In this document: positions 1 to 64,000 of the stretch, one piece after another
How positions within the stretch are numbered: position 1 is the stretch's first letter
How the letters are laid out: each line of letters starts with the position of its first letter
From: an uncultured Thermoplasmatales archaeon
GTDB lineage: Archaea; Thermoplasmatota; E2; UBA202; DSCA01
Direction of reading: 5' to 3'
NCBI GenBank assembly: GCA_964514975.1
Contig: CAZESS010000003.1
Span: forward strand, 61,334 to 125,333
Length of the DNA: 64,000 nucleotides
Notes under the pieces: model-generated
Told to the model about the DNA's origin: nothing
Database searches by the model: none
The model's input: the letters and a program-made list of their open reading frames with translations, nothing else
Position numbers and translations under genes: made by a program

Positions 1-836
1 ACGTCGTCGACGAAGCGCTGCATCCCCTCCATGCTCTTGTAATGGGTGAGCATCTGTTTGATGACGTGGAAGGGCAGCGTGGCGATGTCGACGCCCATCT
101 CCGCCACTTCTCGAGCCTGCCGGGCGTTGCGGATGCTGGCCGCGATGATCTCCGTCGGGAAATCATAGGCGGCGTAGATGGCGATGATGCTCGCCGCGAG
201 CTCCACGCCGCTGTAGATGCCGTTGTCGTGCATGGCAGCGTTTTGCATGGCCTTGTAGAGCTCGCCGGGGTCGCCGTTCCATGTCCCGGTAGCGAGATGC
301 TCCTCGATGGTCTGCATGAGCCATGCGTCGTGGTAGTCGCCCTTGTCAAACGCCACGCTCAGTTGCTTGCGGATGTAGTCGTCGATGCGGCCGAGGAACG
401 GGCTGGCATAGGATGCGCCGGCCTTTGCGGCCATCAGCGCCTGCTCCGGGGTCATGACCAGTGTTGCGTTGGTGGGAATATCCTGGTCTGCGAGGCGGCG
501 GATGGCCCGGAGGCCTTCGACGTTGCTGTCATCGTCCTGCATGGCGGTGTTGACGGGCACCTTGACGACGACGTTGCCGTTGACCGGGTTGAACAGGTCG
601 TAGAGCGTTTCTGCCTCACACACGATGTCGTCGGCCATGGTGCCCTTGACCTCGAGGCTGACCGGGCCGTCCACCTCGCGGCAGATATCCTGGATGTATT
701 CCTCCATGTCGATGTCGCCGTGCTTCGCGACGGCTTTTTTGATGAGCGACGGGTTGGTGGTGACGCCGTCGACGATACCCCACGAACATGCCTCGCATAT
801 CTCGTCCAGGTCGGCGGTGTCGATAAAGACTTTCAT
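1..836 (-). CDS. tal: Transaldolase / fructose-6-phosphate aldolase family protein; 5' part with start codon at 836, C-terminus beyond window start
   Basis: Reverse-strand translation from ATG at 836 gives MKVFIDTADLDEI...GVTTNPSLI...VVVKVP (Schiff-base Lys motif), typical of Tal/Fsa. Contains an ~60-aa insertion. The ORF track missed it because it runs off the window. Confidence 0.75.
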   Translation of the reverse strand, partial: MKVFIDTADLDEICEACSWGIVDGVTTNPSLIKKAVAKHGDIDMEEYIQDICREVDGPVSLEVKGTMADDIVCEAETLYDLFNPVNGNVVVKVPVNTAMQDDDSNVEGLRAIRRLADQDIPTNATLVMTPEQALMAAKAGASYASPFLGRIDDYIRKQLSVAFDKGDYHDAWLMQTIEEHLATGTWNGDPGELYKAMQNAAMHDNGIYSGVELAASIIAIYAAYDFPTEIIAASIRNARQAREVAEMGVDIATLPFHVIKQMLTHYKSMEGMQRFVDD

Positions 837-911
837 GGTATCCGTCAATATGCTCAGGGTATATAGCCCTTTTCCGGCGGGACAACAAAAGAAAAAAAAG
901 AGGGGAAAAGG

Positions 912-3900
912 TTACGCCGTTATCGGCGTGGGCTCGGTCCACCCGGGGCTGTAGACCGTCATCGTCGGGTCGCCGAAGATGACCTGCACATGGCTGATGT
1001 AGGTCGACGACCATCCATAGAGCGATGCGGGATCATCAGTCGTGTAATCCCGGTAGATGAGCCATGCATGTTTCGAATATGCCTCGCCGATGCTGGCCCC
1101 GTTGACCATGACCTCATGCAATGCCACGTCGTCCAGGTAGTCCGCAGGTGGACAGCTCCCCGTGCCCGCGTTGCCGTACCACAGCGCGGCCCCATGTTCA
1201 AGGTAGACGTTGGGGCCGAAATGCTGGCCGGTGGTGCAGCTCATCCAGAGCTCGAAAATGCTGTGCAGGTTGTCCAGCTCCCTGTCCACCCATTTGAAAT
1301 GGACGAGGTCGTAGAGCCCGGGCTCCTGCGCGTTGTACCAGGACGTGCCACCCCATCGGGGATACGAGGCGTCGTCGGTGTGCTGGCCGTCGTAGCCGCT
1401 GTAGCCGCGCCAGGAGTCCCACCATTCCCGGTAGGGAGTGCTGACATAGTGCTCCGCGGGCGGGAACTGGTCGGCCACGCACTTGTACTGCGCCGATATG
1501 CCGGAGCCGCCGGTGCCATGGCCGGCATAGTAGTTGACCGATGCGCCCGCATTGTAGCGCTCCAGCAGGTTGTCCCAGATGCAGTGCCCCTCATAGAAGC
1601 GGTCATGGGACGAAAAGCTCTCCTTGGTCGACCGGGACGAGTACACGTACACGGTTTCGCCGTTGTTGAGATTCCACTGGGAATAGCGCGTCCCATCGGG
1701 ATAGTTCATCAGCTGCGACGTGGTGACATCACGCCCGGGGTTGGCGTAGATGATGGCCGGGTACAGGATGTCGCGGCAGATGAGATTGGTGTCCATCGCC
1801 GGCGTGTCAAAGGGTATCTGCCCGGCATAGGACTCGTTGCCTGACAGGGAGCGCATCACCAGATGGCTTATGTCGTTCTCGCGGTCGGCGACGAACATGT
1901 ATGCCTCCTGGCCCTCGCCGTGGAGGCCGTAGCCACCGGTCCATGCCTCGATGGCCTCCTGGATGCCGCCGTACCATCGCTGGTGCATGTCGAAGCCCGG
2001 GTCGGGCACGCTGCCCTCGAAAATGCCCCTGAGCATCTCGCCCAGGTCGAACGGCTCGGCCATCATGTGGAGATATCCCTGCGCTCGCATGCCATGGTAC
2101 CAGCCGCCGGCGTATTGACGGTAGGCGGTGGCCTTGTCGAGGAGGTCATAGGCGCCGGGTATCTCGCCGATGTTCAGCACCGGGCTGCCATGGTAGGCGG
2201 CAATCATCGCCGCCGGCGCAAAGTAGCCGCCGCCGGACGCCAGCGAGGTCACCGTGATATAGTTTTCGGATGCAGCGCTGCTCTTAACAGCGTCGATAAT
2301 CTCCTGCATGGTCGTGTACTCGGTCGCTCCGCTGACGGATGCACTGCTCACTCCGCCGAGGTTGACATAGATGATATCCGAGGTGCCAAGGCTGTCCAGG
2401 GCATTTTGCGTCGCCGCCGGTATCTCATCCGCAGCGACATAGAGCAATGGGGCATGGCTGAGCGATGCGAGGACGGCGCCGTTGGCCGCCGACAGCGCGG
2501 CGTTGCTCCGCTGCTCGCTGTGCTCCCTGAGCGTTGCAGTGATATGGTAGGGGATGCTGTCGCTGGTTTTCTCCTCGCCATAGGGATAATGCGGCGCGAC
2601 GATGACCGCCCACCGACCTTCCATTGGGTGGTGCACCTCGACAGTATGCTCTCTGGCGGGGACGGGCTCCCAGCGTCGCCATTCCTCGAAGCCGATGTCG
2701 GGGTTGTGGTAGCCGTTCCAGGTATGCATGGGCTGGATGTTGTCATGGGTCGGGTCGTTCCAGTGAGGGATCGACGGCCGGCGGATGTTGCCGTGCGGGT
2801 CGACCAGGAACACCTCGAGGGTGCTTGCCTCGCTCGTGGTCACGGTCACCTCGATGCTGCTGCTCGTGTCATCCACCGGTATCTTGTACCGGTCGCCAGA
2901 GTACCTGGTGACCTCGAGCGTCCAGTCGCCGCTGTCGCTGGCGGCGTAGGGGAACCAGAGCCCGGGCGTGGTTATCGGATAATAGATGTTGGTGTTGTCA
3001 CCGGGGACATCCGTCGGATGCGGCCAGTTCTCCTCGGTGCCGACCTCGTAACGGGGGGTGATTATGCCCAGCGCCGGTGATGTCGGCGCTGCGTACACGG
3101 TCATGGCGGCCCATTTGCTGCCGATGAACATGGGCAGGGCCTGCCGCCCGCCGACATCTCTGAGCTGGCTGCTGCCCTTGGCTGCCCTGGTCACCTGTGT
3201 TTCAACGGTGAGCGTCGCATCGGTGTCCAGCACCGATGTTGTCTCATCGTTGAAGCTGCTGCCGTCGACCGCGAGCACCGCCGTGTCGCTGGTATCCCAG
3301 TGGCTGGTTGCGATGTCCGCTGCCGCCTGGACGGGGTCGTCGGGCACGATGTACTCCGCTGCCGCCATACCATGCCTGTCCAGGTAGGTGTTCCAGTCGT
3401 CGAGCAGATACCCCGTGGTGTCATCCACGGTGCCATACCAGTTTATTTGCCGGTCGACGCCCCGGTACACGATGGGGGAAACATGGCGCTGTCCGCCGTC
3501 GAGGTAGTTCGCCGCCGGGATGGCTGCCAGGTAGCCGTATTCGTCGGCGTTGCCATCTGGGTCATCGTTTACGATGAAGGTCCGGGCGACAGGGGTGATG
3601 TCGGGCTGAGGTATCGGGCCCGGTGGCGATGCGACGCTGCCGCCGAGCTCAAGGGTGAACGTGTATGCCCCTGAGCCGTAGAGGTAGTAGTCGTCGGGCC
3701 ACAGCGATGTGTCCCAGCCGGGAAAGATGTCCACCATGAGCGTCCATTTTCCTGTGGTGTCGGCGGGATATTCTAGCTCGTCGTTGCCGTAATAGCTGGC
3801 GTAGTGGACGCGCTCTCCCGCAGGATTGTAGAGATGGATGTCGTAGTCGGTTCGCTTGGGCGGGGTGATGCTCGCGGTGATGCCCTGGCCGGCCGACACG

Positions 3901-4595
3901 TCAAAGCTGTAGCAGTCAATCCAGTCCTGGCTGTCCAGGTAGCCGTCATAGCTGCCGGGGGTGATTGACAGGGCGCTGCCGATGGTGTCGCCGGCGTCGC
4001 CTGCGCTCCCGGCGTCGTTTTGCCCGTTGAGGGTGACGTCGAGCTGGTAGCTGCCGGTGCCGGCTGCGGCGAGGTGCAGGTACCATGTGCCCGTCTCGGA
4101 TGCCTGATATGTGAGCGTGCCTGTGGTACCCGCCGGTGCTGCGGCGACGATGTCGCCGGCTGTGTTTGAGAGCTCCATGGTGATGTCGACGGACGCCTGG
4201 ATGGATATCTGGATGGTCTGGCCGGTGCAGACGGAAAAGCTGTACCAGTCGTCGCTGTCGCCGGCGTCGATGATGCCGGTGGTGTCTCTGCCTGGGCTGC
4301 CGTCGATGGGTTCGCCGGGGTAGATGGGCAGTGCCTGGTAGATGATGTCGCCAGCGTCGACGTTGTAGCCCAGGTCGGTTTCGTCCTGGAGCGCCGTGGT
4401 TGCTTGCGGGCTGTCGATGGTGTCAAGCTGGCGCATCTCGGGTATCTCTTGCGGCGTGTCGCCGGGCTCGGCTGGCGGGGTCTCGCTGTCGGACAGGGTG
4501 GCCGGGCCGCCCGTATCTGATATAGTGGTAATTCCTGTCATGCCTGCGCATAACAATGTTGCAAGTATGCCTATAACTATTAGTTTGGTTTTCAT
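912..4595 (-). CDS. Large secreted protein (1227 aa): signal peptide, two PPC (pre-peptidase C-terminal) domains, and a C-terminal clan-CD (gingipain/C25-like) cysteine-peptidase-like region
   Basis: N-terminal MKTKLIVIGILATLLCAG signal. DxDWYSF PPC motifs occur twice. Candidate His-Gly (NYYAGHGTGG) then Ser-Cys (ELWMSCTTGQ) dyad follows hydrophobic strands, as in clan CD. GGAGG lies 6 nt upstream of the ATG and TTATAAATAA about 35 nt upstream. Confidence 0.55.
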   Translation of the reverse strand: MKTKLIVIGILATLLCAGMTGITTISDTGGPATLSDSETPPAEPGDTPQEIPEMRQLDTIDSPQATTALQDETDLGYNVDAGDIIYQALPIYPGEPIDGSPGRDTTGIIDAGDSDDWYSFSVCTGQTIQISIQASVDITMELSNTAGDIVAAAPAGTTGTLTYQASETGTWYLHLAAAGTGSYQLDVTLNGQNDAGSAGDAGDTIGSALSITPGSYDGYLDSQDWIDCYSFDVSAGQGITASITPPKRTDYDIHLYNPAGERVHYASYYGNDELEYPADTTGKWTLMVDIFPGWDTSLWPDDYYLYGSGAYTFTLELGGSVASPPGPIPQPDITPVARTFIVNDDPDGNADEYGYLAAIPAANYLDGGQRHVSPIVYRGVDRQINWYGTVDDTTGYLLDDWNTYLDRHGMAAAEYIVPDDPVQAAADIATSHWDTSDTAVLAVDGSSFNDETTSVLDTDATLTVETQVTRAAKGSSQLRDVGGRQALPMFIGSKWAAMTVYAAPTSPALGIITPRYEVGTEENWPHPTDVPGDNTNIYYPITTPGLWFPYAASDSGDWTLEVTRYSGDRYKIPVDDTSSSIEVTVTTSEASTLEVFLVDPHGNIRRPSIPHWNDPTHDNIQPMHTWNGYHNPDIGFEEWRRWEPVPAREHTVEVHHPMEGRWAVIVAPHYPYGEEKTSDSIPYHITATLREHSEQRSNAALSAANGAVLASLSHAPLLYVAADEIPAATQNALDSLGTSDIIYVNLGGVSSASVSGATEYTTMQEIIDAVKSSAASENYITVTSLASGGGYFAPAAMIAAYHGSPVLNIGEIPGAYDLLDKATAYRQYAGGWYHGMRAQGYLHMMAEPFDLGEMLRGIFEGSVPDPGFDMHQRWYGGIQEAIEAWTGGYGLHGEGQEAYMFVADRENDISHLVMRSLSGNESYAGQIPFDTPAMDTNLICRDILYPAIIYANPGRDVTTSQLMNYPDGTRYSQWNLNNGETVYVYSSRSTKESFSSHDRFYEGHCIWDNLLERYNAGASVNYYAGHGTGGSGISAQYKCVADQFPPAEHYVSTPYREWWDSWRGYSGYDGQHTDDASYPRWGGTSWYNAQEPGLYDLVHFKWVDRELDNLHSIFELWMSCTTGQHFGPNVYLEHGAALWYGNAGTGSCPPADYLDDVALHEVMVNGASIGEAYSKHAWLIYRDYTTDDPASLYGWSSTYISHVQVIFGDPTMTVYSPGWTEPTPITA

Positions 4596-4934
4596 GCTGT
4601 GCCTCCATCTCTACATCCGGATGGACTTATTTATAATTTAGCGTTGCAATGCTCTTTTATATATGCTGGCATCGTCGCGGCTCTATCCCGAAAGTCCGTA
4701 CAACGAGCATTATGCTATCTTCCACCACATGAGTTGCCTAGAAGAATGGGAAGAGGTAATTGTCTGTTCACAGGCATGTCACGATAGTTTCGGGATGAAG
4801 CCCATCGTCGCGATGAAAAAACGCATATTTTCATTTTGCCATTGAACATTGAGAGCGATGTCTCCCGCTAGCTACCGTGTCTGGCTCACGCTCTCTTTTT
4901 CGGGGGTTTTTCTAACCTCTTCTATCCTACCCAT

Positions 4935-4973
4935 AAATCGAAAAGAAAGAGAAAAAGGAAAAGGAAAAAGGCG
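4935..4973 (-). terminator. Oligo-T tracts just downstream of the acs stop (archaeal intrinsic terminator candidate)
   Basis: Minus strand reads cctttttccttttcctttttctctttcttttcg immediately after the acs stop at 4974. Confidence 0.4.
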
Positions 4974-6887
<1,914 letters not shown>

Positions 6888-6950
6888 AGTATCGGTTTGG
6901 GTATTTGCCTCCGATACTTAAATGTTTTCTGTGCCGTCACCGCATGCAGA

Positions 6951-7877
6951 CTACAGCACGAGCAGCCCGATGAAGACGGCATAGATGGCCAGCAGCAGGG
7001 CGCCATACCGCCAGTCCATCCGGCGGCGGGCGAACACGGCAAGCACCACGGACACGATGAGCAGGAAGGGTAACGTGAGAAAAATCTTGTCCTCCGCTGC
7101 AACCGGGCGTATGACGCCGCTGACACCCAGCGCCAGCAAAATGTTGATGATGTTACTCCCGATGATGTTGCCGACGGCGATGCCGTGCTTTCCCTTCAAA
7201 GCGGCGGCAATGCTGCTCGCCAGCTCGGGCAGCGACGAGCCGAAGGCAATCATCGTCAGCCCGATAACGGCGCGGGGAACACCGAGCAGGTCGGCGATTC
7301 CCACGCCTGCATGGACAGTCAGCTGCGCCCCCGCCACCACCGCCACGCCCCCCACGGCCAGCATCACGCCGTGCTTCAGCAGGCCATCCCGCTCGACGTC
7401 AGGCAGCTCATCCCGGCAGCGTTCCCGTCGATGAGTTGTCCACCAGTAGTACACGAAGAAGGCGTAGACGGCCAGGTAGAGGACGCCGTCGTAGATGTCG
7501 ATGCGTCCGTCGAGCCAGAGCGAGCCGAGGAGGAGCAGCGTGACGGCGAGCATGAACAGGGAGTCACGCCGGGTGTCCCTGCTGGCGCAGAGGGGCATGA
7601 TGAGGGCACTGACGCCCAGGATGAGGCAGATGTTGGTGATGTTGCTGCCCACGATGTTGCCGATGGCGATGCCGGCCTCGCCCTGGAAGGCGGCGATGGA
7701 TGACACGGCTATCTCGGGCAGCGAGGTGGCGAAGGCGACCAGGGTGAGACCGATGGTGTGCTCGGAGGCGCCGGTGGCCGAGGCGACGGCTGCGGCGCCG
7801 TCGATAAACACGTCGCTTCCCTTGGCGAGCAGCAGCAGCCCCGCGGCGAGGATACCGAGGTACAGGAGCGGGTCCAT
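6951..7877 (-). CDS. Na+/Ca2+ exchanger family (CaCA, YrbG-like) membrane protein
   Basis: Two alpha-repeat motifs GNIVGSNITNI and GNIIGSNIINI; 10 predicted TM segments. Confidence 0.85.
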   Translation of the reverse strand: MDPLLYLGILAAGLLLLAKGSDVFIDGAAAVASATGASEHTIGLTLVAFATSLPEIAVSSIAAFQGEAGIAIGNIVGSNITNICLILGVSALIMPLCASRDTRRDSLFMLAVTLLLLGSLWLDGRIDIYDGVLYLAVYAFFVYYWWTTHRRERCRDELPDVERDGLLKHGVMLAVGGVAVVAGAQLTVHAGVGIADLLGVPRAVIGLTMIAFGSSLPELASSIAAALKGKHGIAVGNIIGSNIINILLALGVSGVIRPVAAEDKIFLTLPFLLIVSVVLAVFARRRMDWRYGALLLAIYAVFIGLLVL

Positions 7878-7926
7878 CCGTGTTAGGATGTGCAGCGGGT
7901 TGAAATGCTTTTCTCATTCCGCCAAA

Positions 7927-7934
7927 GTATAAAT
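7927..7934 (+). promoter_or_regulatory. TATA box (TATAAATA) for the M28 peptidase gene
   Basis: TATAAATA sits 21-28 nt upstream of the candidate ATG at 7956 (leaderless geometry) or directly abuts the ATG at 7935. Confidence 0.4.
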
Positions 7935-9191
7935 ATGCGCCCGGTTTCATCGGCCATGCACCGGAGAGCATTGGTCGTCGTGATTGTGCTGGCCCTTGTT
8001 GTGGCACCGACGGTGATGCCGTTTTCCCAGGGGGCTGCAGATGACGATACGCTGGCGGATATCATCGCCGCCGTCGACACCGACGCGTTATACCACTACG
8101 ACAAGACCATCCAGGACGTGGGGCCGCATCCCACGGGCAGCGATGAATGCCGGGAGGTCGCCTCCTTTATCTATGACGAGTTTGCGAGCTACGGGCTCAA
8201 CGTGTCCTATCATGCATGGCATCGGAACGGTTTGAGCAGCCGGAACGTGGTGGCGACGCTTCCCGGGGAAACGAACTACACGGTCATCATGTCGGCACAC
8301 TATGACAGCGTCGATGATTCGCCGGGTGCGGACGACGACGGCTCCGGCGTCTCGAGCGTGCTGATGGCCGCCAGGGTGCTCAGCAGCTACAGCTTTCGCC
8401 ATACCGTCAAGTTCATCTGCTTCTCCGGCGAGGAGCAAGGCCTCTACGGCAGCGGCGCCTATGCCCGTGGCGCATACGAGCGGGATGAAGCCATCCTCGC
8501 CGTTCTGCAGCTCGACGGCGTCGGCCACGCCGTGAGCAGCAAGGGCGGCAGCACCATCCGGCTGTGTGCCAATGACGCCTCCGCATGGATTACCGATGCG
8601 GCACAGCGGGTGCTCGACAGCCACGGCGATGACATCGGCCTGTCCATCCACCGGAACCGGAACTTTGCGGGGAGCGACCACCAGTCGTTCATCAACTACG
8701 GCTACGAGGGCATATTTTTCCTTGAATACGAGTTCAACCCCTATTATCATTCGCCGGGGGACACCATCGAGCATGTCAACTTCAGCTACCTGACCAGGGT
8801 CTGCCGGCTGGCATCCGCCACTGTCGCCTCTATCGCAGGCCGGGAGATATCGCTGTACACGCGCATCGTCGAGCCGGACCGCGGCGCCATCTACGCTGGC
8901 AGCACACAGGTCATGGCGCTGGATGGGTATCGCACCGTCGTGCTCGGCCGTACGCATGTTCGCGCCGAGGTGCATGGCCCCGCCGTTGTCGAACGCGTCT
9001 TTTTCTATCTCGACGGCGAGGTACGGGGCATCGACGAGACGGCGCCCTACGAGCACGAGTATAGCAGGGTGGCGCTGTTCAGCCATGACGTCAGGGTCGA
9101 GGTCGAGGGAACAAATGCTGCGGACATGGCGCAGGTGTCCGTGGTGATGTTTAACCTCGTGCCTGGTCCATGGCTTGATGCTACCGGATGA
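7935..9191 (+). CDS. Secreted M28-family zinc aminopeptidase
   Basis: Signal peptide MHRRALVVVIVLALVVA. Contains HYDSV...DDDGSG...SGEEQGL metal-binding motifs of peptidase M28. Start ambiguous between 7935 and 7956. Confidence 0.85.
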   Translation: MRPVSSAMHRRALVVVIVLALVVAPTVMPFSQGAADDDTLADIIAAVDTDALYHYDKTIQDVGPHPTGSDECREVASFIYDEFASYGLNVSYHAWHRNGLSSRNVVATLPGETNYTVIMSAHYDSVDDSPGADDDGSGVSSVLMAARVLSSYSFRHTVKFICFSGEEQGLYGSGAYARGAYERDEAILAVLQLDGVGHAVSSKGGSTIRLCANDASAWITDAAQRVLDSHGDDIGLSIHRNRNFAGSDHQSFINYGYEGIFFLEYEFNPYYHSPGDTIEHVNFSYLTRVCRLASATVASIAGREISLYTRIVEPDRGAIYAGSTQVMALDGYRTVVLGRTHVRAEVHGPAVVERVFFYLDGEVRGIDETAPYEHEYSRVALFSHDVRVEVEGTNAADMAQVSVVMFNLVPGPWLDATG

Positions 9192-9270
9192 TGGAACGGC
9201 CCAGCAATCATGGCACGTGCTGTCACCCATCAGGCAACACATTTAAGAGCGTAGGGTATTTATCCCCACG

Positions 9271-10464
9271 ATGGATGTTTCAAAGCACTATTCAAGTAAT
9301 CTGAAAAGGATGAAATCCTCGGAGATACGGGACCTGCTGGCCGTCTCCCAGCAACCCGGCGTCATCTCGTTTGGCGGGGGGCTTCCCAACTCCAAGGCGT
9401 TTCCGGTTCACAAGATTCAGCGTATCGTCGAAGGAATCATCGAGGAGGAGCCAAACGTCGCCTTCCAGTATGGAACCACGAAGGGACAGCCCAAGCTTCG
9501 GAGGGCAATCGTGGACATGGCAGCCGACGAGGGCATCAACGCCGACATGGACCATGTGCTCATCACCGTCGGGTCGCAGCAGGCGCTCGACCTCATCGGC
9601 CGCGTGTTTCTCAACCCCGAGGACACCATCTTCCTGGGGCTGCCGACCTATCTGGGCGGCATCAACGTCTTTCGGGCCTACGGGGCCAACATGGTCGGCG
9701 TACCCGTCGACAGGGACGGCATGAACGTTGACATCCTTGAGGAAAAAATCATTGAGGCCGAGCGCGCTGGCAGGCCGGGCAAGCTCATCTACACGGTTCC
9801 CACCTTTCAGAATCCCGCCGGCGTGGAAATGTCCGCGGACCGGCGGCGGCGCATCGTCGAGCTGGCGGAGGAACACAACCTCGTGCTCCTGGAGGACGAC
9901 CCCTACGGCAAGCTCCGGTTTGAGGGGGAAGCATTGCCGCCGCTGCGTGCGCTCTCCGACAACGTGGTCCACATGGCGACGTTTTCCAAGGTGCTGTCAC
10001 CCGGCTTCCGGCTCGCCTACGTCATCGCTCCCAACGGCGTTGTCGACAAGATGGAGCTGGCGAAGCAGTCGGTTGACCTGTGCACGCCGACGTTCACCCA
10101 GTCGATTGCCCGCCGCTTCATATCCGAGGGGCACATGGACGAGCATCTGCCCAACATCATTTCCATGTACCGGCGGAAGCGGGATATCATGCTGGACGCG
10201 CTGGAAGAATATTTCCCTGACGGATGCGAGTGGACGCATCCCCGGGGCGGCATGTTTCTCTGGGCGACGCTGCCCGAGCACATAGACACCCGGGAGATGT
10301 TCCAGGATGCCATCAAGGAAAAAGTGGCATATGTCCACGGTCGCGCCTTCTACGTCAACGGGGGCGGCGGCAACACGATGCGGCTCAACTTTTCGAACCC
10401 GAGCGACGAGGACGTCACCGAGGGCATCCGGCGGCTCGGCGCCACGATAGAGAAAAACCTGTAG
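9271..10464 (+). CDS. PLP-dependent class I/II aminotransferase (AspAT/2-aminoadipate transaminase-like)
   Basis: 397 aa with fold-type I aminotransferase pattern, including the SFSKVLSPGFRLAY lysine region. Confidence 0.8.
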   Translation: MDVSKHYSSNLKRMKSSEIRDLLAVSQQPGVISFGGGLPNSKAFPVHKIQRIVEGIIEEEPNVAFQYGTTKGQPKLRRAIVDMAADEGINADMDHVLITVGSQQALDLIGRVFLNPEDTIFLGLPTYLGGINVFRAYGANMVGVPVDRDGMNVDILEEKIIEAERAGRPGKLIYTVPTFQNPAGVEMSADRRRRIVELAEEHNLVLLEDDPYGKLRFEGEALPPLRALSDNVVHMATFSKVLSPGFRLAYVIAPNGVVDKMELAKQSVDLCTPTFTQSIARRFISEGHMDEHLPNIISMYRRKRDIMLDALEEYFPDGCEWTHPRGGMFLWATLPEHIDTREMFQDAIKEKVAYVHGRAFYVNGGGGNTMRLNFSNPSDEDVTEGIRRLGATIEKNL

Positions 10465-10465
10465 G

Positions 10466-11551
10466 CTAGTCCGCGCGGCGTATCCCGTCACCGGATAGCT
10501 CGTTCCATGATGCACCGGCGCATGAGATACACAGATGGCGACCGTTTTTTTCGAGGGTGCGGGTGGCCATCACCGGCTCGTGGCAGGATTCGCAGATGAT
10601 GCTGTCATGGATGGGCGCATACGAGGGTATGTCGATGGTGACCTGTTCCACGGTGAACAGCTCCTCGACGTCCTGCTGGAGGAGGTCGAAGGCACGCTCC
10701 TGTGCCATCCGCCGGTAGCGGGCTTCGTCTTCGTCGGTGCCCTCCCTGTCTTTGACGACCTTTGTGAACAGCTTCGCGAACGCGTCATCCCGCTGCTTGC
10801 GTAGGAGAGCGGCGATGCGGATGCCCTCGCCGTCTCTGCCTGCCAGGGTGAACGCGGTTTTGCCGAGGTCGCGGAACACCAGGGCGTTGTTGCCCAGGGT
10901 GCAGCCGGTGACGTACTGCACGCCGTCGGCGAAGCAGTTGTTTGTCTCGACGATTGCCATGACGTGTTCCATGCCGTCTGAGCGCCAGCTCATCTGCTGC
11001 ACGGCATGCGCGGCGGCCATGACGCCCATCGCCAGCCCGGGGCAGAAATGGCCGTGGAGCTCGCCGGCCCGTAATAGCAGTTCTTCCAGGACATGGGTGC
11101 GTATGAGGCGCATTATCTCGCTGCGGGGACTGGCTTTTACGTGTTCCCGGATGACCTGCTGTTGTTCTGTTTCGTCGAGCGACGGCGCGTATGGCTTGAT
11201 GTCCAGCACCGGGGTGCCGTCGATGGCGTCCAGGCCTTTTACCCGCACCGTGGTGCCATCTCGTTCAAGCAGCCTGGCGGTGGTAACACCGATGCCGCTC
11301 GGCCGGTGCGGGCTCCGCGAGGCGAAGACGCCTTTCACCCCCCCGCTGTAGGTCGGCCCCCGGAGCTCGTAGCTCTCGGAGCGATGAAAATGGAAGACGA
11401 CCTGGATATACCTGCTGTCTTCGATGCGGTAGAGGCCGTCCGCATACCGCTCGTGTATCTCGATGACACTTTCCTCCTGGCGCATTTCATGCGGGTCCAT
11501 GGGCTCCGTCATGTCGTTGTGGACGACGCCGATTTCCCTGATGTCCTGCAT
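10466..11551 (-). CDS. Fusion protein: TrmO/TsaA-like (YaeB) N-terminal domain plus FwdE/FmdE-like domain with C-terminal zinc ribbon
   Basis: N-terminal VVFHFHRSE...GVFASRSPHRPSGIGVT matches TrmO. C-terminal HGHFCPGLAMG...CESCHE...CISCAG matches FmdE (PF02663-like). Start taken at the internal ATG at 11551 (MQDIREIGVV). Confidence 0.75.
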   Translation of the reverse strand: MQDIREIGVVHNDMTEPMDPHEMRQEESVIEIHERYADGLYRIEDSRYIQVVFHFHRSESYELRGPTYSGGVKGVFASRSPHRPSGIGVTTARLLERDGTTVRVKGLDAIDGTPVLDIKPYAPSLDETEQQQVIREHVKASPRSEIMRLIRTHVLEELLLRAGELHGHFCPGLAMGVMAAAHAVQQMSWRSDGMEHVMAIVETNNCFADGVQYVTGCTLGNNALVFRDLGKTAFTLAGRDGEGIRIAALLRKQRDDAFAKLFTKVVKDREGTDEDEARYRRMAQERAFDLLQQDVEELFTVEQVTIDIPSYAPIHDSIICESCHEPVMATRTLEKNGRHLCISCAGASWNELSGDGIRRAD

Positions 11552-11573
11552 GTGATGCACACCCCGGCGGCTT

Positions 11574-12416
11574 TCATAAGCCTTTCCGTGCCGCGAGCAG
11601 GCCGCTGCCACGGCGGCGCTTGGGCGACAGCGCTATCGAGACGGCAAACCCGCTTGCTGAGACGATGACGATGGACGCCCCGATGGGAAAATCGGTGAGC
11701 AGGGAGAGCACGAAGCCGGCAATGCAGCTGACGATGCCGATGAGAGATGAAGCGGTGACGATTTTTTTGAAGTCGTAGAAAAACTGGTAGGCCGTCGATG
11801 TCGGGTTGACGATGAGCGCGAACACCAGCAGCCCGCCGACAAGGCGGAGGGAAAGCGAGACCGCGGCGGCGGTGAAAAACAGGATGACAAAGTAAAACGC
11901 GGTGGTGTTGACCCCGGCGGCTTCGGCCAGCTTCCGGTGGAAGAGCACCGCCACGATTTCCTTGTAAAAGAGGATGGTGAACGCTGTGAGGGCCGCGGCC
12001 AGCAGCGCCAGGAGCAGCACCATCTCGTGGGTGACGGCGAAGATGCTTCCCCAGAGGATGCGGAGCGCCGTACCCGAGGCAGCCTGCCCGGGTATCATGC
12101 TCAGGAAGATGAACGCAAGGGCGATGGTCGCCGAAAACAGAAAGCCGATAATCACGTTGCTTTCCAGCCTGGCTTTTTCACCCAGCGGGCCGATGAGCAT
12201 AGCGGTACCCAGTGAAAAAGCGACTGCGCCGATGAGCGGGTCGATGGCGGCCATGATGCCGAAGGCGGCGCCGGCGAAGGCAGCATGGGACATGCAGTAT
12301 CCGATCGAGGACAGGTTCATCCGGACGACGAAGATGCCGACGGTCGAGCAGACGAAGCCTGCAAGCACCGCCGCGGCTATCGAGGTGAGCAGCAGCGCCG
12401 GGGGAAGCGCGATCAT
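11574..12416 (-). CDS. Metal ABC transporter permease (ABC-3 / ZnuB-MntB family)
   Basis: Eight TM segments of ABC-3 type. The start ATG overlaps the upstream ATPase stop (ATGA). Confidence 0.85.
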   Translation of the reverse strand: MIALPPALLLTSIAAAVLAGFVCSTVGIFVVRMNLSSIGYCMSHAAFAGAAFGIMAAIDPLIGAVAFSLGTAMLIGPLGEKARLESNVIIGFLFSATIALAFIFLSMIPGQAASGTALRILWGSIFAVTHEMVLLLALLAAALTAFTILFYKEIVAVLFHRKLAEAAGVNTTAFYFVILFFTAAAVSLSLRLVGGLLVFALIVNPTSTAYQFFYDFKKIVTASSLIGIVSCIAGFVLSLLTDFPIGASIVIVSASGFAVSIALSPKRRRGSGLLAARKGL

Positions 12417-13171
12417 GCTGCGTCCTGCTCCCAAAAAATACGTGACACCATAGCCGACGACATCATTTCGTCTCTGGTGCCCTGCATCACGATGCGGCCG
12501 CTGTCCATGACGACGACGCGGGAACATGCAGTGGGGATGGACTGCAGGTCGTGGGAGACCATTATCACGGTGACACCGTCGTGCTCGTTTACATCGCTGA
12601 TAATCTCGGCCATCTGACGCCTTGCGGAGATGTCCAGGTGCGAGAACGGTTCGTCGAGGAGGAGCAGCGATGGCTCCTGGGCGAGGGCTCTGGCGAGCAG
12701 GAGCTTCTGGAACTCGCCGCCGGACATTTTGCCCACCGGACGGGTGGCAAATGCGCTCATGCCGACCAGCTCCATTTTTTCCTGGACCACCTGCCGGTCG
12801 TGCTGCCGTGGAAACCGGAGGAGACCTATTTTTCCCGTGCGGCCGGTCATCACCACGTCTCGGGCCAGGAACGGGTCGCGAGGGTCGAGGTCGAAGTTTT
12901 GTATGACGTATCCGATGTGTTTGCGGAGGGCATGCGCGTTGGCGGTGATTTCTTTGCCGAATACGCGGCCGTGGCCGGCGGTGTATTCGAGGAGGCCGTT
13001 GATGGTTTCGAGGAGCGTGGTCTTCCCGGCGCCGTTGGGACCGATGACGGACACCATGTCTCCACGTTTCACGGCGAGGTCGATGCCGTGGATGACGGGG
13101 ATGCGTTCTCCCTCGTAGATGGTGGCTATGTCGTGGAGTTCGACCGCCGGCTCGCCGCTGATGTCATGCAT
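12413..13171 (-). CDS. Metal ABC transporter ATP-binding protein (ZnuC-like)
   Basis: Walker A GPNGAGKTT, ABC signature LSGGEFQKLLLAR, Walker B LLLLDEP. Confidence 0.9.
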   Translation of the reverse strand: MHDISGEPAVELHDIATIYEGERIPVIHGIDLAVKRGDMVSVIGPNGAGKTTLLETINGLLEYTAGHGRVFGKEITANAHALRKHIGYVIQNFDLDPRDPFLARDVVMTGRTGKIGLLRFPRQHDRQVVQEKMELVGMSAFATRPVGKMSGGEFQKLLLARALAQEPSLLLLDEPFSHLDISARRQMAEIISDVNEHDGVTVIMVSHDLQSIPTACSRVVVMDSGRIVMQGTRDEMMSSAMVSRIFWEQDAA

Positions 13172-13574
13172 CGTTGGTGTGGATGATGAAAAGCTCCTCG
13201 TCGCTCCGCTGGTAGATGTCTGCCGAATATGCCTCGATGTTTTCGTCTGTTACCTCGGCTTCGATTTCCTCTCTGATTGCTGGCCTGAGCGTCAGGTGCA
13301 GCGAGCCGCCGTCGTCACCGGTGAACCGGGCGCCGGCTTTGGCGTCGCCGTGGACGGCGAGGTTTCCCTTGCCCAGCGTGCATCCGGAGGCCAGCTGGAT
13401 GCCGTCGACGATGCAGGATATGGGTGTCGTGATGCCGGTCAGTGCGACGGCGTGCTTTGCGAAGGGGTCGTCGCCGAGGTGCTTGTTGGCGAGGAGACCC
13501 ATCCGGTAGCCGATGACCGCGTAGGGACCGAGATGGCCGTGGAACTGTTTTATCTGTTCCAGGCTTTCATCCAT
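13164..13574 (-). CDS. Small FwdE/FmdE-like domain protein (N-terminal domain only, no zinc ribbon)
   Basis: FHGHLGPYAVIGYRMG motif. Sits between the SBP and ATPase genes of the metal importer operon. Confidence 0.7.
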   Translation of the reverse strand: MDESLEQIKQFHGHLGPYAVIGYRMGLLANKHLGDDPFAKHAVALTGITTPISCIVDGIQLASGCTLGKGNLAVHGDAKAGARFTGDDGGSLHLTLRPAIREEIEAEVTDENIEAYSADIYQRSDEELFIIHTNDA

Positions 13575-13575
13575 G

Positions 13576-14547
13576 TTATTTTCTCCTGTACAGCATGAGC
13601 AGCACGACGGCTGCGCCGGCGCTTATGATGGTCAGCGTGAGCGTGACATCTCGCTGCAGCTTCAGGGCGAGGATGTCGCTTTCCAGCTCGTTGACTTCGC
13701 CCTGTTTGTGCTGGTGGACCGTGATGCCGGAGACGAGCTGTTCGGTGTTGTAGGTGAGCATCTCGAGGTAGGTGCCGGCTCCCGGTGCTGCCCCGGGGAA
13801 GTTGGTGAGCACGACGTGGGAGACTTGGGCGTCGGCTGCGACGGATGCACCGAAGTCGGTGCCGCTCTGCAGGTTGTCGACGACCGCGCAGACGTCGCTG
13901 CTGGCAGCAGCGGCGGTGACGTTGAGTATGTCCCGGGTGGACAGCCGCTCGGGCGGCGCATATGCGGCGGTGACGTCGAAGCCGAGCCATGCGACGAATG
14001 CCCGCTGCCATTGCATGCACACGACTTTTTTGCCCGTGTATCCCTTGCTTGTTATCATCTGCTGTGCTTCCTCGGCGGTCTGGTTTATGTTTTCCTGATA
14101 TCGGGCTGCATTGTTCTGTATGACCTGCTGGTGCGCCGGCAGGGCACCGGTAAGATTGTCCTGGAGTGCTTTCACGTAGGTTCGAGCTCCTGCTGGAAGG
14201 TTCCATTCGCCGAGGCCGGCACAGTTGATGCGTGTGGGGGTGACCCCTGAGGCATCGAGGAGGTCCTGGAGCCATGGCTCCCATCCAAGGGCGATGATGA
14301 TGTCTGCGGAGGCGATGCGCTGCACGTCGCTGGGGCGGGTATCGAAGTGTGCCGGGCAGACGCCGGCAGGCATGATGTGGTCGACGGTGCTGTCGGTGCC
14401 GTTAAGCAGCCGGGTTGTGAAGTCGGCCAGGATGGTATTTGTGCAGACCACGTTGACGGTGTCCTGGTCTGCTGCGTTTGCGTGGAGGGGCGCCATGAGG
14501 GCGGCAAGGAAGAGCGTTGCTGTTATGAGATATATTGTTTTTTTCAT
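13576..14547 (-). CDS. Metal ABC transporter substrate-binding protein (ZnuA/TroA family) with signal peptide and C-terminal TM anchor
   Basis: Signal MKKTIYLITATLFLAALMAPLHA. TroA-like motifs (HFDTRPSDV). C-terminal hydrophobic anchor LTLTIISAGAAVVLLMLY. Confidence 0.8.
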   Translation of the reverse strand: MKKTIYLITATLFLAALMAPLHANAADQDTVNVVCTNTILADFTTRLLNGTDSTVDHIMPAGVCPAHFDTRPSDVQRIASADIIIALGWEPWLQDLLDASGVTPTRINCAGLGEWNLPAGARTYVKALQDNLTGALPAHQQVIQNNAARYQENINQTAEEAQQMITSKGYTGKKVVCMQWQRAFVAWLGFDVTAAYAPPERLSTRDILNVTAAAASSDVCAVVDNLQSGTDFGASVAADAQVSHVVLTNFPGAAPGAGTYLEMLTYNTEQLVSGITVHQHKQGEVNELESDILALKLQRDVTLTLTIISAGAAVVLLMLYRRK

Positions 14548-14622
14548 GGTTTCACCGTAGCAATTTTTCTGTTTTCGTAATACCGCCCGCTATATGAACC
14601 TTGCGGTAGCAACAGATAAATA

Positions 14623-14657
14623 ATGGTAGCACGTTTGTGGGTGTATGGTGCTACCAT
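14623..14657. promoter_or_regulatory. Perfect 10-bp inverted repeat ATGGTAGCAC-N15-GTGCTACCAT overlapping the nikR start; candidate NikR operator
   Basis: Arms at 14623-14632 and 14648-14657. Related C(C/G)GTAGCAA half-sites at 14555-14563 and 14604-14612 lie in the divergent promoter region. TATA-like ATAAATAA at 14616-14623. Confidence 0.45.
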
Positions 14658-15075
14658 GACCGTCCAGCGGGTCGGTGTCTCCTTCGAGCCGGAGCTGCTC
14701 GAACAGTTCGACAACGTGATAGCAAAAAAGGGCTACGCCAACCGCAGCGAGGCGATACGCGACCTCGTCCGCGAGTCCATCGCCGAGGCGGCGCTGCAGC
14801 GTGAGAGCGGCGACGTCATGGGAACCCTGACCATCGTCTACGACCACGACGAAGGCAACGTGACAAACAAGCTGCTGCACCTCGAGCACGGCCACCTGGC
14901 CGAGATACTCTCGACGACGCACATTCATGTCACGAAGCATCTCTGCCTGGAGGTGCTGGTTATCCAGGGAGAGGCATCGAAGGCACAGATGCTGGCCGAC
15001 CGCATCACCGCCCTGAAGGGCGTCAAGCAGGGGGAGCTGGTGCTGACACCGCTGGCCGGTGAGGCACATGAATGA
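14656..15075 (+). CDS. nikR: Nickel-responsive transcriptional regulator NikR (RHH plus metal-binding ACT-like domain)
   Basis: N-terminal MTVQRVGVSF...NRSEAIRDLV ribbon-helix-helix. C-terminal HLEHGH...HIH...C nickel-site pattern. Confidence 0.85.
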   Translation: MTVQRVGVSFEPELLEQFDNVIAKKGYANRSEAIRDLVRESIAEAALQRESGDVMGTLTIVYDHDEGNVTNKLLHLEHGHLAEILSTTHIHVTKHLCLEVLVIQGEASKAQMLADRITALKGVKQGELVLTPLAGEAHE

Positions 15076-15985
15076 GAGGACAGAGGCAGTCATCAAGATA
15101 GACGGCCTGACCAAGCACTACGGCGACGTGGTCGGCGTCCAGGACCTGAGCCTTGACGTGCACCGGGGCGAGATCATGGGCTTCCTTGGCCCCAATGGCG
15201 CCGGGAAGACCACGACGCTCAGGAGCTGCTTGGCCCTGCTGTCAAAGACCGCCGGCACAATAACGATATTCGGCATGGACTCGCACCGCGATGCGGTGGC
15301 CATTCGCCGGCGGACGGGCTATCTCCCCGGAGACTTCGGGCTCATCCCCGCGGTGAGCACGAGGCGCTATCTTCAATATCTTTTGTCGCTCAGCGACTGC
15401 TGCTCCGACGAGAAGCTCCGCTCGCTGGCTGACCGGCTGGAGCTCAACCTGGACAGGAAGACCAACGAGCTGTCGAAGGGCAACCGGCAGAAGGTTGGCA
15501 TCATCCAGGCGCTGATGGCCGGGCAGGACCTGATCATCATGGACGAGCCCACATCGGGGCTCGACCCGCTCATGCAGCAGGAGGTCTACCGCATCATGCG
15601 GGAGGAACAGCAGGACGGCAAGACCATTTTCATGTCGTCGCACATCCTGGCGGAGGCCGAGCAGGTCTGCGACCGGGTGGCCATCATACGGAACGGCAGG
15701 CTCGAGGTGGTCGAGGAGGTGCAGGCGCTGCAGGAAAAAACGGGGAAAGTCCTGGAGGTCGAGTTCCGTGACCCCGTGAATCTCGACGAGTTCGACATGG
15801 ACGGGGTGACCGATCTGCGCAGGGAGGACGGAAAAATCATGCTGACCATCCATGAAAACCTCGACCGGGTCGTCAAGACGGTGTCCGGCCACAAAATCCT
15901 GAACATGCAGCTTTACACCTACAGCCTCGAGCAGCTCTTCCTGAAATACTACGGCGAGGAAGACAGGACGGAGGGTGAACCATGA
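15068..15985 (+). CDS. ABC-2 type transporter ATP-binding protein
   Basis: Walker A GPNGAGKTT, LSKGNRQKV signature, IIMDEP Walker B. Overlaps nikR 3' end (cotranscribed). Confidence 0.9.
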   Translation: MNERTEAVIKIDGLTKHYGDVVGVQDLSLDVHRGEIMGFLGPNGAGKTTTLRSCLALLSKTAGTITIFGMDSHRDAVAIRRRTGYLPGDFGLIPAVSTRRYLQYLLSLSDCCSDEKLRSLADRLELNLDRKTNELSKGNRQKVGIIQALMAGQDLIIMDEPTSGLDPLMQQEVYRIMREEQQDGKTIFMSSHILAEAEQVCDRVAIIRNGRLEVVEEVQALQEKTGKVLEVEFRDPVNLDEFDMDGVTDLRREDGKIMLTIHENLDRVVKTVSGHKILNMQLYTYSLEQLFLKYYGEEDRTEGEP

Positions 15986-17100
15986 AGGGGCGCATGGCGG
16001 CCATGGAGCTCCGGTCGGGCTGGAAGGGGCTGGCCATGTTCGGCGTGCTCGTGCTCCTGGTGTCGGCAGGCATGCCCCAGATACTGCCGGCCTACCGCGA
16101 GTCGTTCACCGAGGACCTGGAGGGGGCAAACCGCGTCCACATCGAGGTGCCGGAGCAGCAGGACGCCATGATAAACCTGTCCTGGGAACCGGTCGAAAAC
16201 GCAACTGGCTACGTGGTGCTCGAGGACAACTCGTCGGCGTTTCTGACCTCCCGGGTACAGTACTTCGGCAACATGACGAACATTTCATTTCCCATGAACT
16301 TCGAAGAAAAACGGTACTATGCGGTCATGGCCATCCACACCAACGTGAGCAACGCCTCATGGATGGACCTGCTGTCGGCGCAGCGGCAGCTCGTCGGCAT
16401 CGCCGCGACCGGCACGCCGGACAACCCGTTCGAGGAGCTCATGGACAACCCCGCATACCAGGGATTTTCCCGCGGCCGGGCAATCAATCCCCTCGAGGTG
16501 AAAGGTTTCATCATCCTCGAGTTTTTCAGCTGGTGGTGGATGCTCGCCGGGCTGTTCATAGCCTATCTCTCCGTATCGGTCATCGCCGGCGACTTCGAAA
16601 ACCGGCGCATGGACATCTTTCTCTCAACGCCCATCTCCCGCCGCCGGTACATCCTGGAAAAATTCCTGTCCCTGGCGCTCATCGCCCTGTATGTCATCGG
16701 GGTTGCCACCGCCGGGCTGATAGCCGGGGTTGCCAGCATCGGTGCCCTTGACAAGCTGCCGCCACATGCCGCGTTTCTGTCGCTGTTCGGCTGTTTCCCG
16801 TTTCTGCTGGTCATCGCCACCGTCGGCATCCTGAGCGCCGTCACATTCCAGAAGGTCAAGGTGGGCATGGGCGTGACCTTCGCCGCGGTGTTCGCCCAGT
16901 TTTTCCTGTACACCTTCGGGAATTACACCGATGCACTTGCATGGATGAAGACCCTCAGTATTTTCAACTACTGGGACTATGCGGCGCCGTTGCTCGACGA
17001 CGTGTTCAAGCTCGGTGACTTCACCATCCTGGCCGTTGTCGCCGGCGTCATCCTCGCTGCGGGGCTCTGGCTCTTCGACCAAAAGGACGTGCCCGCCTAG
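15982..17100 (+). CDS. ABC-2 family permease with large extracytoplasmic loop after TM1
   Basis: ATGA overlap with the ATPase. N-terminal TM, ~140-aa loop, then five TM segments. Confidence 0.8.
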   Translation: MKGRMAAMELRSGWKGLAMFGVLVLLVSAGMPQILPAYRESFTEDLEGANRVHIEVPEQQDAMINLSWEPVENATGYVVLEDNSSAFLTSRVQYFGNMTNISFPMNFEEKRYYAVMAIHTNVSNASWMDLLSAQRQLVGIAATGTPDNPFEELMDNPAYQGFSRGRAINPLEVKGFIILEFFSWWWMLAGLFIAYLSVSVIAGDFENRRMDIFLSTPISRRRYILEKFLSLALIALYVIGVATAGLIAGVASIGALDKLPPHAAFLSLFGCFPFLLVIATVGILSAVTFQKVKVGMGVTFAAVFAQFFLYTFGNYTDALAWMKTLSIFNYWDYAAPLLDDVFKLGDFTILAVVAGVILAAGLWLFDQKDVPA

Positions 17101-17287
17101 CCGTGCGGACGGCGGGCCTCGTCAGGCCACCGGTTGAACATCATGGTGACGTGCTCGGGTCCCTTTTTCCCCGGCTGACCGGGCGTTGCACTGCTCAGCC
17201 GGCGTTTCATCTACGATGGGTTCCTGGAGAAACGACTCGACCAGTGACATATCGCTGTATCTGGAGGAACACGAAAAAATCTGTGCC

Positions 17288-18358
17288 TCACTCGACGGGC
17301 ATCAGCCGGCATTCACCGGCGCCCGTTACAACCCGGATGTAGCCCTGCAGCATCTCGTCTAGCGATGCGTCGCCCGTGTCCACCTTCAACGACTGCAGGC
17401 CGGTGAGCTTTTCCGGTGCCGAGATAACAATAACGTTGTCGAGGTCGACCCGGCGGAGCACTGCCGGGCTTATCTGCTCGTTGCCCCGACCGAACAGGAA
17501 GCCGTGGCCGCCGAGCGGGCTGACGATGATTGCATTGCGAGACGTCAGCACGTCGAGAATCTCCGACTCCATCGCATCGCGAACGACGAGCCGACCATCA
17601 CGCACGACGTCGACGCCGAGCAGCGACCCTTCAACGCCGAACTCCTGCTTGAGCGCCATGGTGGTGCTGCCGCCCCCGATGACATAGGTGACGTCGTCGT
17701 CCATCGTTGCCGCCATGTGATGGGCGATGGCCTGCTTGGCCTCCTGGGTGCCGATGCCGAAGCCCTTCGACGGCTGCACCGCCTCATGCACCGGGGTCAA
17801 CAGGTATCCCCTGACGGAAACCGCGAGCTCATCACGGCGGAAGCGCTCCTCGTCGATGTCGACCACCTCCCGCTCCTCAAGCGGCAGGCCATCTGCATAG
17901 GCGTCGACGACCCGGGCGGCATGCCGCGGCGTCTGCGCAAAAACCGCCGAATACATTTTCACGCCTGCGGGGACGCCCAGCACGGGCACATCGGTGTTTA
18001 TCGACGAGAGGATGTCCCGTGCGGTGCCGTCGCCGCCCACGAAAACCAGGAGATCGACGTCATGCATGTGCTGCACCGCCCGTCTGGTGTCCCCAGGTGT
18101 CGTGGGCTCCCCGGGGGTGTAGACCACCGATGCGTCGATGCCGCATTCATGCAGGATGTCGTGTCCCATCGGCGATGCGCAGGTAACAAAGGAAAACTGC
18201 CGGGTGAGTGCCCCGGTGAACGTGCGGGCTCGCCCGGGAGCGACGGGGGTCGCCCCGCGCTGCAGCGCCTCGTCGAGCATGCCATCGGTGCCCTTCAGGC
18301 CGACGCTGCCGCCCATCCCGGCGATGGGGTTGACGAAAAAGCCGAGGGAGGGCATCAT
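17288..18358 (-). CDS. ATP-NAD kinase-like (COG3199-type) protein
   Basis: Glycine-rich N-terminus GFFVNPIAGMGGSVG and DLLVFVGGDGT motif typical of NAD kinase/DAGK catalytic fold. Assignment tentative. Confidence 0.45.
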   Translation of the reverse strand: MMPSLGFFVNPIAGMGGSVGLKGTDGMLDEALQRGATPVAPGRARTFTGALTRQFSFVTCASPMGHDILHECGIDASVVYTPGEPTTPGDTRRAVQHMHDVDLLVFVGGDGTARDILSSINTDVPVLGVPAGVKMYSAVFAQTPRHAARVVDAYADGLPLEEREVVDIDEERFRRDELAVSVRGYLLTPVHEAVQPSKGFGIGTQEAKQAIAHHMAATMDDDVTYVIGGGSTTMALKQEFGVEGSLLGVDVVRDGRLVVRDAMESEILDVLTSRNAIIVSPLGGHGFLFGRGNEQISPAVLRRVDLDNVIVISAPEKLTGLQSLKVDTGDASLDEMLQGYIRVVTGAGECRLMPVE

Positions 18359-18777
18359 CCGATTTTTTCGATGCGGTCCTGGAGGATGTTTTGCGCCTCG
18401 GCCAGCCGCTGCTGTATCTTGCTGAGCTTGGGGCGCTCATCCGGGGGGATGGGCTCGTCCTGGTCGAAGTAGCTGCGCTCGAGGTTGTCGACGTATCCCT
18501 TGACCGCGGTGACGATGTTCAGCAGGTCGTAGGAGGTCTCGCGGAGTGATTTTATTTCGAGGTCGCCCGCCCGCTGGGTGATGTACTGGGTCTCGATCTT
18601 GTCGAGGTTGTCCCGCTCCGATTTCATGTTCAGCTCGAGATATATCTGGAGGGCCTTGATGAGCTCGTTGCCGAGGACCGTGTGCTTTTTCCCGTATTTC
18701 CGCTGGACGAATGTCTTGAACGTCTCCCATATGTGCTCCTGTTTTTCGTCGATGCGGACGCCAATGGGTTTGCTCAT
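18355..18777 (-). CDS. Hypothetical protein, possible RHH-type DNA-binding N-terminus
   Basis: 140 aa with high GC3. ATGA overlap with the downstream kinase-like gene. GTTTAAATGA TATA about 27 nt upstream of the ATG. Confidence 0.5.
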   Translation of the reverse strand: MSKPIGVRIDEKQEHIWETFKTFVQRKYGKKHTVLGNELIKALQIYLELNMKSERDNLDKIETQYITQRAGDLEIKSLRETSYDLLNIVTAVKGYVDNLERSYFDQDEPIPPDERPKLSKIQQRLAEAQNILQDRIEKIG

Positions 18778-18909
18778 GGTACCTTTTTGCTAACATTCTG
18801 CTTCATTTAAACGTTGCGATTGGTCTCCGCGGCATGCTCGCCGGAACGATGACATGAAGCCGCGATTGTCGCAGGGGATGTTCAGCTAACGCTGTCCATC
18901 CCGTCTATT

Positions 18910-19338
18910 CTACTGGAGAAAATCAGCAACCTGCTCCGCAAACGCCTTGAAGGAAACCTGCCGTCCCACCACCCGGTCCACGCCCATCTGGTGGAGTTCG
19001 TCCTCCCAGCCGCTGCCCTGCCACGCGGTGTAGCCCCATATCACGGCGTCGGGGTCCATCTCCCTGATGGCCCGGGTGGTTTCCACGCCGTCCATCCCTG
19101 CATGGTCCCCGTCTCGATGGCGGTCGATGGTTTCCATGTCCCGATTGCTGCCCGACAGGTTCAGGTCCATGACCACCAGGACGGGACGTTCACCTGCCTC
19201 CATCAGTTCCCGGTAGCGGTCCACCGCCGCCTCGCCCGTCAGGGCGTTGACCACGTCGACATCCACCATCTGTTGCAGGCGCATGCCGAGGAGGTCCTGT
19301 ATGTCCTGCTCGTCATCAACTATCATAATTTTATTCAC
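18910..19338 (-). CDS. Single-domain response regulator (CheY-like receiver)
   Basis: NKIMIVDDEQDIQDLL...VVMDLNLSG receiver motifs. Start probably GTG at 19338 (alternative ATG at 19326). Overlaps the 3' end of the upstream PAS sensor gene. Confidence 0.8.
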   Translation of the reverse strand: MNKIMIVDDEQDIQDLLGMRLQQMVDVDVVNALTGEAAVDRYRELMEAGERPVLVVMDLNLSGSNRDMETIDRHRDGDHAGMDGVETTRAIREMDPDAVIWGYTAWQGSGWEDELHQMGVDRVVGRQVSFKAFAEQVADFLQ

Positions 19339-21085
19339 GGATTTCACCTCGCTTAACGATGTTTTCCACGACCCGCTGGACCCGCGTGAGCGCGTCATGT
19401 GCCTGCTGGATGGTGTCCTTATGCTCATCGGGCAGCTCCTCCATGGCGATGGCCATGTAACCCTTCGAGATAGCGATAGGATTGAAGAAATGATGCGCCG
19501 CCTTCAGCTTGAAGAGTTTTTCCTGTTCGAGCGCTCGCTCCATTTCCTCCTCCGCTTTTTTCCGCTCGGTGACGTCTCTCTGTGAGCTCATGTACCCCCG
19601 CATGGCGCCGTCGTCGTCCAGTAACGGGGATATTTTCATCTCGCAGTAAAACGTGCTTCCGTTTTTGCGTTTGTTCAATATGACGTCTCGATAGGTGCCG
19701 CCGGAGGAGACCGTGTCGAATATGTGTTGCTGTATCTCGTCGCTGTCCGGCTCGGCGTTGAAGATGCCCGGGGTTTCCCCCTTGACTTCTTCAAGCCGGT
19801 AGCCGTACATGTCCTCCGCCGCGTCGTTCATGTAGGTGATGCGGAAGTCGGTGTCGGTGCAAATCATGGCGTCGGAGGACTGCATGACCATCGCTGACAG
19901 CTTCTGCAGTTCCTCCTCCGCCTGTTTCCGCTCGGTGATGTCGAGGGCGGTTTCCACGACGCCGACGATGGTGCCGTCCTCGTCTCTGACAGGGTTGCCG
20001 CGCACCAGCCAGTAGCGCCCGTCGGACGTCGACGTCTCCTCCTCCTGCATTTCACCTGTCTCGACGGCCTTTGCTATCGGGCAGTCCTCGCATGGCTGCT
20101 CACGCTGATGCCAGATCTCATGGCATCTCCGCCCTTCCAGGGCCTCCGGCGTTTCATCCACCGATTCAGCGGCTGCCCGGTTCGCCCATATCACCCGGTG
20201 GTCGGTGTCCTGATACGCTATCAGCGCCGGCGAAGTATCCAGGATGAGGGTTTTTTCCCGTTCGGAGCGCTGCAGATGCTCCTCCGCCTTTTTTTGCCTG
20301 GTGATGTCCCTGACGGAGCCCAGCGCGGCATATTCTCCCCGGTAGATGATGGAGGTGACGGCGAACTCGCATATCCGGACGGTTCCGTCCTTGCTCACCA
20401 CCCGCACCTGATAGGTGGTGGGGATGTCCTCGCCTCGCGCCCGCCGCCGCCCGATGTCCTTCACGCGCTCCCGGTCGTCGGGGTGTATCAGCTGCCATAT
20501 GTCCATCTCGTAGAGCTCGGCTTCGGTATAGCCCGTTATCTCCATGGCTCTTTCGTTCACAAACAGGAACCTATCGCCCCGGTAGATGATGATGGCGTCG
20601 TGGCTGTTCTCCACGATGGCCCGGTATTTGTTTTCGCTTTCCTCCACCTCGCGCTGCATCTTCCGTCGCTCCGTGATGTCGACGAAGGAGGTGATGATAC
20701 TGACGAGGTCGCCGTCGTCGTTGAACTGGGGGCGGGCGCTGTGTAAAAACCATCGTGTGTCGTCGTCCGCTGACATGGAGAGGCCGATGACGGTTCCCTC
20801 CAGCGGCTCCCCGGTTTCGGCGACCCTGTTCAGCGGGAACATCGACGGTTCCAGGGGGTCGCCGTTTTCGTCGAGGAGCTTTCCCGTCCAGAAGTCGAGG
20901 TCTTTTTTCCTGAGTTCCTGCTCCGGGATACCGAAAATCTTTTCGGCTGTGTCGTTTGCAGCGGTTATGCGCCCGTCGGCGTCGTGGACGGTGATGCCGG
21001 CGAGGGCGCTGTTAAACAGTCCCCTGTACGTCCCCATGGCGTCGTGGAGATGCTCCCCGGTTTCATCATGGCCGTGTTTTTTCAT
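19331..21085 (-). CDS. Multi-PAS (4 PAS/PAC) sensor protein with HisKA_2-like H-box but no HATPase_c domain
   Basis: Four repeated PAS blocks each followed by DITERK/DVTERK linkers. C-terminus KAAHHFFNPIAISKGYMAI resembles the HisKA_2 phosphoacceptor. Protein ends about 60 aa later without ATP-binding N/G boxes. Confidence 0.8.
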   Translation of the reverse strand: MKKHGHDETGEHLHDAMGTYRGLFNSALAGITVHDADGRITAANDTAEKIFGIPEQELRKKDLDFWTGKLLDENGDPLEPSMFPLNRVAETGEPLEGTVIGLSMSADDDTRWFLHSARPQFNDDGDLVSIITSFVDITERRKMQREVEESENKYRAIVENSHDAIIIYRGDRFLFVNERAMEITGYTEAELYEMDIWQLIHPDDRERVKDIGRRRARGEDIPTTYQVRVVSKDGTVRICEFAVTSIIYRGEYAALGSVRDITRQKKAEEHLQRSEREKTLILDTSPALIAYQDTDHRVIWANRAAAESVDETPEALEGRRCHEIWHQREQPCEDCPIAKAVETGEMQEEETSTSDGRYWLVRGNPVRDEDGTIVGVVETALDITERKQAEEELQKLSAMVMQSSDAMICTDTDFRITYMNDAAEDMYGYRLEEVKGETPGIFNAEPDSDEIQQHIFDTVSSGGTYRDVILNKRKNGSTFYCEMKISPLLDDDGAMRGYMSSQRDVTERKKAEEEMERALEQEKLFKLKAAHHFFNPIAISKGYMAIAMEELPDEHKDTIQQAHDALTRVQRVVENIVKRGEIRE

Positions 21086-21239
21086 GTTGCCTGCCCGTCG
21101 TGGTTGGCGTTGCAGGATGCACCAATGTGCGCTAGCTGAAATTAAATGACCGGTGGTATATAAACGTGTTCTGGAGGGGGGAGGGCGGTGCGTCACGCCG
21201 GTGCATCAAGGTTTTTATAGGAACAGATGATATGCACCC

Positions 21240-21947
21240 GTGTTTGGAACCTACGACCTCGACGTCGAGCTCGCAGAGCAAGACATCGAGCTCTCACTGA
21301 AGGGAGACGGAAAGCGGAAGGTCTACCGGCGCCAGGTGAACGACGACGAGATAACCAAGTACATCAACGCAGACCGGGGAAAGCTCATCGTCTGCCCGGT
21401 CGAGCCGGTCAACGCGCCCGACGAGTCGATATCGGAACATCTGCTCATCGAGCTCGAGCGACCGCTGCTTATCGAGCCCGGCTCCACGGACACGTTTTAT
21501 CTCAAGTTTCCCATAGAGATCGGCTCGTTCCTCGTGGACCCCACCGACGTGGAGCGCATCGACATCTTTACGCTCACGAAACCCAAGTACACGCTCTACG
21601 GGCCGCCGGAGAGCGGCATCATCTGCAAGTGGTGGAAGAGCGACGTGTACAGCACGGCGCCGGAGGTGGACCGCCTGTTCGAGGGTGTGCTCAGGGTGAA
21701 GATCACCAACAACTACCGGGAATGGATGGAGCTCGCGAAGCTCGTGTTCGGGGCCTTCGACATGAAGATATTTTACAACGACCACGCATACATGGACGCC
21801 CGGCTGGTCATCGAGAAGCGGACCATCGGGGAAACCTCGTTCAACGCCCGGAAGCCCAAGGGCATGCACCGGGCGGTCGACATCTACGAGGCGAAGGGGC
21901 TCAAGAAGCTTGAGAAAAGCTACGTCATCGAGTGGGGATTCAAATGA
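21240..21947 (+). CDS. Hypothetical protein (archaeal DUF432-like)
   Basis: 235-aa ORF with GTG start. Coding-like GC3. ATGA-coupled to the downstream MscS gene. Confidence 0.5.
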   Translation: MFGTYDLDVELAEQDIELSLKGDGKRKVYRRQVNDDEITKYINADRGKLIVCPVEPVNAPDESISEHLLIELERPLLIEPGSTDTFYLKFPIEIGSFLVDPTDVERIDIFTLTKPKYTLYGPPESGIICKWWKSDVYSTAPEVDRLFEGVLRVKITNNYREWMELAKLVFGAFDMKIFYNDHAYMDARLVIEKRTIGETSFNARKPKGMHRAVDIYEAKGLKKLEKSYVIEWGFK

Positions 21948-22816
21948 ATCTTCACATAAACCTGCAGGGCGCCGTCATGGATTTCTGGACCATGGAGCTT
22001 GGGGACATGGGGATGACCGTCGGCGAGCTCGTCACCTTCGTGCTCATCATCGCCATATCAGTGGTCATCGCCCGCATCGTCCGCGTGAACACCCGGCGGA
22101 TTATGAAGGAGCGCGTGCCCAAGAACACGCTCAGCAACCTGGAAAAGCTGTTCTATTATGGTATTATCATCATCGGCTTCGTGGTGGCACTTTCCAGCAT
22201 CGGCTTTTCGCTGAGCGGACTGCTCGTCGCGGGCGGCATCATGGGCATCGTCATCGGCTTCGCAAGCCAGACCGTCGTCTCAAACCTCATCAGCGGCCTC
22301 TTTCTCATCATCGAGAAGCCCCTCAAGGTCGGTGACTCGGTCAACATCGACACCGTGGACGGCGTGGTCGAGAACGTCCGCATCCTGTCGACGACGGTCC
22401 GGACGTTTGACGGCGTCTACACCCGGCTGCCCAACGACAAGGTGTTCTCATCCAACATCCAGAACTATGTCGCGCATGGCGGGCGACGTTTCTCCTACTC
22501 CATCGGCATCCGGTATCGCGACGACGCCGACAGGGCGAAGGAGGTCATCATGGGGCTGCTGGAGGCGCATCCGCTCATCCTGAAGGAGCCGGCACCGCAG
22601 GTGTTCGTCGACGGGCTCGGCGACAGCAGCGTCAACCTCAAGGTCAGGATGTGGGCACCGTCGACCCACTGGTACGGCGTGTACACGGAGATGCTCTGGA
22701 AAATCAAGGTAGCCCTGGAGGAAAACGGCATCCAGATTCCGTTCCCCCAGCGGGTGGTATGGTTCGAGAATGCCCTGAAGGGAGACGTTACGACTCGTCA
22801 GTCAAAAAAGACATAG
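21944..22816 (+). CDS. Small-conductance mechanosensitive channel (MscS family)
   Basis: Three TM segments then MscS beta-domain (GDSVNIDTVDGVVENVRILSTTVRTFDG). Confidence 0.85.
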   Translation: MNLHINLQGAVMDFWTMELGDMGMTVGELVTFVLIIAISVVIARIVRVNTRRIMKERVPKNTLSNLEKLFYYGIIIIGFVVALSSIGFSLSGLLVAGGIMGIVIGFASQTVVSNLISGLFLIIEKPLKVGDSVNIDTVDGVVENVRILSTTVRTFDGVYTRLPNDKVFSSNIQNYVAHGGRRFSYSIGIRYRDDADRAKEVIMGLLEAHPLILKEPAPQVFVDGLGDSSVNLKVRMWAPSTHWYGVYTEMLWKIKVALEENGIQIPFPQRVVWFENALKGDVTTRQSKKT

Positions 22817-22817
22817 C

Positions 22818-23150
22818 TCAACAGGTGAGATGGAGCGCTGCAGCCGCCCCGCTGTGCTGGTTGAACGCCCGGCAGGCCCTGTCGGTGGGCAGTACGTCGA
22901 AGGATATGCCGGTGCGGCGGAGGAGTCGCCGGGCCTCGAAGCTGACGGTCATCCGGCCGTGTGCGCCGGTGCCGATGACGAGATAGCGTGGTGCCGCCGT
23001 TATCACGCCCGCAAGGTCATCGGGCTCGAGGTGATGGCCATGGTTGCGGCGCCAGTCAGGCTCGACGTGGTCGGGATAGATGACGAGGTCGCTGGTATAG
23101 GCGGTGCCGTCCACGACGATTTTTCCGAAGCTGTAGGCATCGATATGCAT
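22818..23150 (-). CDS. Mth938-like domain protein (DUF498)
   Basis: SFGKIVVDGTAYTSDLVIYPD...VIGTGAHG pattern of the Mth938 fold. Confidence 0.7.
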   Translation of the reverse strand: MHIDAYSFGKIVVDGTAYTSDLVIYPDHVEPDWRRNHGHHLEPDDLAGVITAAPRYLVIGTGAHGRMTVSFEARRLLRRTGISFDVLPTDRACRAFNQHSGAAAALHLTC

Positions 23151-23158
23151 GCTCGCCA

Positions 23159-24634
23159 CTACGCGATACGCCACCGGGCGCCGTCATCGGTGTCCTGTAT
23201 CTCGAAGCCAAGCCGCTCCAGGTCATCCCGGATGGCATCCGCCGTCCCGTAGTCCTTCTCCCGCCGCGCCCGCTCCCTGATAGCGAGCAGCTCGGCCACC
23301 ACGTCCTCCAGCGATCCCTCACCGGAGCCGCCATGCTCACGCGCCAGCGCCGCAACCGCCTCGACATCAACCTGTCGCCCTTTTTCCTGGAACAATGTCA
23401 GCACCCGGCCGGTCTCCAGCAGCACGTCCAGCGCACGGCGGCACAGCGCCCCATCGGGCTGCCCCTCCGAGAGATACCGGTTGCTCTCCCGGACAAAATC
23501 AAACAGGGCAGCAATAGCGTCAGGCGTGTTGAAATCATCATCCATCGCCTTCTCAAAGCGCTCCCGATAACGCCCGGCCACCTCATGAAATATCCGGTCG
23601 GGCTCGTCCAGTGCAGCCACGTCAACCTCGCCGTCGGCGTCACCGGCGGCCTCCCGCAGGTCGTCGCGCAGCCGGTGGATGCGCTCAAGCCGCCGGCGGG
23701 CCATCTCCATGTTCTCCTCGCTGTAGTCGGCCGGGCTCCGGTAATGATAGCTGGCGAAAAAGAAACGCAATGTTTCCGCATCCCATCGCCGCAATGCATC
23801 GCGGATGGTGACAAAGTTGCCCTCCGACTTGCTCATCTTTTCGCCGCCGACGTTGAGCATGCCGGAGTGCAGCCAGTACCGGGCGAACTGCTCCCGCAGC
23901 GCTGCCTCGGCCTGCGCTATCTCGTTTTCATGGTGCGGAAACACCAGGTCATGGCCGCCGCCGTGGATGTCGAACGGCGCCCCGAGATACGTGGTGCTCA
24001 TCGTCGAGCACTCGATGTGCCAGCCCGGGCGCCCCTCGCCCCAGGGCGACTCCCATGACGGCTCGCCGGGCTTCGCAGCCTTCCACAGGGTGAAATCAAG
24101 CGGGCTCCGCTTTTTGTCGCCGGGCTCGATGCGCTCACCGGCACGCATCTCCTCCACCTGCTGACCGGAGAGCTTCCCATAGCCATCGAAGGATTCAACC
24201 GAAAAATAGACGTCGCCGTCCGCCGCATAGCCATGGCCATGCTCGATGATGTCTTCCACGAGCGCAATCATGCCCTCGATATGCTCAGACGCCTTCGGAT
24301 ATTTATCGGCGGGCTGGATGCCGAGCGCCTCCAGGTCGCCCAGGCAGCGCTGCTCGTACTCCGCCGAGTGCTCCAGGGGCGGGATACCGCGCTCCCGGGC
24401 AGCGTTGATGATCTTGTCGTCCACGTCGGTGACGTTTTGCACATAGGTCACATCGTAGCCACGGTATTCCAGGTAGCGCTTGATGATGTCGAACGCCAGG
24501 TATGTCCGGGCGTGACCGATGTGCGCGTCGCCGTAGACGGTCATCCCGCAGACATACATGCGAACGTGGTCATCATCGAGCGGCTCAAACGGCTGTTTTT
24601 TCCTGCCGAGCGTGTTGTAAACCCTGAGCATCAC
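23159..24634 (-). CDS. cysS: Cysteinyl-tRNA synthetase
   Basis: HIGH motif (GDAHIGHARTY) and KMSKS (KMSKSEGN); 491 aa. Confidence 0.95.
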   Translation of the reverse strand: MMLRVYNTLGRKKQPFEPLDDDHVRMYVCGMTVYGDAHIGHARTYLAFDIIKRYLEYRGYDVTYVQNVTDVDDKIINAARERGIPPLEHSAEYEQRCLGDLEALGIQPADKYPKASEHIEGMIALVEDIIEHGHGYAADGDVYFSVESFDGYGKLSGQQVEEMRAGERIEPGDKKRSPLDFTLWKAAKPGEPSWESPWGEGRPGWHIECSTMSTTYLGAPFDIHGGGHDLVFPHHENEIAQAEAALREQFARYWLHSGMLNVGGEKMSKSEGNFVTIRDALRRWDAETLRFFFASYHYRSPADYSEENMEMARRRLERIHRLRDDLREAAGDADGEVDVAALDEPDRIFHEVAGRYRERFEKAMDDDFNTPDAIAALFDFVRESNRYLSEGQPDGALCRRALDVLLETGRVLTLFQEKGRQVDVEAVAALAREHGGSGEGSLEDVVAELLAIRERARREKDYGTADAIRDDLERLGFEIQDTDDGARWRIA

Positions 24635-24706
24635 CAGATGATGCAGCTAATTTTTAATAAATGTTTGGGGAACAATCTATTTGTATCGGTATCTGGTTTT
24701 TAACCT

Positions 24707-25420
24707 GTGCTCTACTTCGTGCATGGCCTCGGGTTCGACGAACGGGAATGGCACCAGGTCGTGGCTTTTTTCAGCGAGCGAGGGTATCCATGTAGGGCGG
24801 TCAACCTACGGGAGGGACTCGACCTGCGACACGCAAGACTGCAGGACTATGTTGACGTGGTAACGGGCATGGTTTCAGATGACGATATCGTTGTCGGGCA
24901 TTCAATGGGTGGCCTGGTCGTCCAGAAAGTTGCTGCGGAAACAGATATACGGGCCGGTGTGGGCATCTGCCCTGCACCGCCGGCAGACATCAAATTCCGG
25001 TCACCCGTCCGCTTCAGAGACATACTGCCCACACTGAAGTATCTCCCCCGTATACTCCTCAAGCAACCGGTGAAGCCGGACCATCCGATCGCCAGCATGC
25101 TATGCTCCAGATACATGGGCGTCGGCCTGACGGAGGACGATATACGGGACATCCACGGCCAGATGGTCGAGGAGTCCTCAATCGTCATCCGGGAGCTAGC
25201 GATGCGGAAAACCGAGGTCGACGAAAAAAAGGTGACCTGCCCGCTGCTTTTCATAGCCATGAGCAACGACCGGGCGATACCACCTGCCACGGTGAAACGA
25301 CTCGAGGAGAAATATCCAACGGCCAGATACAGATGCTACGAGGGATGCCATCATTTCTTCAACAACACAAACTGGCAGGAAGTAGCAGCGGGCATCGATG
25401 ACTTCATCACAGGGTTATAG
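24707..25420 (+). CDS. Alpha/beta-hydrolase fold protein
   Basis: GTG start. GHSMGG nucleophile elbow. Confidence 0.7.
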   Translation: MLYFVHGLGFDEREWHQVVAFFSERGYPCRAVNLREGLDLRHARLQDYVDVVTGMVSDDDIVVGHSMGGLVVQKVAAETDIRAGVGICPAPPADIKFRSPVRFRDILPTLKYLPRILLKQPVKPDHPIASMLCSRYMGVGLTEDDIRDIHGQMVEESSIVIRELAMRKTEVDEKKVTCPLLFIAMSNDRAIPPATVKRLEEKYPTARYRCYEGCHHFFNNTNWQEVAAGIDDFITGL

Positions 25421-25489
25421 CTGACGATAGAGCTGAGAAACAGATGGAGTCGTAGCACCCGGGCCAAAATCTTGATATGAGATGGTGCA

Positions 25490-26539
25490 TTGCTGCCTGT
25501 GCTCTACATCGTGATGGTGACGGCGGAGTGCAACATGGCGTGCAGCTACTGCGGGGGCAGCCTGGTGACCATGCCCAAAGACATCACCTACAATCTGGAG
25601 GACCTCGCAGCGTTCATCAGCCAGGATGAAGACGACGAGACGGTCGTCGCCCTCTACGGCGGCGAACCCCTGCTCCGGCCCGACATGGTGCATGAGCTGC
25701 TTGACATGCTGCCAGCCGACCGCCGGGTGTTGCAGACAAATGGGTTTTATATCGACCGGCTCGGCGAACACGTGCACGACCTCGATGCTATCCTGCTGTC
25801 CATCGACGGCCGGCAGGCGACAACGGACAGATACCGGGGCGAGGGCTGCCATGACCGGGTGATGCAGGCACGGCGGTGGCTCTCCATGCAGGACTACGAG
25901 GGCGACCTTGTCGCCCGGATGGCCGCCTCAAAGCACACCGACATCTACAGAGATGTCATGTACCTGCTCGAATGGTTTCCCCGTGTCCACTGGCAGCTGG
26001 ACGCCGTCTGGTCATCATTGTGGGATCTGCCGGCGTTCCGGCGATGGACAAAGCAATCCTACATGCCCGGCATCGAACATCTCGCCAGGATATGGACTGA
26101 GCATCTGGAGCAGGGCGAGGTATTGGGCATCGTGCCCTTCCTCGGCATAGCGAAGCGGGTCATCCGTGGCGGCTCGGGGCTGCCCTGCGGGGCCGGCCGG
26201 AGCGCCATGAGCATCACGACCGACGGCCGCGTGGTGGGCTGCCCCATCGCCGCCGAGTTTTCATGGAACCAGATGGGCGATTTTGATGACGTGCAATGTA
26301 TCGACATCGGCGAGCCATGTACCTCCTGTGACATCTACACGGTCTGCGGCGGGCGCTGCCTCTTCACATACAAGGAGCGACTGTGGGGCGACGAGGGCTT
26401 CACCCTGCTCTGCGATATCACCAAGCATCTCGTCGAACAAATCGAGGGAGCGCTGCCCCTCATCAGGTCGATGCTGCCCGACCATGAAAACGAGCTGCTG
26501 TACCCGCCGTTCAACAACACGACAGAGATTATACCCTAG
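25490..26539 (+). CDS. Radical SAM enzyme with C-terminal SPASM-type auxiliary cluster domain
   Basis: CNMACSYC (CX3CX2C) near the N-terminus. C-terminal Cys set CGAGRS...GCPIAAEF...CTSCDIYTVCGGRC typical of SPASM. Confidence 0.85.
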   Translation: MLPVLYIVMVTAECNMACSYCGGSLVTMPKDITYNLEDLAAFISQDEDDETVVALYGGEPLLRPDMVHELLDMLPADRRVLQTNGFYIDRLGEHVHDLDAILLSIDGRQATTDRYRGEGCHDRVMQARRWLSMQDYEGDLVARMAASKHTDIYRDVMYLLEWFPRVHWQLDAVWSSLWDLPAFRRWTKQSYMPGIEHLARIWTEHLEQGEVLGIVPFLGIAKRVIRGGSGLPCGAGRSAMSITTDGRVVGCPIAAEFSWNQMGDFDDVQCIDIGEPCTSCDIYTVCGGRCLFTYKERLWGDEGFTLLCDITKHLVEQIEGALPLIRSMLPDHENELLYPPFNNTTEIIP

Positions 26540-26712
26540 TGAGTACCATTAGCAGGACGGTGTTGGCAGAGATTGCCCGGCAATAGCTCGCCGTCGGTGA
26601 GGCCAACGGGTTATATATGGGGTTTGAGGGCAGGGTATCGAAGCATCATGAGGATTATTGTTTCGAGGTGAATAATCGTAATCATAATGCAGATGCAGGA
26701 AGAAAGATATTT

Positions 26713-26749
26713 ATATAACTATAATATTTCAGTTTTAAGCTATAATATT
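26713..26749 (+). promoter_or_regulatory. AT-rich promoter with two tandem TATA-like elements (CTATAATATTT x2, 9-bp spacer)
   Basis: The 220-bp region 26540-26760 is strongly AT-rich relative to the genome. 11-bp direct repeat at 26718-26728 and 26738-26748. TTTATATAAC at 26713. Confidence 0.4.
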
Positions 26750-26814
26750 TGAGGTTAAAACATGGGTGTTGAACGGCTGTCTGGAGAACCGCATTGTGAC
26801 ACGAGCCCGGGAGA

Positions 26815-27309
26815 ATGTTCCGGTGGAAACGGATGTCCGGAAGCGACGGCCGCTACCTGTATCGGGATGCCGTCCGTCACAGATCGTGTGCCGCGAGGGA
26901 TATCTCGATGGAGAGACACCCGAAGGAAACCGAAACGCCACATTATTCCCGGAGGTGCATAGATATGTGTTCAAATCATCCGCCCTGTCCTGGTGGGCCG
27001 AAGGGGCCGGTGGGCGGACGGATACAGCGGCTGCAAGGCCTGGCGAAAGCACTGCACTGCCCCACCCGCTGGGATATAATCGACATAATAGGAACGGGGT
27101 CAGCTAAAACGAGGGAGATAAAAGAAGGACTGGAGTCACGGGGCTATGATATAACCCAATCGGGATTGTATTATCATCTTTCAGAGCTGAGAGATGCCGG
27201 CATAATAGACGTTGCTGCATTTGTAGAAGAAGGCCAAGGGGCTCCAGAGAAGGTCTGGAAGCTGGTCAAAAAGAAAATAGAGATCGACCTGGCCCTTGAG
27301 GAGGACTAA
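26815..27309 (+). CDS. ArsR/SmtB-family winged-helix regulator with Cys/His-rich N-terminal extension (start uncertain: 26815 or internal ATG at 26965)
   Basis: C-terminal LAKALHCPTRWDIIDII...ITQSGLYYHLSELRDAGII is an ArsR HTH. Frame has high GC3 from ~26830. Internal ATG at 26965 is preceded by GGAGGTG. Ends 3 nt before the ABC ATPase start. Confidence 0.6.
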   Translation: MFRWKRMSGSDGRYLYRDAVRHRSCAARDISMERHPKETETPHYSRRCIDMCSNHPPCPGGPKGPVGGRIQRLQGLAKALHCPTRWDIIDIIGTGSAKTREIKEGLESRGYDITQSGLYYHLSELRDAGIIDVAAFVEEGQGAPEKVWKLVKKKIEIDLALEED

Positions 27310-27312
27310 CAG

Positions 27313-28233
27313 ATGAAGACAGCCGTGGCGGCCAGCGGGCTCACCAAAACATTCGGCAGGGTTCGGGCGGTAAAAAACGTTAGTTTCGAGGTTCAAAAGG
27401 GTGAGTTCTTCGGCTTTTTGGGTCCAAACGGCGCCGGCAAGACCACCACCATACGGATGCTGACGGGGTTGGTCACGCCTGATGCAGGACGAGCTTTGAT
27501 AGACGGAATTGACCCCTACCGGGACCCTATCCATGCAAAGCTACACATGGGCGTAATCCCCGAATTCGGCAATATCTATGTTGACCTGACGGCAAAAGAA
27601 AATCTCTATCTCGCTGGAAAATTCTATGGAATGCCAAAAAAAGAAATAAAGAAAAGGACATCTGAACTCCTGGAGATGCTGGAATTGAACGAGAGGGCGA
27701 ACGACACGGTTCGAACCTTCTCCAAGGGTATGAAGCAGCGGGTGAATATTGGATGTGCCATCATCCATGAACCGCCTGTACTCTTCCTGGACGAACCGAC
27801 TTCCGGTTTAGACGTGCAGAGTAAAAGGCTCGTGGTGGAATTAATGGGGAGGATGAAAGAACAGGGAAGCACGATATTTTTGACGACGCACAATATTCAG
27901 GAAGCAAATGAGCTCTGCGAACGAGTTGGCATTATACATGAGGGAGAACTCGTCGCCATTGATAGACCGGAAAAACTCCGAAATACATTCGATAAGACAC
28001 AGTCCATCGAGGTCTCCCTCGAGGGGGATTTTGACGTCGATCAGCTCAAAAATGGCCACGTCGACAAGATAACACGGTCGGGAGATAAGCTTACGATTTT
28101 CACCGATGAACCAGATATCTCTGTAAAAAAGCTGGTCAAACTGGCAGATGAAAGCAATGTAAAAATAATATCCCTTACAACGAAAGGGCCGAGCCTGGAA
28201 GAAGCCTTCGTGAGGTTGACAGGGGGTAATTGA
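27313..28233 (+). CDS. ABC-2 type transporter ATP-binding protein
   Basis: Walker A GPNGAGKTT, signature FSKGMKQRV, Walker B LFLDEP. Confidence 0.9.
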   Translation: MKTAVAASGLTKTFGRVRAVKNVSFEVQKGEFFGFLGPNGAGKTTTIRMLTGLVTPDAGRALIDGIDPYRDPIHAKLHMGVIPEFGNIYVDLTAKENLYLAGKFYGMPKKEIKKRTSELLEMLELNERANDTVRTFSKGMKQRVNIGCAIIHEPPVLFLDEPTSGLDVQSKRLVVELMGRMKEQGSTIFLTTHNIQEANELCERVGIIHEGELVAIDRPEKLRNTFDKTQSIEVSLEGDFDVDQLKNGHVDKITRSGDKLTIFTDEPDISVKKLVKLADESNVKIISLTTKGPSLEEAFVRLTGGN

Positions 28234-28979
28234 TGAGATATTCAGAATTCATAAGAGGGGTATTGACCACGGCAGAAAAGGACATCAAGATTTACTACAA
28301 GAAACCACCCGTCATCATATTCGGTCTTTTGTTTCCGTTTCTGATGTTCCTCGCGTTCTATATCGGGAGGGAAATAGATTTTGGTCTGTTCTTTCCGGGA
28401 TTCCTCGCTATGACGTTATTTTTTACTTCTTCCTCTGTAGGGCCACTGGTAACACCATGGGAGAGACAGGCAGGTACCTATGAAAGGCTTCTTTCATATC
28501 CTGTTAACATAAAAGCGGTCTTGCTGGGGGACATATTGGCCGGCGCGATATTTGGCATGGCGGTATACACCGTGGTCTTGGTGGCCGGTTCATTTTTCAT
28601 ACATCTTCAGATAGCAAATGGAGCCATACTGCTGATTTCCATAGTATTAGGGTCAATCACTTTTTCCTCCCTGGGAATAGTGATATCTGCACCAGCCACG
28701 ACATCCCCGTCATCCATAATGATGCTTTCGAGCCTGATTCGATTTCCTCTCATATTCATAAGCGGCATATTCATACCTCTCCAACAGATGGAAGGGCCAA
28801 TGAGGTACCTATCGTATATCTCGCCTCTCACCTATCTGGTAGATTCCTTGCATTCTGGAATCGGAGGTAAAAACGTTTTACCAATGGGTGCTGGAATAGT
28901 AGCTTTATTGACCTTCAGCGCGATATTTTTCTCGGCTGCCGTTCATATACATAAAAGGAACATGGTCAAGGGACTGTAA
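28230..28979 (+). CDS. ABC-2 family permease
   Basis: ATGA overlap with ATPase; six TM segments. Confidence 0.8.
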   Translation: MMRYSEFIRGVLTTAEKDIKIYYKKPPVIIFGLLFPFLMFLAFYIGREIDFGLFFPGFLAMTLFFTSSSVGPLVTPWERQAGTYERLLSYPVNIKAVLLGDILAGAIFGMAVYTVVLVAGSFFIHLQIANGAILLISIVLGSITFSSLGIVISAPATTSPSSIMMLSSLIRFPLIFISGIFIPLQQMEGPMRYLSYISPLTYLVDSLHSGIGGKNVLPMGAGIVALLTFSAIFFSAAVHIHKRNMVKGL

Positions 28980-29097
28980 AAAGTACCCCTGCTGATAAAA
29001 ATCCATCCAATATTTGACATTTGGCACCCATCTGCTGGCCCTTCCTCCTGCCGGCGGCTACATAACGTATATTAATGCCGTTGACATATGCATTGCA

Positions 29098-29916
29098 GTG
29101 ATTCGAATAGGTGCCGCCGGTATCCCGCTGTCGTGCAAGGACCGGACCAACCGCGACGGGGTTATCTACACGCGCAATCTCGGGCTATCGGCGATGGAGA
29201 TACAGCTCTCACGGGGGTTCATCAGCCGCGAGGAGGCCACCGACATCCGGGAAACGGCCGACAAGTGCGGCATCGACCTCTACATCCATGCGCCCTACTA
29301 CATCAACCTGACCGGTAACGAGCGCAACGTCGAGATGAGCCAGAACAAGATATGGCGCTCCATGCGTCTCGCTGAGCTGATGGACGCGCGGATGGTGACC
29401 ACCCATACCGGCTTCTATGGCTCGCTGTCGAAGCATGAGGCGATGCAGCGGATGGCCGGGCGTCTCCGGATGCTCCGCGACCAGATAAAGATGGAGGGCA
29501 TCGAGATACCCATCGGGGTGCAGACCATCGGCAAGCCCGAGGTGTTCGGCACGCTGGAGGAAATCGTGGAGCTGTGCACAAGGGTGCGCGGCATCCATCC
29601 GGTGCTCGACATGGCCCACATCCATGCCCGTCAGAACGGCCGATTGCAGGAAAAAGAGGACTTCCAGGAGGTGTTCAACAGCCTGGCGCCCCTAAACCTT
29701 GATCATGTCGTTGTCTATCTCACCGGGGTGCGCTACAACGCCGAGGGAGAGATATATCATGTGCCCGTCCGGAAGAGCGACATGCCGGTCATCAAGCTGA
29801 TGGAATGTATCGTTGAGCATGACTACAACGTGACCATTATCTCGGAGTCGCCCATCCTCGAGCATGACGCGGTCTACGGCCAGATACTGGTGGACCGTGC
29901 TATGGAAATATCGTGA
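29098..29916 (+). CDS. nfo: Endonuclease IV (AP endonuclease family 2)
   Basis: GTG start gives MIRIGAAGIP. HAPYYINL, HTG and MAHIHA metal-ligand motifs. TATATTAA lies 25 nt upstream (leaderless). Confidence 0.8.
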   Translation: MIRIGAAGIPLSCKDRTNRDGVIYTRNLGLSAMEIQLSRGFISREEATDIRETADKCGIDLYIHAPYYINLTGNERNVEMSQNKIWRSMRLAELMDARMVTTHTGFYGSLSKHEAMQRMAGRLRMLRDQIKMEGIEIPIGVQTIGKPEVFGTLEEIVELCTRVRGIHPVLDMAHIHARQNGRLQEKEDFQEVFNSLAPLNLDHVVVYLTGVRYNAEGEIYHVPVRKSDMPVIKLMECIVEHDYNVTIISESPILEHDAVYGQILVDRAMEIS

Positions 29917-29922
29917 TAGACC

Positions 29923-30462
29923 ATGCGTTTTGACAGGTCGGTTTCATATATCCATGAGCAGATGACACCGGTGCTGGAGCATGTCGACCAGGCAGGCGTG
30001 GAGCGCGCCGTCGACCTGTTCATGGACAGGCCCCGGGTGTTCGTCTACGGGACGGGGCGGAGCGGGCTCGTTGCGAGGGCCTTCGCGATCAGGCTCGTGC
30101 ATCTCGGGTTCCAGACCTTTGTCATCGGTGAGACCATCACGGCGCCGGTGCACAGGGACGACCTCGTCGTGCTCGTCTCGGGCTCCGGCGAGACCATCCC
30201 GGTGGCGATGACCGCGGACATCGCACAGCAGCTGGGCGCCCAGATCGTTTCTGTCACGGCCGACCCGGTATCACATATCGGGCGGGCCGCCGACGTGCTG
30301 CTCCATCTTGATGTAGCGAACGGCGACGGCGATCTGGCGCCGCTGGGAACATTGTTCGAGGCGTGCGCCTGGGTGGTTCTCGACGGCATCATCGCGGAGC
30401 TCATGGCCCGGACCGGCGAGGGCGAGGGCGACATGCGGGAGCGGCACGCGACGCTGGAATAA
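29923..30462 (+). CDS. hxlB: 6-phospho-3-hexuloisomerase (SIS domain; RuMP pathway)
   Basis: VFVYGTGRSGLVARAFAIRLVHLGF...VSGSGET...FEACAWVVLDGI closely follows the PHI family pattern. Confidence 0.8.
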   Translation: MRFDRSVSYIHEQMTPVLEHVDQAGVERAVDLFMDRPRVFVYGTGRSGLVARAFAIRLVHLGFQTFVIGETITAPVHRDDLVVLVSGSGETIPVAMTADIAQQLGAQIVSVTADPVSHIGRAADVLLHLDVANGDGDLAPLGTLFEACAWVVLDGIIAELMARTGEGEGDMRERHATLE

Positions 30463-30487
30463 GCTTTTTAAACGGGGCGATGTTGCA

Positions 30488-30928
30488 ATGGTAATGACCA
30501 CGTATGACTACAAGGAGCTGCTGAACCGGTCGATGGAATCCCTGCCCGAGGACTTGACCTCGAAGGAACGGTTCCAGATGCCCGAAGGCGACGTATTCCA
30601 CGAGGGAAACACCACCATCATCCGGAACTTCCTCGACATCACCGACCAGGTTGGCCGGGACCCCCAGCACATGCTCACCTACCTGCTCAAGGAGCTCGGG
30701 ACCGCCGGCGAGCTGGACAACGAGCGCGCCATCTTCCAGGGCAAGATATCGATGGGCAAGGTCCAGGAGCGCATCGACGCCTACGTCAACACCTTCGTGG
30801 TCTGCCGGGAATGCGGCCGTCCTGACACCAATCTCATGAAGAAAAACCGCACGCTGCTGCTGAAATGCGAGGCGTGCGGCGCCATGCACCCGGTCAAGGC
30901 CAGGAAGGGGCGACGGGGCAGGCGATGA
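30488..30928 (+). CDS. eif2b: Translation initiation factor aIF-2 beta subunit
   Basis: C-terminal zinc ribbon CRECGRPDT...LKCEACGA and N-terminal helical domain. Confidence 0.9.
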   Translation: MVMTTYDYKELLNRSMESLPEDLTSKERFQMPEGDVFHEGNTTIIRNFLDITDQVGRDPQHMLTYLLKELGTAGELDNERAIFQGKISMGKVQERIDAYVNTFVVCRECGRPDTNLMKKNRTLLLKCEACGAMHPVKARKGRRGRR

Positions 30929-32319
30929 CGCCACGGCGCAAAAAGCTTCTCGTTCTCGGCGTCATTGCATGTGTCTTTCTCTTCTTCCATCTGTATCACC
31001 TTGAACGGCCGTTTTCGACCAACGGCATCGACGAGGGCATCCATCTCTTGCAGGCGCAGATGGCGGCCGACGGCTTCACGCTCTACGGGGAGCTCAACGG
31101 CGACCAGGCGCCGCTGGCCATCCTGACGTTTTCGCTGTTCAAGGGCGCGGTGCTGCCGTCGCGGCTGCTGTCGTTTCTATTGTTCGCGGGCGCCACCGGA
31201 GCCGCTGGAATCATCGCCTGGCGAATAAAAAACAGGCAGGCTGGCGTGATGACGGTGCTGCTGCTATCCCTCGACTTCACTCTGCTCAGGGAGTCGCGGC
31301 TGGCGTCTCTCGACCTGTTCTCGGCCGCGTTGCTCTGCATGGCCGGGCTGATCTTCATCGTCTACCTGGAGCGCCCACGCTGGATGTATGCCGCCGGCGG
31401 CGCCCTGCTGCTGTCGCTGTCCTGCCTGTCGAAGCTCATGGCTGCACCATGCGCCCTGGCTCTCACGGTGGCGGCCGTCTGGTACGCGGTGCGGCACAGG
31501 CGGTTGAAGCATTTTGCCGTCTACGCGCTGGCCGGAATGGTGCCAGCGCTGGCATTGCTTTTCCTGTTTTCGCCGGACGCGTTGCTCAACGGCGTGCTGC
31601 TCCGGCAGCTGCACCGTGGCGCCGACTGGTCGACGAAGGCATCGGTGCTGCTGTTCATCGGCCCATCCTTTGTCTATCTCCTGGCGCTGCGGCGGTGGGA
31701 TCTGCGGGACCGGCGGGTCGCGTTCGTGGTCCTCTGGCTGCTGTCTCTGCTTGCCTTCATCCTGGTGCAGGGCCGCACCTTTCAGCATCATTTCGCCTAC
31801 GCGGCGTTTCCCGCGGCCATCCTGGCCGGCATGGTACTCGGAGACTGGTCGCTTGATAGCCGGAAAACAGTGACGGTGGTGGCCGGCTTCGTGGCGGTCA
31901 ACACCGTTCTCATGGTGTCGCTGGTCGGCACGGCGCCCCCGGACCTGTCCTACGAGGTCGCGGACCACGTTGCGGCGGTGTCCGATGATGACGCCTGGGT
32001 GCTCTCGGGGAATCCCCTGGTGAACGTGCTGGCCGACCGCAACGCGCCGCCGAACCTGACAAACCTGGCGCGGCATCATTATCCGCCGACCACGACGTCG
32101 AACATCACCTACTGGCTGGAAGGCAATCGCGTGGAGGTCGTGGTGCTGTACTATCACCTGGCGGAGATGCCGGAGGTGGCGAGGTATCTCAACCGGAGCG
32201 GGCGCTACGAGAAAGCAATGGTCGTCGAGGGAAAAGGACAGCTGCTCTTCAACGGCGTCACGCCGCGGTTTTCCACGGACAGATACGTCGTCTACCGGGC
32301 GGTGAACGGGACTACCTGA
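30925..32319 (+). CDS. GT-C fold membrane glycosyltransferase (PMT/ArnT/GT39-like, dolichyl/undecaprenyl-phosphate-sugar dependent)
   Basis: ATGA overlap with aIF2-beta. About 11 TM segments with N-terminal DEG-containing loop (NGIDEGIHLL) typical of GT-C donors. Confidence 0.7.
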   Translation: MTPRRKKLLVLGVIACVFLFFHLYHLERPFSTNGIDEGIHLLQAQMAADGFTLYGELNGDQAPLAILTFSLFKGAVLPSRLLSFLLFAGATGAAGIIAWRIKNRQAGVMTVLLLSLDFTLLRESRLASLDLFSAALLCMAGLIFIVYLERPRWMYAAGGALLLSLSCLSKLMAAPCALALTVAAVWYAVRHRRLKHFAVYALAGMVPALALLFLFSPDALLNGVLLRQLHRGADWSTKASVLLFIGPSFVYLLALRRWDLRDRRVAFVVLWLLSLLAFILVQGRTFQHHFAYAAFPAAILAGMVLGDWSLDSRKTVTVVAGFVAVNTVLMVSLVGTAPPDLSYEVADHVAAVSDDDAWVLSGNPLVNVLADRNAPPNLTNLARHHYPPTTTSNITYWLEGNRVEVVVLYYHLAEMPEVARYLNRSGRYEKAMVVEGKGQLLFNGVTPRFSTDRYVVYRAVNGTT

Positions 32320-33391
32320 ACCAGGTCCAGAAGTTGTTGGCGAAAAAGTTCCAGATGAACACCACGCCGATGGCTATAACGGCCGCAAACAGGTAGTAGT
32401 AGCCGAATACCTCCCTGAGGAGGCCCATGACCCCCAGCTGCATCGGGAACGAGGGCGAACTGATAACGTTGAACTTGAAGAGACGCGCCCCGGCGCTCCG
32501 GAGGCCTTTTTCTCCCCGGTCATGGAACGTCCACACCTCGTTCAGGGCGTAGTTGGACAGGATGGAGAGCTCGATGGCGAACACCGCGGAGACCAGATAA
32601 TACAGGCCCGCCTGCTCGGTCAGCAGCCACAGCACGCCAAGGTTGACCAGGACGCCGCTGCCGCCGACCAGCATAAACTTGATGAACCGAACGATTTCCC
32701 CGGTGTCCCATGACAGGCGGAGCAGATGGCGGAGATATTTTCCATATTCGTTGGCCACCAGGGAGCTGCTCCCCCGCTCCCGGTCCTGAAACACGATGGG
32801 CACCTCCCGTACGTCGGTGCAGCGCCCCCGTATCAATATTTCGAGAAGGATCTTGTAGCCCACGGGGCGAAGCTCGACGTCCTCAATGACCCTGCTGCGG
32901 AGCATGAAAAACCCGGACAATGGGTCGCTGACCATCCGGCAGCCGGGCAGCAAAAGATGCGCCATGAGGGTCGCCCCCTTGGAGGACAGACGCCGCAGGA
33001 ACGACCACTGCTCTATTTCGCCGCCCGGTACGTAGCGGCTGCCCACCACCACGTCGGCGCCGTCGTCGATAGCCGCCAGCAGGTCAACGAGCTTCTCGGG
33101 TGGATGCTGCAGATCGGCGTCCATGACCGTCAGGATGTCGCCACTGCTCCGGCGGAAGCCCTCGATGACCGACAACGCAAGGTCGCGCTTCCCGGTCCGC
33201 CGCACCACCCTGAGAAAGTCATACCGCGCCTGGAGCTCATCGGCCCGGTCGGCGGTGCCGTCGGGGCTGTCGTCGTCGACGATGACCAGCTCGAAGTCCA
33301 CGTCATGCAGCGCTATGGCCACCTGCTCCAGCAGATGGGGCAGGTTGTCGGCCTCGTTGTACGTGGGGACCACCAGGGAGAGCCGGGGCAT
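32312..33391 (-). CDS. GT2 dolichyl-phosphate-sugar synthase-like glycosyltransferase with C-terminal GtrA-like TM domain
   Basis: LSLVVPTYNEADNL...VIVDDDSPDGT...DADLQHPPE (DXD plus QxxRW-like) then four TM segments. Confidence 0.8.
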   Translation of the reverse strand: MPRLSLVVPTYNEADNLPHLLEQVAIALHDVDFELVIVDDDSPDGTADRADELQARYDFLRVVRRTGKRDLALSVIEGFRRSSGDILTVMDADLQHPPEKLVDLLAAIDDGADVVVGSRYVPGGEIEQWSFLRRLSSKGATLMAHLLLPGCRMVSDPLSGFFMLRSRVIEDVELRPVGYKILLEILIRGRCTDVREVPIVFQDRERGSSSLVANEYGKYLRHLLRLSWDTGEIVRFIKFMLVGGSGVLVNLGVLWLLTEQAGLYYLVSAVFAIELSILSNYALNEVWTFHDRGEKGLRSAGARLFKFNVISSPSFPMQLGVMGLLREVFGYYYLFAAVIAIGVVFIWNFFANNFWTWFR

Positions 33392-33496
33392 GTGTCCGCA
33401 ATATCTCGTTCCTTAAATAGTTTTTTTCTTTTTCCCTGTAGAACGGGAGACCGCTAAAACGGTAACCTTTTAAAGGATACCGCATTTGCCCGGTCA

Positions 33497-34426
33497 ATGG
33501 GTATCATCGACATCGAGGGGCTGGTGAAGCGCTACAATGGCACGCTGGCAGTTGACGACATCAGCATGGAGGTCGAACGAGGGGAAATGTTCGCGCTACT
33601 CGGGCCCAACGGTGCGGGGAAAACCACGACAATGAACATGATGATGGGCTTCATTTTTCCCACAGCCGGCAGTGTCCGGCTCTTCGGATACGATGTGTTC
33701 AATAATGGCAAGGAGGCCCGGCACCGCATCGGCTTCATGCCCGAAGAACTTGGATTATATGACGTGCTGACCGCATATCAGCACATGGACTTTTATGGGC
33801 GGCTCTTCAACATTCCCAGGCGGCGGCGAGAGAAAAAGATAGACGAATTGTTGGAGCTGGTCGGTTTGCTTCATCGCAAGAACACAAGGGTGCGGGAATA
33901 CTCGCACGGCATGCGGCAGCGGCTGGGTATCGCACAGGCACTTATAAACGACCCCGACCTTCTCATTCTGGACGAGCCGACATCCGGACTCGACCCGCGA
34001 GCAAGCTACACAGTGCGAGACATTATCACCTCCCTAACAGAGCGGGATATTACGCTGTTTCTTTCGTCACATCTGCTCCACGAGGTACAGGAAATCTGTG
34101 AGAGCGTCGCCATCATTAACAAGGGACAATTGATCAGGAAGGACACCATAGAAAACCTTGTTAGGGAATTCCGGATAGAGGGCATGCACATCACTCTCAC
34201 CTGCCTCAATCTCGACAACGACATCGTTGAAACAGTCCAAGGCATGGCGGGGGTGCACTCGGTCGAAGCGTTCGGCAACACCCTTACCGCCCTAGTGGAC
34301 ACCGAGGATACCGCCGCCGACCTGAACGCCGCGGTGGTCAATAGGGGGGGACGCGTCACGAGAATGGAGGAGTCAACGCCAGACCTAGAAGACATTTTCT
34401 TGCGATTGACGGAGGACGACCAATGA
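33497..34426 (+). CDS. ABC-2 type transporter ATP-binding protein
   Basis: GPNGAGKTT, YSHGMRQRLGIA, ILDEP. Confidence 0.9.
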   Translation: MGIIDIEGLVKRYNGTLAVDDISMEVERGEMFALLGPNGAGKTTTMNMMMGFIFPTAGSVRLFGYDVFNNGKEARHRIGFMPEELGLYDVLTAYQHMDFYGRLFNIPRRRREKKIDELLELVGLLHRKNTRVREYSHGMRQRLGIAQALINDPDLLILDEPTSGLDPRASYTVRDIITSLTERDITLFLSSHLLHEVQEICESVAIINKGQLIRKDTIENLVREFRIEGMHITLTCLNLDNDIVETVQGMAGVHSVEAFGNTLTALVDTEDTAADLNAAVVNRGGRVTRMEESTPDLEDIFLRLTEDDQ

Positions 34427-35232
34427 TGGATATGTCATTTTCCTCTATCACAGCCGTGGCATACAAGGAGTTCTCCGTATACTTAAAAACGAAGCGGCTG
34501 CTCATCATGGGTGGACTATATGTTGCAGGGTTCCTTACAGCCATCGGCATTATGTCCTACTACCGACAGCCGAATGCATTTCCAGATGCCATGGCCCTCG
34601 CCTATTCCTCAACATCCATCTTTTACGTCATGCTCCCTATTGCCCTCTCATACGACCTCATCGCTCGGGAGCAGAGCAGAAAATCAATTTTTCTGCTACT
34701 GTCCAAGCCCATCCGCCGAATAGAGGTCGCGATCGGTAAATTTATCGGGATTTTCAGCATCCTTTTCATCGTCATCGTGCCGATTGTCACCATAGGCCAT
34801 ATTATTGCAGGAATCTCGGTAGGGATCCACGGCATAATGATCGAGGTAGAAGCGTATGCCATGCTTGTGGTAATTTTACTGGGAATGTCCTGCTATATCT
34901 CATTATCCATGCTCTTTTCCACCCTGACCGATAGCACATCGACAGCCCTTATCTTATCGCTCATTGTCGGCTGGTTCGGGCTCAGCATGCTCGAGCCACT
35001 TGTCAGTCTCTTCTATAGTTTGACGGGCTCCGGTGGAGGCGGCACACCACTCGCAAGTAAAATTGCCTACCTAATATCTCCCAGCAATGATATGAATACT
35101 GCGATGAAAATACTGAACGATACAGTTTCAGCGCCCGTATCGGTGCCACAGGCTGTCGCAGCGCTTGGAATCTTCCTAGCCATAACGTTTGCTGCAACCC
35201 TATACTTGTTCCGGCGAAAAGAACTCACCTAG
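34423..35232 (+). CDS. ABC-2 family permease
   Basis: ATGA overlap; six TM segments. Confidence 0.8.
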   Translation: MMDMSFSSITAVAYKEFSVYLKTKRLLIMGGLYVAGFLTAIGIMSYYRQPNAFPDAMALAYSSTSIFYVMLPIALSYDLIAREQSRKSIFLLLSKPIRRIEVAIGKFIGIFSILFIVIVPIVTIGHIIAGISVGIHGIMIEVEAYAMLVVILLGMSCYISLSMLFSTLTDSTSTALILSLIVGWFGLSMLEPLVSLFYSLTGSGGGGTPLASKIAYLISPSNDMNTAMKILNDTVSAPVSVPQAVAALGIFLAITFAATLYLFRRKELT

Positions 35233-36077
35233 CGTTCTAGCACCGCTGCCAGAGGCGGCGCAGCGCTCACCACGCTGAACTCGGATTCTATGGTGTCGGT
35301 GGCGACGATGTCGTCGCAGCCGGCATCCCTGATACGCTCGACGGCGCCCCCGGCGAAGAGGCCATGCGAACACGCTGCATATATCTCGGTAGCCCCCTGT
35401 TTTTTCAGGTTCCGTATCGCCGCTGCCATCGTGCCGCCGGTCGAGATGATGTCGTCGACGATCAACACATGGCTACCGGCAACATCGAGCTTTTTGGGCT
35501 GCATTTCCACCTCGTCGCCGCTCAGGCGCGTTTTCTCAAGATGGTCATAGGGGCAGCCGATGGTGTCCGCGGCGAGGCGAGCGCGCTGCAGTGCCCCGTG
35601 GTCGGGGGCGAGCACCATGTCCGCCCGGCCGGTGAAATGCTCAGCGAGCTCGCTGACGGCGGTGACCACGTGCGCCCGGATGTCGAAAAACTCGGATATG
35701 TATTCCTTGTGCGGGTCAACCGTCGCCACCATGTCGGCGTCCTGCTCGATGAGTTCGGCGAGCTTGGCCGCGCTGACCGCCTCGCCCGGTTCGAACACCT
35801 GATCCTGCCGGCCATAGCCATAGTAGGGCACGACGACGCGGACGGTGTCGGCGCCCATACGGCGGGCGGCATCCTGCAGCAAAAACAGCTCGACGATGTT
35901 GCCATCGGGATGGGTGTTCTGCACGATGATGGCCTCGTCGAGCTCCTCATGCACGCGGACGTAGAGCTCGCCGTCGGGAAACCGCTTGACCGTGGTCTCT
36001 GCCAGGGGAACGTTGAGCGTGTCGGACAGCTCCCCTGCGAGATGCGGTGAAGAAGAACCAGCGATGATACGCTTCAT
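35229..36077 (-). CDS. prs: Ribose-phosphate pyrophosphokinase (PRPP synthetase)
   Basis: VLIVDDIISTGGT PRPP-binding loop and N-terminal IIAGSSSPHLA. Confidence 0.9.
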   Translation of the reverse strand: MKRIIAGSSSPHLAGELSDTLNVPLAETTVKRFPDGELYVRVHEELDEAIIVQNTHPDGNIVELFLLQDAARRMGADTVRVVVPYYGYGRQDQVFEPGEAVSAAKLAELIEQDADMVATVDPHKEYISEFFDIRAHVVTAVSELAEHFTGRADMVLAPDHGALQRARLAADTIGCPYDHLEKTRLSGDEVEMQPKKLDVAGSHVLIVDDIISTGGTMAAAIRNLKKQGATEIYAACSHGLFAGGAVERIRDAGCDDIVATDTIESEFSVVSAAPPLAAVLER

Positions 36078-36084
36078 AGCCCTG

Positions 36085-36393
36085 TTAACGGCTGCCGCCT
36101 TTTAAGTTTTTAATCGCCATCCGGGCCACCTCGATAAAGTTTTCCGGGGTCACACCGAGCATTTCCACATCGGCATTGGAAAAAAACGTGTCGACGGCGC
36201 CGGCTATCTCGCCGGGTGTCCTGCCCGTTAGATGGCATTCGAGAGTCGCCACGGCAGCGCCGGGCATCATGAAAAAATCGCCGGTGAACCGAATGCCGGC
36301 GATGACGCCGTCATCCAGCGTCAGCGTGCAGCGGATGAGCTTGCCCTGGCGGGGCTTGAGCTCAGCGCTGAAACGTCCACTCGTCGCTGGCAT
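36085..36393 (-). CDS. lplB: Lipoate-protein ligase C-terminal domain protein (LplB-like)
   Basis: KLIRCTLTLDDGVIAGIRFTGDFF matches the LplA C-terminal domain. Encoded separately downstream of lplA, as in Thermoplasma. Start at 36393 is inferred. Confidence 0.55.
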   Translation of the reverse strand: MPATSGRFSAELKPRQGKLIRCTLTLDDGVIAGIRFTGDFFMMPGAAVATLECHLTGRTPGEIAGAVDTFFSNADVEMLGVTPENFIEVARMAIKNLKGGSR

Positions 36394-37102
36394 ATTTCTC
36401 CCGCAGCCCGGGCAGTCGCTTTCGTTCATCGTCGGTGAGCGCTCCATCCTCCAAGGCAACAGAGAAGGTGTCCATGAAGCCCCGGCGCAGCGCGGTGATG
36501 ACGTCGTCACGGTCAATGTCGCCGAGGAGTGCGCTGAGCGAGGTCACCCTGGCGCTTGCCTCATCGATGCCCTTGCCGGCTATCTTTGTGTCTGAAACGC
36601 GGAGCAGCGTGAACATCAGCGCCACGTCAACATCCAGCAGGACGGTGCCATGCTGCAATACGTGGCCGCGCCGCCGTGTCTGTGCGCTCCCCGATATTTT
36701 TTGTCCGTTGACGACGACGTCGTTGAGCGGCACGAAGCGTGCGTCGACGCCGAGCTGCTGGAGCCCTACTGCGAGGGCGGTGCAGATACGTTTGCATGAC
36801 TGCTGGACGTCATGCGGCAGCGCCTGCTCGGGCAACATGAGCGAGTAGGTGATCTCGCCCTGCCGGTCATGGTAGACGGCGCCGCCGCCGGAGATGCGCC
36901 GGACGACGTCGACGCCATGCTGCTGGCATGCCTCCAGGTCGACCTCCTCGTGGATGCCCTGGAAGTAGCCGATGGACAGCGCCGATGGATGCCAGGTGTA
37001 CAGCCGGAGGGTCGGCGTGCCCGAGATGAGCAACGACTCGTCGATGGCCATGTTTGTTGGCGCATCCGCGGCGTCGTGGATGATACATCGCCATGTGTCC
37101 AT
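36362..37102 (-). CDS. lplA: Lipoate-protein ligase A catalytic domain (LplA N-terminal domain, split form)
   Basis: BPL/LPL catalytic domain motifs RRISGGGAVYHD and KISGSAQ. Confidence 0.8.
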   Translation of the reverse strand: MDTWRCIIHDAADAPTNMAIDESLLISGTPTLRLYTWHPSALSIGYFQGIHEEVDLEACQQHGVDVVRRISGGGAVYHDRQGEITYSLMLPEQALPHDVQQSCKRICTALAVGLQQLGVDARFVPLNDVVVNGQKISGSAQTRRRGHVLQHGTVLLDVDVALMFTLLRVSDTKIAGKGIDEASARVTSLSALLGDIDRDDVITALRRGFMDTFSVALEDGALTDDERKRLPGLREKYASDEWTFQR

Positions 37103-37138
37103 GGGAGGCTAATGGAACGGGGATAAAAAGCGTTGTCG

Positions 37139-37151
37139 ATATGTTTAAATA
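37139..37151 (+). promoter_or_regulatory. TATA box (ATGTTTAAATAGC) for the ABC-2 operon at 37173
   Basis: Located about 25 nt upstream of the ATG at 37173 (leaderless geometry). Confidence 0.4.
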
Positions 37152-37172
37152 GCATCGCTGTTTCGCCGTGGC

Positions 37173-38093
37173 ATGGGTCAGGCCATCGAGGTAGAGCATC
37201 TGACGAAGAGCTATGGAAATGTCACGGCGGTCGACGACATCTCGTTCACCGTCGAGGCGGGAGACGTGTTTGCGTTTCTGGGGCCCAACGGCGCAGGGAA
37301 GACGACGACGGTGGAGATCATCGAGATGATTCGCAGCGCCGACGAGGGCACCGTGAGGGTGCTCGGCCGCGACATACACGGGCAGCCGGCGGCCATCAAG
37401 GAAGACATCGGCGTTTTACCGCAGGAGTTCCAGTCGTTCGAGCGGCTCACCGTCCGGGAGACCATCACGTATTTTGCCCGGCTCTACCGCCGGCATGCGG
37501 ACATAGACCGCATCATCGACCTCATGGACCTCCACGACAAGGAAAACGACCTGTACCGCACCCTGTCCGGGGGACTGAAGCAGCGCGTCGGCGTTGGCAT
37601 CGCCCTGGTCAACGACCCCGACATCGTGTTTCTCGACGAGCCAACGATGGGGCTCGACCCAAAGGCGCGGCGTGACGTCTGGAACGCTATCGCCGGGCTG
37701 CGCGAAGAGGGCAAGACCGTGTTTCTGACGACGCATTACATGGAGGAGGCCGAATATCTTGCGGACCACATCGCCATCATCCACCGCGGCCGCATCGTCG
37801 CCGAGGGTTCGCTCGACGAGCTCATCCAGCAGTATGGCGGCAAAAGCGTACTGTCCATCAGGGGCACCAGGACGGACGAGGTCATGGCGGCGCTCCAGCG
37901 CAAGGGCTACGACACCAAGGCAAAGAACAGCACCGTCGAGGTGAAAATCGATAAGAAAGATGCGGTCATCGACATCCTGTTTCATCTCCGGGAGCAGGGG
38001 CTCTATTACCGCGAGGTGGACATCAAGCATTCAGATCTAGAGAACGTGTTCCTTAACATAACCGGGACGTCGCTCGGGGAGGAAGACCTATGA
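37173..38093 (+). CDS. ABC-2 type transporter ATP-binding protein
   Basis: GPNGAGKTT, LSGGLKQRVGV, VFLDEP. Confidence 0.9.
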   Translation: MGQAIEVEHLTKSYGNVTAVDDISFTVEAGDVFAFLGPNGAGKTTTVEIIEMIRSADEGTVRVLGRDIHGQPAAIKEDIGVLPQEFQSFERLTVRETITYFARLYRRHADIDRIIDLMDLHDKENDLYRTLSGGLKQRVGVGIALVNDPDIVFLDEPTMGLDPKARRDVWNAIAGLREEGKTVFLTTHYMEEAEYLADHIAIIHRGRIVAEGSLDELIQQYGGKSVLSIRGTRTDEVMAALQRKGYDTKAKNSTVEVKIDKKDAVIDILFHLREQGLYYREVDIKHSDLENVFLNITGTSLGEEDL

Positions 38094-39280
38094 AACCACG
38101 TATCGTCGCCACCGACTTTACGGCAACAATGAAATCGTTTTTCCGCAACAAGGGAACACTGTTTTTTTCGTTCGCATTTCCCGTGATCCTCATTTTGCTA
38201 TTTGGCGCCATCTTTTCCGGCGGCGGGACGGGCTCCTATGACCTCTACGTCGCCAACTATGACTACGCCAACGGCGAGCTCAACGAAACCATGCGGCAGT
38301 ACTGCCCGTTTCCCATGCCCGAGAACGAGAGCAACGTGTATGATGCGCTGTACATGCAGCTCGAAGACACAGGTGTCATCGACGTTAAAACCATCAATGC
38401 CAGCGAGTATCCACGCAGCGAACTCCGCGGCCGCGTTGAGGACGAAAAAATCAAGTCGGTCATGGTCATCCCTGACGGGTTCTGCCCGTCGCTGGTATGG
38501 GCGATGCAGACCGGCAATCCGAACGCAACGCGGAACATGACGCTCATGCTCGACCAGGGGGAGCAGCAGCGGAACGGCGTCATCATGTCCGTCGTGCAAC
38601 AGTTCATGGGGCAGGCAAACCTGGGTATCGCCGGCGGCGGCAGCTACCTCCGCTACAACACGACCAACATCGTGCAGGAGGAATTCAAGTACATCGACTT
38701 TTTCCTGCCCGGTGTCATCGCGCTGACCGTGATGACCAACAGCATTTTCGGCATCGTGGAGACCAACATCCGGCTGCGGAAGCGCGGCATCCTCCGCAAG
38801 CTGTCGACGACGCCGTTCACCCGGAGCGAATGGCTGCTCTCCAAGATGCTGTACATGCTCTTCATCGCGTTTCTGTCCACCGCCGTTATCACGGTGGTCG
38901 GCGCCCTGGTCTGGGATATCTCGTTCAGGCTCAACGCCTACATGTTCATCCTCATCATCTCGGGCAGCTTCGCCTTCGCGGGCATCGGCATGATACTCAG
39001 CCGCTTCGTCCACGACGAGGAAACGGCACCTGCCGCTGCGAATGCGGTCACATTTCCCATGATGTTCCTCGCCGGCATCTTTTTCCCGCTTGAACAGATG
39101 CCCCAGTTTCTGCAGGTCATCGCCCACTATCTACCGCTTTACTATCTCGGGGAGGGACTGCGCGATGCGATGATCTATGGCAACATGGACAGCGCGCTGT
39201 TCAACACCGAGGTCGTCTTTGTCTTTGCAGCCATCGTGTTCGCCATCGGTGTCGCCATCACCACCTGGAAGGAAGAATAA
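38090..39280 (+). CDS. ABC-2 family permease with large extracytoplasmic domain
   Basis: ATGA overlap. TM1, ~170-aa loop, then five TM segments. Confidence 0.8.
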   Translation: MKPRIVATDFTATMKSFFRNKGTLFFSFAFPVILILLFGAIFSGGGTGSYDLYVANYDYANGELNETMRQYCPFPMPENESNVYDALYMQLEDTGVIDVKTINASEYPRSELRGRVEDEKIKSVMVIPDGFCPSLVWAMQTGNPNATRNMTLMLDQGEQQRNGVIMSVVQQFMGQANLGIAGGGSYLRYNTTNIVQEEFKYIDFFLPGVIALTVMTNSIFGIVETNIRLRKRGILRKLSTTPFTRSEWLLSKMLYMLFIAFLSTAVITVVGALVWDISFRLNAYMFILIISGSFAFAGIGMILSRFVHDEETAPAAANAVTFPMMFLAGIFFPLEQMPQFLQVIAHYLPLYYLGEGLRDAMIYGNMDSALFNTEVVFVFAAIVFAIGVAITTWKEE

Positions 39281-39281
39281 A

Positions 39282-39740
39282 CTACTTCACGGCGGGGTGC
39301 ACCTGCCGGAGCAGCGTCTTTACATCCTTGACCGGCAGCGAGGTGAACGAATAGGCGGCCTTTCCGCCGGCCCATTTGATAGTCAGCTTGTGGGGATACC
39401 GGCGCTCCAGGTCATGGGTTCCCTGCTTGACCTTCATCTTGGTTATCTGGCCTGTCGGTATCAAAACGTTGCCAGGGGTCTCCGCCAGAATGTCGGCGGG
39501 ATGCATGTCATGGTAGCGCTCATGCAGCGAGTGCCCTGACGTCATGGTTGCCAGCGTGCGCTTCAGCATTCCTTCGTTTTTGGTTTCCTCACGCACCTTT
39601 GCGGCGTGCTCGCGCATCATTTCTTTGGTTATCCGGGCGACGATGATGCCGTCGGTGGTGACCACCAGGTTGTATGCCTTGGTGCCCAAAAAGCCGCTTG
39701 TGACGTTGGGGATAATTCCGATAACTGATGGCTGATGCAT
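39282..39740 (-). CDS. Hypothetical protein
   Basis: 152-aa ORF with coding-like GC3; no confident domain call. Confidence 0.45.
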   Translation of the reverse strand: MHQPSVIGIIPNVTSGFLGTKAYNLVVTTDGIIVARITKEMMREHAAKVREETKNEGMLKRTLATMTSGHSLHERYHDMHPADILAETPGNVLIPTGQITKMKVKQGTHDLERRYPHKLTIKWAGGKAAYSFTSLPVKDVKTLLRQVHPAVK

Positions 39741-39776
39741 GCCCCCTCATCGGCGAGTCATATTTAAAAACGTTGT

Positions 39777-40301
39777 TCAGGAGCCCTCTTTTTTCTCCCT
39801 TTTTTCGGCTTCCTCCTCCACCTTCTTCCGGGCTTTCTCTGCCGCCTTCTCGGCCTTCTTGCGGGCCTTGACCGCCTCCTTGGCAGCCTTCTTTTTCGCC
39901 TTGGCGAGCGCCTTCGCCTCCTTTTTGCGGGCCTTGGCCAGTGCCTCTGCCTCGGTCTGCCGGGTCTCCGCCTCGAGCTCAGCCTGCTGCTGCTCGGATG
40001 CTGCGGCAATGCGCTCCCGTTCCACGTCGGCTCGAATGCGCTCCTGCTCCACCGCGTCGGAGGTGGCCTCCTCGGCCTCAAGTCCCTTACGGTAGCGATA
40101 GGTGTAAAACAGCGCGACGAGCGTGTATACCAGCAGACCGACGCCGATGGGAAGAAAAATCCGGTCGTCGACGTCGACGTCGGAAATCTCCAGGAAGATA
40201 CGGAGCGCCAGCAGCAGGGACAGCATGATGCTGCCCGCCCAGGCATGGTGATGGAATCGGTGATACCGCCGTTTATATTCCCGCCGGTCTTCCGTTGTCA
40301 T
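39777..40301 (-). CDS. Membrane protein with two TM helices and a long Lys/Ala/Glu-rich low-complexity C-terminal tail
   Basis: Tail AKARKKEAKALAKAKKKAAKEAVKARKKAEKAAEKARKK. Lies 4 nt downstream of the EF-2 stop. Confidence 0.6.
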   Translation of the reverse strand: MTTEDRREYKRRYHRFHHHAWAGSIMLSLLLALRIFLEISDVDVDDRIFLPIGVGLLVYTLVALFYTYRYRKGLEAEEATSDAVEQERIRADVERERIAAASEQQQAELEAETRQTEAEALAKARKKEAKALAKAKKKAAKEAVKARKKAEKAAEKARKKVEEEAEKREKKEGS

Positions 40302-40304
40302 GGC

Positions 40305-42503
40305 TTAGTCCAGGTAGTGCTCCGGCCCCCATGGCTCGGGTTTCATGCCCTTGCGCTCCCGTATCTTGCGGGTGACCTCGTCCTGCAGGTTTTTCGGCAA
40401 TGGCTCGAAGCCCATGTTTTCGGTGTTCCAGAGCACGCGTCCGCCCGTCGCGGAGCGTATCGCCGATGCGAAGCCGAACATCTCCGCCACCGGTGCCTTG
40501 CCGTCGATGATGGTCATGTCCTCCCGGGTTTTCATGTCCAGGATGGTCGCGCGGCGCTGCTGCAGTTCCTTGCTCACCTCGCCCATAAGGTCGTGCGGGA
40601 CCTCGATATAGACCTTCTGCATCGGTTCAAGGAGCTTGGTGCCGGCGGCGGTCATGGCACCGTAGATGGCGTTCCGCATGGCCGGGATGACCTGTGCCGG
40701 GCCGCGATGGATTGCATCCTCGTGGAGCTTCGCATCCAGCAGGCGAACCTTGACACCCATGACGGGCTCGTTTGCCTGCGGGCCGCCCTTCATGACCTCC
40801 TCGAAGGCGTCCTTGACGAGTTCCCGTATCTCGTAGAGATGCTGGATACCCTTGGAGACGTTGGTCAGGATGTTCTGCCCGGCCAGCATCATGGCACCCT
40901 TGGCCTCGTCCTTGTCCATGCCCTGCTCATGCAGTATCTTGGCCGCCTCCTTGCTGTGCTTCTTGACGTTCTCCGGGACCTCACCCTCCTTGAGCGCCTT
41001 CTGCACTCCTTCCTCGAGGGGTTCAATCTCGACGAACAGCTGATTGTGCTTGTTGGGCGACTTGCCCATGAACTTGGGTGACGCACTGTCAACGGTCTCC
41101 CGGTAGATGACCGTGGGCTCCGACGTCACGATGTCGACCTTGTGGTCATGGATGAGACGGTGCTCGGTGACCTCCAGATGCAGTTCGCCCATGCCGCTCA
41201 TCAGGTATTCGCCGGATTCCTCGTCGATGTTCACCACGATAGACGGGTCGCTTTTCGAGGTGCTCCGCAGGGCCTTCACCAGCTTCGGCAGGTCAGAGGG
41301 ACGCTTGGCCTCCACCTTGACCGTTACCACGGGCTCAGAGATGTGCTTGATCTGCTCGAACGCCTCCATGTCCTCCTCGCTCGTGACGGTCGACCCGGCG
41401 ATGGCGTCGCGCAGGCCCGTGATAGCCACGATGTTTCCGGCCTCGACCTCCTGCACCGGGATGCGGTCGTTGCCCACCATGATGGCCACCTGCTGCGTCC
41501 GGTATTTCTTGGGCATACCGCTGATGTACACCTCCTGGCCATCATGGATGGTGCCGCCGTAGACGCGGCCGAAGGCCACCTCGCCGGCATGGGGATCCAT
41601 GATAATCTTGGTGATCATGATGGCCAACGGTCCGTCGGAATCACATTTAAGCATGGTCTGCCCCACCTTGGACTCCGGGTCCCCTTTCCAGATAACGGGG
41701 ATACGATACTTCTGCGCCACATCCGGATTGGGCAGATGGTCGATGACCATGTCCAACGCTACTTCATGGATGGGCAGCTGCTTGGCCAGCTTTTTCTCCT
41801 CGCCGTTTTTGCAGTACTCGTAGATGTCCTTGAACGTGATACCCGTCTTCTCCATGTAGGGCTTCGAAATCGCCCAGTTGTGCAGCGAGCTGCCAAAGAT
41901 GACGCTGCCGTCCTCCACGCTGACCTTCCAGTTTTCCTCTTCATAAAGCTCGGGCGCCAGTTTCTTGATGCGGTCGTTGACCTCGTTGATGATGTTCACG
42001 AACTGGGCCTGCATCTCGTCGAAATCCATCTTCAGCTCGTTGATGAGCCGGTCGACCTTGTTAACCAGCAGCACCGGCTGCACCTTCTCCCGCAGCGCCT
42101 GTCGCAGCACCGTCTCAGTCTGCGGCATCACGCCCTCCACGGCGCAGACCACCACGATGCCGCCGTCGACGGCACGCATCGCCCGGGTAACGTCGCCGCC
42201 AAAGTCGACATGGCCGGGGGTATCGATCAGGTTTACCAGATACTCGTCGCCTTCAAACTCATGCACCATCGACGCCGACGCGGAATTAATGGTAATGCCG
42301 CGGTCCTGCTCCTGCTCATCGAAATCCAGGGCAAGCTGCTCGCCGGCCAGCTCCTCCGATATCATGCCGCAGCCCGCCAGCAAATTGTCGGAAAACGTCG
42401 TCTTGCCATGGTCGATATGCGCGATAACACCGATGTTCCGTATCCTGTCCAGCTTCCTGCGCAGCCTGTGCGCCTTCTTGACATTTTCTTCCTTACGTCC
42501 CAT
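40305..42503 (-). CDS. fusA: Translation elongation factor aEF-2
   Basis: AHIDHGKTT G1 motif; 732 aa with full-length EF-2/EF-G architecture. Confidence 0.97.
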   Translation of the reverse strand: MGRKEENVKKAHRLRRKLDRIRNIGVIAHIDHGKTTFSDNLLAGCGMISEELAGEQLALDFDEQEQDRGITINSASASMVHEFEGDEYLVNLIDTPGHVDFGGDVTRAMRAVDGGIVVVCAVEGVMPQTETVLRQALREKVQPVLLVNKVDRLINELKMDFDEMQAQFVNIINEVNDRIKKLAPELYEEENWKVSVEDGSVIFGSSLHNWAISKPYMEKTGITFKDIYEYCKNGEEKKLAKQLPIHEVALDMVIDHLPNPDVAQKYRIPVIWKGDPESKVGQTMLKCDSDGPLAIMITKIIMDPHAGEVAFGRVYGGTIHDGQEVYISGMPKKYRTQQVAIMVGNDRIPVQEVEAGNIVAITGLRDAIAGSTVTSEEDMEAFEQIKHISEPVVTVKVEAKRPSDLPKLVKALRSTSKSDPSIVVNIDEESGEYLMSGMGELHLEVTEHRLIHDHKVDIVTSEPTVIYRETVDSASPKFMGKSPNKHNQLFVEIEPLEEGVQKALKEGEVPENVKKHSKEAAKILHEQGMDKDEAKGAMMLAGQNILTNVSKGIQHLYEIRELVKDAFEEVMKGGPQANEPVMGVKVRLLDAKLHEDAIHRGPAQVIPAMRNAIYGAMTAAGTKLLEPMQKVYIEVPHDLMGEVSKELQQRRATILDMKTREDMTIIDGKAPVAEMFGFASAIRSATGGRVLWNTENMGFEPLPKNLQDEVTRKIRERKGMKPEPWGPEHYLD

Positions 42504-42508
42504 TTATC

Positions 42509-43081
42509 TCACCGTGCACTCTTAGCAATCCGTTCTTTTTCCACTTTCTTGTTCACCGCGAACGACGACGGGTCATCGTTCGATGCCTTCATGATCTCGT
42601 CAGCGAGCGCCTCCTCGACGCTCCGCTTGCTTCCCGACGACGTGCTGATGGCACCTTTGCCAAGGTTGCGCAGCGCGATGTCCAGCCGGCGCAATGGAGC
42701 GGTGTCAACGGCCTGCGGCACATAGATGCCGGACAGAAACAGGCGGGTTGCCTCCTCCCGCGGCGCCGAGTTCTCGATGGCTCGCACCAGCACCTGCATC
42801 GGATTCTCGTCGGTCTTTTTGTGAATGATCTCGAATGCGTCCTTGGCCACGGTGATGGCCTTCATCTTCTTGCCCGTGTAGGGGCCCGTCCTCATGAGAT
42901 TGTTGATGAGACGCTCGATGATGGAAAGATTCGCCTTCTTGAACCGGCGGTTCGCGTGCCGGGCATGCTGATGTATCTGCCTCGAATCGAGATTCATGTA
43001 CCGGGCCAGTCCCCTGTCCTCGATGACGATGTCATCCACATCATACTTCCCAAACAAGGGAGGGATTTTTTTCTCAGTCAT
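42509..43081 (-). CDS. rps7: 30S ribosomal protein S7
   Basis: Start at internal ATG 43081 (MTEKKIPPLFGKYD...). The upstream in-frame extension is non-coding. Confidence 0.95.
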   Translation of the reverse strand: MTEKKIPPLFGKYDVDDIVIEDRGLARYMNLDSRQIHQHARHANRRFKKANLSIIERLINNLMRTGPYTGKKMKAITVAKDAFEIIHKKTDENPMQVLVRAIENSAPREEATRLFLSGIYVPQAVDTAPLRRLDIALRNLGKGAISTSSGSKRSVEEALADEIMKASNDDPSSFAVNKKVEKERIAKSAR

Positions 43082-43085
43082 GATA

Positions 43086-43514
43086 TCAGCGCACCGGTTT
43101 CTCCACTTTGCCCCGCACCAGTTCCTTGAGGGACACGTTGTTGACCTTGATAACCTTGAAACGGACGCCGGGGATGTCACCATATGATTTCCCCATCGCA
43201 CCGCCGATACCCTCGATGAGCACCTCGTCGTGCTCGTCGATAAACGTGATCGCCCGGTCACCGGGCACGAACGCCGTCACCATCCGGCCGTTCTTGATGA
43301 GCTGCACCCTGACACATTTCCGGATAGCCGAGTTCGGCTGCTTCGCCTCGATGCCCACCTTCTCGATGACGATGCCGCGTCCCTGCGGAGCGCCCTCAAG
43401 CGGGTCGGTCCGCTTTTTCAGGTTCAGCGCGCGGCGTTTGTACTGCATATCCGACCAGCGGAATTTCTGGCGGTCTCGCTTGAGCTTCCGAGCTGCGTTC
43501 ATTCCTTTGCCCAT
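43086..43514 (-). CDS. rps12: 30S ribosomal protein S12
   Basis: [20 protein letters not shown]... [20 protein letters not shown] lies 5 nt upstream of the ATG. Confidence 0.95.
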
Positions 43515-43647
43515 GATTTCACCAATTTGTTCGCTAATATACTCCTCATATTTAATCATAACGGGTATGATCACGGAGCAGCGCAGGTAGCAATGCACAA
43601 CCCACATTTATAAATTGCTGTCCCCATTTGGTCGACGAGGCAGGACA

Positions 43648-44295
43648 ATGAAACAGTTCACCCTGATGGACGGAGCGATACAGGCCACCGCACATCTTGC
43701 CACGCCCGACAGATGGGTCATCTGCTCCCACGGCCTCTATTCCAGCATGGCCAGCGACAAATATGTCCAGCTGGCCGGGATGGCAAACGAGCGCGGCATA
43801 TCATTGCTCCGGTTCAACCACCGGGGCTGCGGCAATAGCGACGGCGACTTTGCCGAATCAACGTTAACCAGGCGGGTCGAGGACATGCGAGCCGCCATCG
43901 AATGGGTACGGGAGACACATGGCGGGGGCATCGCGCTGTTCGGCTCCTCATTCGGCGGCATGGTCTCCATCCTCGCGGCAGATAGCGACATCCGGACGCT
44001 GGCGCTCATGTCGACGCCGTATAAAATCGAGGGGGACCTGGGGCTTGACGAGGCATTCGTGGAGGACCTGGAACGCTACAATCTGCTCGAGGGCATTGCG
44101 ACGGCGCCGCCGGTGCTCATCATGCACGGCCGCACCGATGGGCTGGTGCCCGTCGAGCACGCCAGAGCGCTGCATGACCATGCACCGGCGGAGAATAAAC
44201 TCGTGCTGTTCGATGCTGACCATCGTTTTTCGGATGGCGAGGTGCGCACGCGGGCGCTCGAGATGGCGCTCGACTGGATTACCGCATATTTTTAG
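43648..44295 (+). CDS. Alpha/beta-hydrolase (dienelactone hydrolase/peptidase S9-like)
   Basis: GSSFGG nucleophile motif and C-terminal HGRTDGLVP and H residues. Confidence 0.7.
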   Translation: MKQFTLMDGAIQATAHLATPDRWVICSHGLYSSMASDKYVQLAGMANERGISLLRFNHRGCGNSDGDFAESTLTRRVEDMRAAIEWVRETHGGGIALFGSSFGGMVSILAADSDIRTLALMSTPYKIEGDLGLDEAFVEDLERYNLLEGIATAPPVLIMHGRTDGLVPVEHARALHDHAPAENKLVLFDADHRFSDGEVRTRALEMALDWITAYF

Positions 44296-44576
44296 GGAAG
44301 ACGGCGTTTTCTGAGGTCGGTGACCGTCCGGCGGTCGAGCATGACGATGGCGTAGTCGATGAGCGTTTTGAGCGATGACGCAAACAGGCCGACGATGAGA
44401 CCGAAGATTTGGCCGCCCATGAGCTGCCATATGATTTCTCCGATGACAGCGGGGAGTATCCAGACGGGGAGCATTATTTTCCAGCGTGGATGCAGATGGA
44501 TTTTCATGCTGGTCCATCTGATGTCAGCCCGCCATACGTTGTATTTTCTGCGCATCGTCCTCCATCGGTTTTTCAT
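44292..44576 (-). CDS. Small membrane protein (about 94 aa)
   Basis: Two TM helices. TTTATATATTT TATA about 25 nt upstream of the ATG at 44576. Confidence 0.45.
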   Translation of the reverse strand: MKNRWRTMRRKYNVWRADIRWTSMKIHLHPRWKIMLPVWILPAVIGEIIWQLMGGQIFGLIVGLFASSLKTLIDYAIVMLDRRTVTDLRKRRLP

Positions 44577-44702
44577 GGACAATGATGTTAAATATATAAA
44601 AAAATTCCGGTTTGTTTGTGCCGCATACCGTGCAGACATCGGGCAAACGGTTGCTATCAAAACGCCGGGTAATTATATGTCCCGATGGCGTGACCAAAAA
44701 AG

Positions 44703-44773
44703 AGGGCGGGGCGGGAGTTGAACCCGCGTATGCGGATCTGCAGTCCGCCACCTCGCCTCTAGGTTACCCGCCC
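44703..44773 (-). tRNA. tRNA-Cys (GCA), CCA not encoded
   Basis: Cloverleaf: GGGCGGG acceptor, ACCT/AGGT D-stem, GCGGA-CTGCAGA-TCCGC anticodon arm (anticodon GCA), GCGGG-TTCAACT-CCCGC T-arm, discriminator T. Followed by CTTTTTTGG. Confidence 0.8.
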
Positions 44774-44896
44774 AGATGGGTCATGCAGGATAACATGGCG
44801 CACCAGTTTTTAACGTTTTGCCGTCCGATGAGCGGCAACCTTTTTTAGCTCCGGGGACATGCCATGTGAATGCCATCGACCGCGAGCGATGCCGAC

Positions 44897-45778
44897 ATGT
44901 CGTCAGTGCCAGCCATCCTGCTGGTATCGCTGCCGCTGATCGGATGGTCGCTTGCATTTCCATTGATAAAAATCGCGCTCGACGAGCTCTCCTGGGTCAA
45001 CCTGACCATCCTCCGCTTCCTGGTGGCGTGCAGCACGCTGCTGGTGCTGCTGGGCCTGCAGCGGCACCGGTTTCCGCTGCCTGGCCGGCAGGAGCTGCCA
45101 GCGCTCTTTTTACTGGGGTTTTTTGGCATCATCGTCTACCATCTCGGCCTCAACTATGGCGAGCAGTATGTGTCGCCGGGGGCGGCCAGCCTCCTCGTGG
45201 CGACCATTCCCGTGTTCGTGGTCATGCTCGCCGTCGTGTTCCTGGACGAGGGCATCACAGGCTGGAAGCTGCTGGGCATCACGCTCTCGCTGGCGGGTGT
45301 CGTCGTGCTCTCGCTGTGGGGCACCGGCACCGCCACGATAGAAATCGACTATGTGGGAGGCGCAATCGCCGTGCTGATTGCCGCCGTGATGGGCGCCTTG
45401 TATACCGTGGCTGGCAAAAAAATGCTGGGGCGGTATTCCCCGCTGTCGCTGACCGTCTACGCCATCCTGCTGGGCAGCCTCGGGTTGCTTCCCGCCGTCA
45501 ATGGCTCGTTGTTCAGGCAACTCGGGCACCTGTCGCTGCAGGCCACCGCCGCGGTGCTCTTCCTCGGGCTGTTTTCCACCATTGTGAGCTACGCGCTCTG
45601 GTACATGGCGCTGCAGCGGCAGTCCGCCTCATCATTAAGCGTCTACCTCTATGTCGTCCCGGTGGTCGCCACCGCCCTGAGCTGGATGCTGTTCGATGAC
45701 GCCATAACGCCGATGTATCTCCTGGGCGGCGTGCTGGTCATCGGGGGCGTCGCCATCGTCAACCGGCAGCGCCGTTGA
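44897..45778 (+). CDS. EamA/DMT-family transporter
   Basis: Ten TM segments with two EamA repeats. Confidence 0.8.
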   Translation: MSSVPAILLVSLPLIGWSLAFPLIKIALDELSWVNLTILRFLVACSTLLVLLGLQRHRFPLPGRQELPALFLLGFFGIIVYHLGLNYGEQYVSPGAASLLVATIPVFVVMLAVVFLDEGITGWKLLGITLSLAGVVVLSLWGTGTATIEIDYVGGAIAVLIAAVMGALYTVAGKKMLGRYSPLSLTVYAILLGSLGLLPAVNGSLFRQLGHLSLQATAAVLFLGLFSTIVSYALWYMALQRQSASSLSVYLYVVPVVATALSWMLFDDAITPMYLLGGVLVIGGVAIVNRQRR

Positions 45779-45781
45779 GAA

Positions 45782-45793
45782 CGTTTATAAAAC
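45782..45793 (+). promoter_or_regulatory. TATA box (CGTTTATAAAAC) for the rSAM-MTase-DUF2064-GT2 operon
   Basis: About 25 nt upstream of the ATG at 45815 (leaderless geometry). Confidence 0.4.
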
Positions 45794-45814
45794 CCGGTGT
45801 GTTGAACGGGCATC

Positions 45815-46864
45815 ATGTGCCCATGTGAGACGGCGGCGCGGGCCGGCCTGCACCCAGATGGTAGGGAGGAAAAAGCATATTTCGATGCCGGACGGGTCTA
45901 CGCTGTCCAGATAGAGCTCAACCTGGCCTGTCCGCAGGGCTGCCTGTACTGCTACGCCTCCGATGCCAATCCACCAGAGGAGGGGATGCCCCAGGAGGAC
46001 GTCGTCGCCGTCTTGGACGCAGCCGTCGACATGGACATTCGGGCGGTAGACTGGCTCGGCGGCGACCCGTTGGTGCGGGACGACTGGTACGAGCTCATGC
46101 GGTATGCGCAGCAGCAGGGACTGGTCAACAACATCTGGACGAGCGGGATGCCGCTGCAGGATGAATTGGTGGCCCGACGGGCGGTCGAGGTCTCCCGCGG
46201 CGGCTTCATCTCGGTGCACCTCGACAGCCTCAACGAAGCGATATATGGACGGCTGCACACGGGTAATCCTGCGGGCAAGATACACGCCATCCTGGCCGGG
46301 GTCGACAACGTGCAGGCAGCCGGCAAAAACCCGGAGCACATGGTAAACTGTATCACCTTTACCAGGGCGGTGGCAGATGATGCAGCCCGCACCATCCGGT
46401 TTTTCCAGGAGGAAAAGGGCATGCGGACCTGTCTCACACAGATGTGCCCGACGGGGCTGGCCGAGGAACGGGACGACCTGGTGCCATCCATGGAGGAGAT
46501 AGAAAACGCGTGCACCGTCCGCGACAGGGTCAACTATCCCGGCTCGAAGCTGTCGATATGCTCCATGGACACCAACAGGTACTACTGCGGCGGCATCATC
46601 TGCGTAACGGTCGACGGCGACGTGACCCCCTGCTCCGTCATCCGGCAGGGCGTCGGCAACATACACGATGCAGCGCTGCGGGATATCGTCGAGCGGCACC
46701 GTGACACGTTGCTGTTCACCGACCTCCGGAACGACAGCGGGCTCCCCAAGGACTGCCGGGATTGCGAGCACAACGTCGTCTGCTGGGGCTGCCGCGCCGC
46801 CGCCTACTACGCGACCGGCGACGTCTGCGGGCCTGACCCCAACTGCTACCGCAGAAAGAGATAA
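45815..46864 (+). CDS. Radical SAM enzyme with Cys-rich (SPASM-like) C-terminal domain
   Basis: CPQGCLYC CX3CX2C motif. C-terminal cysteines CSMDTNRYYCGG...CSVI...CRDCEHNVVCWGC...CGPDPNC. Confidence 0.85.
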   Translation: MCPCETAARAGLHPDGREEKAYFDAGRVYAVQIELNLACPQGCLYCYASDANPPEEGMPQEDVVAVLDAAVDMDIRAVDWLGGDPLVRDDWYELMRYAQQQGLVNNIWTSGMPLQDELVARRAVEVSRGGFISVHLDSLNEAIYGRLHTGNPAGKIHAILAGVDNVQAAGKNPEHMVNCITFTRAVADDAARTIRFFQEEKGMRTCLTQMCPTGLAEERDDLVPSMEEIENACTVRDRVNYPGSKLSICSMDTNRYYCGGIICVTVDGDVTPCSVIRQGVGNIHDAALRDIVERHRDTLLFTDLRNDSGLPKDCRDCEHNVVCWGCRAAAYYATGDVCGPDPNCYRRKR

Positions 46865-46895
46865 GAAGCACAGCCCGATATATCCGGGTGGTTGC

Positions 46896-47708
46896 ATGAA
46901 CGACGGCCAAAAGGAAAAACGGCTTGATTACACCATCGGAGACGTGATCGACATCTACGCCGGCCCGGTCGGCGTGCTGTGGCAGATGCTGATGGGCGAC
47001 CAGATACATGTCGGCGGCGAAGCGGAAACCCTGGCGCTGGCGGAGCGAGCCCGCATAACCGGCGACAGCAGGGTGCTCGACGTGTGCAGCGCGCTCGGTG
47101 CCCCGGCCCGGCAGCTCGCCACCCGGTATGGATGCACCGTGGTCGGGCTCGACGCAACGGAAAAAATGGTTGAGCTGGCTGAACGGGACACCATGACGGC
47201 AGGGCTTTCAGGGCAGGTGTCGTTTCGGCTGGGGAACGCGCTCGACATGCCCTTCAAGCGGGAGAGCTTCACGGTGGTCTGGGGTCAGGATGCCTGGTGC
47301 TATGTGACCGACAAAAAACGGCTGGTCGAGGAAGCATATCGGGTGCTTGTGCCCGGGGGCACCATCGCGTTTACCGACTGGCTGCAGACCGGCGATATGA
47401 CGGCGGAGGAATGGGAGCTGCTCAACGGGTTCATGGCCTTTCCCTACATGGAGACCCCTGACGGCTACGTGGAGCTGCTCCGCCGGGCGGGCTTCGAAAA
47501 CGTCGAGGTGGAGGACACCGGCGAGCTGTTCGCCCGGCACTGCCATCGCTATCTGGACATGCTCCGCACCGAGCTGCGGGATGACATCATCGACGGCTAC
47601 GGCCCTGAGATGTACGAGGCAGCGGAGGACGGGCTCCAGCGATGGACGGCGGCGGCCGACGCGGGCACGGTGGGCCGCGGCATGTTCCTGGGACGCAAGC
47701 CGAGATGA
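46896..47708 (+). CDS. Class I SAM-dependent methyltransferase
   Basis: VLDVCSALGAPA (motif I) and acidic motif II/III pattern. Start at the internal ATG at 46896, after the rSAM stop. Confidence 0.8.
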   Translation: MNDGQKEKRLDYTIGDVIDIYAGPVGVLWQMLMGDQIHVGGEAETLALAERARITGDSRVLDVCSALGAPARQLATRYGCTVVGLDATEKMVELAERDTMTAGLSGQVSFRLGNALDMPFKRESFTVVWGQDAWCYVTDKKRLVEEAYRVLVPGGTIAFTDWLQTGDMTAEEWELLNGFMAFPYMETPDGYVELLRRAGFENVEVEDTGELFARHCHRYLDMLRTELRDDIIDGYGPEMYEAAEDGLQRWTAAADAGTVGRGMFLGRKPR

Positions 47709-47735
47709 CGGGGGCAAGCCTTTTTGTAGCCCGGC

Positions 47736-48434
47736 ATGTTTAAAACCCGGATGGACGGCAGGGGCACGCAGAGCTGCATTCTTCTCTATATCAAATATCC
47801 AGAGCCGGGACGGGTGAAAACCCGGCTGAGCGAGGCGCTGGACGGCGGCGTCGCAGCGGAGCTCTACCGGCATTTCGTCATAGATGTGCTCGCAATGGTA
47901 AAGGACACCGGACACGACGTCATCATATGTTACGCTCCCGCCGGGCGGGAGGAGGACTTCCGGAGATGGCTCGGCCCCCGCCATCGGTATCATCGGCAGC
48001 GGGGCGACACCCTGGGTGAAAAACTGAAGCATGGCTTCGCCGACATCTATGCGGCGGGCTACCGGAGCGCCGTTGCCATTGGCAGCGACAGCCCGGACCT
48101 GCCATCCCGGTATATCGAGATGGCGTTCACCCGGCTTGGGGAACATGACGTGGTCATCGGACCGGCGGTCGACGGCGGCTACTATCTGATAGGCTTCGCC
48201 AGGGATACCTTTGTGCCGGAGGCGTTCGACGGCATCGAATGGAGCACGTCCACCGTGCTGCATGAAACGCTGCGGAATCTCCGGCGGCAGCCCGGAGATG
48301 TTGATGTTCACCTGCTGCCGGCGTGGAAGGATGTGGACACCCTCGACGACCTATGGGCGCTCATATATCGCACCCGGAACAGCGCGTTTGCGTCATCGGC
48401 CACGATGCGCTACATCACCGATCAGATACCATGA
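47736..48434 (+). CDS. DUF2064-family (CofC/MobA-like GT-A fold) putative nucleotidyl/glycosyl transferase
   Basis: N-terminal ILLYIKYPEPGRVKTRL...AELYRHFVIDVL pattern of the DUF2064 (TIGR04282-like) family. Confidence 0.65.
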   Translation: MFKTRMDGRGTQSCILLYIKYPEPGRVKTRLSEALDGGVAAELYRHFVIDVLAMVKDTGHDVIICYAPAGREEDFRRWLGPRHRYHRQRGDTLGEKLKHGFADIYAAGYRSAVAIGSDSPDLPSRYIEMAFTRLGEHDVVIGPAVDGGYYLIGFARDTFVPEAFDGIEWSTSTVLHETLRNLRRQPGDVDVHLLPAWKDVDTLDDLWALIYRTRNSAFASSATMRYITDQIP

Positions 48435-49132
48435 CAGATGAGACATGCATGCATCCAGAGATATCCGTGGTGGTACCGTTCCACGCGAGCGTCGACGGCA
48501 TTGCGGCAATACGGGCCATGATAGATACGGCCAGCGTGCCGACGGAAACCATCTACGTGGTCGACAGCGGGCTGCGGCACGTGATGCCGCGGCCGCGCGA
48601 CCGTGAAACGGTCATCTGGATAGAAAACCGGGGCAGGGGATACAACCTCCGGGAGGGCGCAAAACATGCCCGGGGGGACATCATTGTGTTCCTGCACGCG
48701 GACACCGTGCTTCCATCCGGGTGGGACACGGCGATATGCGATGCCATGGAAGACAGCGATGTGGCCGGCGGCGGGTTTTCCCTTCGATTCGACCATGACA
48801 GCCCGTTTCTCCGGCTGGTGGTGCTGGCGAGCGATCTGCTCATCTATCTCATGGGCCGTTTTTCTGGGGATAGAGCCATGTTCGTCCGCGCTCCCCTGAT
48901 ACAGCGGCATCCCAACGTGCTCGACGTCCCCATCATGGAGGACACCGAGCTCTCCATTTTCATGCAACAGCAGGGGAAAACGGTGCTCCTGCAGAAAACG
49001 GCTGTTACGAGCGCGGCGACCTTCGTCCGGCACGGGTTCCTCCGCAACACGCTACGAATCATCATCTGTTCGCTGTGGTACGCGGTCGGAATGAATCTGC
49101 AGGACATCTACGATTTCTATTACCGCAGGTGA
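48431..49132 (+). CDS. GT2-family glycosyltransferase
   Basis: ISVVVPFH...VVDSG...FLHADTVLP (GT-A, DXD-like) pattern. ATGA overlap with the upstream gene. Confidence 0.8.
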   Translation: MTDETCMHPEISVVVPFHASVDGIAAIRAMIDTASVPTETIYVVDSGLRHVMPRPRDRETVIWIENRGRGYNLREGAKHARGDIIVFLHADTVLPSGWDTAICDAMEDSDVAGGGFSLRFDHDSPFLRLVVLASDLLIYLMGRFSGDRAMFVRAPLIQRHPNVLDVPIMEDTELSIFMQQQGKTVLLQKTAVTSAATFVRHGFLRNTLRIIICSLWYAVGMNLQDIYDFYYRR

Positions 49133-49146
49133 ACGCCGCGGCGGGG

Positions 49147-50130
49147 CTAGTCGGCGTGCGCTATCGCCTCGGGCGGGAATGGCTCCTGGGTCTGCCGCTG
49201 GTCATCCCATCCCGTCAGGGTCTCGTAGTGAACGTTCCAGTTTGTCCCCTGCATCGTCAGGGTGAACGTGACGTTGGAGACCTCGGAGGTAACGGTGACG
49301 GTGTCGCCGGGCTGATATTCGTCGGTGATGTCTCCCTCGACGGTGAGCGCGCTGCGGGTGTACGAGGAAAACTGGAGCACGGTGATGTCCCGACTGCTGT
49401 TGTATGACAGGTTTTGGAGCTGGTCTCTGATGGTCACGGTGTCGCCCTCGTCATATGAGGCCAGGTAGACCATCAGGGTGTCGGTGTCGTTATCCCTGGT
49501 CTGCCGGTAGTCGCTCTGGAACTCGTAGAATGACAGCGCTCCGTCGTCCTGGTCATCTCCCGTGTCATCTGTGTCGTCCCCGGTGTCGTTTCCGTCGCCG
49601 TCGGTGTCATCATCGATGTCGGCGGTTTCCGCGTGCGCTATCGCTTCGGGCGGGAAGGGCGTCTGGGTGTTGTTCTGGGTGTCCCATCCATTCTTGAAGG
49701 TTTCGTAGTGGATGGTCCAGTTCTGGCCCTGCATCGGGTAGGTGAACGTGGTGTTGATGATCGGGGAGGTCAGGGTGACGTTGTCGCCGGCCTGGAAATC
49801 ATCGGTGATGTTGCCCTGGACGGCCTGGTACTGCCGGGGATACGAGGAAAACTGGATGAGCGTCATGCTCTCGTTGCCCTGGTCCCTGTAGGTCAGGTTT
49901 TGGAGCTTGTCCCGGATGACCACGGTGTCACCCTCGTCGAGCGACCGCAGATACATGACCATGGTCTGCGTCTGGTTGTCCCTGGTGCTGTTGTAGTCCT
50001 GGTTGAACTCCAAAAATGTCATCGTCTCCGTCATGCCGCCGGTGTCTCCGTTGTCGTCCTCCAGGCACCCGGCGGTCGCCACGACCGCCAGGACGCAGAC
50101 GAGCAGCGATACAACAATAGCTCGTTTCAT
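49147..50130 (-). CDS. Sequon-dense surface lipoprotein with two internal ~150-aa tandem repeats joined by an acidic D/T/G linker
   Basis: Signal plus lipobox-like ATAGC. Repeats each end in EPFPPEAIAHA(E/D). About 14 N-x-S/T sequons in 327 aa. Confidence 0.7.
   Translation of the reverse strand: MKRAIVVSLLVCVLAVVATAGCLEDDNGDTGGMTETMTFLEFNQDYNSTRDNQTQTMVMYLRSLDEGDTVVIRDKLQNLTYRDQGNESMTLIQFSSYPRQYQAVQGNITDDFQAGDNVTLTSPIINTTFTYPMQGQNWTIHYETFKNGWDTQNNTQTPFPPEAIAHAETADIDDDTDGDGNDTGDDTDDTGDDQDDGALSFYEFQSDYRQTRDNDTDTLMVYLASYDEGDTVTIRDQLQNLSYNSSRDITVLQFSSYTRSALTVEGDITDEYQPGDTVTVTSEVSNVTFTLTMQGTNWNVHYETLTGWDDQRQTQEPFPPEAIAHAD
49153..50010. repeat. Intragenic tandem duplication (~480 bp x2, ~70% nt identity) within the lipoprotein gene
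   Basis: Both copies begin GCGTGCGCTATCGC(C/T)TCGGGCGGGAA and share long colinear blocks such as TACGAGGAAAACTGGA and CAGGTTTTGGAGCT. Confidence 0.6.
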
Positions 50131-50224
50131 AGCGCGTGTCCAAGGGTAGCATGGTATTTATACCTTGGGATGGAGCGAAATCGTTATAGGTGGCAATGGC
50201 GTTCAGGCAGCACGGAGCAACACC

Positions 50225-51919
50225 ATGGAGTATCCCTTCCAGCAGTTCAGGCGACAGGTCGCCACCCGGCTCGCCGAATCAGCACGACGGCGCTACGGCA
50301 TCGAGGACGACATCGATCTGGAAACACCCACCGAGGCGGAGATGGGCGACGTGGCGTTTCCCTGCTTTCCGCTCGCCGGTCGGGCAAAGAAGGCGCCGGC
50401 GGCCATCGCCGAGGAGCTCGCCAGCGACATAGCCGGAGAATGGATCGGCCAGGTCGAGGCAGTGAACGGCTACGTCAACTGCTTCATCAACATGGAAAAG
50501 CTGACGATGGAGCTGTTGCCACGTGTGCTCGAGATGAAGGAGCGCTACGGCGCCGGTGGCGACAAAAACATGGCGGTCATCGTGGAGCATACCTCGGCCA
50601 ATCCCAACGGGCCCCTGCACGTCGGCCGCGGCCGCAATCCCCTGCTCGGGGACACCCTGGCCCGCATTTTCCGGTTCGCAGGCTACGACGTCGAGACGCA
50701 GTTCTACCTGGACGACATGGGCAAACAGGTCGCCATCCTCGCCTGGGGGCTCGAGCATCTCGACCTGGCGCCCGAGGCGGAAAAGCCCGACCATCGCTCC
50801 GTGGCATTTTACCAGGAGGCCAACCGGCGGATGGAGCAGGACGAGCAGGTCGCCCGGGACATCGAGGAGCTGATCCAGCGCGGTGAGCAGGGCGACCCCG
50901 ACATGCTCGAGCGCATGGAGCAGGCATACCGGCCGGCGCTCAAGGGCATCATGCAGACGCTCAGCCGTGTCAACATATCCATGGACAGCTTCGTCCGGGA
51001 ATCGCGGTTCGTGCTCGACGGAACCGTCAGCGACGTGGTAGCACGGCTGACGGAAACAGCCTATGCCGCCCGGGAGGACGGCGCCCTCTACCTCGACCTG
51101 TCATCCTTCGACATCCACGGACGGAACAAGCAGTTTTATCTCACCCGGCGGGATGGCACCTCGCTCTATGCCACCAGGGACATCGCCTACCATCTCTGGA
51201 AGGGACGGCAGGCCGACCGGCTGGTCAACGTGCTCGGCGAGGACCACCGGCTCGAGGCACGCCAGGTGGAAATCGCGCTGTCCCTGCTCGACGCCCCAAC
51301 GCCAAAGAGCGTGTTTTATTCCTTTGTCTCCCTGCCCGAGGGAAAAATGTCGACCCGACGCGGCCGCGTCGTATACCTCGACGACCTGCTCGACGAGGCG
51401 GTGGAGCGCGCCCTCAGGGAGGTCAAAAAACGGCGTGACCTGCCCGATGAGCAGGCGAAAGCCATCGCCGAACAGGTGGGAACGGGCGCCGTTCGCTACA
51501 ACATCCTCAAGGTCAGCCCGGAAAAAGCCATCACCTTCCGATGGGAGGAGGCACTGAACTTCGAGGGGCAGTCGGCACCGTTCATCCAGTACGCATATGC
51601 GCGATGCTGTTCAATCCTCGAAAAAACAGGTACAAAGCCGGATGTCGACAGCGGGTACAGCCATGCGGAGGAAACAGCGCTGCTGAAAACACTCGCCCGG
51701 TTCCCCGACGTGGTCGCCCATTGCCGGGAGCGATGCAGCCCCGCAGGGCTCGCCGAATACGCACATGAGCTGGCATCCCGGTTCAACGGCTTCTACCGGG
51801 ACTGCCGGGTTATCGGCGACGAACGGGAGGCGGCACGGCTTGCGCTCGTCGATGCTTCAAGGATAACATTGCACAACGCGCTCGAGCTGCTGGGCATCTC
51901 GCCGCTGCCAGAAATGTAG
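50225..51919 (+). CDS. argS: Arginyl-tRNA synthetase
   Basis: HIGH-type motif (SANPNGPLHVGRGRN) and C-terminal DALR anticodon-binding domain. Confidence 0.95.
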   Translation: MEYPFQQFRRQVATRLAESARRRYGIEDDIDLETPTEAEMGDVAFPCFPLAGRAKKAPAAIAEELASDIAGEWIGQVEAVNGYVNCFINMEKLTMELLPRVLEMKERYGAGGDKNMAVIVEHTSANPNGPLHVGRGRNPLLGDTLARIFRFAGYDVETQFYLDDMGKQVAILAWGLEHLDLAPEAEKPDHRSVAFYQEANRRMEQDEQVARDIEELIQRGEQGDPDMLERMEQAYRPALKGIMQTLSRVNISMDSFVRESRFVLDGTVSDVVARLTETAYAAREDGALYLDLSSFDIHGRNKQFYLTRRDGTSLYATRDIAYHLWKGRQADRLVNVLGEDHRLEARQVEIALSLLDAPTPKSVFYSFVSLPEGKMSTRRGRVVYLDDLLDEAVERALREVKKRRDLPDEQAKAIAEQVGTGAVRYNILKVSPEKAITFRWEEALNFEGQSAPFIQYAYARCCSILEKTGTKPDVDSGYSHAEETALLKTLARFPDVVAHCRERCSPAGLAEYAHELASRFNGFYRDCRVIGDEREAARLALVDASRITLHNALELLGISPLPEM

Positions 51920-51936
51920 CCGCCTTTTTCCAATGT

Positions 51937-53259
51937 TTATGGACCCTTCCGGGTCATCGTCCGCGGAAACGAAATGGTGTCCTTGATGTTGTCAAGCCCG
52001 CATATCCAGGCGAGGACGCGCTCGACGCCGACGCCATAACCGGCATGGGGCACGGAGCCATATCGCCGGAGGTCGAGATACCACTGGTAGCGTTCGAGAT
52101 CCTCGCCTTCCTCCCGCAGCGCCCGTATGAGCTCGTCGACATCGGTGGAACGCTGGCTGCCGCCCACGATTTCACCGTAGCCCTCGGGAGCGATCATGTC
52201 GAAGCACAATGCCTCGTCGGGCTGCTCGGGGTCGGCGGGCTTGTAAAACGCCATTGCCTCCTTTGGATAATGGGTCACCACGACCGGGGTGTCGAACTCC
52301 TCCATGAGCTCTTTTTCCTCGATGGTGCGCAGGTCCTTGCCGAACGCGATGTCCACGTCCCGCTCATGCAGGATCTCCAGGGCGCGTCGGTACTTGATGG
52401 TCGGCCATTCCCGGTCCAGCATCCGCCGGAGCGGCGTAGGGTCGCGCTCCATAGCTTCGAGATCGCTCTCATGCTCGTCGAGGATACGCCGCAGGATGAA
52501 CTTGATCTCCTCCTTCGCCATCTCCGTCACATCATGCAGGTCCATCCAGGCGGCCTCCATCTCGGCCATCCAGAACTCGCTCAGATGACGGCTCGTTTTC
52601 GATTTCTCGGCTCGGAACGTGGGCGCCATGTCGTAGACGCGCTCCAGCGCGAACACGGCCGCCTCGGCGTAGAGCTGCCAGGACTGCGACAGATAGGTAA
52701 CGTCGTCGTAGTAGTCCACCTCGAACAGGGTGGCACCGCCCTCGCACTGGCCGGGCTGCAAAATCGGGGGATGGAACTCGTAGAAATCATGGCTGCGGAA
52801 AAACTCGTGGATGGCACCCGTCATCGTATGCCGTATCTTCATGATGGTAGTCAGCTTCCGGCTGCGCAGCCAGAGATGCCGGTTGTCGAGCAGATGCTCC
52901 ATGCTCTGATCCTCGGTGATCGGGAAATCATCGGCGAAGCTGACGACCTGGAAGCGCGTGGCATGTATCTCACGGCCGCCGGGCGCCCGCTCATCCTCAT
53001 GGATGGTACCCTCTATGGTGACGGATGACTCGATGAGCGCGTTTTTCGCTCCCTCAAAGTCCTCATCGGGCAGCGACGACTGCTCAGCGACGACCTGTAC
53101 GATGCCGCTTTCGTCTCGCACGACAACGAAGGCCAGGCCGCCGCTGCTCCTGGTGCGGTAAATCCAGCCACGGATGGCCGTGTCGTCGCCCTCGCTTTTC
53201 CTGAGCGCTTCAGAAATCCTGTCGATAGCTGGCATCGACGCCATAATCAACAGCGACAT
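51937..53259 (-). CDS. asnS: Asparaginyl-tRNA synthetase (class IIb)
   Basis: FRAEKSKTSRHLSEFWMAEMEAAW closely matches the AsnRS motif 2 region. Class II motif 3 GGSQR...R. Start taken at internal ATG 53259; the upstream extension is a shadow frame. Confidence 0.88.
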   Translation of the reverse strand: MSLLIMASMPAIDRISEALRKSEGDDTAIRGWIYRTRSSGGLAFVVVRDESGIVQVVAEQSSLPDEDFEGAKNALIESSVTIEGTIHEDERAPGGREIHATRFQVVSFADDFPITEDQSMEHLLDNRHLWLRSRKLTTIMKIRHTMTGAIHEFFRSHDFYEFHPPILQPGQCEGGATLFEVDYYDDVTYLSQSWQLYAEAAVFALERVYDMAPTFRAEKSKTSRHLSEFWMAEMEAAWMDLHDVTEMAKEEIKFILRRILDEHESDLEAMERDPTPLRRMLDREWPTIKYRRALEILHERDVDIAFGKDLRTIEEKELMEEFDTPVVVTHYPKEAMAFYKPADPEQPDEALCFDMIAPEGYGEIVGGSQRSTDVDELIRALREEGEDLERYQWYLDLRRYGSVPHAGYGVGVERVLAWICGLDNIKDTISFPRTMTRKGP

Positions 53260-53310
53260 AAAATGTTTTTGTATGGTAAAACATTTGTAGCCCCGGGTGT
53301 ATAGTGCGGT

Positions 53311-54504
53311 ATGCCCCGCGTGTATTCTCCCTCGCGTATCTCCGCCTACGAGAACTGCCCGCTGAAGTTCAAGTATCGCTACGTGGACAAAAAGCCGGCG
53401 ATGCGGGCGACCATCGAGGCGTTCCTGGGACGGCGGGTGCACGAGGCGCTGGAAAAGCTCTACCGGGACATGCAGTTCCAGAAGACGCCGTCGCTGGAAG
53501 ACCTCGTCGGGTTTTACCACGAGCAGTGGGAGCGCGAGATGGACGACAGCATCTGCGTGGTCAAGGACGGCTACGACCCGGCGAACTATCGGAAGATGGG
53601 GGAGCAGTACATCCGGCAGTACTACACCAGCTACCAGCCATTCGACGGGGGGCGGACCATCGCGCTCGAAAAGCGCGTCCGCTTTCCCATCGGCGACGGC
53701 TACTCCATCATGGGCTACATCGACCGGCTTGCCGACACCGATGGAATCTATGAGATCCATGACTACAAGACCTCGCTGACGCTGCCCACCACTGATGATT
53801 TACGCGACGACCGGCAGCTCGCCCTGTATGCGCTGGCCGTCCGGCACATGTATGACGATGCGGACGAGGTGGCGCTGGTCTGGCACTACGTGGCCTTTGA
53901 CAAGGAGCTCCGCGTCCGGAAGAGCGACGAGGAGCTGGAGATGGTGCGACGGGAGACTCTGCAGGCAATCCGTGACATCGAGGCAGCCATCCAGCAGGGG
54001 AACTTTGAGCCGCGGGAGTCGGCGCTCTGCCCATACTGCGAGTACCAGCCGATCTGCCCGCTGTTCAAGCACCGGTACCAGGTCGATGAGCTCCCGGCGG
54101 AGGATGCCCGGGAGGAGGACGGCCGCGCGCTGGTGAACCGGTATGCTGAGCTGAAAAACAGGATAGCGGAGCTCGAGCAGCTGAAGGACGACGTCCAGGA
54201 ACGGCTGGTGCGCTACGCCCGGGAAAACGACATACAGCATGTCTACGGCAGCGACCGTATCGCCAACGTCAGGGTCTACCACAACCCCTGGTTCCCCAAC
54301 AAGGATGACCCGCAGCGGCAGGAGTTCGAGGAGCTGCTGCACGAGATGGGGCTCTACGATGACTTCACCCGGCTGGACACCTTTGGGCTGTCCAAGGCGT
54401 TTCAGAAAAACGAGCTGCCCGACGATGCGGCCAACAAGCTGGAGGGCTATGTGACCATGAAGACGGTGGAGCGCGTCTACCTGCGGCAGCGCGACCGGGA
54501 CTGA
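53311..54504 (+). CDS. PD-(D/E)XK nuclease superfamily protein (RecB/Cas4-like) with four-Cys cluster
   Basis: N-terminal ENCPLKFKY, catalytic EIHDYKT, C-terminal CPYCEYQPIC (C...CxxCx5C as in Cas4/AddB Fe-S nucleases). No CRISPR or cas neighbours. Confidence 0.75.
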   Translation: MPRVYSPSRISAYENCPLKFKYRYVDKKPAMRATIEAFLGRRVHEALEKLYRDMQFQKTPSLEDLVGFYHEQWEREMDDSICVVKDGYDPANYRKMGEQYIRQYYTSYQPFDGGRTIALEKRVRFPIGDGYSIMGYIDRLADTDGIYEIHDYKTSLTLPTTDDLRDDRQLALYALAVRHMYDDADEVALVWHYVAFDKELRVRKSDEELEMVRRETLQAIRDIEAAIQQGNFEPRESALCPYCEYQPICPLFKHRYQVDELPAEDAREEDGRALVNRYAELKNRIAELEQLKDDVQERLVRYARENDIQHVYGSDRIANVRVYHNPWFPNKDDPQRQEFEELLHEMGLYDDFTRLDTFGLSKAFQKNELPDDAANKLEGYVTMKTVERVYLRQRDRD

Positions 54505-54548
54505 TTTTCCGGCGGCATCTTCAAATAGCATGGCCATGATGGCGACAT

Positions 54549-55103
54549 ATGAGCTGGATACGCACCATCGGCGACGCGGATGCCACGGGAGACCTCAAAG
54601 AGATTTATGAGGAGGTGCAAAAACGTCGGGGGAAGCTGTCTAACATCATGCGGGTGCAGAGCCTCAACCCGGAGGCATTGCGGGCGCATCTCGATCTGTA
54701 CATGGCAGTCATGTTCGGCCCGTCGGGGCTCTCTCGGATGGAACGCGAGCTGGTCGCCCTGACCGTGTCATTGGCCAACGGCTGCCCGTACTGCATCCGG
54801 CATCACGGGGAGGCACTGCGGCATTACTGGAGCGATGAACGGGTGGAGCGGTTCATCGACGACCCCGGCTCGGCTGCGCTCCCGGAGCGGCAGCGGCACC
54901 TGGTCGACCATGCCAGGATGCTGACCCTGCATCCCGACGAGGTGGACAGCGACGACATCGAGCGGCTCCGCATGCAGGAGCTGACGGACGAGAGCATTCT
55001 GGCACTCACCCTCATCGTCTGCTATTTCAACTTCGTGAACCGCATCGCGCTCGGCCTGGGTGTGTCCTTTACAGAAAACGAGGCATCCGGCTACCGCTAC
55101 TGA
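54549..55103 (+). CDS. Carboxymuconolactone decarboxylase / AhpD-like peroxidase-related protein
   Basis: GCPYCIRHH AhpD-core motif. Confidence 0.8.
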   Translation: MSWIRTIGDADATGDLKEIYEEVQKRRGKLSNIMRVQSLNPEALRAHLDLYMAVMFGPSGLSRMERELVALTVSLANGCPYCIRHHGEALRHYWSDERVERFIDDPGSAALPERQRHLVDHARMLTLHPDEVDSDDIERLRMQELTDESILALTLIVCYFNFVNRIALGLGVSFTENEASGYRY

Positions 55104-55176
55104 TTGCGATGCGAGGCATCCGGGAAATGCGGCCCGGGCGCCACACATTGTTTAAAAAAAGGGCTGTACTGATGGT

Positions 55177-55602
55177 ATGATGGCCACCGCAAGGAGATGC
55201 AGTGACATCGTCGCGCGGCTGGAAGCGCTGGGCAACAGGAAAAACATCGACGGTATGCGGCGCTATGGTATCACCGGCCGGGCATATTGGATCCGTATCC
55301 CTGAGCTCCGGCGGATAGCCAGCGAGCATAGCCGTGACCATGACCTGGCGATGGCGCTGCTGTGGAGCCAGCGAGAGGAGCAATACGTCAGGCGTGCCGG
55401 CTACGTGCTGATGGCCATGCTCGCCGTCCACCGGAAGGAGGCAGACGAGGGGTTTTTCACGCGGTTTTTTCCCGCCATCATACGGGGTGCCGACGGCGAA
55501 CGGCGACATGTAAAACAGGCAGTCAGCTGGGCGCTCAGCCAGATAGGAAAACGCGGCCGGGAGCTCAACGAAGCAGCAATCTCCGCCGCCAGGGACATCT
55601 AG
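55177..55602 (+). CDS. DNA alkylation repair protein family (AlkD-like HEAT repeats), short form
   Basis: Helical-repeat pattern similar to the DNA_alkylation family; only 141 aa. TTTAAAAAAA TATA about 25 nt upstream. Confidence 0.5.
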   Translation: MMATARRCSDIVARLEALGNRKNIDGMRRYGITGRAYWIRIPELRRIASEHSRDHDLAMALLWSQREEQYVRRAGYVLMAMLAVHRKEADEGFFTRFFPAIIRGADGERRHVKQAVSWALSQIGKRGRELNEAAISAARDI

Positions 55603-55691
55603 CGGCAGGACAGCCCGGCAGCCCGATAGGTGTCAAACGATGTGCTGCGTGAGCTCACCAGCGAAAAAGTGCAGCGACGACCCCGGCAGGA

Positions 55692-57059
55692 CTAACGCTG
55701 GCCGCCAAGCTCGTCAATCAACAGCCGGGCTGAATCGGCGGCGCAGTTCACGGCAACGCCTTTCCCCTCGGTGGAATCACCGACCAGATAAAAGTTTTTC
55801 AACGGCGTCTTCACCGACGGCTTCGGGTTGTCGATGGTTTTCGCAACGGCGTCGAGATGCCATATCGATGGATACAGCGCCCATTTCAGCCTCCGCCGCC
55901 AGCCGGGGATGAGCCTCGCAAGGTTTGCGTCCAGCATGTCCCGCAGCCGCCGCAGTGTCGCGGCATCACGGGCCTCGTCGGGCGAGCAGATGATGTAGGC
56001 CTGCACCAGCGCATGTCCCGAGGGAGCCATCTTTGCCCGGGGATGCGACGGCTTGAAATCGATCATACCGACGGCGTCGCCGCCTTCCACCCCGGCGTCA
56101 CGCTCTATGAACATGTAGGCCCGGCCGACATGGTCATCGGGTATCCCGGCCAGTGCATACCAGGCACAGAGGCTGCCCGTGCCCGATAGCCCTTCAACGT
56201 AGCGCGCCCATCCCTGGGGGAAGGCATCCCGTGCGGCGATGGAAAACGTGTCCTGGACCGGGAGATTGCTCACCACCAGGTCATAGTCCCTTTGCTCGTC
56301 CGCGACGACCCCGCAGGCCACGCCGTCCTCGATGACCACCTGCTGTACCTCCTGCGCTATGATATGGCCGCCATGGTCGCGGAGCCACCCGGCAAGCTTG
56401 TCAGCGATGGCACCCATGCCGCCCACCGGATAGGCGACGGGATGCGAGCCCATGAGCTCCCGCTGCGCCCAGAACGTCTCGCCGGTCGAGATGCGCCCGA
56501 GGTCGTTGACCGTGGTGATCAGCCGGGGGAACAGCTCCAGGGTGAGCCGCATCTTGCCCCGGCCGTATTTTTCGATGGTTTCCGACATGGGAACGTTTTC
56601 GAGGGCCTCTATGGTCCGCCGGCGTGAAAACAGCAGCTGCATGATGCGGGGGAGCATCCTGACCTTGTCCCATATAGATAGATAGGGAAAATCAATGGTG
56701 TCGCCGATGATGCCCAGCCGTGAACCGATGAGCTCCTGCTCGACGCCGAGCAACTGGAGTACCTGCATCGGCGCCGCGTTGTCGCCGCCGCCCATCAGAT
56801 GAAAGCCAAGGTCAAAACGGTAGCCCTCCAGCAGTCCATCGAAAATGTCATCCAACGAGGGCTCGGCAAACGGCACCGCCATGTCAAACCGGCTCAACAG
56901 GTGAAGATAGTCCTCCTTTGACAGGCCGCCGTCGACGGTCATCGCCCGGCCGCCCATCCCGGCCTCACGCTCATACACGTCGACCTGGTAGCCATGGCGA
57001 CGGAGCAACGCCGCAGCCGACAAGCCGCCGATGCCCGCTCCGACAACCGCTGCCCGCAT
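55692..57059 (-). CDS. FAD-dependent oxidoreductase, phytoene desaturase (CrtI)-like
   Basis: N-terminal AAVVGAGIGGLSAAALL Rossmann dinucleotide motif and CrtI-like length. Start taken at the internal ATG (MRAAVVGAG). Confidence 0.75.
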   Translation of the reverse strand: MRAAVVGAGIGGLSAAALLRRHGYQVDVYEREAGMGGRAMTVDGGLSKEDYLHLLSRFDMAVPFAEPSLDDIFDGLLEGYRFDLGFHLMGGGDNAAPMQVLQLLGVEQELIGSRLGIIGDTIDFPYLSIWDKVRMLPRIMQLLFSRRRTIEALENVPMSETIEKYGRGKMRLTLELFPRLITTVNDLGRISTGETFWAQRELMGSHPVAYPVGGMGAIADKLAGWLRDHGGHIIAQEVQQVVIEDGVACGVVADEQRDYDLVVSNLPVQDTFSIAARDAFPQGWARYVEGLSGTGSLCAWYALAGIPDDHVGRAYMFIERDAGVEGGDAVGMIDFKPSHPRAKMAPSGHALVQAYIICSPDEARDAATLRRLRDMLDANLARLIPGWRRRLKWALYPSIWHLDAVAKTIDNPKPSVKTPLKNFYLVGDSTEGKGVAVNCAADSARLLIDELGGQR

Positions 57060-57060
57060 C

Positions 57061-58074
57061 TTACATCTCCGGCTGGAAGGCACGAACGCCGGTCAGCGGG
57101 GAAAACACGACATACCAGGCAATGGGGAGCACCGCGAGGCCGACAGCTGCAAGGATGCCAATCTCGCCCATCAGCATCACGGGGACAATGGCATAGCGGA
57201 GAAACGAGGCGCCGGCGATCAGCCGCCGGAGCAACGAACGGTCGAAACGCCGCAGCCGGAGCAACCTGACCTCGATAAAAAGCACGCCGGCCAGCATCAC
57301 CGCGAGCAGCGCAAGCTGCCATACCTCGTATGCGACACCATACACAAAGGGAACAAAGACGAGCGCGGCCGACGACAGCCGGATGCCCATGCCAAACATT
57401 TGAAACGAGAGCGGGACCGTCAGCCGGCTGCCCCGCACCGACACGCCGGCAACCCGCGCGAGATTGCATACGCCCATCAAGGGGTCATGGTCGGCGTCCT
57501 TGATGCCGCCCTCCACCGCGTTCATGTGCAACGTTTGATTAAACGTCAGCGCGAACACCGTCCAGGTCAGCAGCGACGGCCGGGCAAAAGCGAGGACGCC
57601 AAACAAAAACGTCGCAGCCATCGCCAGCGCGACAAACAAATCGGAGCCAGCGATTTTTTTGCCATACAGGTTGTACACGGTGCCCAGCGCCCAGGCCACC
57701 GCGAACATGGACAGCGCAGCCATTTTCCGGTCGGAGAGAACGGTGCCATGCCAGAGCAGCGCAGCCAGGAAAAACGCCAGAAGCAGGGTGACGAAGCAGA
57801 CCATGACAGCGCTCGTCCGCGAAATCGCGCCGCTCACCAGCGGCTTGTCCTGCAATTCCTCGATGAGACCGTCGAGCCTGACGTCGGCGTAGTCGTTGAG
57901 CACGAAGCCATAGATGGCGACCATGCATCCTATAAGGAAGAGGATGAGCAGCGACGATGGCTCGGTGACACCGACGGTGAGCGCCCCGAACACCGGTGGA
58001 ATCGCCAGTCCGCCGAGCCCGGGGAGGCGAAGCAGCTTCACCCAGGCGGCAATGGTTTCGCGCATGTCTCGCAA
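57061..58074 (-). CDS. UbiA-family prenyltransferase
   Basis: NDYADVRLD (NDxxDxxxD) Asp-rich motif; nine TM segments. Confidence 0.8.
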   Translation of the reverse strand: MRDMRETIAAWVKLLRLPGLGGLAIPPVFGALTVGVTEPSSLLILFLIGCMVAIYGFVLNDYADVRLDGLIEELQDKPLVSGAISRTSAVMVCFVTLLLAFFLAALLWHGTVLSDRKMAALSMFAVAWALGTVYNLYGKKIAGSDLFVALAMAATFLFGVLAFARPSLLTWTVFALTFNQTLHMNAVEGGIKDADHDPLMGVCNLARVAGVSVRGSRLTVPLSFQMFGMGIRLSSAALVFVPFVYGVAYEVWQLALLAVMLAGVLFIEVRLLRLRRFDRSLLRRLIAGASFLRYAIVPVMLMGEIGILAAVGLAVLPIAWYVVFSPLTGVRAFQPEM

Positions 58075-58112
58075 TCAACCCAGATTATAAGAGGGTTTCT
58101 GCCAACGCAGGG

Positions 58113-60503
58113 CTAGCCCTGCCCTGTCCACACGCCCGGCGCGGTGACGTAGACGAACACGCCCATGCCCCTGCTGACGGCAAACCCGGGTGGCGGCGTC
58201 ACACCGACCGTGTAGGACTCAAACGTGCTGCTGGTGGCGTTCCAGTAGGCGGCGATGCTGCAATAGGGCACCGACGGGGCGAGCGAGCTCGCATTGGTTG
58301 CATCGGCATCATACCATCCAATGGTGTTCCATCCCGTAAACAGGTCAACCGCAACGCTTGACAGTGGCGCGCCGGTCACCGAAAACGTATCGGACGTGTT
58401 CACATATACGAAGTAGCCGACGCCGTCCTCGATAGCGAAGCCCGAGCCCGGTGTTATGCCAACCACATAGGACTGGAACATCCCAGCGGAGGCGTTCCAG
58501 TAGGCCACAATGTCGCAGCCCGGTATGTCGGCGCCGAGCGAGCTCGCGTTGTAATCATTGGCGACGGGCACCGTCATCAGGTTCCAGCCCGCCGCGAGGC
58601 TGATGGTGCATCCTCCTCCGGTGATGGTGACGGCAATCGTTTGCATGTCGTTCCAGGGTCGCTGGTCGCCCGTCAGAGCCGTTGAGACGGAAACATAATA
58701 CCTGGAGGTGTTGGCAAAGAGATATGTCCAGTGAACCGGCATGGTGGCGTTGCTTGCCAGCGAGGAAACGGTCGCCTGGTTGGCATACACGCACTGGGTG
58801 ACCTCGTCGTCGCGGGCGAGAAGAGATACATCATCGATGTACCAGCCCGGGTCACCGTGGACGCCCGAATCGGTGGCGAAATGAAACCGGAGCTGCACCA
58901 TCTGGCCTATGAATGGGGAGAGATCAAAGGTTTTTTTCTCCCAGCCGTTGGACGTGCCGGTAAACGCGAACTGTCCTTCTATGCTGTTGCCATAGCCGGT
59001 GTTCAACGTCCGGTCATACTGTCCCGCATCATTGCCCGGGTCGAGCTGCGTCCATCCGCTGCCGTTGTTGACCTCGACGACCCCGCCGTCATACCCGTTT
59101 TCGATGTCATACCAGGTGTAAAACGAGATCGTGGCAGCGTCACATGCGGGAATCAACATGGAGGTAAGCGAGAGATATTCATCTGTATTGTCCTGGCCAT
59201 AGGAGCCATCAAGGTTTGTCCCCCGGCAGCGGCTGCCCGAATGCGCCGCGGGCGGGCCAACGCTCGGGATGCCCCATTCCCAGAGAAGATGGTCGCCCGT
59301 TGCGGTCCAGTTGCCGTCATCTGATTCCATGTCATCGCTGTAGACGGGGGATGTAACCGCGGGGGAGAGCACCTCGTCTACGCTGCATGTAACGGTGACG
59401 TTGCTCTGGTTGACGGTGCCATGGTTTGCCAGGGTGGCATTGATGGAAATCACTCCGGCAGGCAAGGACTGGTTGTCCTGCGGATGGTCTATGGAGACCA
59501 CGCCGACGTCATGCTCCCGCTGTACGTCGAGGGCGGCGAGCTCGACAAGGGTGCCCGTCATGAAACGGGTGACGACGGCGTCATAGGACAGGTTCATGTT
59601 CGCCATGGTGTCCTGCGGGGAGTGATAGTAATTATTGAACTCGTATTCGTGATAGAAAATGGCGTCATATCCATTCGACCAGAAGGAATAATGGTCGCTG
59701 TTGGCGCTTCCGGAAAGACGGTGCACGGTCAGGCCGACCTCGGGATATGTGCTGCTGACGTTGACGGCGAGGTCGGTCATCCATTGCGATGCGGTGTTCT
59801 CGTATATCTTGACGTTCGTGCCTCCCTGCGGCGTCTCGGTGTACCCGATCATGTCGGCGTTGAGCGCACCGGCGATGTTGTCTCCCTGCGCCGCGGCATA
59901 GCTGGCGTATCTGCTACTGCCCAGGAGGCCCTGCTCCTCCCCGGAGAAAGCAACGAATCTGACCGTGTGCTCGAACTGGTAGGTGCTCATTGTTTCCGCT
60001 GCGGCGAGAACCGCAGCCGTGCCGGAGCCGTCGTCATCCGCCCCCGGGGAGCCGCTGACGCTGTCGTAGTGAGCGCAGATGACATATACCCGGTCGCTCG
60101 AGGTGTTGGTGCCCTGGAGCTCGGCGACAATGTTCCGGTCGCTGTATCCGCCGCTGGCCCAGTTGTGGTAGGAGACGGATAGGTTCATGGCCTGGAACTG
60201 GGTGTAGATGTAGGTGCCGGCATTGTGGCAGGCAGTGGAGCCGGTAACCCTCGGCCCGAAGCCCTCAAGGGTCTGTATGTACCCGGTGACCATGCTCTCG
60301 TTGATTGTCTGCAACATGGCGGCAACAACGGGGTCGTACTGCACCCGGCCGTCCCGCGCCCCGGCCGGAGCCGCATCGAGATATATTTTCTCTCCCGCGT
60401 CGTATGCGCCCGGGCCGGCGACGACCGTGACGGTAAATATCAGGGAAAAAATGAGGCAGGCGATGACGCCCTGCTGAAAAATTCTTTTCATGTCCATCGT
60501 CAT
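58113..60503 (-). CDS. Secreted M28-family peptidase with ~450-aa C-terminal beta-rich extension
   Basis: Signal peptide. HYDSV...DDDGSG...SGEEQGLLG M28 motifs (paralog of the 7935 gene). Long Cys-containing C-terminal domains with many N-x-S/T sequons. Confidence 0.8.
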   Translation of the reverse strand: MTMDMKRIFQQGVIACLIFSLIFTVTVVAGPGAYDAGEKIYLDAAPAGARDGRVQYDPVVAAMLQTINESMVTGYIQTLEGFGPRVTGSTACHNAGTYIYTQFQAMNLSVSYHNWASGGYSDRNIVAELQGTNTSSDRVYVICAHYDSVSGSPGADDDGSGTAAVLAAAETMSTYQFEHTVRFVAFSGEEQGLLGSSRYASYAAAQGDNIAGALNADMIGYTETPQGGTNVKIYENTASQWMTDLAVNVSSTYPEVGLTVHRLSGSANSDHYSFWSNGYDAIFYHEYEFNNYYHSPQDTMANMNLSYDAVVTRFMTGTLVELAALDVQREHDVGVVSIDHPQDNQSLPAGVISINATLANHGTVNQSNVTVTCSVDEVLSPAVTSPVYSDDMESDDGNWTATGDHLLWEWGIPSVGPPAAHSGSRCRGTNLDGSYGQDNTDEYLSLTSMLIPACDAATISFYTWYDIENGYDGGVVEVNNGSGWTQLDPGNDAGQYDRTLNTGYGNSIEGQFAFTGTSNGWEKKTFDLSPFIGQMVQLRFHFATDSGVHGDPGWYIDDVSLLARDDEVTQCVYANQATVSSLASNATMPVHWTYLFANTSRYYVSVSTALTGDQRPWNDMQTIAVTITGGGCTISLAAGWNLMTVPVANDYNASSLGADIPGCDIVAYWNASAGMFQSYVVGITPGSGFAIEDGVGYFVYVNTSDTFSVTGAPLSSVAVDLFTGWNTIGWYDADATNASSLAPSVPYCSIAAYWNATSSTFESYTVGVTPPPGFAVSRGMGVFVYVTAPGVWTGQG

Positions 60504-60636
60504 GTTTACCGGCTGGATTTATATGTATTTACCGGTCGAAGGCACCCGCTGGCCGGCCACCATACCGGCAGTGGCGTAATGCTCAGAATTTTTATAAAAA
60601 TTTACATATGAGCTGGCTTTTTGATACTGCTTTACC

Positions 60637-60834
60637 ATGATGAACGCGCGGGTGTTCGCCAGGAGCCTCAAGGTGCTGGCGCAGGTCTGCTCCAGGGATC
60701 CGGAGCAGGTAGACACCCGTCTCCTCAGAAAGCTGCAGGAGTTCGGCTACATCGACGAGGAGGGGCATCTCACCGCTTTTGGGAGAAAGCTGCTTGCCTA
60801 TATCATGGCGCATCGCGACCAGTTTTACCCGTAG
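60637..60834 (+). CDS. Small (65 aa) putative winged-helix protein
   Basis: High GC3. TTTATAAAAA TATA 30-45 nt upstream. LRKLQEFGYIDEEGHLT resembles a wHTH wing. 3' end overlaps the UDG gene. Confidence 0.45.
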   Translation: MMNARVFARSLKVLAQVCSRDPEQVDTRLLRKLQEFGYIDEEGHLTAFGRKLLAYIMAHRDQFYP

Positions 60835-61396
60835 CGCCGGCGAGCGACGCGACCTTTTTCATGTCCTCATGGATGACATCGCGGAGCCCGGGGTTGTAGA
60901 GCGCTGCCGCGGGATGATAGAGCGGCACGATGTGGAGCATCGCCAGGGGCGAGCGGTAGACGGTTCCATGGATGCCGGAGAGCGGCCCTGCGTCGAATCC
61001 ATATGAGGACAGGATGTAGCCGGCGGCGAAGGTCCCCAGCGTGCATATCACCCGTGGCGCTATCAGCTCTATCTGCCTGTCGAGATATGGGGTACAGGTG
61101 TCGATTTCGTGCCGTGTTGGATCGCGGTTGTCCGGCGGGCGGCATTTGACGACGTTGGTGATGTAGACGCTGTTTCGTTCGAGGCTGGCTGCCGTGAGCG
61201 CCTCGTCGAGCACGGTGCCGGCGCGTCCGACAAATGGACGTCCTGTCTGGTCTTCGCGGCCGCCGGGGGCCTCCCCGATGAACATGATTGCTGCGTCATG
61301 GTCGCCTTCGCCGGGCACCGCGTTTCTCCGTGTTTTGTGGAGATGGCAGCGCCGGCAGGTTTGTATCGTGTGCTCGAGGTCGTTAAGATGTGGCAT
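60803..61396 (-). CDS. udg: Uracil-DNA glycosylase, family 4 (Fe-S type)
   Basis: CRRCHL, FIGEAPGGRED and HP motifs. Start at internal ATG (MPHLNDLE); upstream GTG at 61429 also possible. Confidence 0.85.
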   Translation of the reverse strand: MPHLNDLEHTIQTCRRCHLHKTRRNAVPGEGDHDAAIMFIGEAPGGREDQTGRPFVGRAGTVLDEALTAASLERNSVYITNVVKCRPPDNRDPTRHEIDTCTPYLDRQIELIAPRVICTLGTFAAGYILSSYGFDAGPLSGIHGTVYRSPLAMLHIVPLYHPAAALYNPGLRDVIHEDMKKVASLAGATGKTGRDAP

Positions 61397-61703
61397 GGTG
61401 CTCACGGTAGGGAAACCGCATGACGGCACCGCAGTGCTGGCAGGTGATCGTGAGGCGTCGGTCGCCGGTGCGGACGCGGCAGGTTTTGCCGGGCATCAGA
61501 TACCGGTAGCAGCTGTGGCAGAAGCGGCGCCGCTGGCTGCTTGACAGGCGGACGAGGTATTTCATGGACAGCTTCCGGGCGAGCGCTATGTATCGATTGG
61601 CGAGTTCCATGTCGCTCTGGAGAGCCCGGCGCTCGGCGAGCGTGAAAAGCCGTTCGATGCGTTCTCTGGCTATCTGTTTTCGGCGGTGTTTTCGATGGCT
61701 CAT
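61383..61703 (-). CDS. rnp4: RNase P protein component 4 (Rnp4/Rpr2)
   Basis: IARERIERLFTLAE helices and zinc ribbon CHSCYRYL...CQHCGAVMRFPY. Start inferred at M27 of the ORF. Confidence 0.75.
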   Translation of the reverse strand: MSHRKHRRKQIARERIERLFTLAERRALQSDMELANRYIALARKLSMKYLVRLSSSQRRRFCHSCYRYLMPGKTCRVRTGDRRLTITCQHCGAVMRFPYREHHATS

Positions 61704-61835
61704 AGCGCGATGGCCCTGTGTCAGCTTTCTATCTTTATCTTTTTGGTGTACTCCCATCTGTCGGTGGATAGGCGTACCCACGTTTCGTTTGCTTGCATTT
61801 GTTCCTCCCCATTCGGTTCATCCAGATGCCGGTAC

Positions 61836-63158
61836 TTATGTGTTTCGCTTTTTGACGTGCAGGGTCATCCGTTCCGTGTCGGTGACGACGATGGTCTCGC
61901 CCTCCTGGATTGGCGTGTCACTCCTGGCTTTCCAGAGCTTGCCGCGGACCTTGACCTGTCCCTCGGGGTCGATGTCGGTGACCGCTATGCCGGTGCGGCC
62001 GATGAACTCCTCGTTGCCCATGCGCGGCTGCGAGCGCTTTGTTTTGAGCGAGGCGTAGAGGGCGTATGCGAAAAACCCGCCGATGACTATCGCTGCGGCG
62101 ATGCTGGCGATGCGGAACGAGGCGAACCAGTCTGCTGGCATCTCGTATAATGCATCGCTCGCGGGTATTAAAACGATGCCGAAGATGAGGGTGATGACGG
62201 CGGCCGTGGTCCACAGGCCAAACGTGGGCGTGTAGGCTTCGACGGCCATGAACACGAAGGCCAGAGCGAGCAGCAGCACACCGGCAGCGTTGACCCCGAT
62301 GAAGGAAAGGCCGTACAGCGCGAGGATGAGCAGGATGGCGCCGGCGACCTCGGGTACGTGGAAGCCCGGGGTGAGGAAGCCCATGACGAGGCCGAGGATG
62401 CCGATGGTGAGCAGCAGGGAAGCGATCTGCGGGTCGGTGAGATAGTCGACCAGGGTGTCCCGGAACGACCATTCGATGTGCACGACATCGGCGCCGGCGA
62501 GGTGCAGGGTGACATTGGCTTTGCCCTGCAGCGTTCCCCGTAATGTCATGCCGTCCGCCATGGCGACCAGCTCGGTGAGGTTTTCGGCCACCAGCTCTAT
62601 GGTGTTGTTGGCCGATGCCTCACCGGGGGTGTAGGCGAGGTTTTCGGTGACGAAACGGCGGGCGGCTGTCGTGTTACGGCTGCGGCTGCCGGCGATGCTC
62701 TCGATTTTTTTCGAAAATGCGTTGATTTCTTTCTGCGACGCCGGCTCCGCGGTGCCGGTCGCCGGGTCGATGACCCGGGGCTGGCATGCGCCGATGGACG
62801 TGGCGGGCGCCATCGCCGCCAGGTGGGACGAGAGCAGGATGAACGTGCCGGCGGAGAATGCCTGGGCGCCAGCCGGCCCGACATAGACGATGACGGGCAC
62901 CGGGCTGCCGTCGATGGCGCGGATTATGTCGTTCATCGCCGTGGAAAGGCCGCCGGGGGTGTCCAGCCTGACGACCAGTGCCGCTGCATCATTGTCCTCC
63001 GCGATGTCGATGGCCTTCCGGAAGCGACCGGCGGCTCCCTCCGCAATCATGCCGTCGATGGTCGCCACATATATCGCCGGGTCGTCGGTGGCGAGCGCCG
63101 GGGCTGGCAGCATCCCGGCCAACAGCAGGAGGAGCAGGAGGCAGACAAGGCGTTTCAC
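61836..63158 (-). CDS. NfeD-family membrane-bound ClpP-class serine protease with C-terminal OB domain
   Basis: Signal, ClpP-like domain (VVRLDTPGGL), four TM segments, C-terminal OB fold (GKLWKARSD...IVVTD). Confidence 0.85.
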   Translation of the reverse strand: MKRLVCLLLLLLLAGMLPAPALATDDPAIYVATIDGMIAEGAAGRFRKAIDIAEDNDAAALVVRLDTPGGLSTAMNDIIRAIDGSPVPVIVYVGPAGAQAFSAGTFILLSSHLAAMAPATSIGACQPRVIDPATGTAEPASQKEINAFSKKIESIAGSRSRNTTAARRFVTENLAYTPGEASANNTIELVAENLTELVAMADGMTLRGTLQGKANVTLHLAGADVVHIEWSFRDTLVDYLTDPQIASLLLTIGILGLVMGFLTPGFHVPEVAGAILLILALYGLSFIGVNAAGVLLLALAFVFMAVEAYTPTFGLWTTAAVITLIFGIVLIPASDALYEMPADWFASFRIASIAAAIVIGGFFAYALYASLKTKRSQPRMGNEEFIGRTGIAVTDIDPEGQVKVRGKLWKARSDTPIQEGETIVVTDTERMTLHVKKRNT

Positions 63159-63219
63159 ATGCTCATATCGGAGGGCGGTATAAGTATATAGGCGTCGCCA
63201 GAGAAAAGATTGGTGTTCA

Positions 63220-64000
63220 TCAGTTATCGGGCTGCCCCACGTCTGTATCCGCCGGATGTGCCGTGACGGTCAGCCGCTCGAGCTCCGGGACCTCCTCTGT
63301 TGCATGGTCGAGGATGCGCTGCCGGATGCTGTAGACCTCGGCGATGGACATATCCCGGGGCACCACGATTTCGAGTTCTCCCTGCAGCACGGGGCCGGAG
63401 CGGCGCAGGCGGATGAACGACGCCTCGACGATGCCGTCGATACCTCTGGTGATGCGCTTGATGACCTGGCTTTGCAGCAGGCACCGGCTGTCGCAGGCGT
63501 CGACCAGCATGGCGCTCGACTCCTTGATGGATATATATCCGATGCTGACGATGGCGATAGCGATAGCGAAGCCGACGATGGCGTCGGCGATGACGAACCC
63601 CGCCGAGGAAAACAGCAATGCAACCACGGTGAGCGCCGACGCGGTGCCATCCTTGATGGTGTTGTACGCCTCGAGTTTTACGGACCCTAGATGGGTGTCA
63701 CGGCCCACCCGTTTTTTGTACAGGCCGAGCACGAGCGCGACGATGGCGGCGGCGAGGGCCAGCGCGATGCCGACCGCGGGCAGCGTGACGGGGTGCGGGT
63801 CGATGAGCTGCTGGTAGGAACGATAAAAGATGTAGCCGGCCAGGATGAACATGACGATGGCGGCGGCGATGGACGCCAGGTTTTCGAGCTTGTAGTAGCC
63901 GAAGTGGAAGCGGTCGTCCGCCGGCCGCTGGAAGTAGAGGAGGCCGGCCCATACCGTGGCGGAGACGAACCCGTCACCGATGCAGTCGATGCCGTTTGCG
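63220..64000 (-). CDS. Cation diffusion facilitator (CDF) family transporter, partial (N-terminus beyond window end)
   Basis: Frame stays open upstream of the ORF-track Met to the window edge, reading ...ADDRFHFGYYKLENLASIAAAIVMFILAGY (CDF HxFGxxRxExL motif). C-terminal cytoplasmic domain follows. Confidence 0.8.
   Translation of the reverse strand, partial: ANGIDCIGDGFVSATVWAGLLYFQRPADDRFHFGYYKLENLASIAAAIVMFILAGYIFYRSYQQLIDPHPVTLPAVGIALALAAAIVALVLGLYKKRVGRDTHLGSVKLEAYNTIKDGTASALTVVALLFSSAGFVIADAIVGFAIAIAIVSIGYISIKESSAMLVDACDSRCLLQSQVIKRITRGIDGIVEASFIRLRRSGPVLQGELEIVVPRDMSIAEVYSIRQRILDHATEEVPELERLTVTAHPADTDVGQPDN

What the first reader, a model, noticed from the sequence alone, without database searches (positions are those of the whole stretch)
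10466..14660. TroA-type metal importer operon carrying two FwdE-like proteins (one fused to TrmO), divergent from nikR with a perfect palindromic operator
The operon order on the minus strand is SBP, small FwdE-like, ATPase, permease, TrmO-FwdE fusion. FwdE/FmdE-like domains have no defined role outside formylmethanofuran dehydrogenase operons. Finding two here, one fused to a tRNA-methyltransferase-like TrmO domain and one as an N-domain-only form, suggests a metal-chaperone or metal-delivery role. nikR is divergent. A perfect inverted repeat ATGGTAGCAC-N15-GTGCTACCAT (14623-14657) overlaps the nikR start, and two C(C/G)GTAGCAA half-sites lie toward and just before the SBP start (14555-14563, 14604-14612). 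This palindrome differs from the E. coli and Helicobacter NikR boxes.
Basis: partly seen in the sequence, partly recalled or inferred. Interest (0 to 1): 0.65.

Follow-up and report, generated by a model that had tools for sequence, protein, structure and literature searches.

The report
NikR-controlled nickel importer with FmdE helpers
An archaeal five-gene metal-uptake operon, probably switched off by the nickel sensor NikR through a conserved array of DNA sites, carries two FmdE-type metal-binding proteins that comparative genomics ties to nickel handling in many microbes, although one of them is annotated as a tRNA methyltransferase.

Summary
On the minus strand lie a ZnuA/TroA-type binding protein, a small FmdE, an ABC ATPase, an ABC-3 permease and a TrmO_N–FmdE–zinc-ribbon fusion. 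nikR is divergent, and the perfect repeat ATGGTAGCAC-N15-GTGCTACCAT sits at 14623-14657.

A 10-nt perfect repeat alone is not rare in 64 kb. The signal comes from elsewhere:
- The repeat is part of five GTnnnAC half-sites in the 108-bp intergenic region, spaced N13/N22/N13/N15.
- All five are invariant in four orthologous loci while their surroundings vary.
- The same architecture recurs in operons about 50% diverged.
- The half-sites fit the NikR box predicted in 2004 (GTGTTAC-N13/14-GTAACAC, also found reversed).
- That pattern is about 350-fold enriched upstream of nikR in 1.13 Mb of fetched loci.

NikR keeps all four high-affinity nickel ligands. The small FmdE is present in all eight related ZnuA-type operons examined. 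In three of them hypA and an archaeal-type hypB candidate follow the permease, directly in one and within 2 kb in two. In other phyla the fusion follows NikR-linked FecCD-type importers in 18 of 24 informative loci, once directly ahead of an F430 biosynthesis cluster.

Best reading: a NikR-repressed nickel importer with cytoplasmic FmdE-type nickel-handling proteins. It is a new variant of a known kind, and no step has been tested experimentally.

The parts
13576..14547 (-). Substrate-binding protein of the ZnuA/TroA class (cluster A-I). It has an N-terminal signal peptide and a C-terminal membrane anchor (…VVLLMLYRRK). Its metal site is atypical: a CPxH motif, with the canonical second and third His ligands absent.
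   Evidence: PF01297 at 3e-29. It is far below every NCBIfam Zn/Mn equivalog cut-off. Alignment A3 shows invariant C35, C64-P-x-H67, C109, E114, D224 and H244. The CPxH motif is present in 105 of 120 homologues. Alignments to solved Mn/Zn SBPs place Ala at the canonical first His position.
13164..13574 (-). Small cytoplasmic FmdE-type protein, core domain only, with motif FHGHLGP (the Cys of FHGHxC is replaced by Gly).
   Evidence: PF02663 at 1.7e-21. It matches 2GVI and 2GLZ. It is present in all 8 related operons. All 120 homologues carry HGHxGP.
12413..13171 (-). ABC transporter ATPase.
   Evidence: PF00005. It overlaps the small FmdE gene by 8 nt.
11574..12416 (-). ABC-3 family permease (type II importer). 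The start is taken as ATG 12416.
   Evidence: PF00950 at 2.1e-46. The orthologue in L001 is called as 279 aa with a 4-nt overlap.
10466..11551 (-). Fusion protein of a TrmO_N beta-barrel, an FmdE core (HGHFCPG) and a C4 zinc ribbon. It is annotated in GenBank as tRNA methyltransferase TrmO.
   Evidence: Pfam PF01980 + PF02663 + PF01258. Alignment A2. PDB matches only to the separate domains. AF2 model with mean pLDDT 73.
14557..14563 (.). Half-site H5, GTAGCAA, abutting the GGTGA ribosome-binding site (14552-14556) of the SBP gene.
   Evidence: invariant in 4 orthologous loci.
14577..14583 (.). Half-site H4, GTAATAC, 13 nt from H5.
14590..14598 (-). TATA-like element (TCATATAG on the minus strand), a candidate promoter element of the transporter operon. 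This is inferred.
   Evidence: Sequence. An A/T-rich element sits at the same place in L001, L002, L004 and L087-L089. No transcript data.
14606..14612 (.). Half-site H3, GTAGCAA.
14615..14622 (.). A/T-rich TATA-like element (ATAAATAA) inside the 13-nt spacer between H3 and H2, a candidate TATA box of nikR. This is inferred.
   Evidence: Sequence. The equivalent spacers in L087-L089 are TTTAAA-rich.
14623..14657 (.). Perfect inverted repeat ATGGTAGCAC-N15-GTGCTACCAT. It contains half-sites H2 (14626-14632, GTAGCAC) and H1 (14648-14654, GTGCTAC).
   Evidence: The arms are invariant and the spacer variable in orthologues. It matches GTRNYAC-N13-15-GTRNYAC, which is about 350-fold enriched upstream of nikR genes.
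14656..15075 (+). nikR, a nickel-responsive ribbon-helix-helix repressor of 139 aa.
   Evidence: Pfam RHH_1 + NikR_C. NCBIfam NF003381 at 162.7 bits against a cut-off of 105. It matches 2BJ1 at E = 2e-39, and H76, H87, H89 and C95 (E. coli numbering) are all conserved.
15068..17100 (+). ABC ATPase (15068-15985) and ABC-2 membrane protein (15982-17100), translationally coupled to nikR. They would fall under the same promoter and operator. Their role is unknown.
   Evidence: The same arrangement occurs in L001 and L002 but not in L004.

Best explanation
This is a nickel-uptake locus of a Thermoplasmatota archaeon.

Regulation (inferred). When nickel is sufficient, Ni-NikR tetramers bind pairs of GTnnnAC half-sites in the 108-bp divergent intergenic region. 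The array is H1-N15-H2-N13-H3-N22-H4-N13-H5. These pairs bracket or overlap the TATA-like elements and the likely transcription start regions of both promoters. Binding would therefore block assembly of the archaeal pre-initiation complex. It would repress both the transporter operon and nikR itself, together with its coupled ABC-2 genes. When nickel is scarce NikR leaves the DNA and the operon is expressed.

Transport (inferred). A membrane-anchored ZnuA/TroA-class binding protein with an unusual Cys/His site (CPxH) captures Ni(II) outside the cell. It hands the metal to an ABC-3 permease/ATPase importer.

Cytoplasmic handling (inferred). The small FmdE (HGHxG) and the TrmO_N-FmdE-zinc-ribbon fusion (HGHxC) take up, buffer or pass on the imported nickel to client enzymes. 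In three sister operons, hypA and a candidate archaeal-type hypB lie just after the permease.

The TrmO-like barrel is most likely not a tRNA m6t6A methyltransferase. It is probably a ligand-binding or AdoMet-binding module of this nickel system.

Shown here: gene content, conservation of the operon and the half-sites, enrichment of the box at nikR genes, and conservation of the NikR nickel ligands. Inferred: DNA binding by NikR, metal specificity, and the chaperone role.
For: NikR identity:
- Full-length match to P. horikoshii NikR (E = 2e-39) and E. coli NikR, with His76, His87, His89 and Cys95 conserved.
- It passes the NCBIfam NikR equivalog.

Operator:
- Five half-sites cluster in 108 bp.
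- 35 of 35 half-site columns are invariant, against 50 of 97 other intergenic columns, in four orthologous loci. Fisher p is about 8e-9.
- The same H1-N15-H2-N13-H3 … H4-N13/14-H5 layout occurs in L087-L089, whose SBPs are only 47-51% identical.
- GTRNYAC-N13-15-GTRNYAC occurs 26 times in 1.13 Mb. Fourteen of these lie within 170 bp upstream of a nikR start, 3.7 per kb against 0.011 per kb.
- The half-sites differ by one base from the published predicted NikR box and its reversed form (PMC545781).

Nickel context:
- hypA plus an Mrp/ParA-type ATPase follow the permease directly in L089 and within 2 kb in L087 and L088. Archaeal HypB is of this ATPase type (PMC13202556).
- The fusion follows a PBP2-FecCD-ATPase importer in 18 of 24 informative loci from many phyla. 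nikR is present in 8 of those 18.
- TonB-dependent receptors lie inside those nikR operons in Gram-negative lineages.
- HupE/UreJ lies directly after the fusion in L014.
- In L007 the importer and fusion are followed directly by genes whose Pfam families fit cfbA, cfbE, cfbD, cfbB and cfbC of F430 biosynthesis.
- NikR-type boxes precede the operon or the fusion in L007, L011 and L021, where no nikR is adjacent.

FmdE metal site:
- The FHGHxC motif coordinates Zn/Ni in crystal structures, and FmdE genes were reported to lie mostly next to metal transporters (PMC2954224).
- 118 of 120 fusion homologues keep HGHxC, and all 120 keep the C4 ribbon.

Against a tRNA role for the fusion:
- There is no DPRxxY C-terminal domain.
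- AF0241 Gln22 is replaced by Glu, and the PRQ motif is absent in 0 of 120 homologues' favour, that is, none of 120 has it.
- Stand-alone TrmO_N genes behind the same importers share the P-x-E-M motif.
- m6t6A has not been found in archaeal tRNA (PMC4132733).
Against: - There is no experimental datum for any step.
- The SBP lacks the canonical cluster A-I ligands, and no nickel-specific cluster A-I SBP is known to me. Specificity therefore rests on context alone.
- A published view holds that a NikR homologue next to ZnuABC-type genes in Methanothermobacter may respond to zinc (PMC3087415).
- No hypA, hydrogenase, CODH or urease gene is visible in this 64-kb window, so a nickel client in this organism is not shown.
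- Transcription starts are unknown, so the promoter-occlusion geometry is a model.
- The half-site pattern was partly defined from the same regions used to test it.
- About a quarter of the fusion genes (6 of 24) are not next to a transporter.
- The fusion does pass the TrmO equivalog cut-off, though only just (98.7 against 93.25 bits).
Confidence: 0.7

Rival explanations
1. The locus imports zinc, manganese or iron, as ordinary ZnuABC/TroABCD/MntABC systems do. The NikR-like regulator would then respond to that metal rather than to nickel.
For: The SBP and permease belong to the ZnuA and ABC-3 Pfam families. Database names call the homologues Zn-uptake proteins. Kaster et al. suggested that a NikR homologue next to ZnuABC-type genes may be zinc-responsive (PMC3087415).
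Against: All four high-affinity nickel ligands of NikR are conserved. The operator fits the NikR box class. hypA and an Mrp/ParA-type ATPase lie in or next to sister operons. The SBP lacks the canonical His ligands of Zn/Mn binders and scores far below every Zn/Mn equivalog cut-off.
Confidence: 0.12
2. The FmdE-type proteins are not chaperones. They are regulators: metal sensors that trans-inhibit the ABC ATPase, or DNA/RNA-binding factors acting through the zinc ribbon.
For: The zinc ribbon matches the DksA/TraR C4 family. Axelrod et al. list transcriptional regulation, protein-protein interaction and metal sensing as possibilities. The small FmdE gene sits between the SBP and ATPase genes in every operon.
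Against: The small FmdE has no zinc ribbon. A dedicated regulator, NikR, is already present. hypA and the candidate hypB follow the permease in three sister operons, where this locus has the fusion. In L007 the fusion lies between the importer and the candidate nickel chelatase gene.
Confidence: 0.15
3. The fusion is a genuine tRNA (m6t6A37) methyltransferase, as annotated, and merely neighbours the transporter.
For: It passes NCBIfam TIGR00104 (98.7 bits against a cut-off of 93.25). Three of the four AdoMet contacts of AF0241 are conserved.
Against: There is no DPRxxY C-terminal domain, which E. coli TrmO needs for activity. Gln is replaced by Glu in the AdoMet site, and the PRQ motif is found in none of 120 homologues. 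Synteny with metal importers holds in 18 of 24 loci across phyla. Kimura et al. doubt that archaeal YaeB homologues make m6t6A.
Confidence: 0.04
4. The palindrome is a chance repeat or a transcript-level hairpin, not a protein-binding operator.
For: Perfect 10-nt inverted repeats with short spacers occur about 3 times per 64 kb by chance.
Against: The arms are invariant while the spacer varies in orthologues. In L088 the equivalent half-sites are in direct orientation, which could not form a hairpin. The pattern is strongly enriched at nikR genes. No Rfam family matches.
Confidence: 0.03

Closest known systems
E. coli NikR / nikABCDE (Ni-NikR repressor with operator GTATGA-N16-TCATAC)
   Same: The regulator family and all four high-affinity nickel ligands are the same. 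The operator is a two-half-site site spanning about 28-29 bp, next to a nickel-uptake ABC operon. Repression under nickel sufficiency is expected.
   Different: The half-site sequence is GTAGCAC-type. There are five half-sites in an array serving two divergent archaeal promoters. The transporter is of the ZnuA/ABC-3 class, not the NikA/Opp class. The beta-strand DNA-reading residues are R-G-S here, against R-T-T in E. coli.
Predicted 'type 2' NikR box GTGTTAC-N13/14-GTAACAC, and its reversed form GTAACAC-N13-GTGTTAC (Rodionov et al. 2004, PMC545781)
   Same: The window site GTAGCAC-N15-GTGCTAC is the reversed form with one symmetric base change per half-site. Identical GTAGCAC half-sites occur in nikR-linked boxes of L018, L055, L040 and L088.
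   Different: The spacer is 15 nt rather than 13-14. N15 was seen here only in the archaeal loci, next to the nikR start. Additional direct-repeat pairs are present. The regulated transporter is not nikMNQO.
TroABCD / ZnuABC / MntABC cluster A-I metal importers
   Same: The SBP (PF01297), ABC-3 permease and ATPase have the same architecture, and the genes are co-operonic.
   Different: The canonical His/His/His(Glu)/Asp metal site is not conserved. It is replaced by CPxH and invariant Cys residues. The regulator is NikR rather than Zur, TroR or MntR. An FmdE gene is inserted between the SBP and ATPase genes.
Helicobacter NiuBDE / CeuE-FecDE with the TonB-dependent receptor FrpB4 (nickel-chelate uptake through a type II ABC importer; from my own knowledge and the abstract of PMC7840056)
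   Same: The distant relatives of this locus (L013, L016, L018, L019, L022 and others) are nikR - (TonB receptor) - Peripla_BP_2 - FecCD - ATPase operons. This is the same transporter class, and it is linked to NikR.
   Different: Those Helicobacter systems have no FmdE or TrmO_N gene. The window itself uses the ZnuA/ABC-3 class instead.
FmdE family structures 2GLZ, 2GVI and 3D00 (Axelrod et al. 2010, PMC2954224)
   Same: The core fold and the C..DG.Q…GC..G motif are shared. The fusion keeps FHGHxC and the treble-clef/ribbon Cys4. The authors noted the association with metal transporters and the UPF0066 fusion.
   Different: The small FmdE has lost the Cys ligand. Neither gene is near formylmethanofuran dehydrogenase genes. 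The link to nickel and NikR was not made in that paper.
TrmO/YaeB class VIII AdoMet methyltransferase (Kimura et al. 2014, PMC4132733)
   Same: The beta-barrel TrmO_N domain is shared. The Arg, Asp and Lys AdoMet contacts are conserved.
   Different: There is no C-terminal DPRxxY domain. Gln is replaced by Glu. The domain is fused to FmdE and lies in nickel-transport operons.
Nickel metallochaperones HypA/HypB, UreE and SlyD
   Same: The proposed role is the same: cytoplasmic nickel acceptance and delivery. hypA and a candidate hypB follow the permease in three sister operons, directly in L089 and within 2 kb in L087 and L088.
   Different: There is no sequence or fold relationship, and the function is unproven.

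Membership tests
NikR (nickel-responsive RHH repressor) | N-terminal ribbon-helix-helix domain plus C-terminal NikR_C (ACT-like) tetramerisation domain | tested here: met
   PF01402 and PF08753. Full-length alignment to 2BJ1 and 1Q5V. NCBIfam NF003381 at 162.7 bits against a cut-off of 105.
NikR (nickel-responsive RHH repressor) | High-affinity square-planar nickel site: His76', His87, His89, Cys95 (E. coli numbering) | tested here: met
   All four align to H, H, H and C in the window protein (…LEHGH…THIHVTKHLCLE…).
NikR (nickel-responsive RHH repressor) | Nickel-dependent binding to a two-half-site operator | not testable with these tools
   Only indirect evidence: conserved half-site array and about 350-fold enrichment of the box upstream of nikR.
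NikR box of the GTGTTAC/GTAACAC type (Rodionov 2004) | Two 7-nt half-sites GTGTTAC/GTAACAC separated by 13-14 nt, in either relative orientation | tested here: inconclusive
   The half-sites match 6 of 7 bases each (GTAGCAC, GTGCTAC), in the reversed orientation reported for D. psychrophila. The palindrome spacer is 15 nt, while the H3-H2 and H5-H4 pairs have 13 nt.
Cluster A-I metal SBP (ZnuA/TroA/PsaA, PF01297) | Family fold and profile match | tested here: met
   PF01297 at 102.8 bits against a cut-off of 29.
Cluster A-I metal SBP (ZnuA/TroA/PsaA, PF01297) | Canonical metal ligands (His in DPH, His in DPHxW, His/Glu in HDAF, Asp) | tested here: not met
   The first His position aligns to Ala, with His shifted by one residue (CPAH). 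The DPH loop before Trp is absent (GEW). The third position is Gln. Only Asp224 is kept. The protein is below all Zn/Mn equivalog cut-offs.
FmdE family (PF02663) | Core alpha+beta domain profile | tested here: met
   Fusion 126.6 bits and small protein 77.1 bits, against a cut-off of 22.9. The fold matches 2GVI, 3D00 and 2GLZ.
FmdE family (PF02663) | Metal-coordinating motif FHGHxC | tested here: inconclusive
   The fusion has LHGHFCPG, so it meets the feature; 118 of 120 homologues do. The small protein has FHGHLGP, so the Cys is lost; this holds in 120 of 120 homologues.
FmdE as subunit or accessory of formylmethanofuran dehydrogenase | Co-transcription with fmd/fwd catalytic subunit genes | tested here: not met
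   No fmd/fwd genes occur in the operon or in any of the 8 related loci. Only 13 of 208 family members had that context in 2010.
TrmO (tRNA m6t6A37 methyltransferase) | TrmO_N beta-barrel domain | tested here: met
   PF01980 at 103 bits. TIGR00104 at 98.7 bits against a cut-off of 93.25. Fold match to 2NV4 and 7BTU.
TrmO (tRNA m6t6A37 methyltransferase) | AdoMet contacts Gln22, Arg82, Asp111, Lys122 (AF0241 numbering) | tested here: inconclusive
   Arg, Asp and Lys are conserved and invariant in A2. Gln22 aligns to Glu (DPHEMR). None of 120 homologues has the PRQ motif.
TrmO (tRNA m6t6A37 methyltransferase) | C-terminal domain with the DPRxxY motif, required for activity in E. coli | tested here: not met
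   The C-terminal part is FmdE plus a zinc ribbon. No TrmO_C domain or DPRxxY motif is present.
TrmO (tRNA m6t6A37 methyltransferase) | Methylation of t6A37 in tRNA-Thr | not testable with these tools
   Not testable here. m6t6A has not been detected in archaeal tRNAs (PMC4132733).

The most novel reading that the evidence does not exclude
The FmdE core domain and the transporter-linked clade of TrmO_N barrels may form a widespread, so far unrecognised nickel-trafficking module of NikR regulons in archaea and many bacterial phyla. The two occur alone, split or fused. In this reading the module receives nickel, or a nickel-ligand complex, from type II ABC importers of either SBP class. It then supplies nickel-cofactor pathways such as F430, hydrogenase and CODH. 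The AdoMet-type pocket of the barrel would be re-used to bind an amino-acid-like nickel ligand or to couple delivery to AdoMet. If so, thousands of 'TrmO' annotations are wrong, and the long-open question of what FmdE does becomes testable as metal delivery.
Probability: 0.4. Interest if true: 0.75.

Novelty: new variant of a known kind. Interest (0 to 1): 0.6.

Why it matters
- Nickel uptake in archaea has been catalogued as NikMNQO, NikABCDE and NiCoT only (PMC2667541). This locus adds a NikR-linked ZnuA/ABC-3-class importer with an atypical Cys/His binding protein. It occurs in a large uncultured lineage: about 250 SBP homologues, mostly Thermoplasmatota.
- The role of FmdE has been open since the 1990s and was still called undetermined in 2026 (PMC13355700). 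The synteny found here gives it a concrete and testable nickel-handling hypothesis. The synteny covers NikR, hypA plus a candidate hypB, TonB receptors, HupE/UreJ and a putative F430 cluster.
- More than 3,000 TrmO_N-FmdE fusion proteins are named tRNA methyltransferases. That naming rests on a profile passed only just and is probably wrong.
- The five-site operator array offers a compact model for metal-dependent repression of divergent archaeal promoters. Half-site orientation flips between orthologues, which fits a symmetric GTnnnAC half-site.

Tried and rejected
- Exact look-up of the window's own fusion protein in the contig index found nothing. Context was therefore taken from relatives 59-92% identical.
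- The 2006 J. Bacteriol. paper by Rodionov et al., which may list archaeal NikR sites and regulon members, is not held. I cannot exclude that it already lists such operons.
- A riboswitch or other RNA explanation was checked with Rfam at permissive E-values over 10000-15500. Only one chance-level hit appeared.
- The palindrome as a statistically exceptional repeat was rejected, because about 3 such repeats are expected per window.
- The single motif GGTAGCAC with one mismatch is not enriched window-wide: 44 found against 41 expected.
- The structure model of the fusion (pLDDT 73) and the PDB fold search gave only the two known separate domains and no new fold relation.
- tblastn for hypA, the Mrp/ParA-type ATPase and DUF1858 in the window found none.
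- The sigma-70 promoter scan was not used because the organism is an archaeon.
- Literature searches for TrmO/YaeB/UPF0066/FmdE together with NikR or nickel found no paper making the link.

Full report
**1. What is in the sequence**

The minus strand between 10466 and 14547 carries five tightly packed genes:
- A ZnuA/TroA-class substrate-binding protein at 13576-14547.
- A 136-aa protein made only of the FmdE core domain at 13164-13574.
- An ABC ATPase at 12413-13171.
- An ABC-3 permease at 11574-12416, taking the ATG that overlaps the ATPase stop, as in the orthologue called in L001.
- A 361-aa fusion of a TrmO_N barrel, an FmdE core and a C4 zinc ribbon at 10466-11551.

Intergenic distances run from -8 to +22 nt, so this is one operon.

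nikR is divergent. Its ORF begins at ATG 14623. However, alignments to P. horikoshii and E. coli NikR start at the Met encoded at 14656. The upstream ATG is ACG in L001, and the 14656 codon is GTG in L004. I therefore take 14656 as the start.

nikR overlaps by 8 nt an ABC ATPase gene, followed by an ABC-2 membrane protein gene (15068-17100).

**2. The palindrome and the half-sites**

ATGGTAGCAC-N15-GTGCTACCAT at 14623-14657 is exact, and so are the two CSGTAGCAA sites.

A perfect 10-nt inverted repeat with a short spacer is expected about three times per 64 kb. Two are present. The repeat as such is therefore not evidence.

The intergenic region holds five half-sites of the form GTnnnAC(A):

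| Half-site | Start | Sequence |
|---|---|---|
| H5 | 14557 | GTAGCAA |
| H4 | 14577 | GTAATAC |
| H3 | 14606 | GTAGCAA |
| H2 | 14626 | GTAGCAC |
| H1 | 14648 | GTGCTAC (inverted) |

The spacers are 13, 22, 13 and 15 nt.

Five of the 16 matches to GTARYAM in the whole window lie in these 108 bp. About 0.03 are expected. That pattern was chosen after seeing the sites, so the p-value is only indicative.

**3. Conservation**

Five contigs from related Thermoplasmatota MAGs and metagenomes carry the same five-gene operon (fusion 77-92% identical). Where the contig reaches that far, nikR is divergent (L001-L005).

In the alignment of the four complete intergenic regions:
- All 35 half-site columns are invariant.
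- Only 50 of the 97 other columns are invariant.
- The N15 spacer of the palindrome varies.

Three much more distant operons show the same order of elements. Their SBPs are 47-51% identical (L087-L089). The order is: nikR start, half-site, N15, half-site, N13 with a TTTAAA-like core, half-site, an A/T-rich element, then half-site, N13/14, half-site just before the ribosome-binding site.

Orientation of individual half-sites flips between orthologues. For example, L088 has GTAGCAC-N15-GTAGCAC, a direct repeat. This fits a protein reading a nearly symmetric GT-N3-AC core. It does not fit an RNA hairpin.

**4. Relation to known NikR boxes**

Rodionov et al. (2004) predicted a second box, GTGTTAC-N13/14-GTAACAC. 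They also found it with reversed half-sites, GTAACAC-N13-GTGTTAC (PMC545781). The window site is that reversed form with one symmetric base change per half-site and a 15-nt spacer.

I scanned all fetched sequence (1.13 Mb) for GTRNYAC-N13-15-GTRNYAC and found 26 hits.
- Fourteen lie within 170 bp upstream of a nikR start. That is 3.7 per kb against 0.011 per kb elsewhere.
- Several of the rest precede the transporter or the fusion gene in loci without an adjacent nikR (L007, L011, L021, L030).

The palindrome is thus a member of a known predicted operator class, not a new type.

**5. NikR**

The protein passes the NCBIfam NikR equivalog. It conserves His76, His87, His89 and Cys95 of the E. coli high-affinity nickel site. 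The residues on the DNA-reading beta-strand are R-G-S, against R-T-T in E. coli and R-S-S in P. horikoshii. This is compatible with a different half-site.

**6. Why nickel**

- In L089 the permease gene is followed directly by hypA and an Mrp/ParA-type ATPase. In L087 and L088 the same pair lies within 2 kb. Archaeal HypB is of that ATPase type (PMC13202556).
- The fusion protein is widespread: 3,386 hits in archaea and bacteria. Among 26 full-length genomic loci from other phyla, 24 have informative upstream sequence.
- In 18 of those 24 the fusion directly follows a Peripla_BP_2-FecCD-ATPase importer. nikR is present in 8 of the 18.
- In Bacteroidota, Poribacteria and Chitinispirillaceae loci a TonB-dependent receptor sits between nikR and the binding protein.
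- In L014 a HupE/UreJ permease gene follows the fusion.
- In a Methanomicrobia MAG (L007), a NikR-type box is followed by the importer and the fusion. Next come a small CbiX, a Mur-ligase homologue, a nitrogenase-like pair and a CobB/Q-type amidase. I read these, from my knowledge of the pathway, as the complete coenzyme F430 set cfbA, E, D, B and C. Early tetrapyrrole genes follow.
- FmdE-only and TrmO_N-only relatives occupy the same position behind such importers. In Methanosarcina the two domains are adjacent separate genes.

**7. The accessory proteins**

Crystal structures of FmdE-family proteins show a Zn/Ni ion held by the FHGHxC motif. Their authors already noted that most family members lie next to metal-ion transporters, and that a fusion with UPF0066 (TrmO_N) exists (PMC2954224).

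- The fusion keeps HGHxC (118 of 120 homologues) and the Cys4 ribbon (120 of 120).
- The small FmdE subfamily has lost the Cys in all 120 homologues.
- The TrmO_N part keeps the Arg, Asp and Lys that hold the AdoMet amino-acid moiety in AF0241.
- It has Glu for Gln22, lacks the PRQ motif in all 120 homologues, and lacks the DPRxxY C-terminal domain that E. coli TrmO needs.
- It passes the TrmO equivalog profile only just, 98.7 against 93.25 bits. This explains the GenBank names.
- The AF2 model (pLDDT 73) and the fold search return only the two separate known domains.

**8. The binding protein**

It belongs to PF01297 but not to any Zn/Mn equivalog. It lacks the canonical His ligands. Instead it has an invariant C-P-x-H motif and further invariant Cys, Glu, Asp and His residues. 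Its homologues, about 250, are almost all from Thermoplasmatota or unclassified Euryarchaeota. It carries a signal peptide and a C-terminal membrane anchor, read directly from the sequence.

**9. Mechanism proposed**

Shown:
- The parts, their conservation and the synteny.
- The enrichment of the box at nikR genes.
- The conservation of the NikR nickel ligands.

Inferred from established NikR biology:
- Ni-NikR tetramers bind half-site pairs.
- The pair H3-N13-H2 brackets the A/T-rich element at 14615-14622.
- H2-N15-H1 covers the region from that element to the nikR start.
- H5-N13-H4 lies between the second A/T-rich element (14590-14598) and the ribosome-binding site of the SBP gene.
- Occupancy would exclude TBP/TFB or RNA polymerase at both promoters.

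Inferred from context only:
- The substrate is Ni(II).
- The FmdE proteins accept or distribute it in the cytoplasm.

Unknown: the role of the TrmO_N barrel.

**10. What is known and what is new**

Already described or proposed:
- NikR-repressed nickel uptake and the GTGTTAC-type box.
- The association of FmdE genes with metal transporters.
- The existence of the FmdE-TrmO fusion (PMC11237513).
- A ZnuABC-type cluster next to a NikR homologue in Methanothermobacter, read there as possibly zinc-responsive (PMC3087415).

Not found in the searchable literature:
- A NikR-linked ZnuA/ABC-3 importer with an obligatory FmdE gene.
- The systematic placement of TrmO_N/FmdE genes in NikR regulons.
- Their position next to hypA/candidate hypB and a putative F430 gene cluster.
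- The five-site operator array.

One key paper, Rodionov et al. 2006, could not be read.

**11. Verdict**

It is a new variant of a known kind of system. Its value lies mainly in giving FmdE and the 'archaeal TrmO' clade a testable nickel-related function.

Noticed in passing
L007:4887-17066 (Methanomicrobia MAG JAUVXU010000001.1): A NikR-type box is followed by Peripla_BP_2-FecCD-ATPase and the TrmO_N/FmdE fusion. Directly after come a small CbiX, a Mur-ligase-like gene, Oxidored_nitro, a CobB/Q amidase, a NifH-like gene, NAD_binding_7, GlutR and ALAD. I read this as a nickel importer placed in front of a complete coenzyme F430 (cfbAEDBC) and early tetrapyrrole cluster.
   Followed up: partly
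window 15068-17100 (+): nikR overlaps by 8 nt (ATGAATGA) an ABC ATPase gene, followed by an ABC-2 membrane protein (PF12679, the NosY-type family). The arrangement is conserved in L001 and L002. In L004 a TetR + MMPL pair is inserted instead. A NosD-like 827-aa protein lies beside nikR in L087. The function and any link to nickel are unknown.
   Followed up: partly
L087:9650-11418, L088:11061-12202, L089:9047-10193: hypA plus an Mrp/ParA/CbiA-family ATPase (the archaeal HypB type) lie after the ABC-3 permease in operons that lack the fusion. They follow directly in L089 and within 2 kb in L087 and L088. A small DUF1858 gene is conserved next to nikR in all three.
   Followed up: partly
L018:2995-5016, L022:1696-3951, L055:5913-7976, L070:4892-7033: TonB-dependent outer-membrane receptor genes sit inside nikR-headed operons, ahead of the FecCD-type importer and the FmdE/TrmO gene, in Bacteroidota, Poribacteria and Chitinispirillaceae. 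L070 has two adjacent NikR-type boxes at 4807 and 4839, just upstream of the receptor.
   Followed up: partly
P0001-P0120 (homologues of window 10466-11551): GenBank names these fusions 'tRNA (N6-threonylcarbamoyladenosine(37)-N6)-methyltransferase TrmO'. The window protein passes TIGR00104 by only 5 bits, and none of 120 homologues has the PRQ motif. This is probably a systematic over-annotation.
   Followed up: yes
L083:1835-2900, L085:7929-9030, L086: In Methanosarcina the FmdE+zinc-ribbon protein and the TrmO_N protein are separate, overlapping adjacent genes in the reverse order (FmdE first). This is a split counterpart of the fusion.
   Followed up: partly
L014:3119-3703; L011:1881-3122 and 4311: A HupE/UreJ-family permease gene directly follows the fusion in L014. 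In L011 a NikR-type box precedes the fusion, and an octopine/nopaline-dehydrogenase-family gene lies 1.4 kb upstream on the other strand. That family includes opine-metallophore synthases.
   Followed up: no
L016:4233-5030, L028:1497-2270, L030:10612-11367, L076, L077: A PP-loop ATPase (NAD_synthase/QueC/DUF7411-type hits) lies next to nikR or the TrmO_N gene in Halanaerobiales and Spirochaetia loci. It could be LarE-like (nickel-pincer cofactor synthesis). This was not tested.
   Followed up: no
L029:9134-9658; L027:9239-10461: In L029 a protein with only a NikR_C domain follows the fusion. In L027 a second, 387-aa FmdE-domain protein follows the fusion and is preceded by a GTAGCAC-N14-GTAGCAC box.
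   Followed up: no
L006:7322-11256: The closest fusion homologue outside the window's clade (59% identical) is not next to a transporter. It lies between an HTH_10 regulator and a radical-SAM + UbiE-type methyltransferase pair.
   Followed up: no
window 13550-14284 (-) and other long antisense ORFs in 9000-16500: Many long ORFs overlap the real genes on other frames and strands, for example a 244-aa Arg-rich ORF. These are by-products of about 60% G+C, not genes.
   Followed up: no

Follow-up and report, generated by a model that had tools for sequence, protein, structure and literature searches.

Four genes encoding a radical SAM/SPASM enzyme (rSAM), a class I methyltransferase, a TIGR04282/DUF2064 protein (T1, "transferase 1") and a family 2 glycosyltransferase (GT2) form, as judged from sequence, a real and widely conserved biosynthetic cassette that is uncharacterised. 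With a probability of roughly 45%, the cassette would serve a two-module pathway for a small molecule or a membrane glycoconjugate, of which we infer the chemistry, the step order and the acceptor. The genes lie in a 64,000-nt stretch of DNA, hereafter the window, where the four same-strand ORFs and the convergent lipoprotein ORF listed in the initial annotation were all found (Table 1).

Table 1. Features of the cassette and its direct neighbours in the window.
Feature	Position	Strand	Remark
EamA/DMT-family transporter	44870..45778	+	PF00892 157 bits; directly upstream of the cassette
Promoter-like element ACGTTTATAAAA	45781..45792	+	sequence read directly; putative function
Radical SAM/SPASM enzyme, 349 aa	45815..46864	+	cassette core gene 1
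Class I SAM-dependent methyltransferase, 270 aa	46896..47708	+	cassette core gene 2
Conserved intergenic element GCAAGCCTTTTTGTAG	47715..47729	+	methyltransferase-DUF2064 gap; putative function
TIGR04282/DUF2064 protein (T1)	47736 or 47751..48434	+	CofC/MobA-like GT-A fold
Family 2 glycosyltransferase (GT2, T2), 233 aa	48431..49132	+	diverged TIGR04283 paralogue
Surface lipoprotein, 327 aa	49147..50130	-	convergent to the cassette

The survey covered 80 genomes (loci), and gene adjacency was scored in 73 loci (64 archaeal and 9 bacterial). The rSAM gene was directly followed by the methyltransferase gene in 71 of the 73 (62/64 archaeal, 9/9 bacterial), an invariant unit, with identities across the archaeal and bacterial loci of 49-82% for rSAM and 51-79% for the methyltransferase. 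The synteny is strongly conserved, so the refuting result that the initial annotation had named for its own proposal, a lack of synteny in related genomes, does not apply. Accessory genes were counted in 45 archaeal loci with full flanks, of which 36 had T1 at most 6 kb from the pair, 34 a TIGR04283-type GT2 at most 7 kb from it and 24 X217, and in seven bacterial loci, where T1 occurred once and TIGR04283-type GT2 and X217 not at all. Since the bacterial loci mostly lack T1, T2 and X217, the core pair should work without the transferases. X217 is a 6-TM protein without Pfam or NCBIfam match, frequent in other archaeal loci and absent from the window; no family-specific NCBIfam or Pfam model covers the rSAM enzyme, the methyltransferase or X217. 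The distribution of the core pair was patchy, among anaerobes of several phyla, and near the cassette we found no conserved arsenic genes, riboswitch or precursor-sized gap.

All four genes had been placed in one operon behind one TATA box and described as packed with 4-nt ATGA overlaps. One such overlap was present, between the T1 stop and the GT2 start (48431-48434), and it was the sole overlapping junction; the rSAM and methyltransferase genes are separated by 31 nt, and the methyltransferase and T1 genes by 27 nt, or by 42 nt if T1 starts at 47751. The 47751 start (227 aa, against 232 aa from 47736) is more likely from the sequences, as the start of the relatives appears by eye to align there. 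A GGTG Shine-Dalgarno-like motif was found at 46887-46890, 5-9 nt before the methyltransferase ATG. The TATA-like box TTTATAAAA was confirmed at 45784-45792, its centre about 27 nt before the rSAM ATG at 45815, a spacing that implies a leaderless or near-leaderless rSAM transcript, and ACGTTTATAAAA was kept at equal distance in four relatives (L006-L009) despite diverged flanks. The element GCAAGCCTTTTTGTAG was conserved in the window and in relatives L006-L008, and about 27 nt lie between the centre of its T-rich box and the ATG at 47751. It shares the geometry of the first promoter, so the single operon behind a single TATA is not secure. From its sequence, GCAAGCCTTTTTGTAG could be an internal promoter, an oligo-T terminator of the rSAM-methyltransferase unit, or both; two conserved promoter-like boxes of identical geometry fit a two-module organisation, against which a terminator alone would count. 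The promoter box lies between the cassette and the EamA/DMT transporter gene, a lineage-specific neighbour that stands upstream of the cassette only in the closest relatives L006-L009; the transporter could act as exporter of the cassette product.

The rSAM enzyme matched PF04055 (53 bits), PF13186 SPASM (27 bits) and TIGR04085 (34 bits, cut-off 27). It contains the radical SAM motif C39-x3-C43-x2-C46, the invariant SPASM cysteines C258, C263, C273, C314, C317, C323, C326 and C344, two further invariant cysteines outside the SPASM set (C206 and C211) and a family-specific N-terminal motif, H-P-x4-E-x2-YF. Homologues at E<=1e-10 numbered 534, and the best 120 of these 534 showed 54-96% identity, mostly 55-65%. 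In the NCBIfam search no well-characterised radical SAM family, which the initial annotation would have taken as counter-evidence, claimed the enzyme, the best match, AhbD, reaching 99 bits where the cut-off is 500. With the small-molecule SPASM/twitch enzymes (AhbD/AhbC/NirJ, BtrN, DesII, BlsE) it shares the rSAM core, an auxiliary-cluster domain at the C-terminus and the lack of an RRE. The AF2 model (pLDDT 80) resembled SkfB, SuiB, DesII, BlsE, PqqE and anSME in fold, with SkfB, SuiB and PqqE ranking first and DesII and BlsE also among the top folds, and BtrN weakly matched the sequence profile of the family. The enzyme differs from the small-molecule families, however, in scoring far under their cut-offs and in its own N-terminal motif and C206/C211. 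No RRE or PqqD-like N-terminal domain was found; CxxxCxxC begins at residue 39, and the 38 residues before it thus leave no RRE-sized extension. SPASM enzymes take peptides and proteins too, so the fold alone is compatible with a macromolecular substrate. Assignment to TIGR04167/ArsS was rejected: what had been taken for a Cys-rich tail proved to be a canonical SPASM domain, Pfam gave no DUF3641, the tail of TIGR04167, and identity to genuine ArsS was 24% over 94 residues only.

The methyltransferase matched Methyltransf_11/25/31 in Pfam, and its best 120 database matches were 54-96% identical, mostly 55-65%. By sequence it resembles methyltransferases that act on phosphoethanolamine, sarcosine or sugars. 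The best NCBIfam match was sarcosine/dimethylglycine N-methyltransferase (residues 51-268), phosphoethanolamine N-methyltransferases matched over residues 30-249, RebM-type sugar O-methyltransferases also belonged to the best sequence relatives, and the closest solved relatives were a D-glucose O-methyltransferase (6uv6), MitM and phosphoethanolamine N-methyltransferases. The scores, however, were well under the equivalog cut-offs (107 bits against 550 for the sarcosine/dimethylglycine model). The enzyme has an N-terminal segment that we take to contain the catalytic Tyr as in phosphoethanolamine/sarcosine/RebM-type enzymes, and presumably also shares with them the xQDAxx[HY] segment after motif II. 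These enzymes have L-H where the window enzyme has the invariant residues C135-Y136, and motif I (DVCSALG) is unusual. Identity with ArsM was rejected. The two arsenic-binding cysteines of ArsM correspond to D132 and F179 in the alignment, C135 is the sole invariant cysteine across 76 orthologues, and the scores were far under the cut-offs, with 65 bits for arsenite methyltransferase (cut-off 263) and 30 bits for arsenosugar ArsM (cut-off 400).

T1 passed the TIGR04282 model (186 bits, cut-off 134), which upholds the initial family call, and matched PF09837 (120 bits) and the solved structure 3CGX (204 bits). Its fold is common to CofC/FbiD (2-phospho-L-lactate guanylyltransferase), and this fold together with a sub-threshold CofC match (45 bits, cut-off 105) suggests NTP-dependent activation of a phosphomonoester; T1 nevertheless belongs to the separate DUF2064/TIGR04282 family, and no substrate is assigned to 3CGX, the solved homologue of T1. 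The window T1 showed 47-50% identity with ArsS-linked and other bacterial T1s (202-236 bits; 47% with the T1s of ArsS cassettes) against 35-42% with most T1s of SPASM cassettes (110-132 bits), which suggests that the two cassette types can exchange their transferase module. For GT2, TIGR04283 was the best match, as had been proposed, but its 132 bits are under the cut-off of 182 (PF00535, 36 bits), which the common archaeal cassette GT2 passes with 193 bits. The window GT2 is shared with four other Thermoplasmatota cassettes at 43-46% identity, has at most 30% identity with any true TIGR04283 and has no sequence relative in PDB. T2-family members weakly matched glucosyl-3-phosphoglycerate synthase and dolichyl-phosphate hexose transferases. 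The NCBIfam names of TIGR04282 and TIGR04283 now refer to the arsenosugar pathway; T1 and T2 were also found without ArsS nearby, so this name over-reaches. No experimental description of either family was found in the literature searched, and their glycosyltransferase roles are annotation by association only.

In the two-module pathway, module 1 would be the rSAM-methyltransferase pair, the evolutionarily invariant core with its own TATA box. The rSAM enzyme would use a 5'-deoxyadenosyl radical and two auxiliary Fe-S clusters for tailoring a small polar metabolite, possibly by dehydrogenation, decarboxylation or epimerisation, by analogy with sugar-acting SPASM/twitch enzymes, and the methyltransferase would N- or O-methylate the product. 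Module 2, accessory, exchangeable and mainly archaeal, would comprise T1, whose CofC/MobA-like nucleotidyltransferase fold may serve to activate a phosphorylated unit with NTP, and the small GT2, which would pass the activated unit to a membrane acceptor; in most other archaea X217 would be part of the set.

The bacterial ArsM-ArsS-TIGR04282-TIGR04283 (+DedA/VTT) set, also called the "rSAM/selenodomain-associated transferase" or arsenosugar set, has the same architecture as the window-type cassette, both including an rSAM, a class I methyltransferase, the same pair of transferase families and one small polytopic membrane protein. ArsS, the radical SAM enzyme of the TIGR04167 set, adenosylates arsenic in arsenosugar biosynthesis (PMC12159101), and the earlier statement that the set has no experimentally known product is therefore outdated. 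Genuine ArsS cassettes were arranged in the order ArsM-like, ArsS, T1, VTT/DedA or in the order T2, ArsS, VTT, Fe-S, T1. At least one of them has an ArsM-like methyltransferase gene (ending at the contig edge) adjoining ArsS; contrary to what had been supposed, the presence of a methyltransferase therefore does not set the window apart. The differences lie in the rSAM (SPASM type in the window, TIGR04167/DUF3641 in the ArsS set), in the methyltransferase, which is not ArsM, in the membrane partner (X217 in other SPASM-cassette archaea, DedA in the ArsS set) and in GT2, which in the window scores under the TIGR04283 cut-off. The window cassette is thus parallel to the ArsM-ArsS cassettes, with a non-orthologous core; as rSAM and methyltransferase are non-orthologous replacements, a different product is expected, probably without arsenic.

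We consider unlikely an ArsS-independent pathway for an organo-arsenic (or other metalloid) sugar, in which the methyltransferase would act on As(III) or another metalloid, the SPASM rSAM would form the carbon-metalloid bond and T1/T2 would build the riboside, a role suggested for them in arsenosugar formation. The common architecture agrees with it, as do the NCBIfam calls of T1/T2 as arsenosugar glycosyltransferases, the extra cysteines C206 and C211, and the patchy spread over anaerobes, like that of resistance genes. A bona fide ArsM (355 bits) even lies directly downstream of the Methanoperedens cassette, in convergent orientation, but a real ArsM adjoins the cassette in this one lineage only, and ars genes were not enriched among 150 neighbouring ORFs. 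The low ArsM scores, the D132/F179 replacements and the occurrence of T1/T2 without ArsS also argue against this pathway, as does the window neighbourhood, which is housekeeping (ribosomal proteins, EF-2, tRNA synthetases).

A mycofactocin-like pathway to a RiPP or a peptide-derived cofactor, with the peptide encoded elsewhere, is quite unlikely. MftM is the methyltransferase of the mycofactocin system, which likewise combines a SPASM rSAM (MftC), an MftF-like GT2 and a methyltransferase; in such a pathway the SPASM maturase would modify the peptide, the MftF-like GT2 would glycosylate it and the MftM-like methyltransferase would methylate the sugar. The cassette, however, has no RRE and no equivalents of MftA, MftB, MftD or MftE, and scored far under the cut-offs for MftC (62 bits against 265) and MftF (32 against 280). 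Most characterised SPASM enzymes are peptide maturases, SkfB, SuiB and PqqE among the top folds here; TIGR04283 is modelled as "glyco_like_mftF", the GT2s match MftF weakly, and the best solved relative of the methyltransferase is a sugar O-methyltransferase. Yet gene by gene, the cassettes of Methanoperedens and one Thermoplasmata genome have internal gaps of at most 61 nt or overlaps, which leaves no room for a precursor gene there, and among ORFs of at least 70 aa the 80 loci revealed neither a conserved small ORF nor another partner.

The pair stands alone in bacteria and some archaea, is very highly conserved and often lies in housekeeping neighbourhoods, and T1/T2 clearly exist independently of it. 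These observations would agree with an rSAM-methyltransferase pair that modifies a macromolecule (tRNA, rRNA or protein), T1, T2 and X217 being frequent neighbours with a separate function. This is improbable, however: the proximity of T1 and GT2 to the pair across several phyla, despite varying order and strand, would hardly be expected if no functional link existed, and the relatives of the methyltransferase are small-molecule enzymes, not RNA or protein methyltransferases.

The convergent lipoprotein has a signal peptide with a TAGC lipobox and two tandem domains of about 130 aa. Its repeats (58% identity, E 5e-55) and its 14 N-x-S/T sequons, against 3.8 +/- 1.7 expected from 5000 shuffles, bear out the initial description. 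It is a neighbour of the cassette in L006-L008, the three closest relatives (41-48% identity, 10 sequons in each orthologue), and was found beside it in none of the other lineages among the 80 loci, so the proposed functional link is unsupported, and the lipoprotein is probably a bystander outside the cassette. A radical-SAM-dependent methylated glycan decorating this lipoprotein is highly improbable: although its sequons are far over chance, orthologues adjoin the cassette in the closest relatives and the cassette includes a GT2 and a nucleotidyltransferase-like protein, in bacteria the core pair also stands without a glycosyltransferase nearby, the genes are convergent with no co-transcription, sequon richness is general to the lipoprotein family, and conventional glycosylation genes are present in the window. 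In the domain family, represented by 129 clusters, single-domain lipoproteins of about 160 aa predominate, and sequons reach a median of 2.2 per 100 aa. Sequon richness also extends to other secreted proteins of the window. At a distance of 15 kb, a conventional Dol-P-sugar synthase gene (GT2 + GtrA/DPMS TM domain) forms a pair with a PMT_2-type GT-C gene, and these two genes are more ordinary candidates for surface glycosylation.

The cassette proposed in the initial annotation, with genes for a radical SAM/SPASM enzyme, a class I methyltransferase, a DUF2064 transferase (T1) and a GT2 transferase, is real and was partly mis-described. It is a previously unreported version of a computationally known type, and at its core lies a pair of SPASM radical SAM enzyme and methyltransferase that forms a large and highly conserved family without a name.

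The four genes are co-directional and closely spaced. Several ATGA overlaps had been claimed; one of the three junctions overlaps (DUF2064/GT2, ATGA, -4 nt), and the other two are gaps of 31 nt (radical SAM to methyltransferase) and 27 nt (methyltransferase to DUF2064; 42 nt with the start at 47751). A longer methyltransferase ORF from 46668 was rejected as an artefact of an upstream in-frame start. The box TTTATAAAA was found at 45784-45792, with its centre about 27 nt 5' of the ATG at 45815, and the 12-mer ACGTTTATAAAA is kept at equal distance from the ATG in four relatives with diverged surroundings. We infer a real archaeal promoter at this box, which would give a leaderless or near-leaderless mRNA. 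The methyltransferase carries a GGTG Shine-Dalgarno-like motif 5-9 nt 5' of its ATG, as expected of an internal operon gene. The methyltransferase-DUF2064 gap contains GCAAGCCTTTTTGTAG (47715-47729), kept in the window and three relatives. The distance from its T-rich box to a second ATG at 47751, which is the apparent DUF2064 start in relatives as judged by eye, equals that from the first box to the ATG at 45815. The element could act as an internal promoter, as an oligo-T terminator, or as the two together. A single operon behind one TATA, as was claimed, is plausible but not secure: common direction and short gaps speak for it, and the conserved internal T-rich box with its promoter-like geometry speaks against it.

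Coordinates of the cassette, of other genes in the window and of selected features in comparison loci (L-numbers) from other genomes
Feature	Location	Strand	Basis or remark
Second radical SAM gene, 349 aa, PF04055 only	25490-26539		At low-GC stretch edge
PMT_2-type GT-C membrane glycosyltransferase	30865-32319	+	Divergent pair
GT2 with GtrA/DPMS transmembrane domain (Dol-P-sugar synthase type)	32312-33391	-	Divergent pair
tRNA gene	44703-44773	-	Rfam 62 bits; between alpha/beta hydrolase and EamA transporter
Radical SAM protein, 349 aa	45815-46864	+	ORF in sequence
Class I methyltransferase, 270 aa	46896-47708	+	ORF in sequence
DUF2064 protein (T1), 232 aa	47736-48434	+	ORF in sequence
GT2, 233 aa counted from ATG overlapping T1 stop	48431-49132	+	ORF in sequence
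Lipoprotein, 327 aa, convergent to cassette	49147-50130	-	ORF in sequence
ArsS-less TIGR04282/TIGR04283 loci	L087 4831-10705; L088 6116-11226; L089 350-2625		
X217 (6-TM protein) examples	L003 7286-7939; L027 12560-13726		
GT-C-like and ~190-aa membrane neighbours	L017 8624-10657; L027 11984-12541		

The radical SAM protein contains PF04055 and PF13186 (SPASM, 27.2 bits, cut-off 21.5) in Pfam and TIGR04085 in NCBIfam (34.3 bits, cut-off 27); the CxxxCxxC motif, the SPASM cysteines and both domain models above cut-off place it among the radical SAM/SPASM enzymes. In an alignment of 18 diverse homologues, the CxxxCxxC cysteines (C39, C43 and C46) and the SPASM set (C258, C263, C273, C314, C317, C323, C326 and C344) were invariant, together with two extra cysteines (C206 and C211) and an N-terminal H-P-x4-E-x2-YF motif specific to this family; C179 and C233 were conserved in at least 90%. 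No RRE/PqqD-like domain was found, because just 38 residues precede the radical SAM motif. A total of 534 database homologues were recovered at E<=1e-10, the best 120 of which are 54-96% identical, mostly 55-65%.

The initial annotation had likened this protein to TIGR04167, the ArsS family, and it is not a member. TIGR04167 is outside the best 25 of 45 NCBIfam matches, the 25th of which scores 33 bits and sets the upper bound, so that its score is at most 33 bits against at least 300; the genuine ArsS proteins of two comparison loci reach 390 and 405 bits. Pfam gives PF13186 SPASM without the C-terminal DUF3641 domain (PF12345) of ArsS, and BLASTP against one genuine ArsS (L091) aligns only 94 N-terminal residues at 24% identity. 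Well-characterised families did not take the protein in either: AhbD (99 against 500), NirJ2 (78 against 500) and AhbC (68 against 650) score far below their cut-offs, TIGR04053 (89 against 395) and PqqE (73 against 381) were likewise rejected, and anSME structures match at fold level alone (TM about 0.65, 15% identity). With the AF2 model (pLDDT 80), Foldseek returned SkfB, SuiB, DesII, GDGT-MAS, BlsE, PqqE, MoaA and anSME about equally; these matches of a predicted structure confirm the fold and nothing further, and do not discriminate between functions.

The best NCBIfam match of the methyltransferase was sarcosine/dimethylglycine N-methyltransferase (107 bits, cut-off 550), followed by a DVU_1556-family model (73 against 155) and arsenite methyltransferase (65 against 263). 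Among solved structures it is closest to a D-glucose O-methyltransferase, MitM and phosphoethanolamine N-methyltransferases. A true ArsM was defined by the As(III)-binding Cys of the ISNC segment, the Cys of GCLSG and a model score above cut-off. The protein scores 64.7 on NF008823 (cut-off 263) and 29.5 on NF038099 (cut-off 400), and the arsenic-binding cysteines of a true ArsM (355 bits on NF008823) align to D132 and F179; the sole invariant cysteine among 76 orthologues is C135. The methyltransferase is not an ArsM.

The DUF2064 protein is a member of TIGR04282, as had been proposed (186.4 bits, cut-off 134; PF09837, 120 bits). It matches 3CGX, a solved but unassigned structure, at 204 bits, and its CofC match was below threshold. 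The GT2 had been likened to TIGR04283, which is still its best NCBIfam match, and at 132 bits it falls under the cut-off of 182. The GT2 usual in archaeal cassettes scores 193 bits and bacterial ones 244-258 bits, and the window GT2 is at most 30% identical to either. No sequence relative of it was found in PDB. Its C-terminus looks hydrophobic by eye. Members of the TIGR04283-type family (T2) weakly match glucosyl-3-phosphoglycerate synthase and Dol-P-hexose transferases.

The distribution was examined in a locus scan with one genome per species, which returned 205 loci, the best 80 of which were kept. Among these 80, the nearest carriers were uncultured Thermoplasmatales/Thermoplasmatota MAGs (79-82% identity). 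The pair also occurs in Bathyarchaeia, Methanoperedens and other Methanosarcinales, a Promethearchaeota bin, and Methanomicrobiales (several cultured Methanoculleus species, Methanosphaerula, with Methanosphaerula subterraneus as another cultured carrier, Methanoregula and Methanospirillum); bacterial carriers were Chlorobi and Chloroflexi/Dehalococcoidales. Two 'bacterial' bins probably carry mis-binned contigs: a Bacteroidota contig (L068) is Methanoregula-like, having X217, an unannotated 6-TM protein, and a GT2 with match scores like those of Methanoregula loci, and a 'Chloroflexia' locus (L082) resembles Chlorobi loci in match scores and a near-identical N-terminal sequence.

Synteny beyond the window, on which the initial annotation depended, is well conserved. 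Of 73 loci in which the sequence extends far enough, 71 have the methyltransferase following the radical SAM gene (62/64 archaeal, 9/9 bacterial), and most archaeal loci add T1 and GT2. Among the 45 archaeal loci with full flanks, a DUF2064/TIGR04282 gene was present in 36, a GT2 passing TIGR04283 (193 bits), usually divergent upstream, in 34, and X217 (about 218 aa) in 24, at up to about 10 kb from the pair and most often immediately 5' of the radical SAM gene. X217 matches no Pfam or NCBIfam family; an N-terminal ferritin-like di-iron domain is fused to it in 7 of 39 distinct sequences, and the identified ones among these seven come from Bathyarchaeota bins. Neither X217 nor the TIGR04283-type GT2 was found elsewhere in the window. 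The window GT2 type occurs in seven archaeal loci, four of them confirmed Thermoplasmatota cassettes, and two of the seven have both GT2 types. Bacterial loci had T1 in 1/7, and GT2 and X217 in 0/7. When ORFs of at least 70 aa from 85 loci were clustered, the methyltransferase, T1, GT2 and X217 were the sole conserved partners. With an invariant core, accessories that are mainly archaeal and nothing else conserved, the system is therefore modular, comprising the radical SAM/SPASM-methyltransferase core and accessory TIGR04282, GT2 and X217.

A Pfam scan of 150 neighbouring ORFs from the 80 loci revealed no family in more than four, and no ars genes among the 25 commonest families listed. Neither the sequence preceding the pair in nine bacterial loci nor the window at 42-52 kb gave a riboswitch or other RNA clue to the function. 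The best 120 matches of the radical SAM enzyme, methyltransferase and T1 included no fusions, and their names were generic with a single exception, 'putative arsenite methyltransferase' on one methyltransferase orthologue. Flanking the cassette in 5-7 loci, where identified from Bathyarchaeota bins, are a GT-C-like membrane protein (about 470 aa) and another membrane protein (about 190 aa), both with no family match; one of these loci (L017) has an additional DPM1-like GT2. These flanking genes may reflect synteny within the lineage, or they may point to a polyprenyl-phosphate-linked transfer.

In NCBIfam release 20, TIGR04167 bears the name 'arsenosugar biosynthesis radical SAM (seleno)protein ArsS', and both TIGR04282 and TIGR04283 are called 'arsenosugar biosynthesis glycosyltransferases'. 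According to PMC12159101, which cites Cheng et al. 2021 on this point, ArsS adenosylates arsenic in oxo-arsenosugar biosynthesis. The window cassette shares its architecture with the ArsS set (radical SAM enzyme, methyltransferase, T1 and T2-like protein), but the core enzymes are non-orthologous. The contexts of the nearest outside relatives of the window T1 were compared in four loci. One has the order ArsM-like, ArsS, T1, VTT/DedA (L090), and another, from a Thermoplasmatota bin, T2, ArsS, VTT, Fe-S protein, T1 (L091). In the remaining two (L087 and L089), T1 and T2 are accompanied by DUF3047, a MerA-like flavoprotein and DedA, without ArsS; the sole radical SAM protein there is BioB-like. 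In bacteria, TIGR04282/TIGR04283 genes are repeatedly found in the company of DUF3047, DUF547, a MerA-like FAD oxidoreductase and DedA/VTT, with no ArsS nearby. This suggests that the transferases also serve a purpose other than arsenosugar synthesis. The window T1 is 47-50% identical (202-236 bits) to ArsS-linked and other bacterial T1s, against 35-42% (110-132 bits) to T1s of most SPASM cassettes, which argues for a transferase module that has passed from one cassette type to another and has a similar task in both.

Since T1 and T2 occur without ArsS and beside enzymes without arsenic signature, the name 'arsenosugar' records an association and no function that has been demonstrated for them. 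The labels have been repeated in papers as evidence of arsenic detoxification. In the literature searched, DUF2064 was not mentioned, the accessions TIGR04282, TIGR04283 and TIGR04167 appeared in annotation tables only, and no paper combined SPASM, arsenic, methyltransferase and archaea. The cassette is thus a warning about annotation by association: with these families adjoining non-arsenic-type enzymes here and lacking an ArsS-type radical SAM enzyme elsewhere, the label 'arsenosugar biosynthesis glycosyltransferase' should not count as evidence for arsenic metabolism in such genomes.

Our main reading, drawn from sequence comparison and tentative at a probability of roughly 0.45, is that a small polar metabolite is tailored, methylated, activated and transferred at the membrane. 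The SPASM enzyme would perform 5'-deoxyadenosyl-radical chemistry on this metabolite; a small polar substrate is proposed because there is no RRE domain and, in the lineages inspected gene by gene, no room for a precursor gene, and because the enzyme resembles SPASM/twitch enzymes that act on sugars and tetrapyrroles. The methyltransferase, similar to both phosphoethanolamine/sarcosine N-methyltransferases and RebM-type sugar O-methyltransferases, would N- or O-methylate the metabolite or its precursor. T1, with a CofC/MobA-like fold, may activate the phosphorylated metabolite with NTP, and the small GT2 may pass the activated unit to an acceptor at the membrane. Export or flipping might be performed by X217 elsewhere, and possibly by the upstream EamA transporter in the window lineage. 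If this model holds, the radical SAM enzyme would define a new SPASM family, probably one acting on a small molecule, and a pair with over 500 database homologues, found across many uncultured anaerobic archaea and in some bacteria, makes a novel metabolite through a pathway built on a transferase chassis common to arsenosugars, which would provide the first lead to what TIGR04282 and TIGR04283 do. As candidate products or roles, butanetriol or pentanetriol tetraether backbones, aminopentanetetrol head groups, F430/cobamide tailoring, and anaerobic ergothioneine or ovothiol synthesis would, to our knowledge, be at odds with the phyletic pattern.

A more specific form, which we consider rather unlikely, is that the pair makes an arsenic-free, methylated sugar- or polyol-like unit, which TIGR04282, GT2 and X217 would attach to archaeal membrane lipids or to some other acceptor in the envelope. 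The unit could stem from the 5'-deoxyribosyl moiety of SAM itself, in analogy to the chemistry of ArsS. If true, it would represent a class of head group or glycoconjugate that has gone unrecognised, common to Thermoplasmatota, Bathyarchaeia, Methanoperedens and Methanomicrobiales, and the 'arsenosugar' transferases would be general handlers of radical-SAM-derived sugars.

An ArsS-independent organometalloid pathway would account for the ArsS-like architecture and for one adjacent true ArsM in Methanoperedens; lacking the arsenic-binding cysteines of ArsM in its methyltransferase, and any ars context, it is a clearly improbable reading. The ArsM in question (355 bits, NF008823; L003 10600-11433, minus strand) lies convergent beside the cassette of Candidatus Methanoperedens, an adjacency seen in that lineage only. 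A mycofactocin-like, peptide-derived product appears very unlikely: beside the missing RRE/PqqD-like domain and the 38-residue leader of the radical SAM motif, the intra-cassette gaps are at most 61 nt in two other lineages inspected gene by gene, and no conserved small-ORF cluster was found among ORFs of at least 70 aa. We give equally little weight to a macromolecular substrate of the pair with T1, T2 and X217 as unrelated neighbours. That the cassette makes a glycan for the adjoining lipoprotein, as first proposed, is highly improbable, the two co-occurring in the nearest relatives only.

The lipoprotein itself was correctly described as sequon-rich and duplicated. It has 14 sequons (3.8 +/- 1.7 expected), a TAGC lipobox and two repeats of 58% identity with an acidic D/T/G linker between them; its orthologues in the three nearest genomes retain the lipobox and both repeats, with 10 sequons each. 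The domain belongs to a small family without Pfam model (129 representative clusters). Most members are lipoproteins with one such domain, about 160 aa long, and the family median is 2.2 sequons per 100 aa, against 4.3 in the window protein. A single-sequence AF2 model reached pLDDT 35. Other sequon-rich secreted or membrane proteins in the window were an M28 peptidase (18) and an ABC-2 permease (8). The lipoprotein is best read as an ordinary surface protein, probably N-glycosylated, and a chance neighbour. The Dol-P-sugar synthase/PMT_2 GT-C pair, 15 kb from it, is a surface-glycosylation module of the conventional kind and has no relation to the cassette.

A tRNA gene is located just upstream of the cassette. 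At 26-30 kb the GC content drops to 0.51-0.53 from about 0.60 elsewhere in the window; besides the second radical SAM gene, the genes there (25490-29916) encode an ArsR/HTH-like protein, an ABC ATPase and permease, and a xylose-isomerase-like TIM-barrel protein, and this stretch may be a horizontally acquired island.

Follow-up and report, generated by a model that had tools for sequence, protein, structure and literature searches.

The complete gene at 49147-50130 of the window (the whole 64-kb stretch of DNA that was analysed) encodes an archaeal protein that is predicted to be both a surface lipoprotein and a glycoprotein and that contains an internal duplication. As an object it is of an ordinary kind; it is built from an OB-fold domain family that is matched by no library searched. 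Our main reading, to which we give a probability of roughly 0.6, is that the product belongs to the surface coat of a Thermoplasmatota archaeon, where it would be anchored by a lipid and glycosylated by AglB. The analysis shows the repeat structure, the fold prediction, the distribution of the family, the sequon excess and the purifying selection on the gene, whereas export, lipidation, glycosylation and coat function are inferred. The coordinates of all features are collected in Table 1.

Table 1. The lipoprotein gene, its parts and its neighbours in the window, with amino acid identities to the next clade.
Feature	Position	Strand	Details	Basis	Amino acid identity to next clade
Lipobox-protein gene (OB-fold lipoprotein)	49147..50130	-	complete, 327 aa	ORF list, homologues, dN/dS	41-48%
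Signal peptide, aa 1-22	50065..50130	-	MKR n-region, hydrophobic h-region, T-A-G-C with Cys22	read from sequence	
Acidic spacer after Cys, aa 23-33	50032..50064	-	LEDDNGDTGGM, predicted disordered	pLDDT <50, residues 1-31	
Repeat 1, predicted OB-fold domain, aa 34-168	49627..50031	-	9 sequons		
D/T/G-rich acidic linker, aa 169-196	49543..49626	-	1 sequon	pLDDT <50 for residues 169-195	
Repeat 2, predicted OB-fold domain, aa 197-326	49153..49542	-	4 sequons	AlphaFold2, HMM domain 2, identity to repeat 1	
Palindromic TATA-like element	50153..50164	.	ggtatttatacc	read by eye from sequence	
Five-gene cassette	44870..49132	+	conserved	family assignments by profile search	
EamA transporter	44870-45778	+			
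Radical SAM/SPASM enzyme	45815-46864	+	best NCBIfam match AhbD	99 bits, cut-off 500	
Class I SAM methyltransferase	46668-47708	+			
DUF2064	47736-48434	+	TIGR04282	186 bits, cut-off 134	58-62%
GT2	48323-49132	+	resembles TIGR04283	131 bits, below cut-off 182	71-76%
ArgS					80-85%
AsnS					92-94%
EF-2					96-99%
Alpha/beta-hydrolase	43615-44295		in L011-identical stretch		
Small ORF	44292-44660		in L011-identical stretch		
tRNA	44703-44773		in L011-identical stretch		

A constrained gene for a predicted lipoprotein

The reading frame is a real gene, because it has homologues and because comparison with its 94%-identical orthologue in L020 gave a dN of 0.028, a dS of 0.115 and a dN/dS of 0.24. 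It is a constrained coding gene (GC3 0.85) under purifying selection. Since the dN/dS value resembles those of the neighbouring genes against the same relative (0.02-0.38), there is no signal of gene-wide positive selection at this short range; at longer range the synonymous sites were saturated.

The initial annotation called the product a lipoprotein, and a lipoprotein-type signal peptide supports this. The N-terminus (MKRAIVVSLLVCVLAVVATAGC) reads as a tripartite, Sec-type signal peptide with a lipobox-like end, in which the MKR sequence is followed by the h-region AIVVSLLVCVLAVVA and then by T-A-G-C. The n- and h-regions are conserved in homologues, and G21 (-1) and C22 (+1) are invariant both in the tandem clade and in 31 diverse family members. 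When compared with the consensus [L/V/I]-3 [A/S/T/V/I]-2 [G/A/S]-1 C+1, positions -2, -1 and +1 fit, while position -3 is Thr. At this position some relatives have Ala, and distant members have L, I or F (LSGC, FSGC, ISGC, LAGC). The protein shares with archaeal lipobox lipoproteins the tripartite signal peptide, the x-A-G-C end, the invariant Cys and the predicted anchoring at the outer face. It differs from them at -3, where they have L/V/I and the protein and its relatives have Thr or Ala, and in a mature part made of predicted OB-fold domains that none of the searched libraries recognised. [quoted passage not shown]

Upstream of the gene, a TATA-like element sits in the 94-nt gap that separates it from the divergent argS gene, with its centre ~28 nt from the lipoprotein ATG and ~66 nt from the argS ATG. 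The usual position of an archaeal TATA box is around -26, and because the element lies close to this position it is a possible promoter, shared with argS. The lipoprotein mRNA would in that case be leaderless. The element was read by eye, as the scan for sigma-70 promoters and terminators is bacterial and not meaningful for an archaeon.

Two predicted OB-fold domains on acidic tethers

The initial annotation described two copies of ~480 bp with about 70% nucleotide identity, separated by an acidic D/T/G linker, and suggested a comparison of 49147-50130 with itself. Both a direct-repeat search and an alignment reproduced the repeats. The search recovered DNA blocks 477-480 nt apart (76-79% identity in the best segments), and when aa 34-168 and aa 197-326 were aligned codon by codon, the 130 aligned codons showed 58.5% amino acid and 69.5% nucleotide identity. 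The local nucleotide score of repeat 1 against repeat 2 was 153, compared with 11.3 ± 1.5 for shuffles. The linker (ETADIDDDTDGDGNDTGDDTDDTGDDQDDG) is present as described and predicted to be disordered; it is variable in length among homologues and missing from P0004. As the acidic spacer behind the cysteine aligns with the end of this linker, the duplicated unit is 'spacer plus domain'. An ending EPFPPEAIAHA had also been reported for both copies. The PFPPEAIAHA part is indeed common to the two, but the leading E is exact in copy 2 only, the corresponding residue of copy 1 being T. A paralogue search found no further copy of the domain elsewhere in the 64-kb window.

An AlphaFold2 model of the full-length protein, run on the family alignment, contains two confident all-beta domains at aa 34-167 and 197-327 (pLDDT ~80-96 over the blocks and ~87-96 in repeat 2). 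Segments 1-31 and 169-195 have a pLDDT <50 and are predicted to be disordered, and no inter-domain arrangement is fixed in the prediction (pTM 0.47). Repeat 1 modelled alone reached a pLDDT of 96.3 and a pTM of 0.85. The modelled domain is a five-stranded closed beta-barrel with OB topology. The intragenic tandem duplication is supported.

The top Foldseek matches were RPA, SSB, HIN and POT1. These matches would favour a nucleic-acid-binding protein that acts in extracellular DNA binding or uptake, and the tandem-OB proteins HIN-200, RPA and POT1 also carry two consecutive OB barrels per chain. These proteins are, however, cytoplasmic or nuclear, basic and DNA-binding, whereas the protein described here is acidic and has a secretion signal, and between its barrels lies a disordered acidic linker of 28 residues. 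It contains 58 acidic and 15 basic residues (net charge about -43), and its secretion signal and sequons point to an extracytoplasmic glycoprotein; nucleic acid binding is barely credible.

A domain family seen in Thermoplasmatota

A scan of the protein against Pfam and NCBIfam gave only sub-threshold noise (SPP1_Dit, DUF3592, MCM_OB, Ig_like_ice). The same was true for a Pfam scan of 31 family members, and a sequence profile search of the PDB returned nanobody noise only (E>0.3). A word-indexed search did recover 14 full-length homologues, which are unnamed or titled 'hypothetical protein [Thermoplasmatota archaeon]', and an exhaustive profile search yielded 375 representative clusters at E<=1e-3, 170 of them at E<=1e-10. 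All matches in the genome collection were titled Thermoplasmatota, Thermoplasmatales or Thermoplasmata MAGs; the restriction of the family to Thermoplasmatota is provisional, given the small number of labelled MAGs.

A typical member is 150-180 aa long; its signal peptide ends in SGC, AGC or CGC and is followed by a short N/D/T/G spacer and a single domain. Repeat copy number in relatives, which the initial annotation proposed to follow, varies from one to three domains per protein: of the 185 proteins in the collection with a match to the domain profile, 154 carry a single near-complete domain, 21 carry two and four carry three. The single domain is the ancestral as well as the commonest form of the family. 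In a few members a zinc-ribbon and a transmembrane anchor take the place of the lipobox, and others are fused to extracellular modules (NosD/beta-helix, PKD, Big_9/cadherin). These anchor variants and fusions support a predicted extracytoplasmic location of the family.

The domain is a candidate for a new database entry as a domain of unknown function, and the family could be used to flag predicted surface glycoproteins of Thermoplasmatota archaea. Uncultured Thermoplasmatota abound in sediments and in anoxic habitats, and to our knowledge their cell envelopes are essentially unknown. On one 34-kb metagenomic contig (L022), a heliorhodopsin gene (8413-9171) and a C1 peptidase gene are located a few kb from a single-domain family member.

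Duplication, homogenisation and divergence of the repeats

In a tree of all repeats, the first repeats of the homologues cluster together (that of P0004 less tightly), and so do their second repeats with the exception of the aberrant one of P0014. Repeat 1 of the window protein falls among the second repeats: it is 58% identical to repeat 2 of other members and 43% to their repeat 1. Moreover, the identity between repeats 1 and 2 is 58% in the window protein versus 26-48% in homologues. The tree and the identities therefore indicate that the lineage of the window, which includes the 94%-identical P0016, homogenised repeat 1 towards repeat 2. Repeat 1 appears to have been overwritten by repeat-2-like sequence via gene conversion or re-duplication, and this homogenisation accounts for the identical PFPPEAIAHA ending of both copies.

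The three repeats of P0013 cluster together, which means that its three-domain expansion was independent. The two- and three-domain forms arose by lineage-specific duplication. Paralogous single-domain genes are also found head-to-tail, at 5001-5549 and 5577-6020 in L024 and at 1051-1599 and 1636-2178 in L025. Such pairs may be a precursor state of the fused two-domain gene, in which case a gene would first have been duplicated and the copies then fused. The lipoprotein gene reveals no new mechanism; it offers a clear natural case in which a duplication within a gene was followed by gene conversion.

Compared with the next clade, the OB-fold lipoprotein is the most divergent gene of its neighbourhood (Table 1), and the nucleotide identity of its gene is the lowest in a 10-kb alignment.

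Sequon excess on a predicted exported protein

About 14 N-glycosylation sequons had been counted in the initial annotation. The protein contains exactly 14 N-X-S/T sequons (X not P), of which 11 are N-X-T and three N-X-S, while composition-preserving shuffles gave an expectation of 3.7-3.8 ± 1.7 and none of 5000 shuffles reached 14. The reversed motif S/T-X-N was seen twice, versus 3.8 expected. Since the reversed motif is not enriched, the sequon excess depends on the direction of the motif and is not explained by richness in N and T. The excess is shared by the whole family: homologues carry 10-16 sequons each, about three times expectation, and 208 family domains hold 783 sequons versus 342 expected (2.29-fold, compared with 1.19-fold for the reversed motif). 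Sequon positions are partly conserved, and recurrent columns of the family profile correspond to N78, N126, N214, N244 and N286 of the window protein and to a site next to N86.

The sequon density of 4.3 per 100 aa (z = 6.3) is the highest among the 61 ORFs of the window and lies far above that of the other secreted proteins encoded there. Only two other ORFs have a clear excess, and both have signal-peptide-like N-termini: an M28 peptidase (58113-60503, - strand), with 18 sequons (z 3.8), and the ORF at 15982-17100 (+ strand), with 8 (z 6.3). The cytoplasmic proteins of the window have 0-3 sequons. This is the pattern that would be expected if exported proteins were N-glycosylated by the general AglB pathway, and the 14 sequons here lie on a protein for which export is predicted from the signal peptide. 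N-glycosylation via AglB is established archaeal biology, with glycan transfer on the outer face of the membrane (PMC6098224, PMC8241124). Among the predicted exported proteins sequon usage varies sharply: a 1227-aa PPC-domain protein (912-4595, - strand), also predicted to be exported, has one sequon versus 6.2 expected.

S-layer glycoproteins and archaellins (PMC6098224, PMC8241124, PMC2948927) share with the protein its acidity, its fast divergence between relatives, its many N-X-S/T sites and its predicted extracytoplasmic location. With a mature mass of ~32 kDa it is much smaller than these proteins, and it is predicted to be lipid-anchored, whereas they are lattice-forming or anchored by a C-terminal transmembrane segment or via archaeosortase.

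The neighbouring glycosyltransferase cassette

A five-gene cassette on the opposite strand is convergent with the lipoprotein gene, and 14 nt separate the two. The initial annotation suggested that the protein looks like a glycan-display scaffold and might be the substrate of this neighbouring glycosyltransferase cassette. In this model the scaffold would be a dedicated one, with sequons that the cassette modifies. Sequon enrichment is real, the GT2 gene is the direct neighbour across the 14-nt gap, and this adjacency is kept in all two-domain loci examined, each with the order argS / lipoprotein / GT2-DUF2064-methyltransferase-radical SAM-EamA.

Several observations nevertheless argue against the proposed link. 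Because of their convergent orientation, the cassette and the lipoprotein gene are separate transcripts. The cassette encodes TIGR04282- and TIGR04283-type proteins, a methyltransferase, a radical SAM/SPASM enzyme and an EamA transporter, with neither an oligosaccharyltransferase nor a flippase among them, and no STT3/AglB was found among the large ORFs of the 64-kb window. Archaeal N-glycans are, moreover, transferred by AglB on the outer face of the membrane (PMC6098224, PMC8241124). We infer that the cassette resembles a pathway for small molecules in the cytoplasm more than an agl/AglB protein-glycosylation cluster; it does not display the oligosaccharyltransferase, dolichol-phosphate glycosyltransferases and linkage across genomes by which an agl gene cluster is recognised.

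The conserved gene order does not alter this conclusion. The two-domain genomes are close relatives in which argS, asnS, S7 and EF-2 are equally syntenic, and the synteny with the cassette is functionally uninformative for this reason. Single-domain homologues, which are also sequon-rich, are found in unrelated contexts: they adjoin gyrB, rpl1, methylmalonyl-CoA/acyl-CoA genes, eIF-1A, toxin-antitoxin genes or a gene for a DUF3592 protein, and among the loci examined never the cassette. The suggested substrate relationship finds no support, given the convergent arrangement, the lack of an oligosaccharyltransferase in the cassette and a linkage that is confined to close relatives. We reject a functional link between lipoprotein and cassette as unsupported, short of a strict disproof, and a scaffold dedicated to the cassette is quite improbable. 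Glycan display as such, as a putative role of the protein, is compatible with the data.

NCBIfam labels both transferase families of the cassette 'arsenosugar biosynthesis'. We also rejected an arsenosugar (ArsS) cluster, as the radical SAM enzyme is of the SPASM type and its AhbD score of 99 bits is far below the cut-off of 500.

A proposed glycan-bearing coat and its alternatives

We propose that the Sec pathway would export the protein and that the lipobox Cys22 would tether it to the outer face of the membrane. By analogy with Haloferax, the lipid on Cys22 may be a thioether-linked archaeol attached by an AliA-type enzyme, with removal of the signal peptide after lipidation. The general oligosaccharyltransferase AglB would then N-glycosylate many of the 14 sequons; the presence of both AglB and AliA in the genome is assumed in this mechanism. 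At the cell surface this would yield a pair of acidic OB barrels, covered with glycans and carried on flexible acidic tethers, which could act as a glycan-bearing, negatively charged component of the coat, either a shield or a spacer. Domain 1 carries one potential glycan per ~15 residues. The density of potential glycans, the charge of about -43 and the greatest divergence in the neighbourhood make such a role in the coat or shield the most plausible one, as argued from composition.

The main alternative to a surface coat, though a doubtful one, is that the OB barrels bind an extracellular ligand (a cation, small molecule, glycan or peptide), and that the protein is a surface receptor or buffer; a small molecule could be the product exported by the neighbouring EamA transporter. 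The bacterial periplasmic BOF proteins such as YgiW and SipA provide a precedent, as SipA binds antimicrobial peptides in the periplasm (PMC6370654). In addition, the family has conserved acidic motifs (LDEGDT, GD, E-x5-WD) and a conserved cluster of D65, D68, D74, E143 and D150, and there are members in which NosD, PKD or cadherin-like surface modules are joined to the domain. Sequence similarity to the named BOF proteins (YgiW, YdeI, SipA; PDB 3f1z) is absent. The protein has no match to the Pfam BOF family (PF04076) even at E<=10. Of the 47 Pfam families hit by 31 family members at E<=1, the 25 that were matched most often do not include PF04076. Compared with BOF proteins, the protein is archaeal, strongly acidic, sequon-rich and tandemly duplicated, and has an extra N-terminal strand and helix. 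No binding site was identified in the OB barrels, and the conserved GD motifs are probably the structural turns that are typical of OB/S1 barrels. Nine sequons on a domain of 135 aa would, if occupied, mask much of its surface. Finally, the family and the cassette do not co-occur outside the tandem clade.

A role as partner or inhibitor of secreted peptidases was also considered, as protease inhibition is known for OB folds such as TIMP. In L004 and L020, only one gene separates a C25 peptidase gene from the lipoprotein gene, and the M28 peptidase gene is located in the window at 58113-60503. The C25 gene is missing, however, from the window and from L021, and linkage to peptidases is not conserved across the family. 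We therefore regard this role as very unlikely.

A wider version of the coat model is that the OB-fold lipobox domain is a building block of an unrecognised class of hyper-glycosylated surface proteins specific to Thermoplasmatota and forms a major part of their coat. We put this forward as a speculative and, on present evidence, rather unlikely extension. If true, the domain would be a major coat part in lineages that may lack a conventional S-layer, and the duplications, gene conversion and fast divergence could be read as signs of an arms race at the cell surface, in which the proteins might, for instance, be receptors or decoys for viruses.

Further observations on the window and its relatives

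The C25 (gingipain-like) peptidase gene adjoins argS and is located at 5889-8201 in L020, between asnS and argS, and at 1-1807 in L004. It is missing between 51919 and 51937 of the window, as well as from L021. Its occurrence in some close relatives and its lack in others therefore represent a presence/absence polymorphism.

Upstream of the cassette, ~1.25 kb of the window (43500-44750) is 100% identical at the nucleotide level to a different Thermoplasmatales MAG (L011), while the flanks are 75-93% identical. Either lineages exchanged this stretch recently, by recombination or transfer, or the co-assembly is chimeric.
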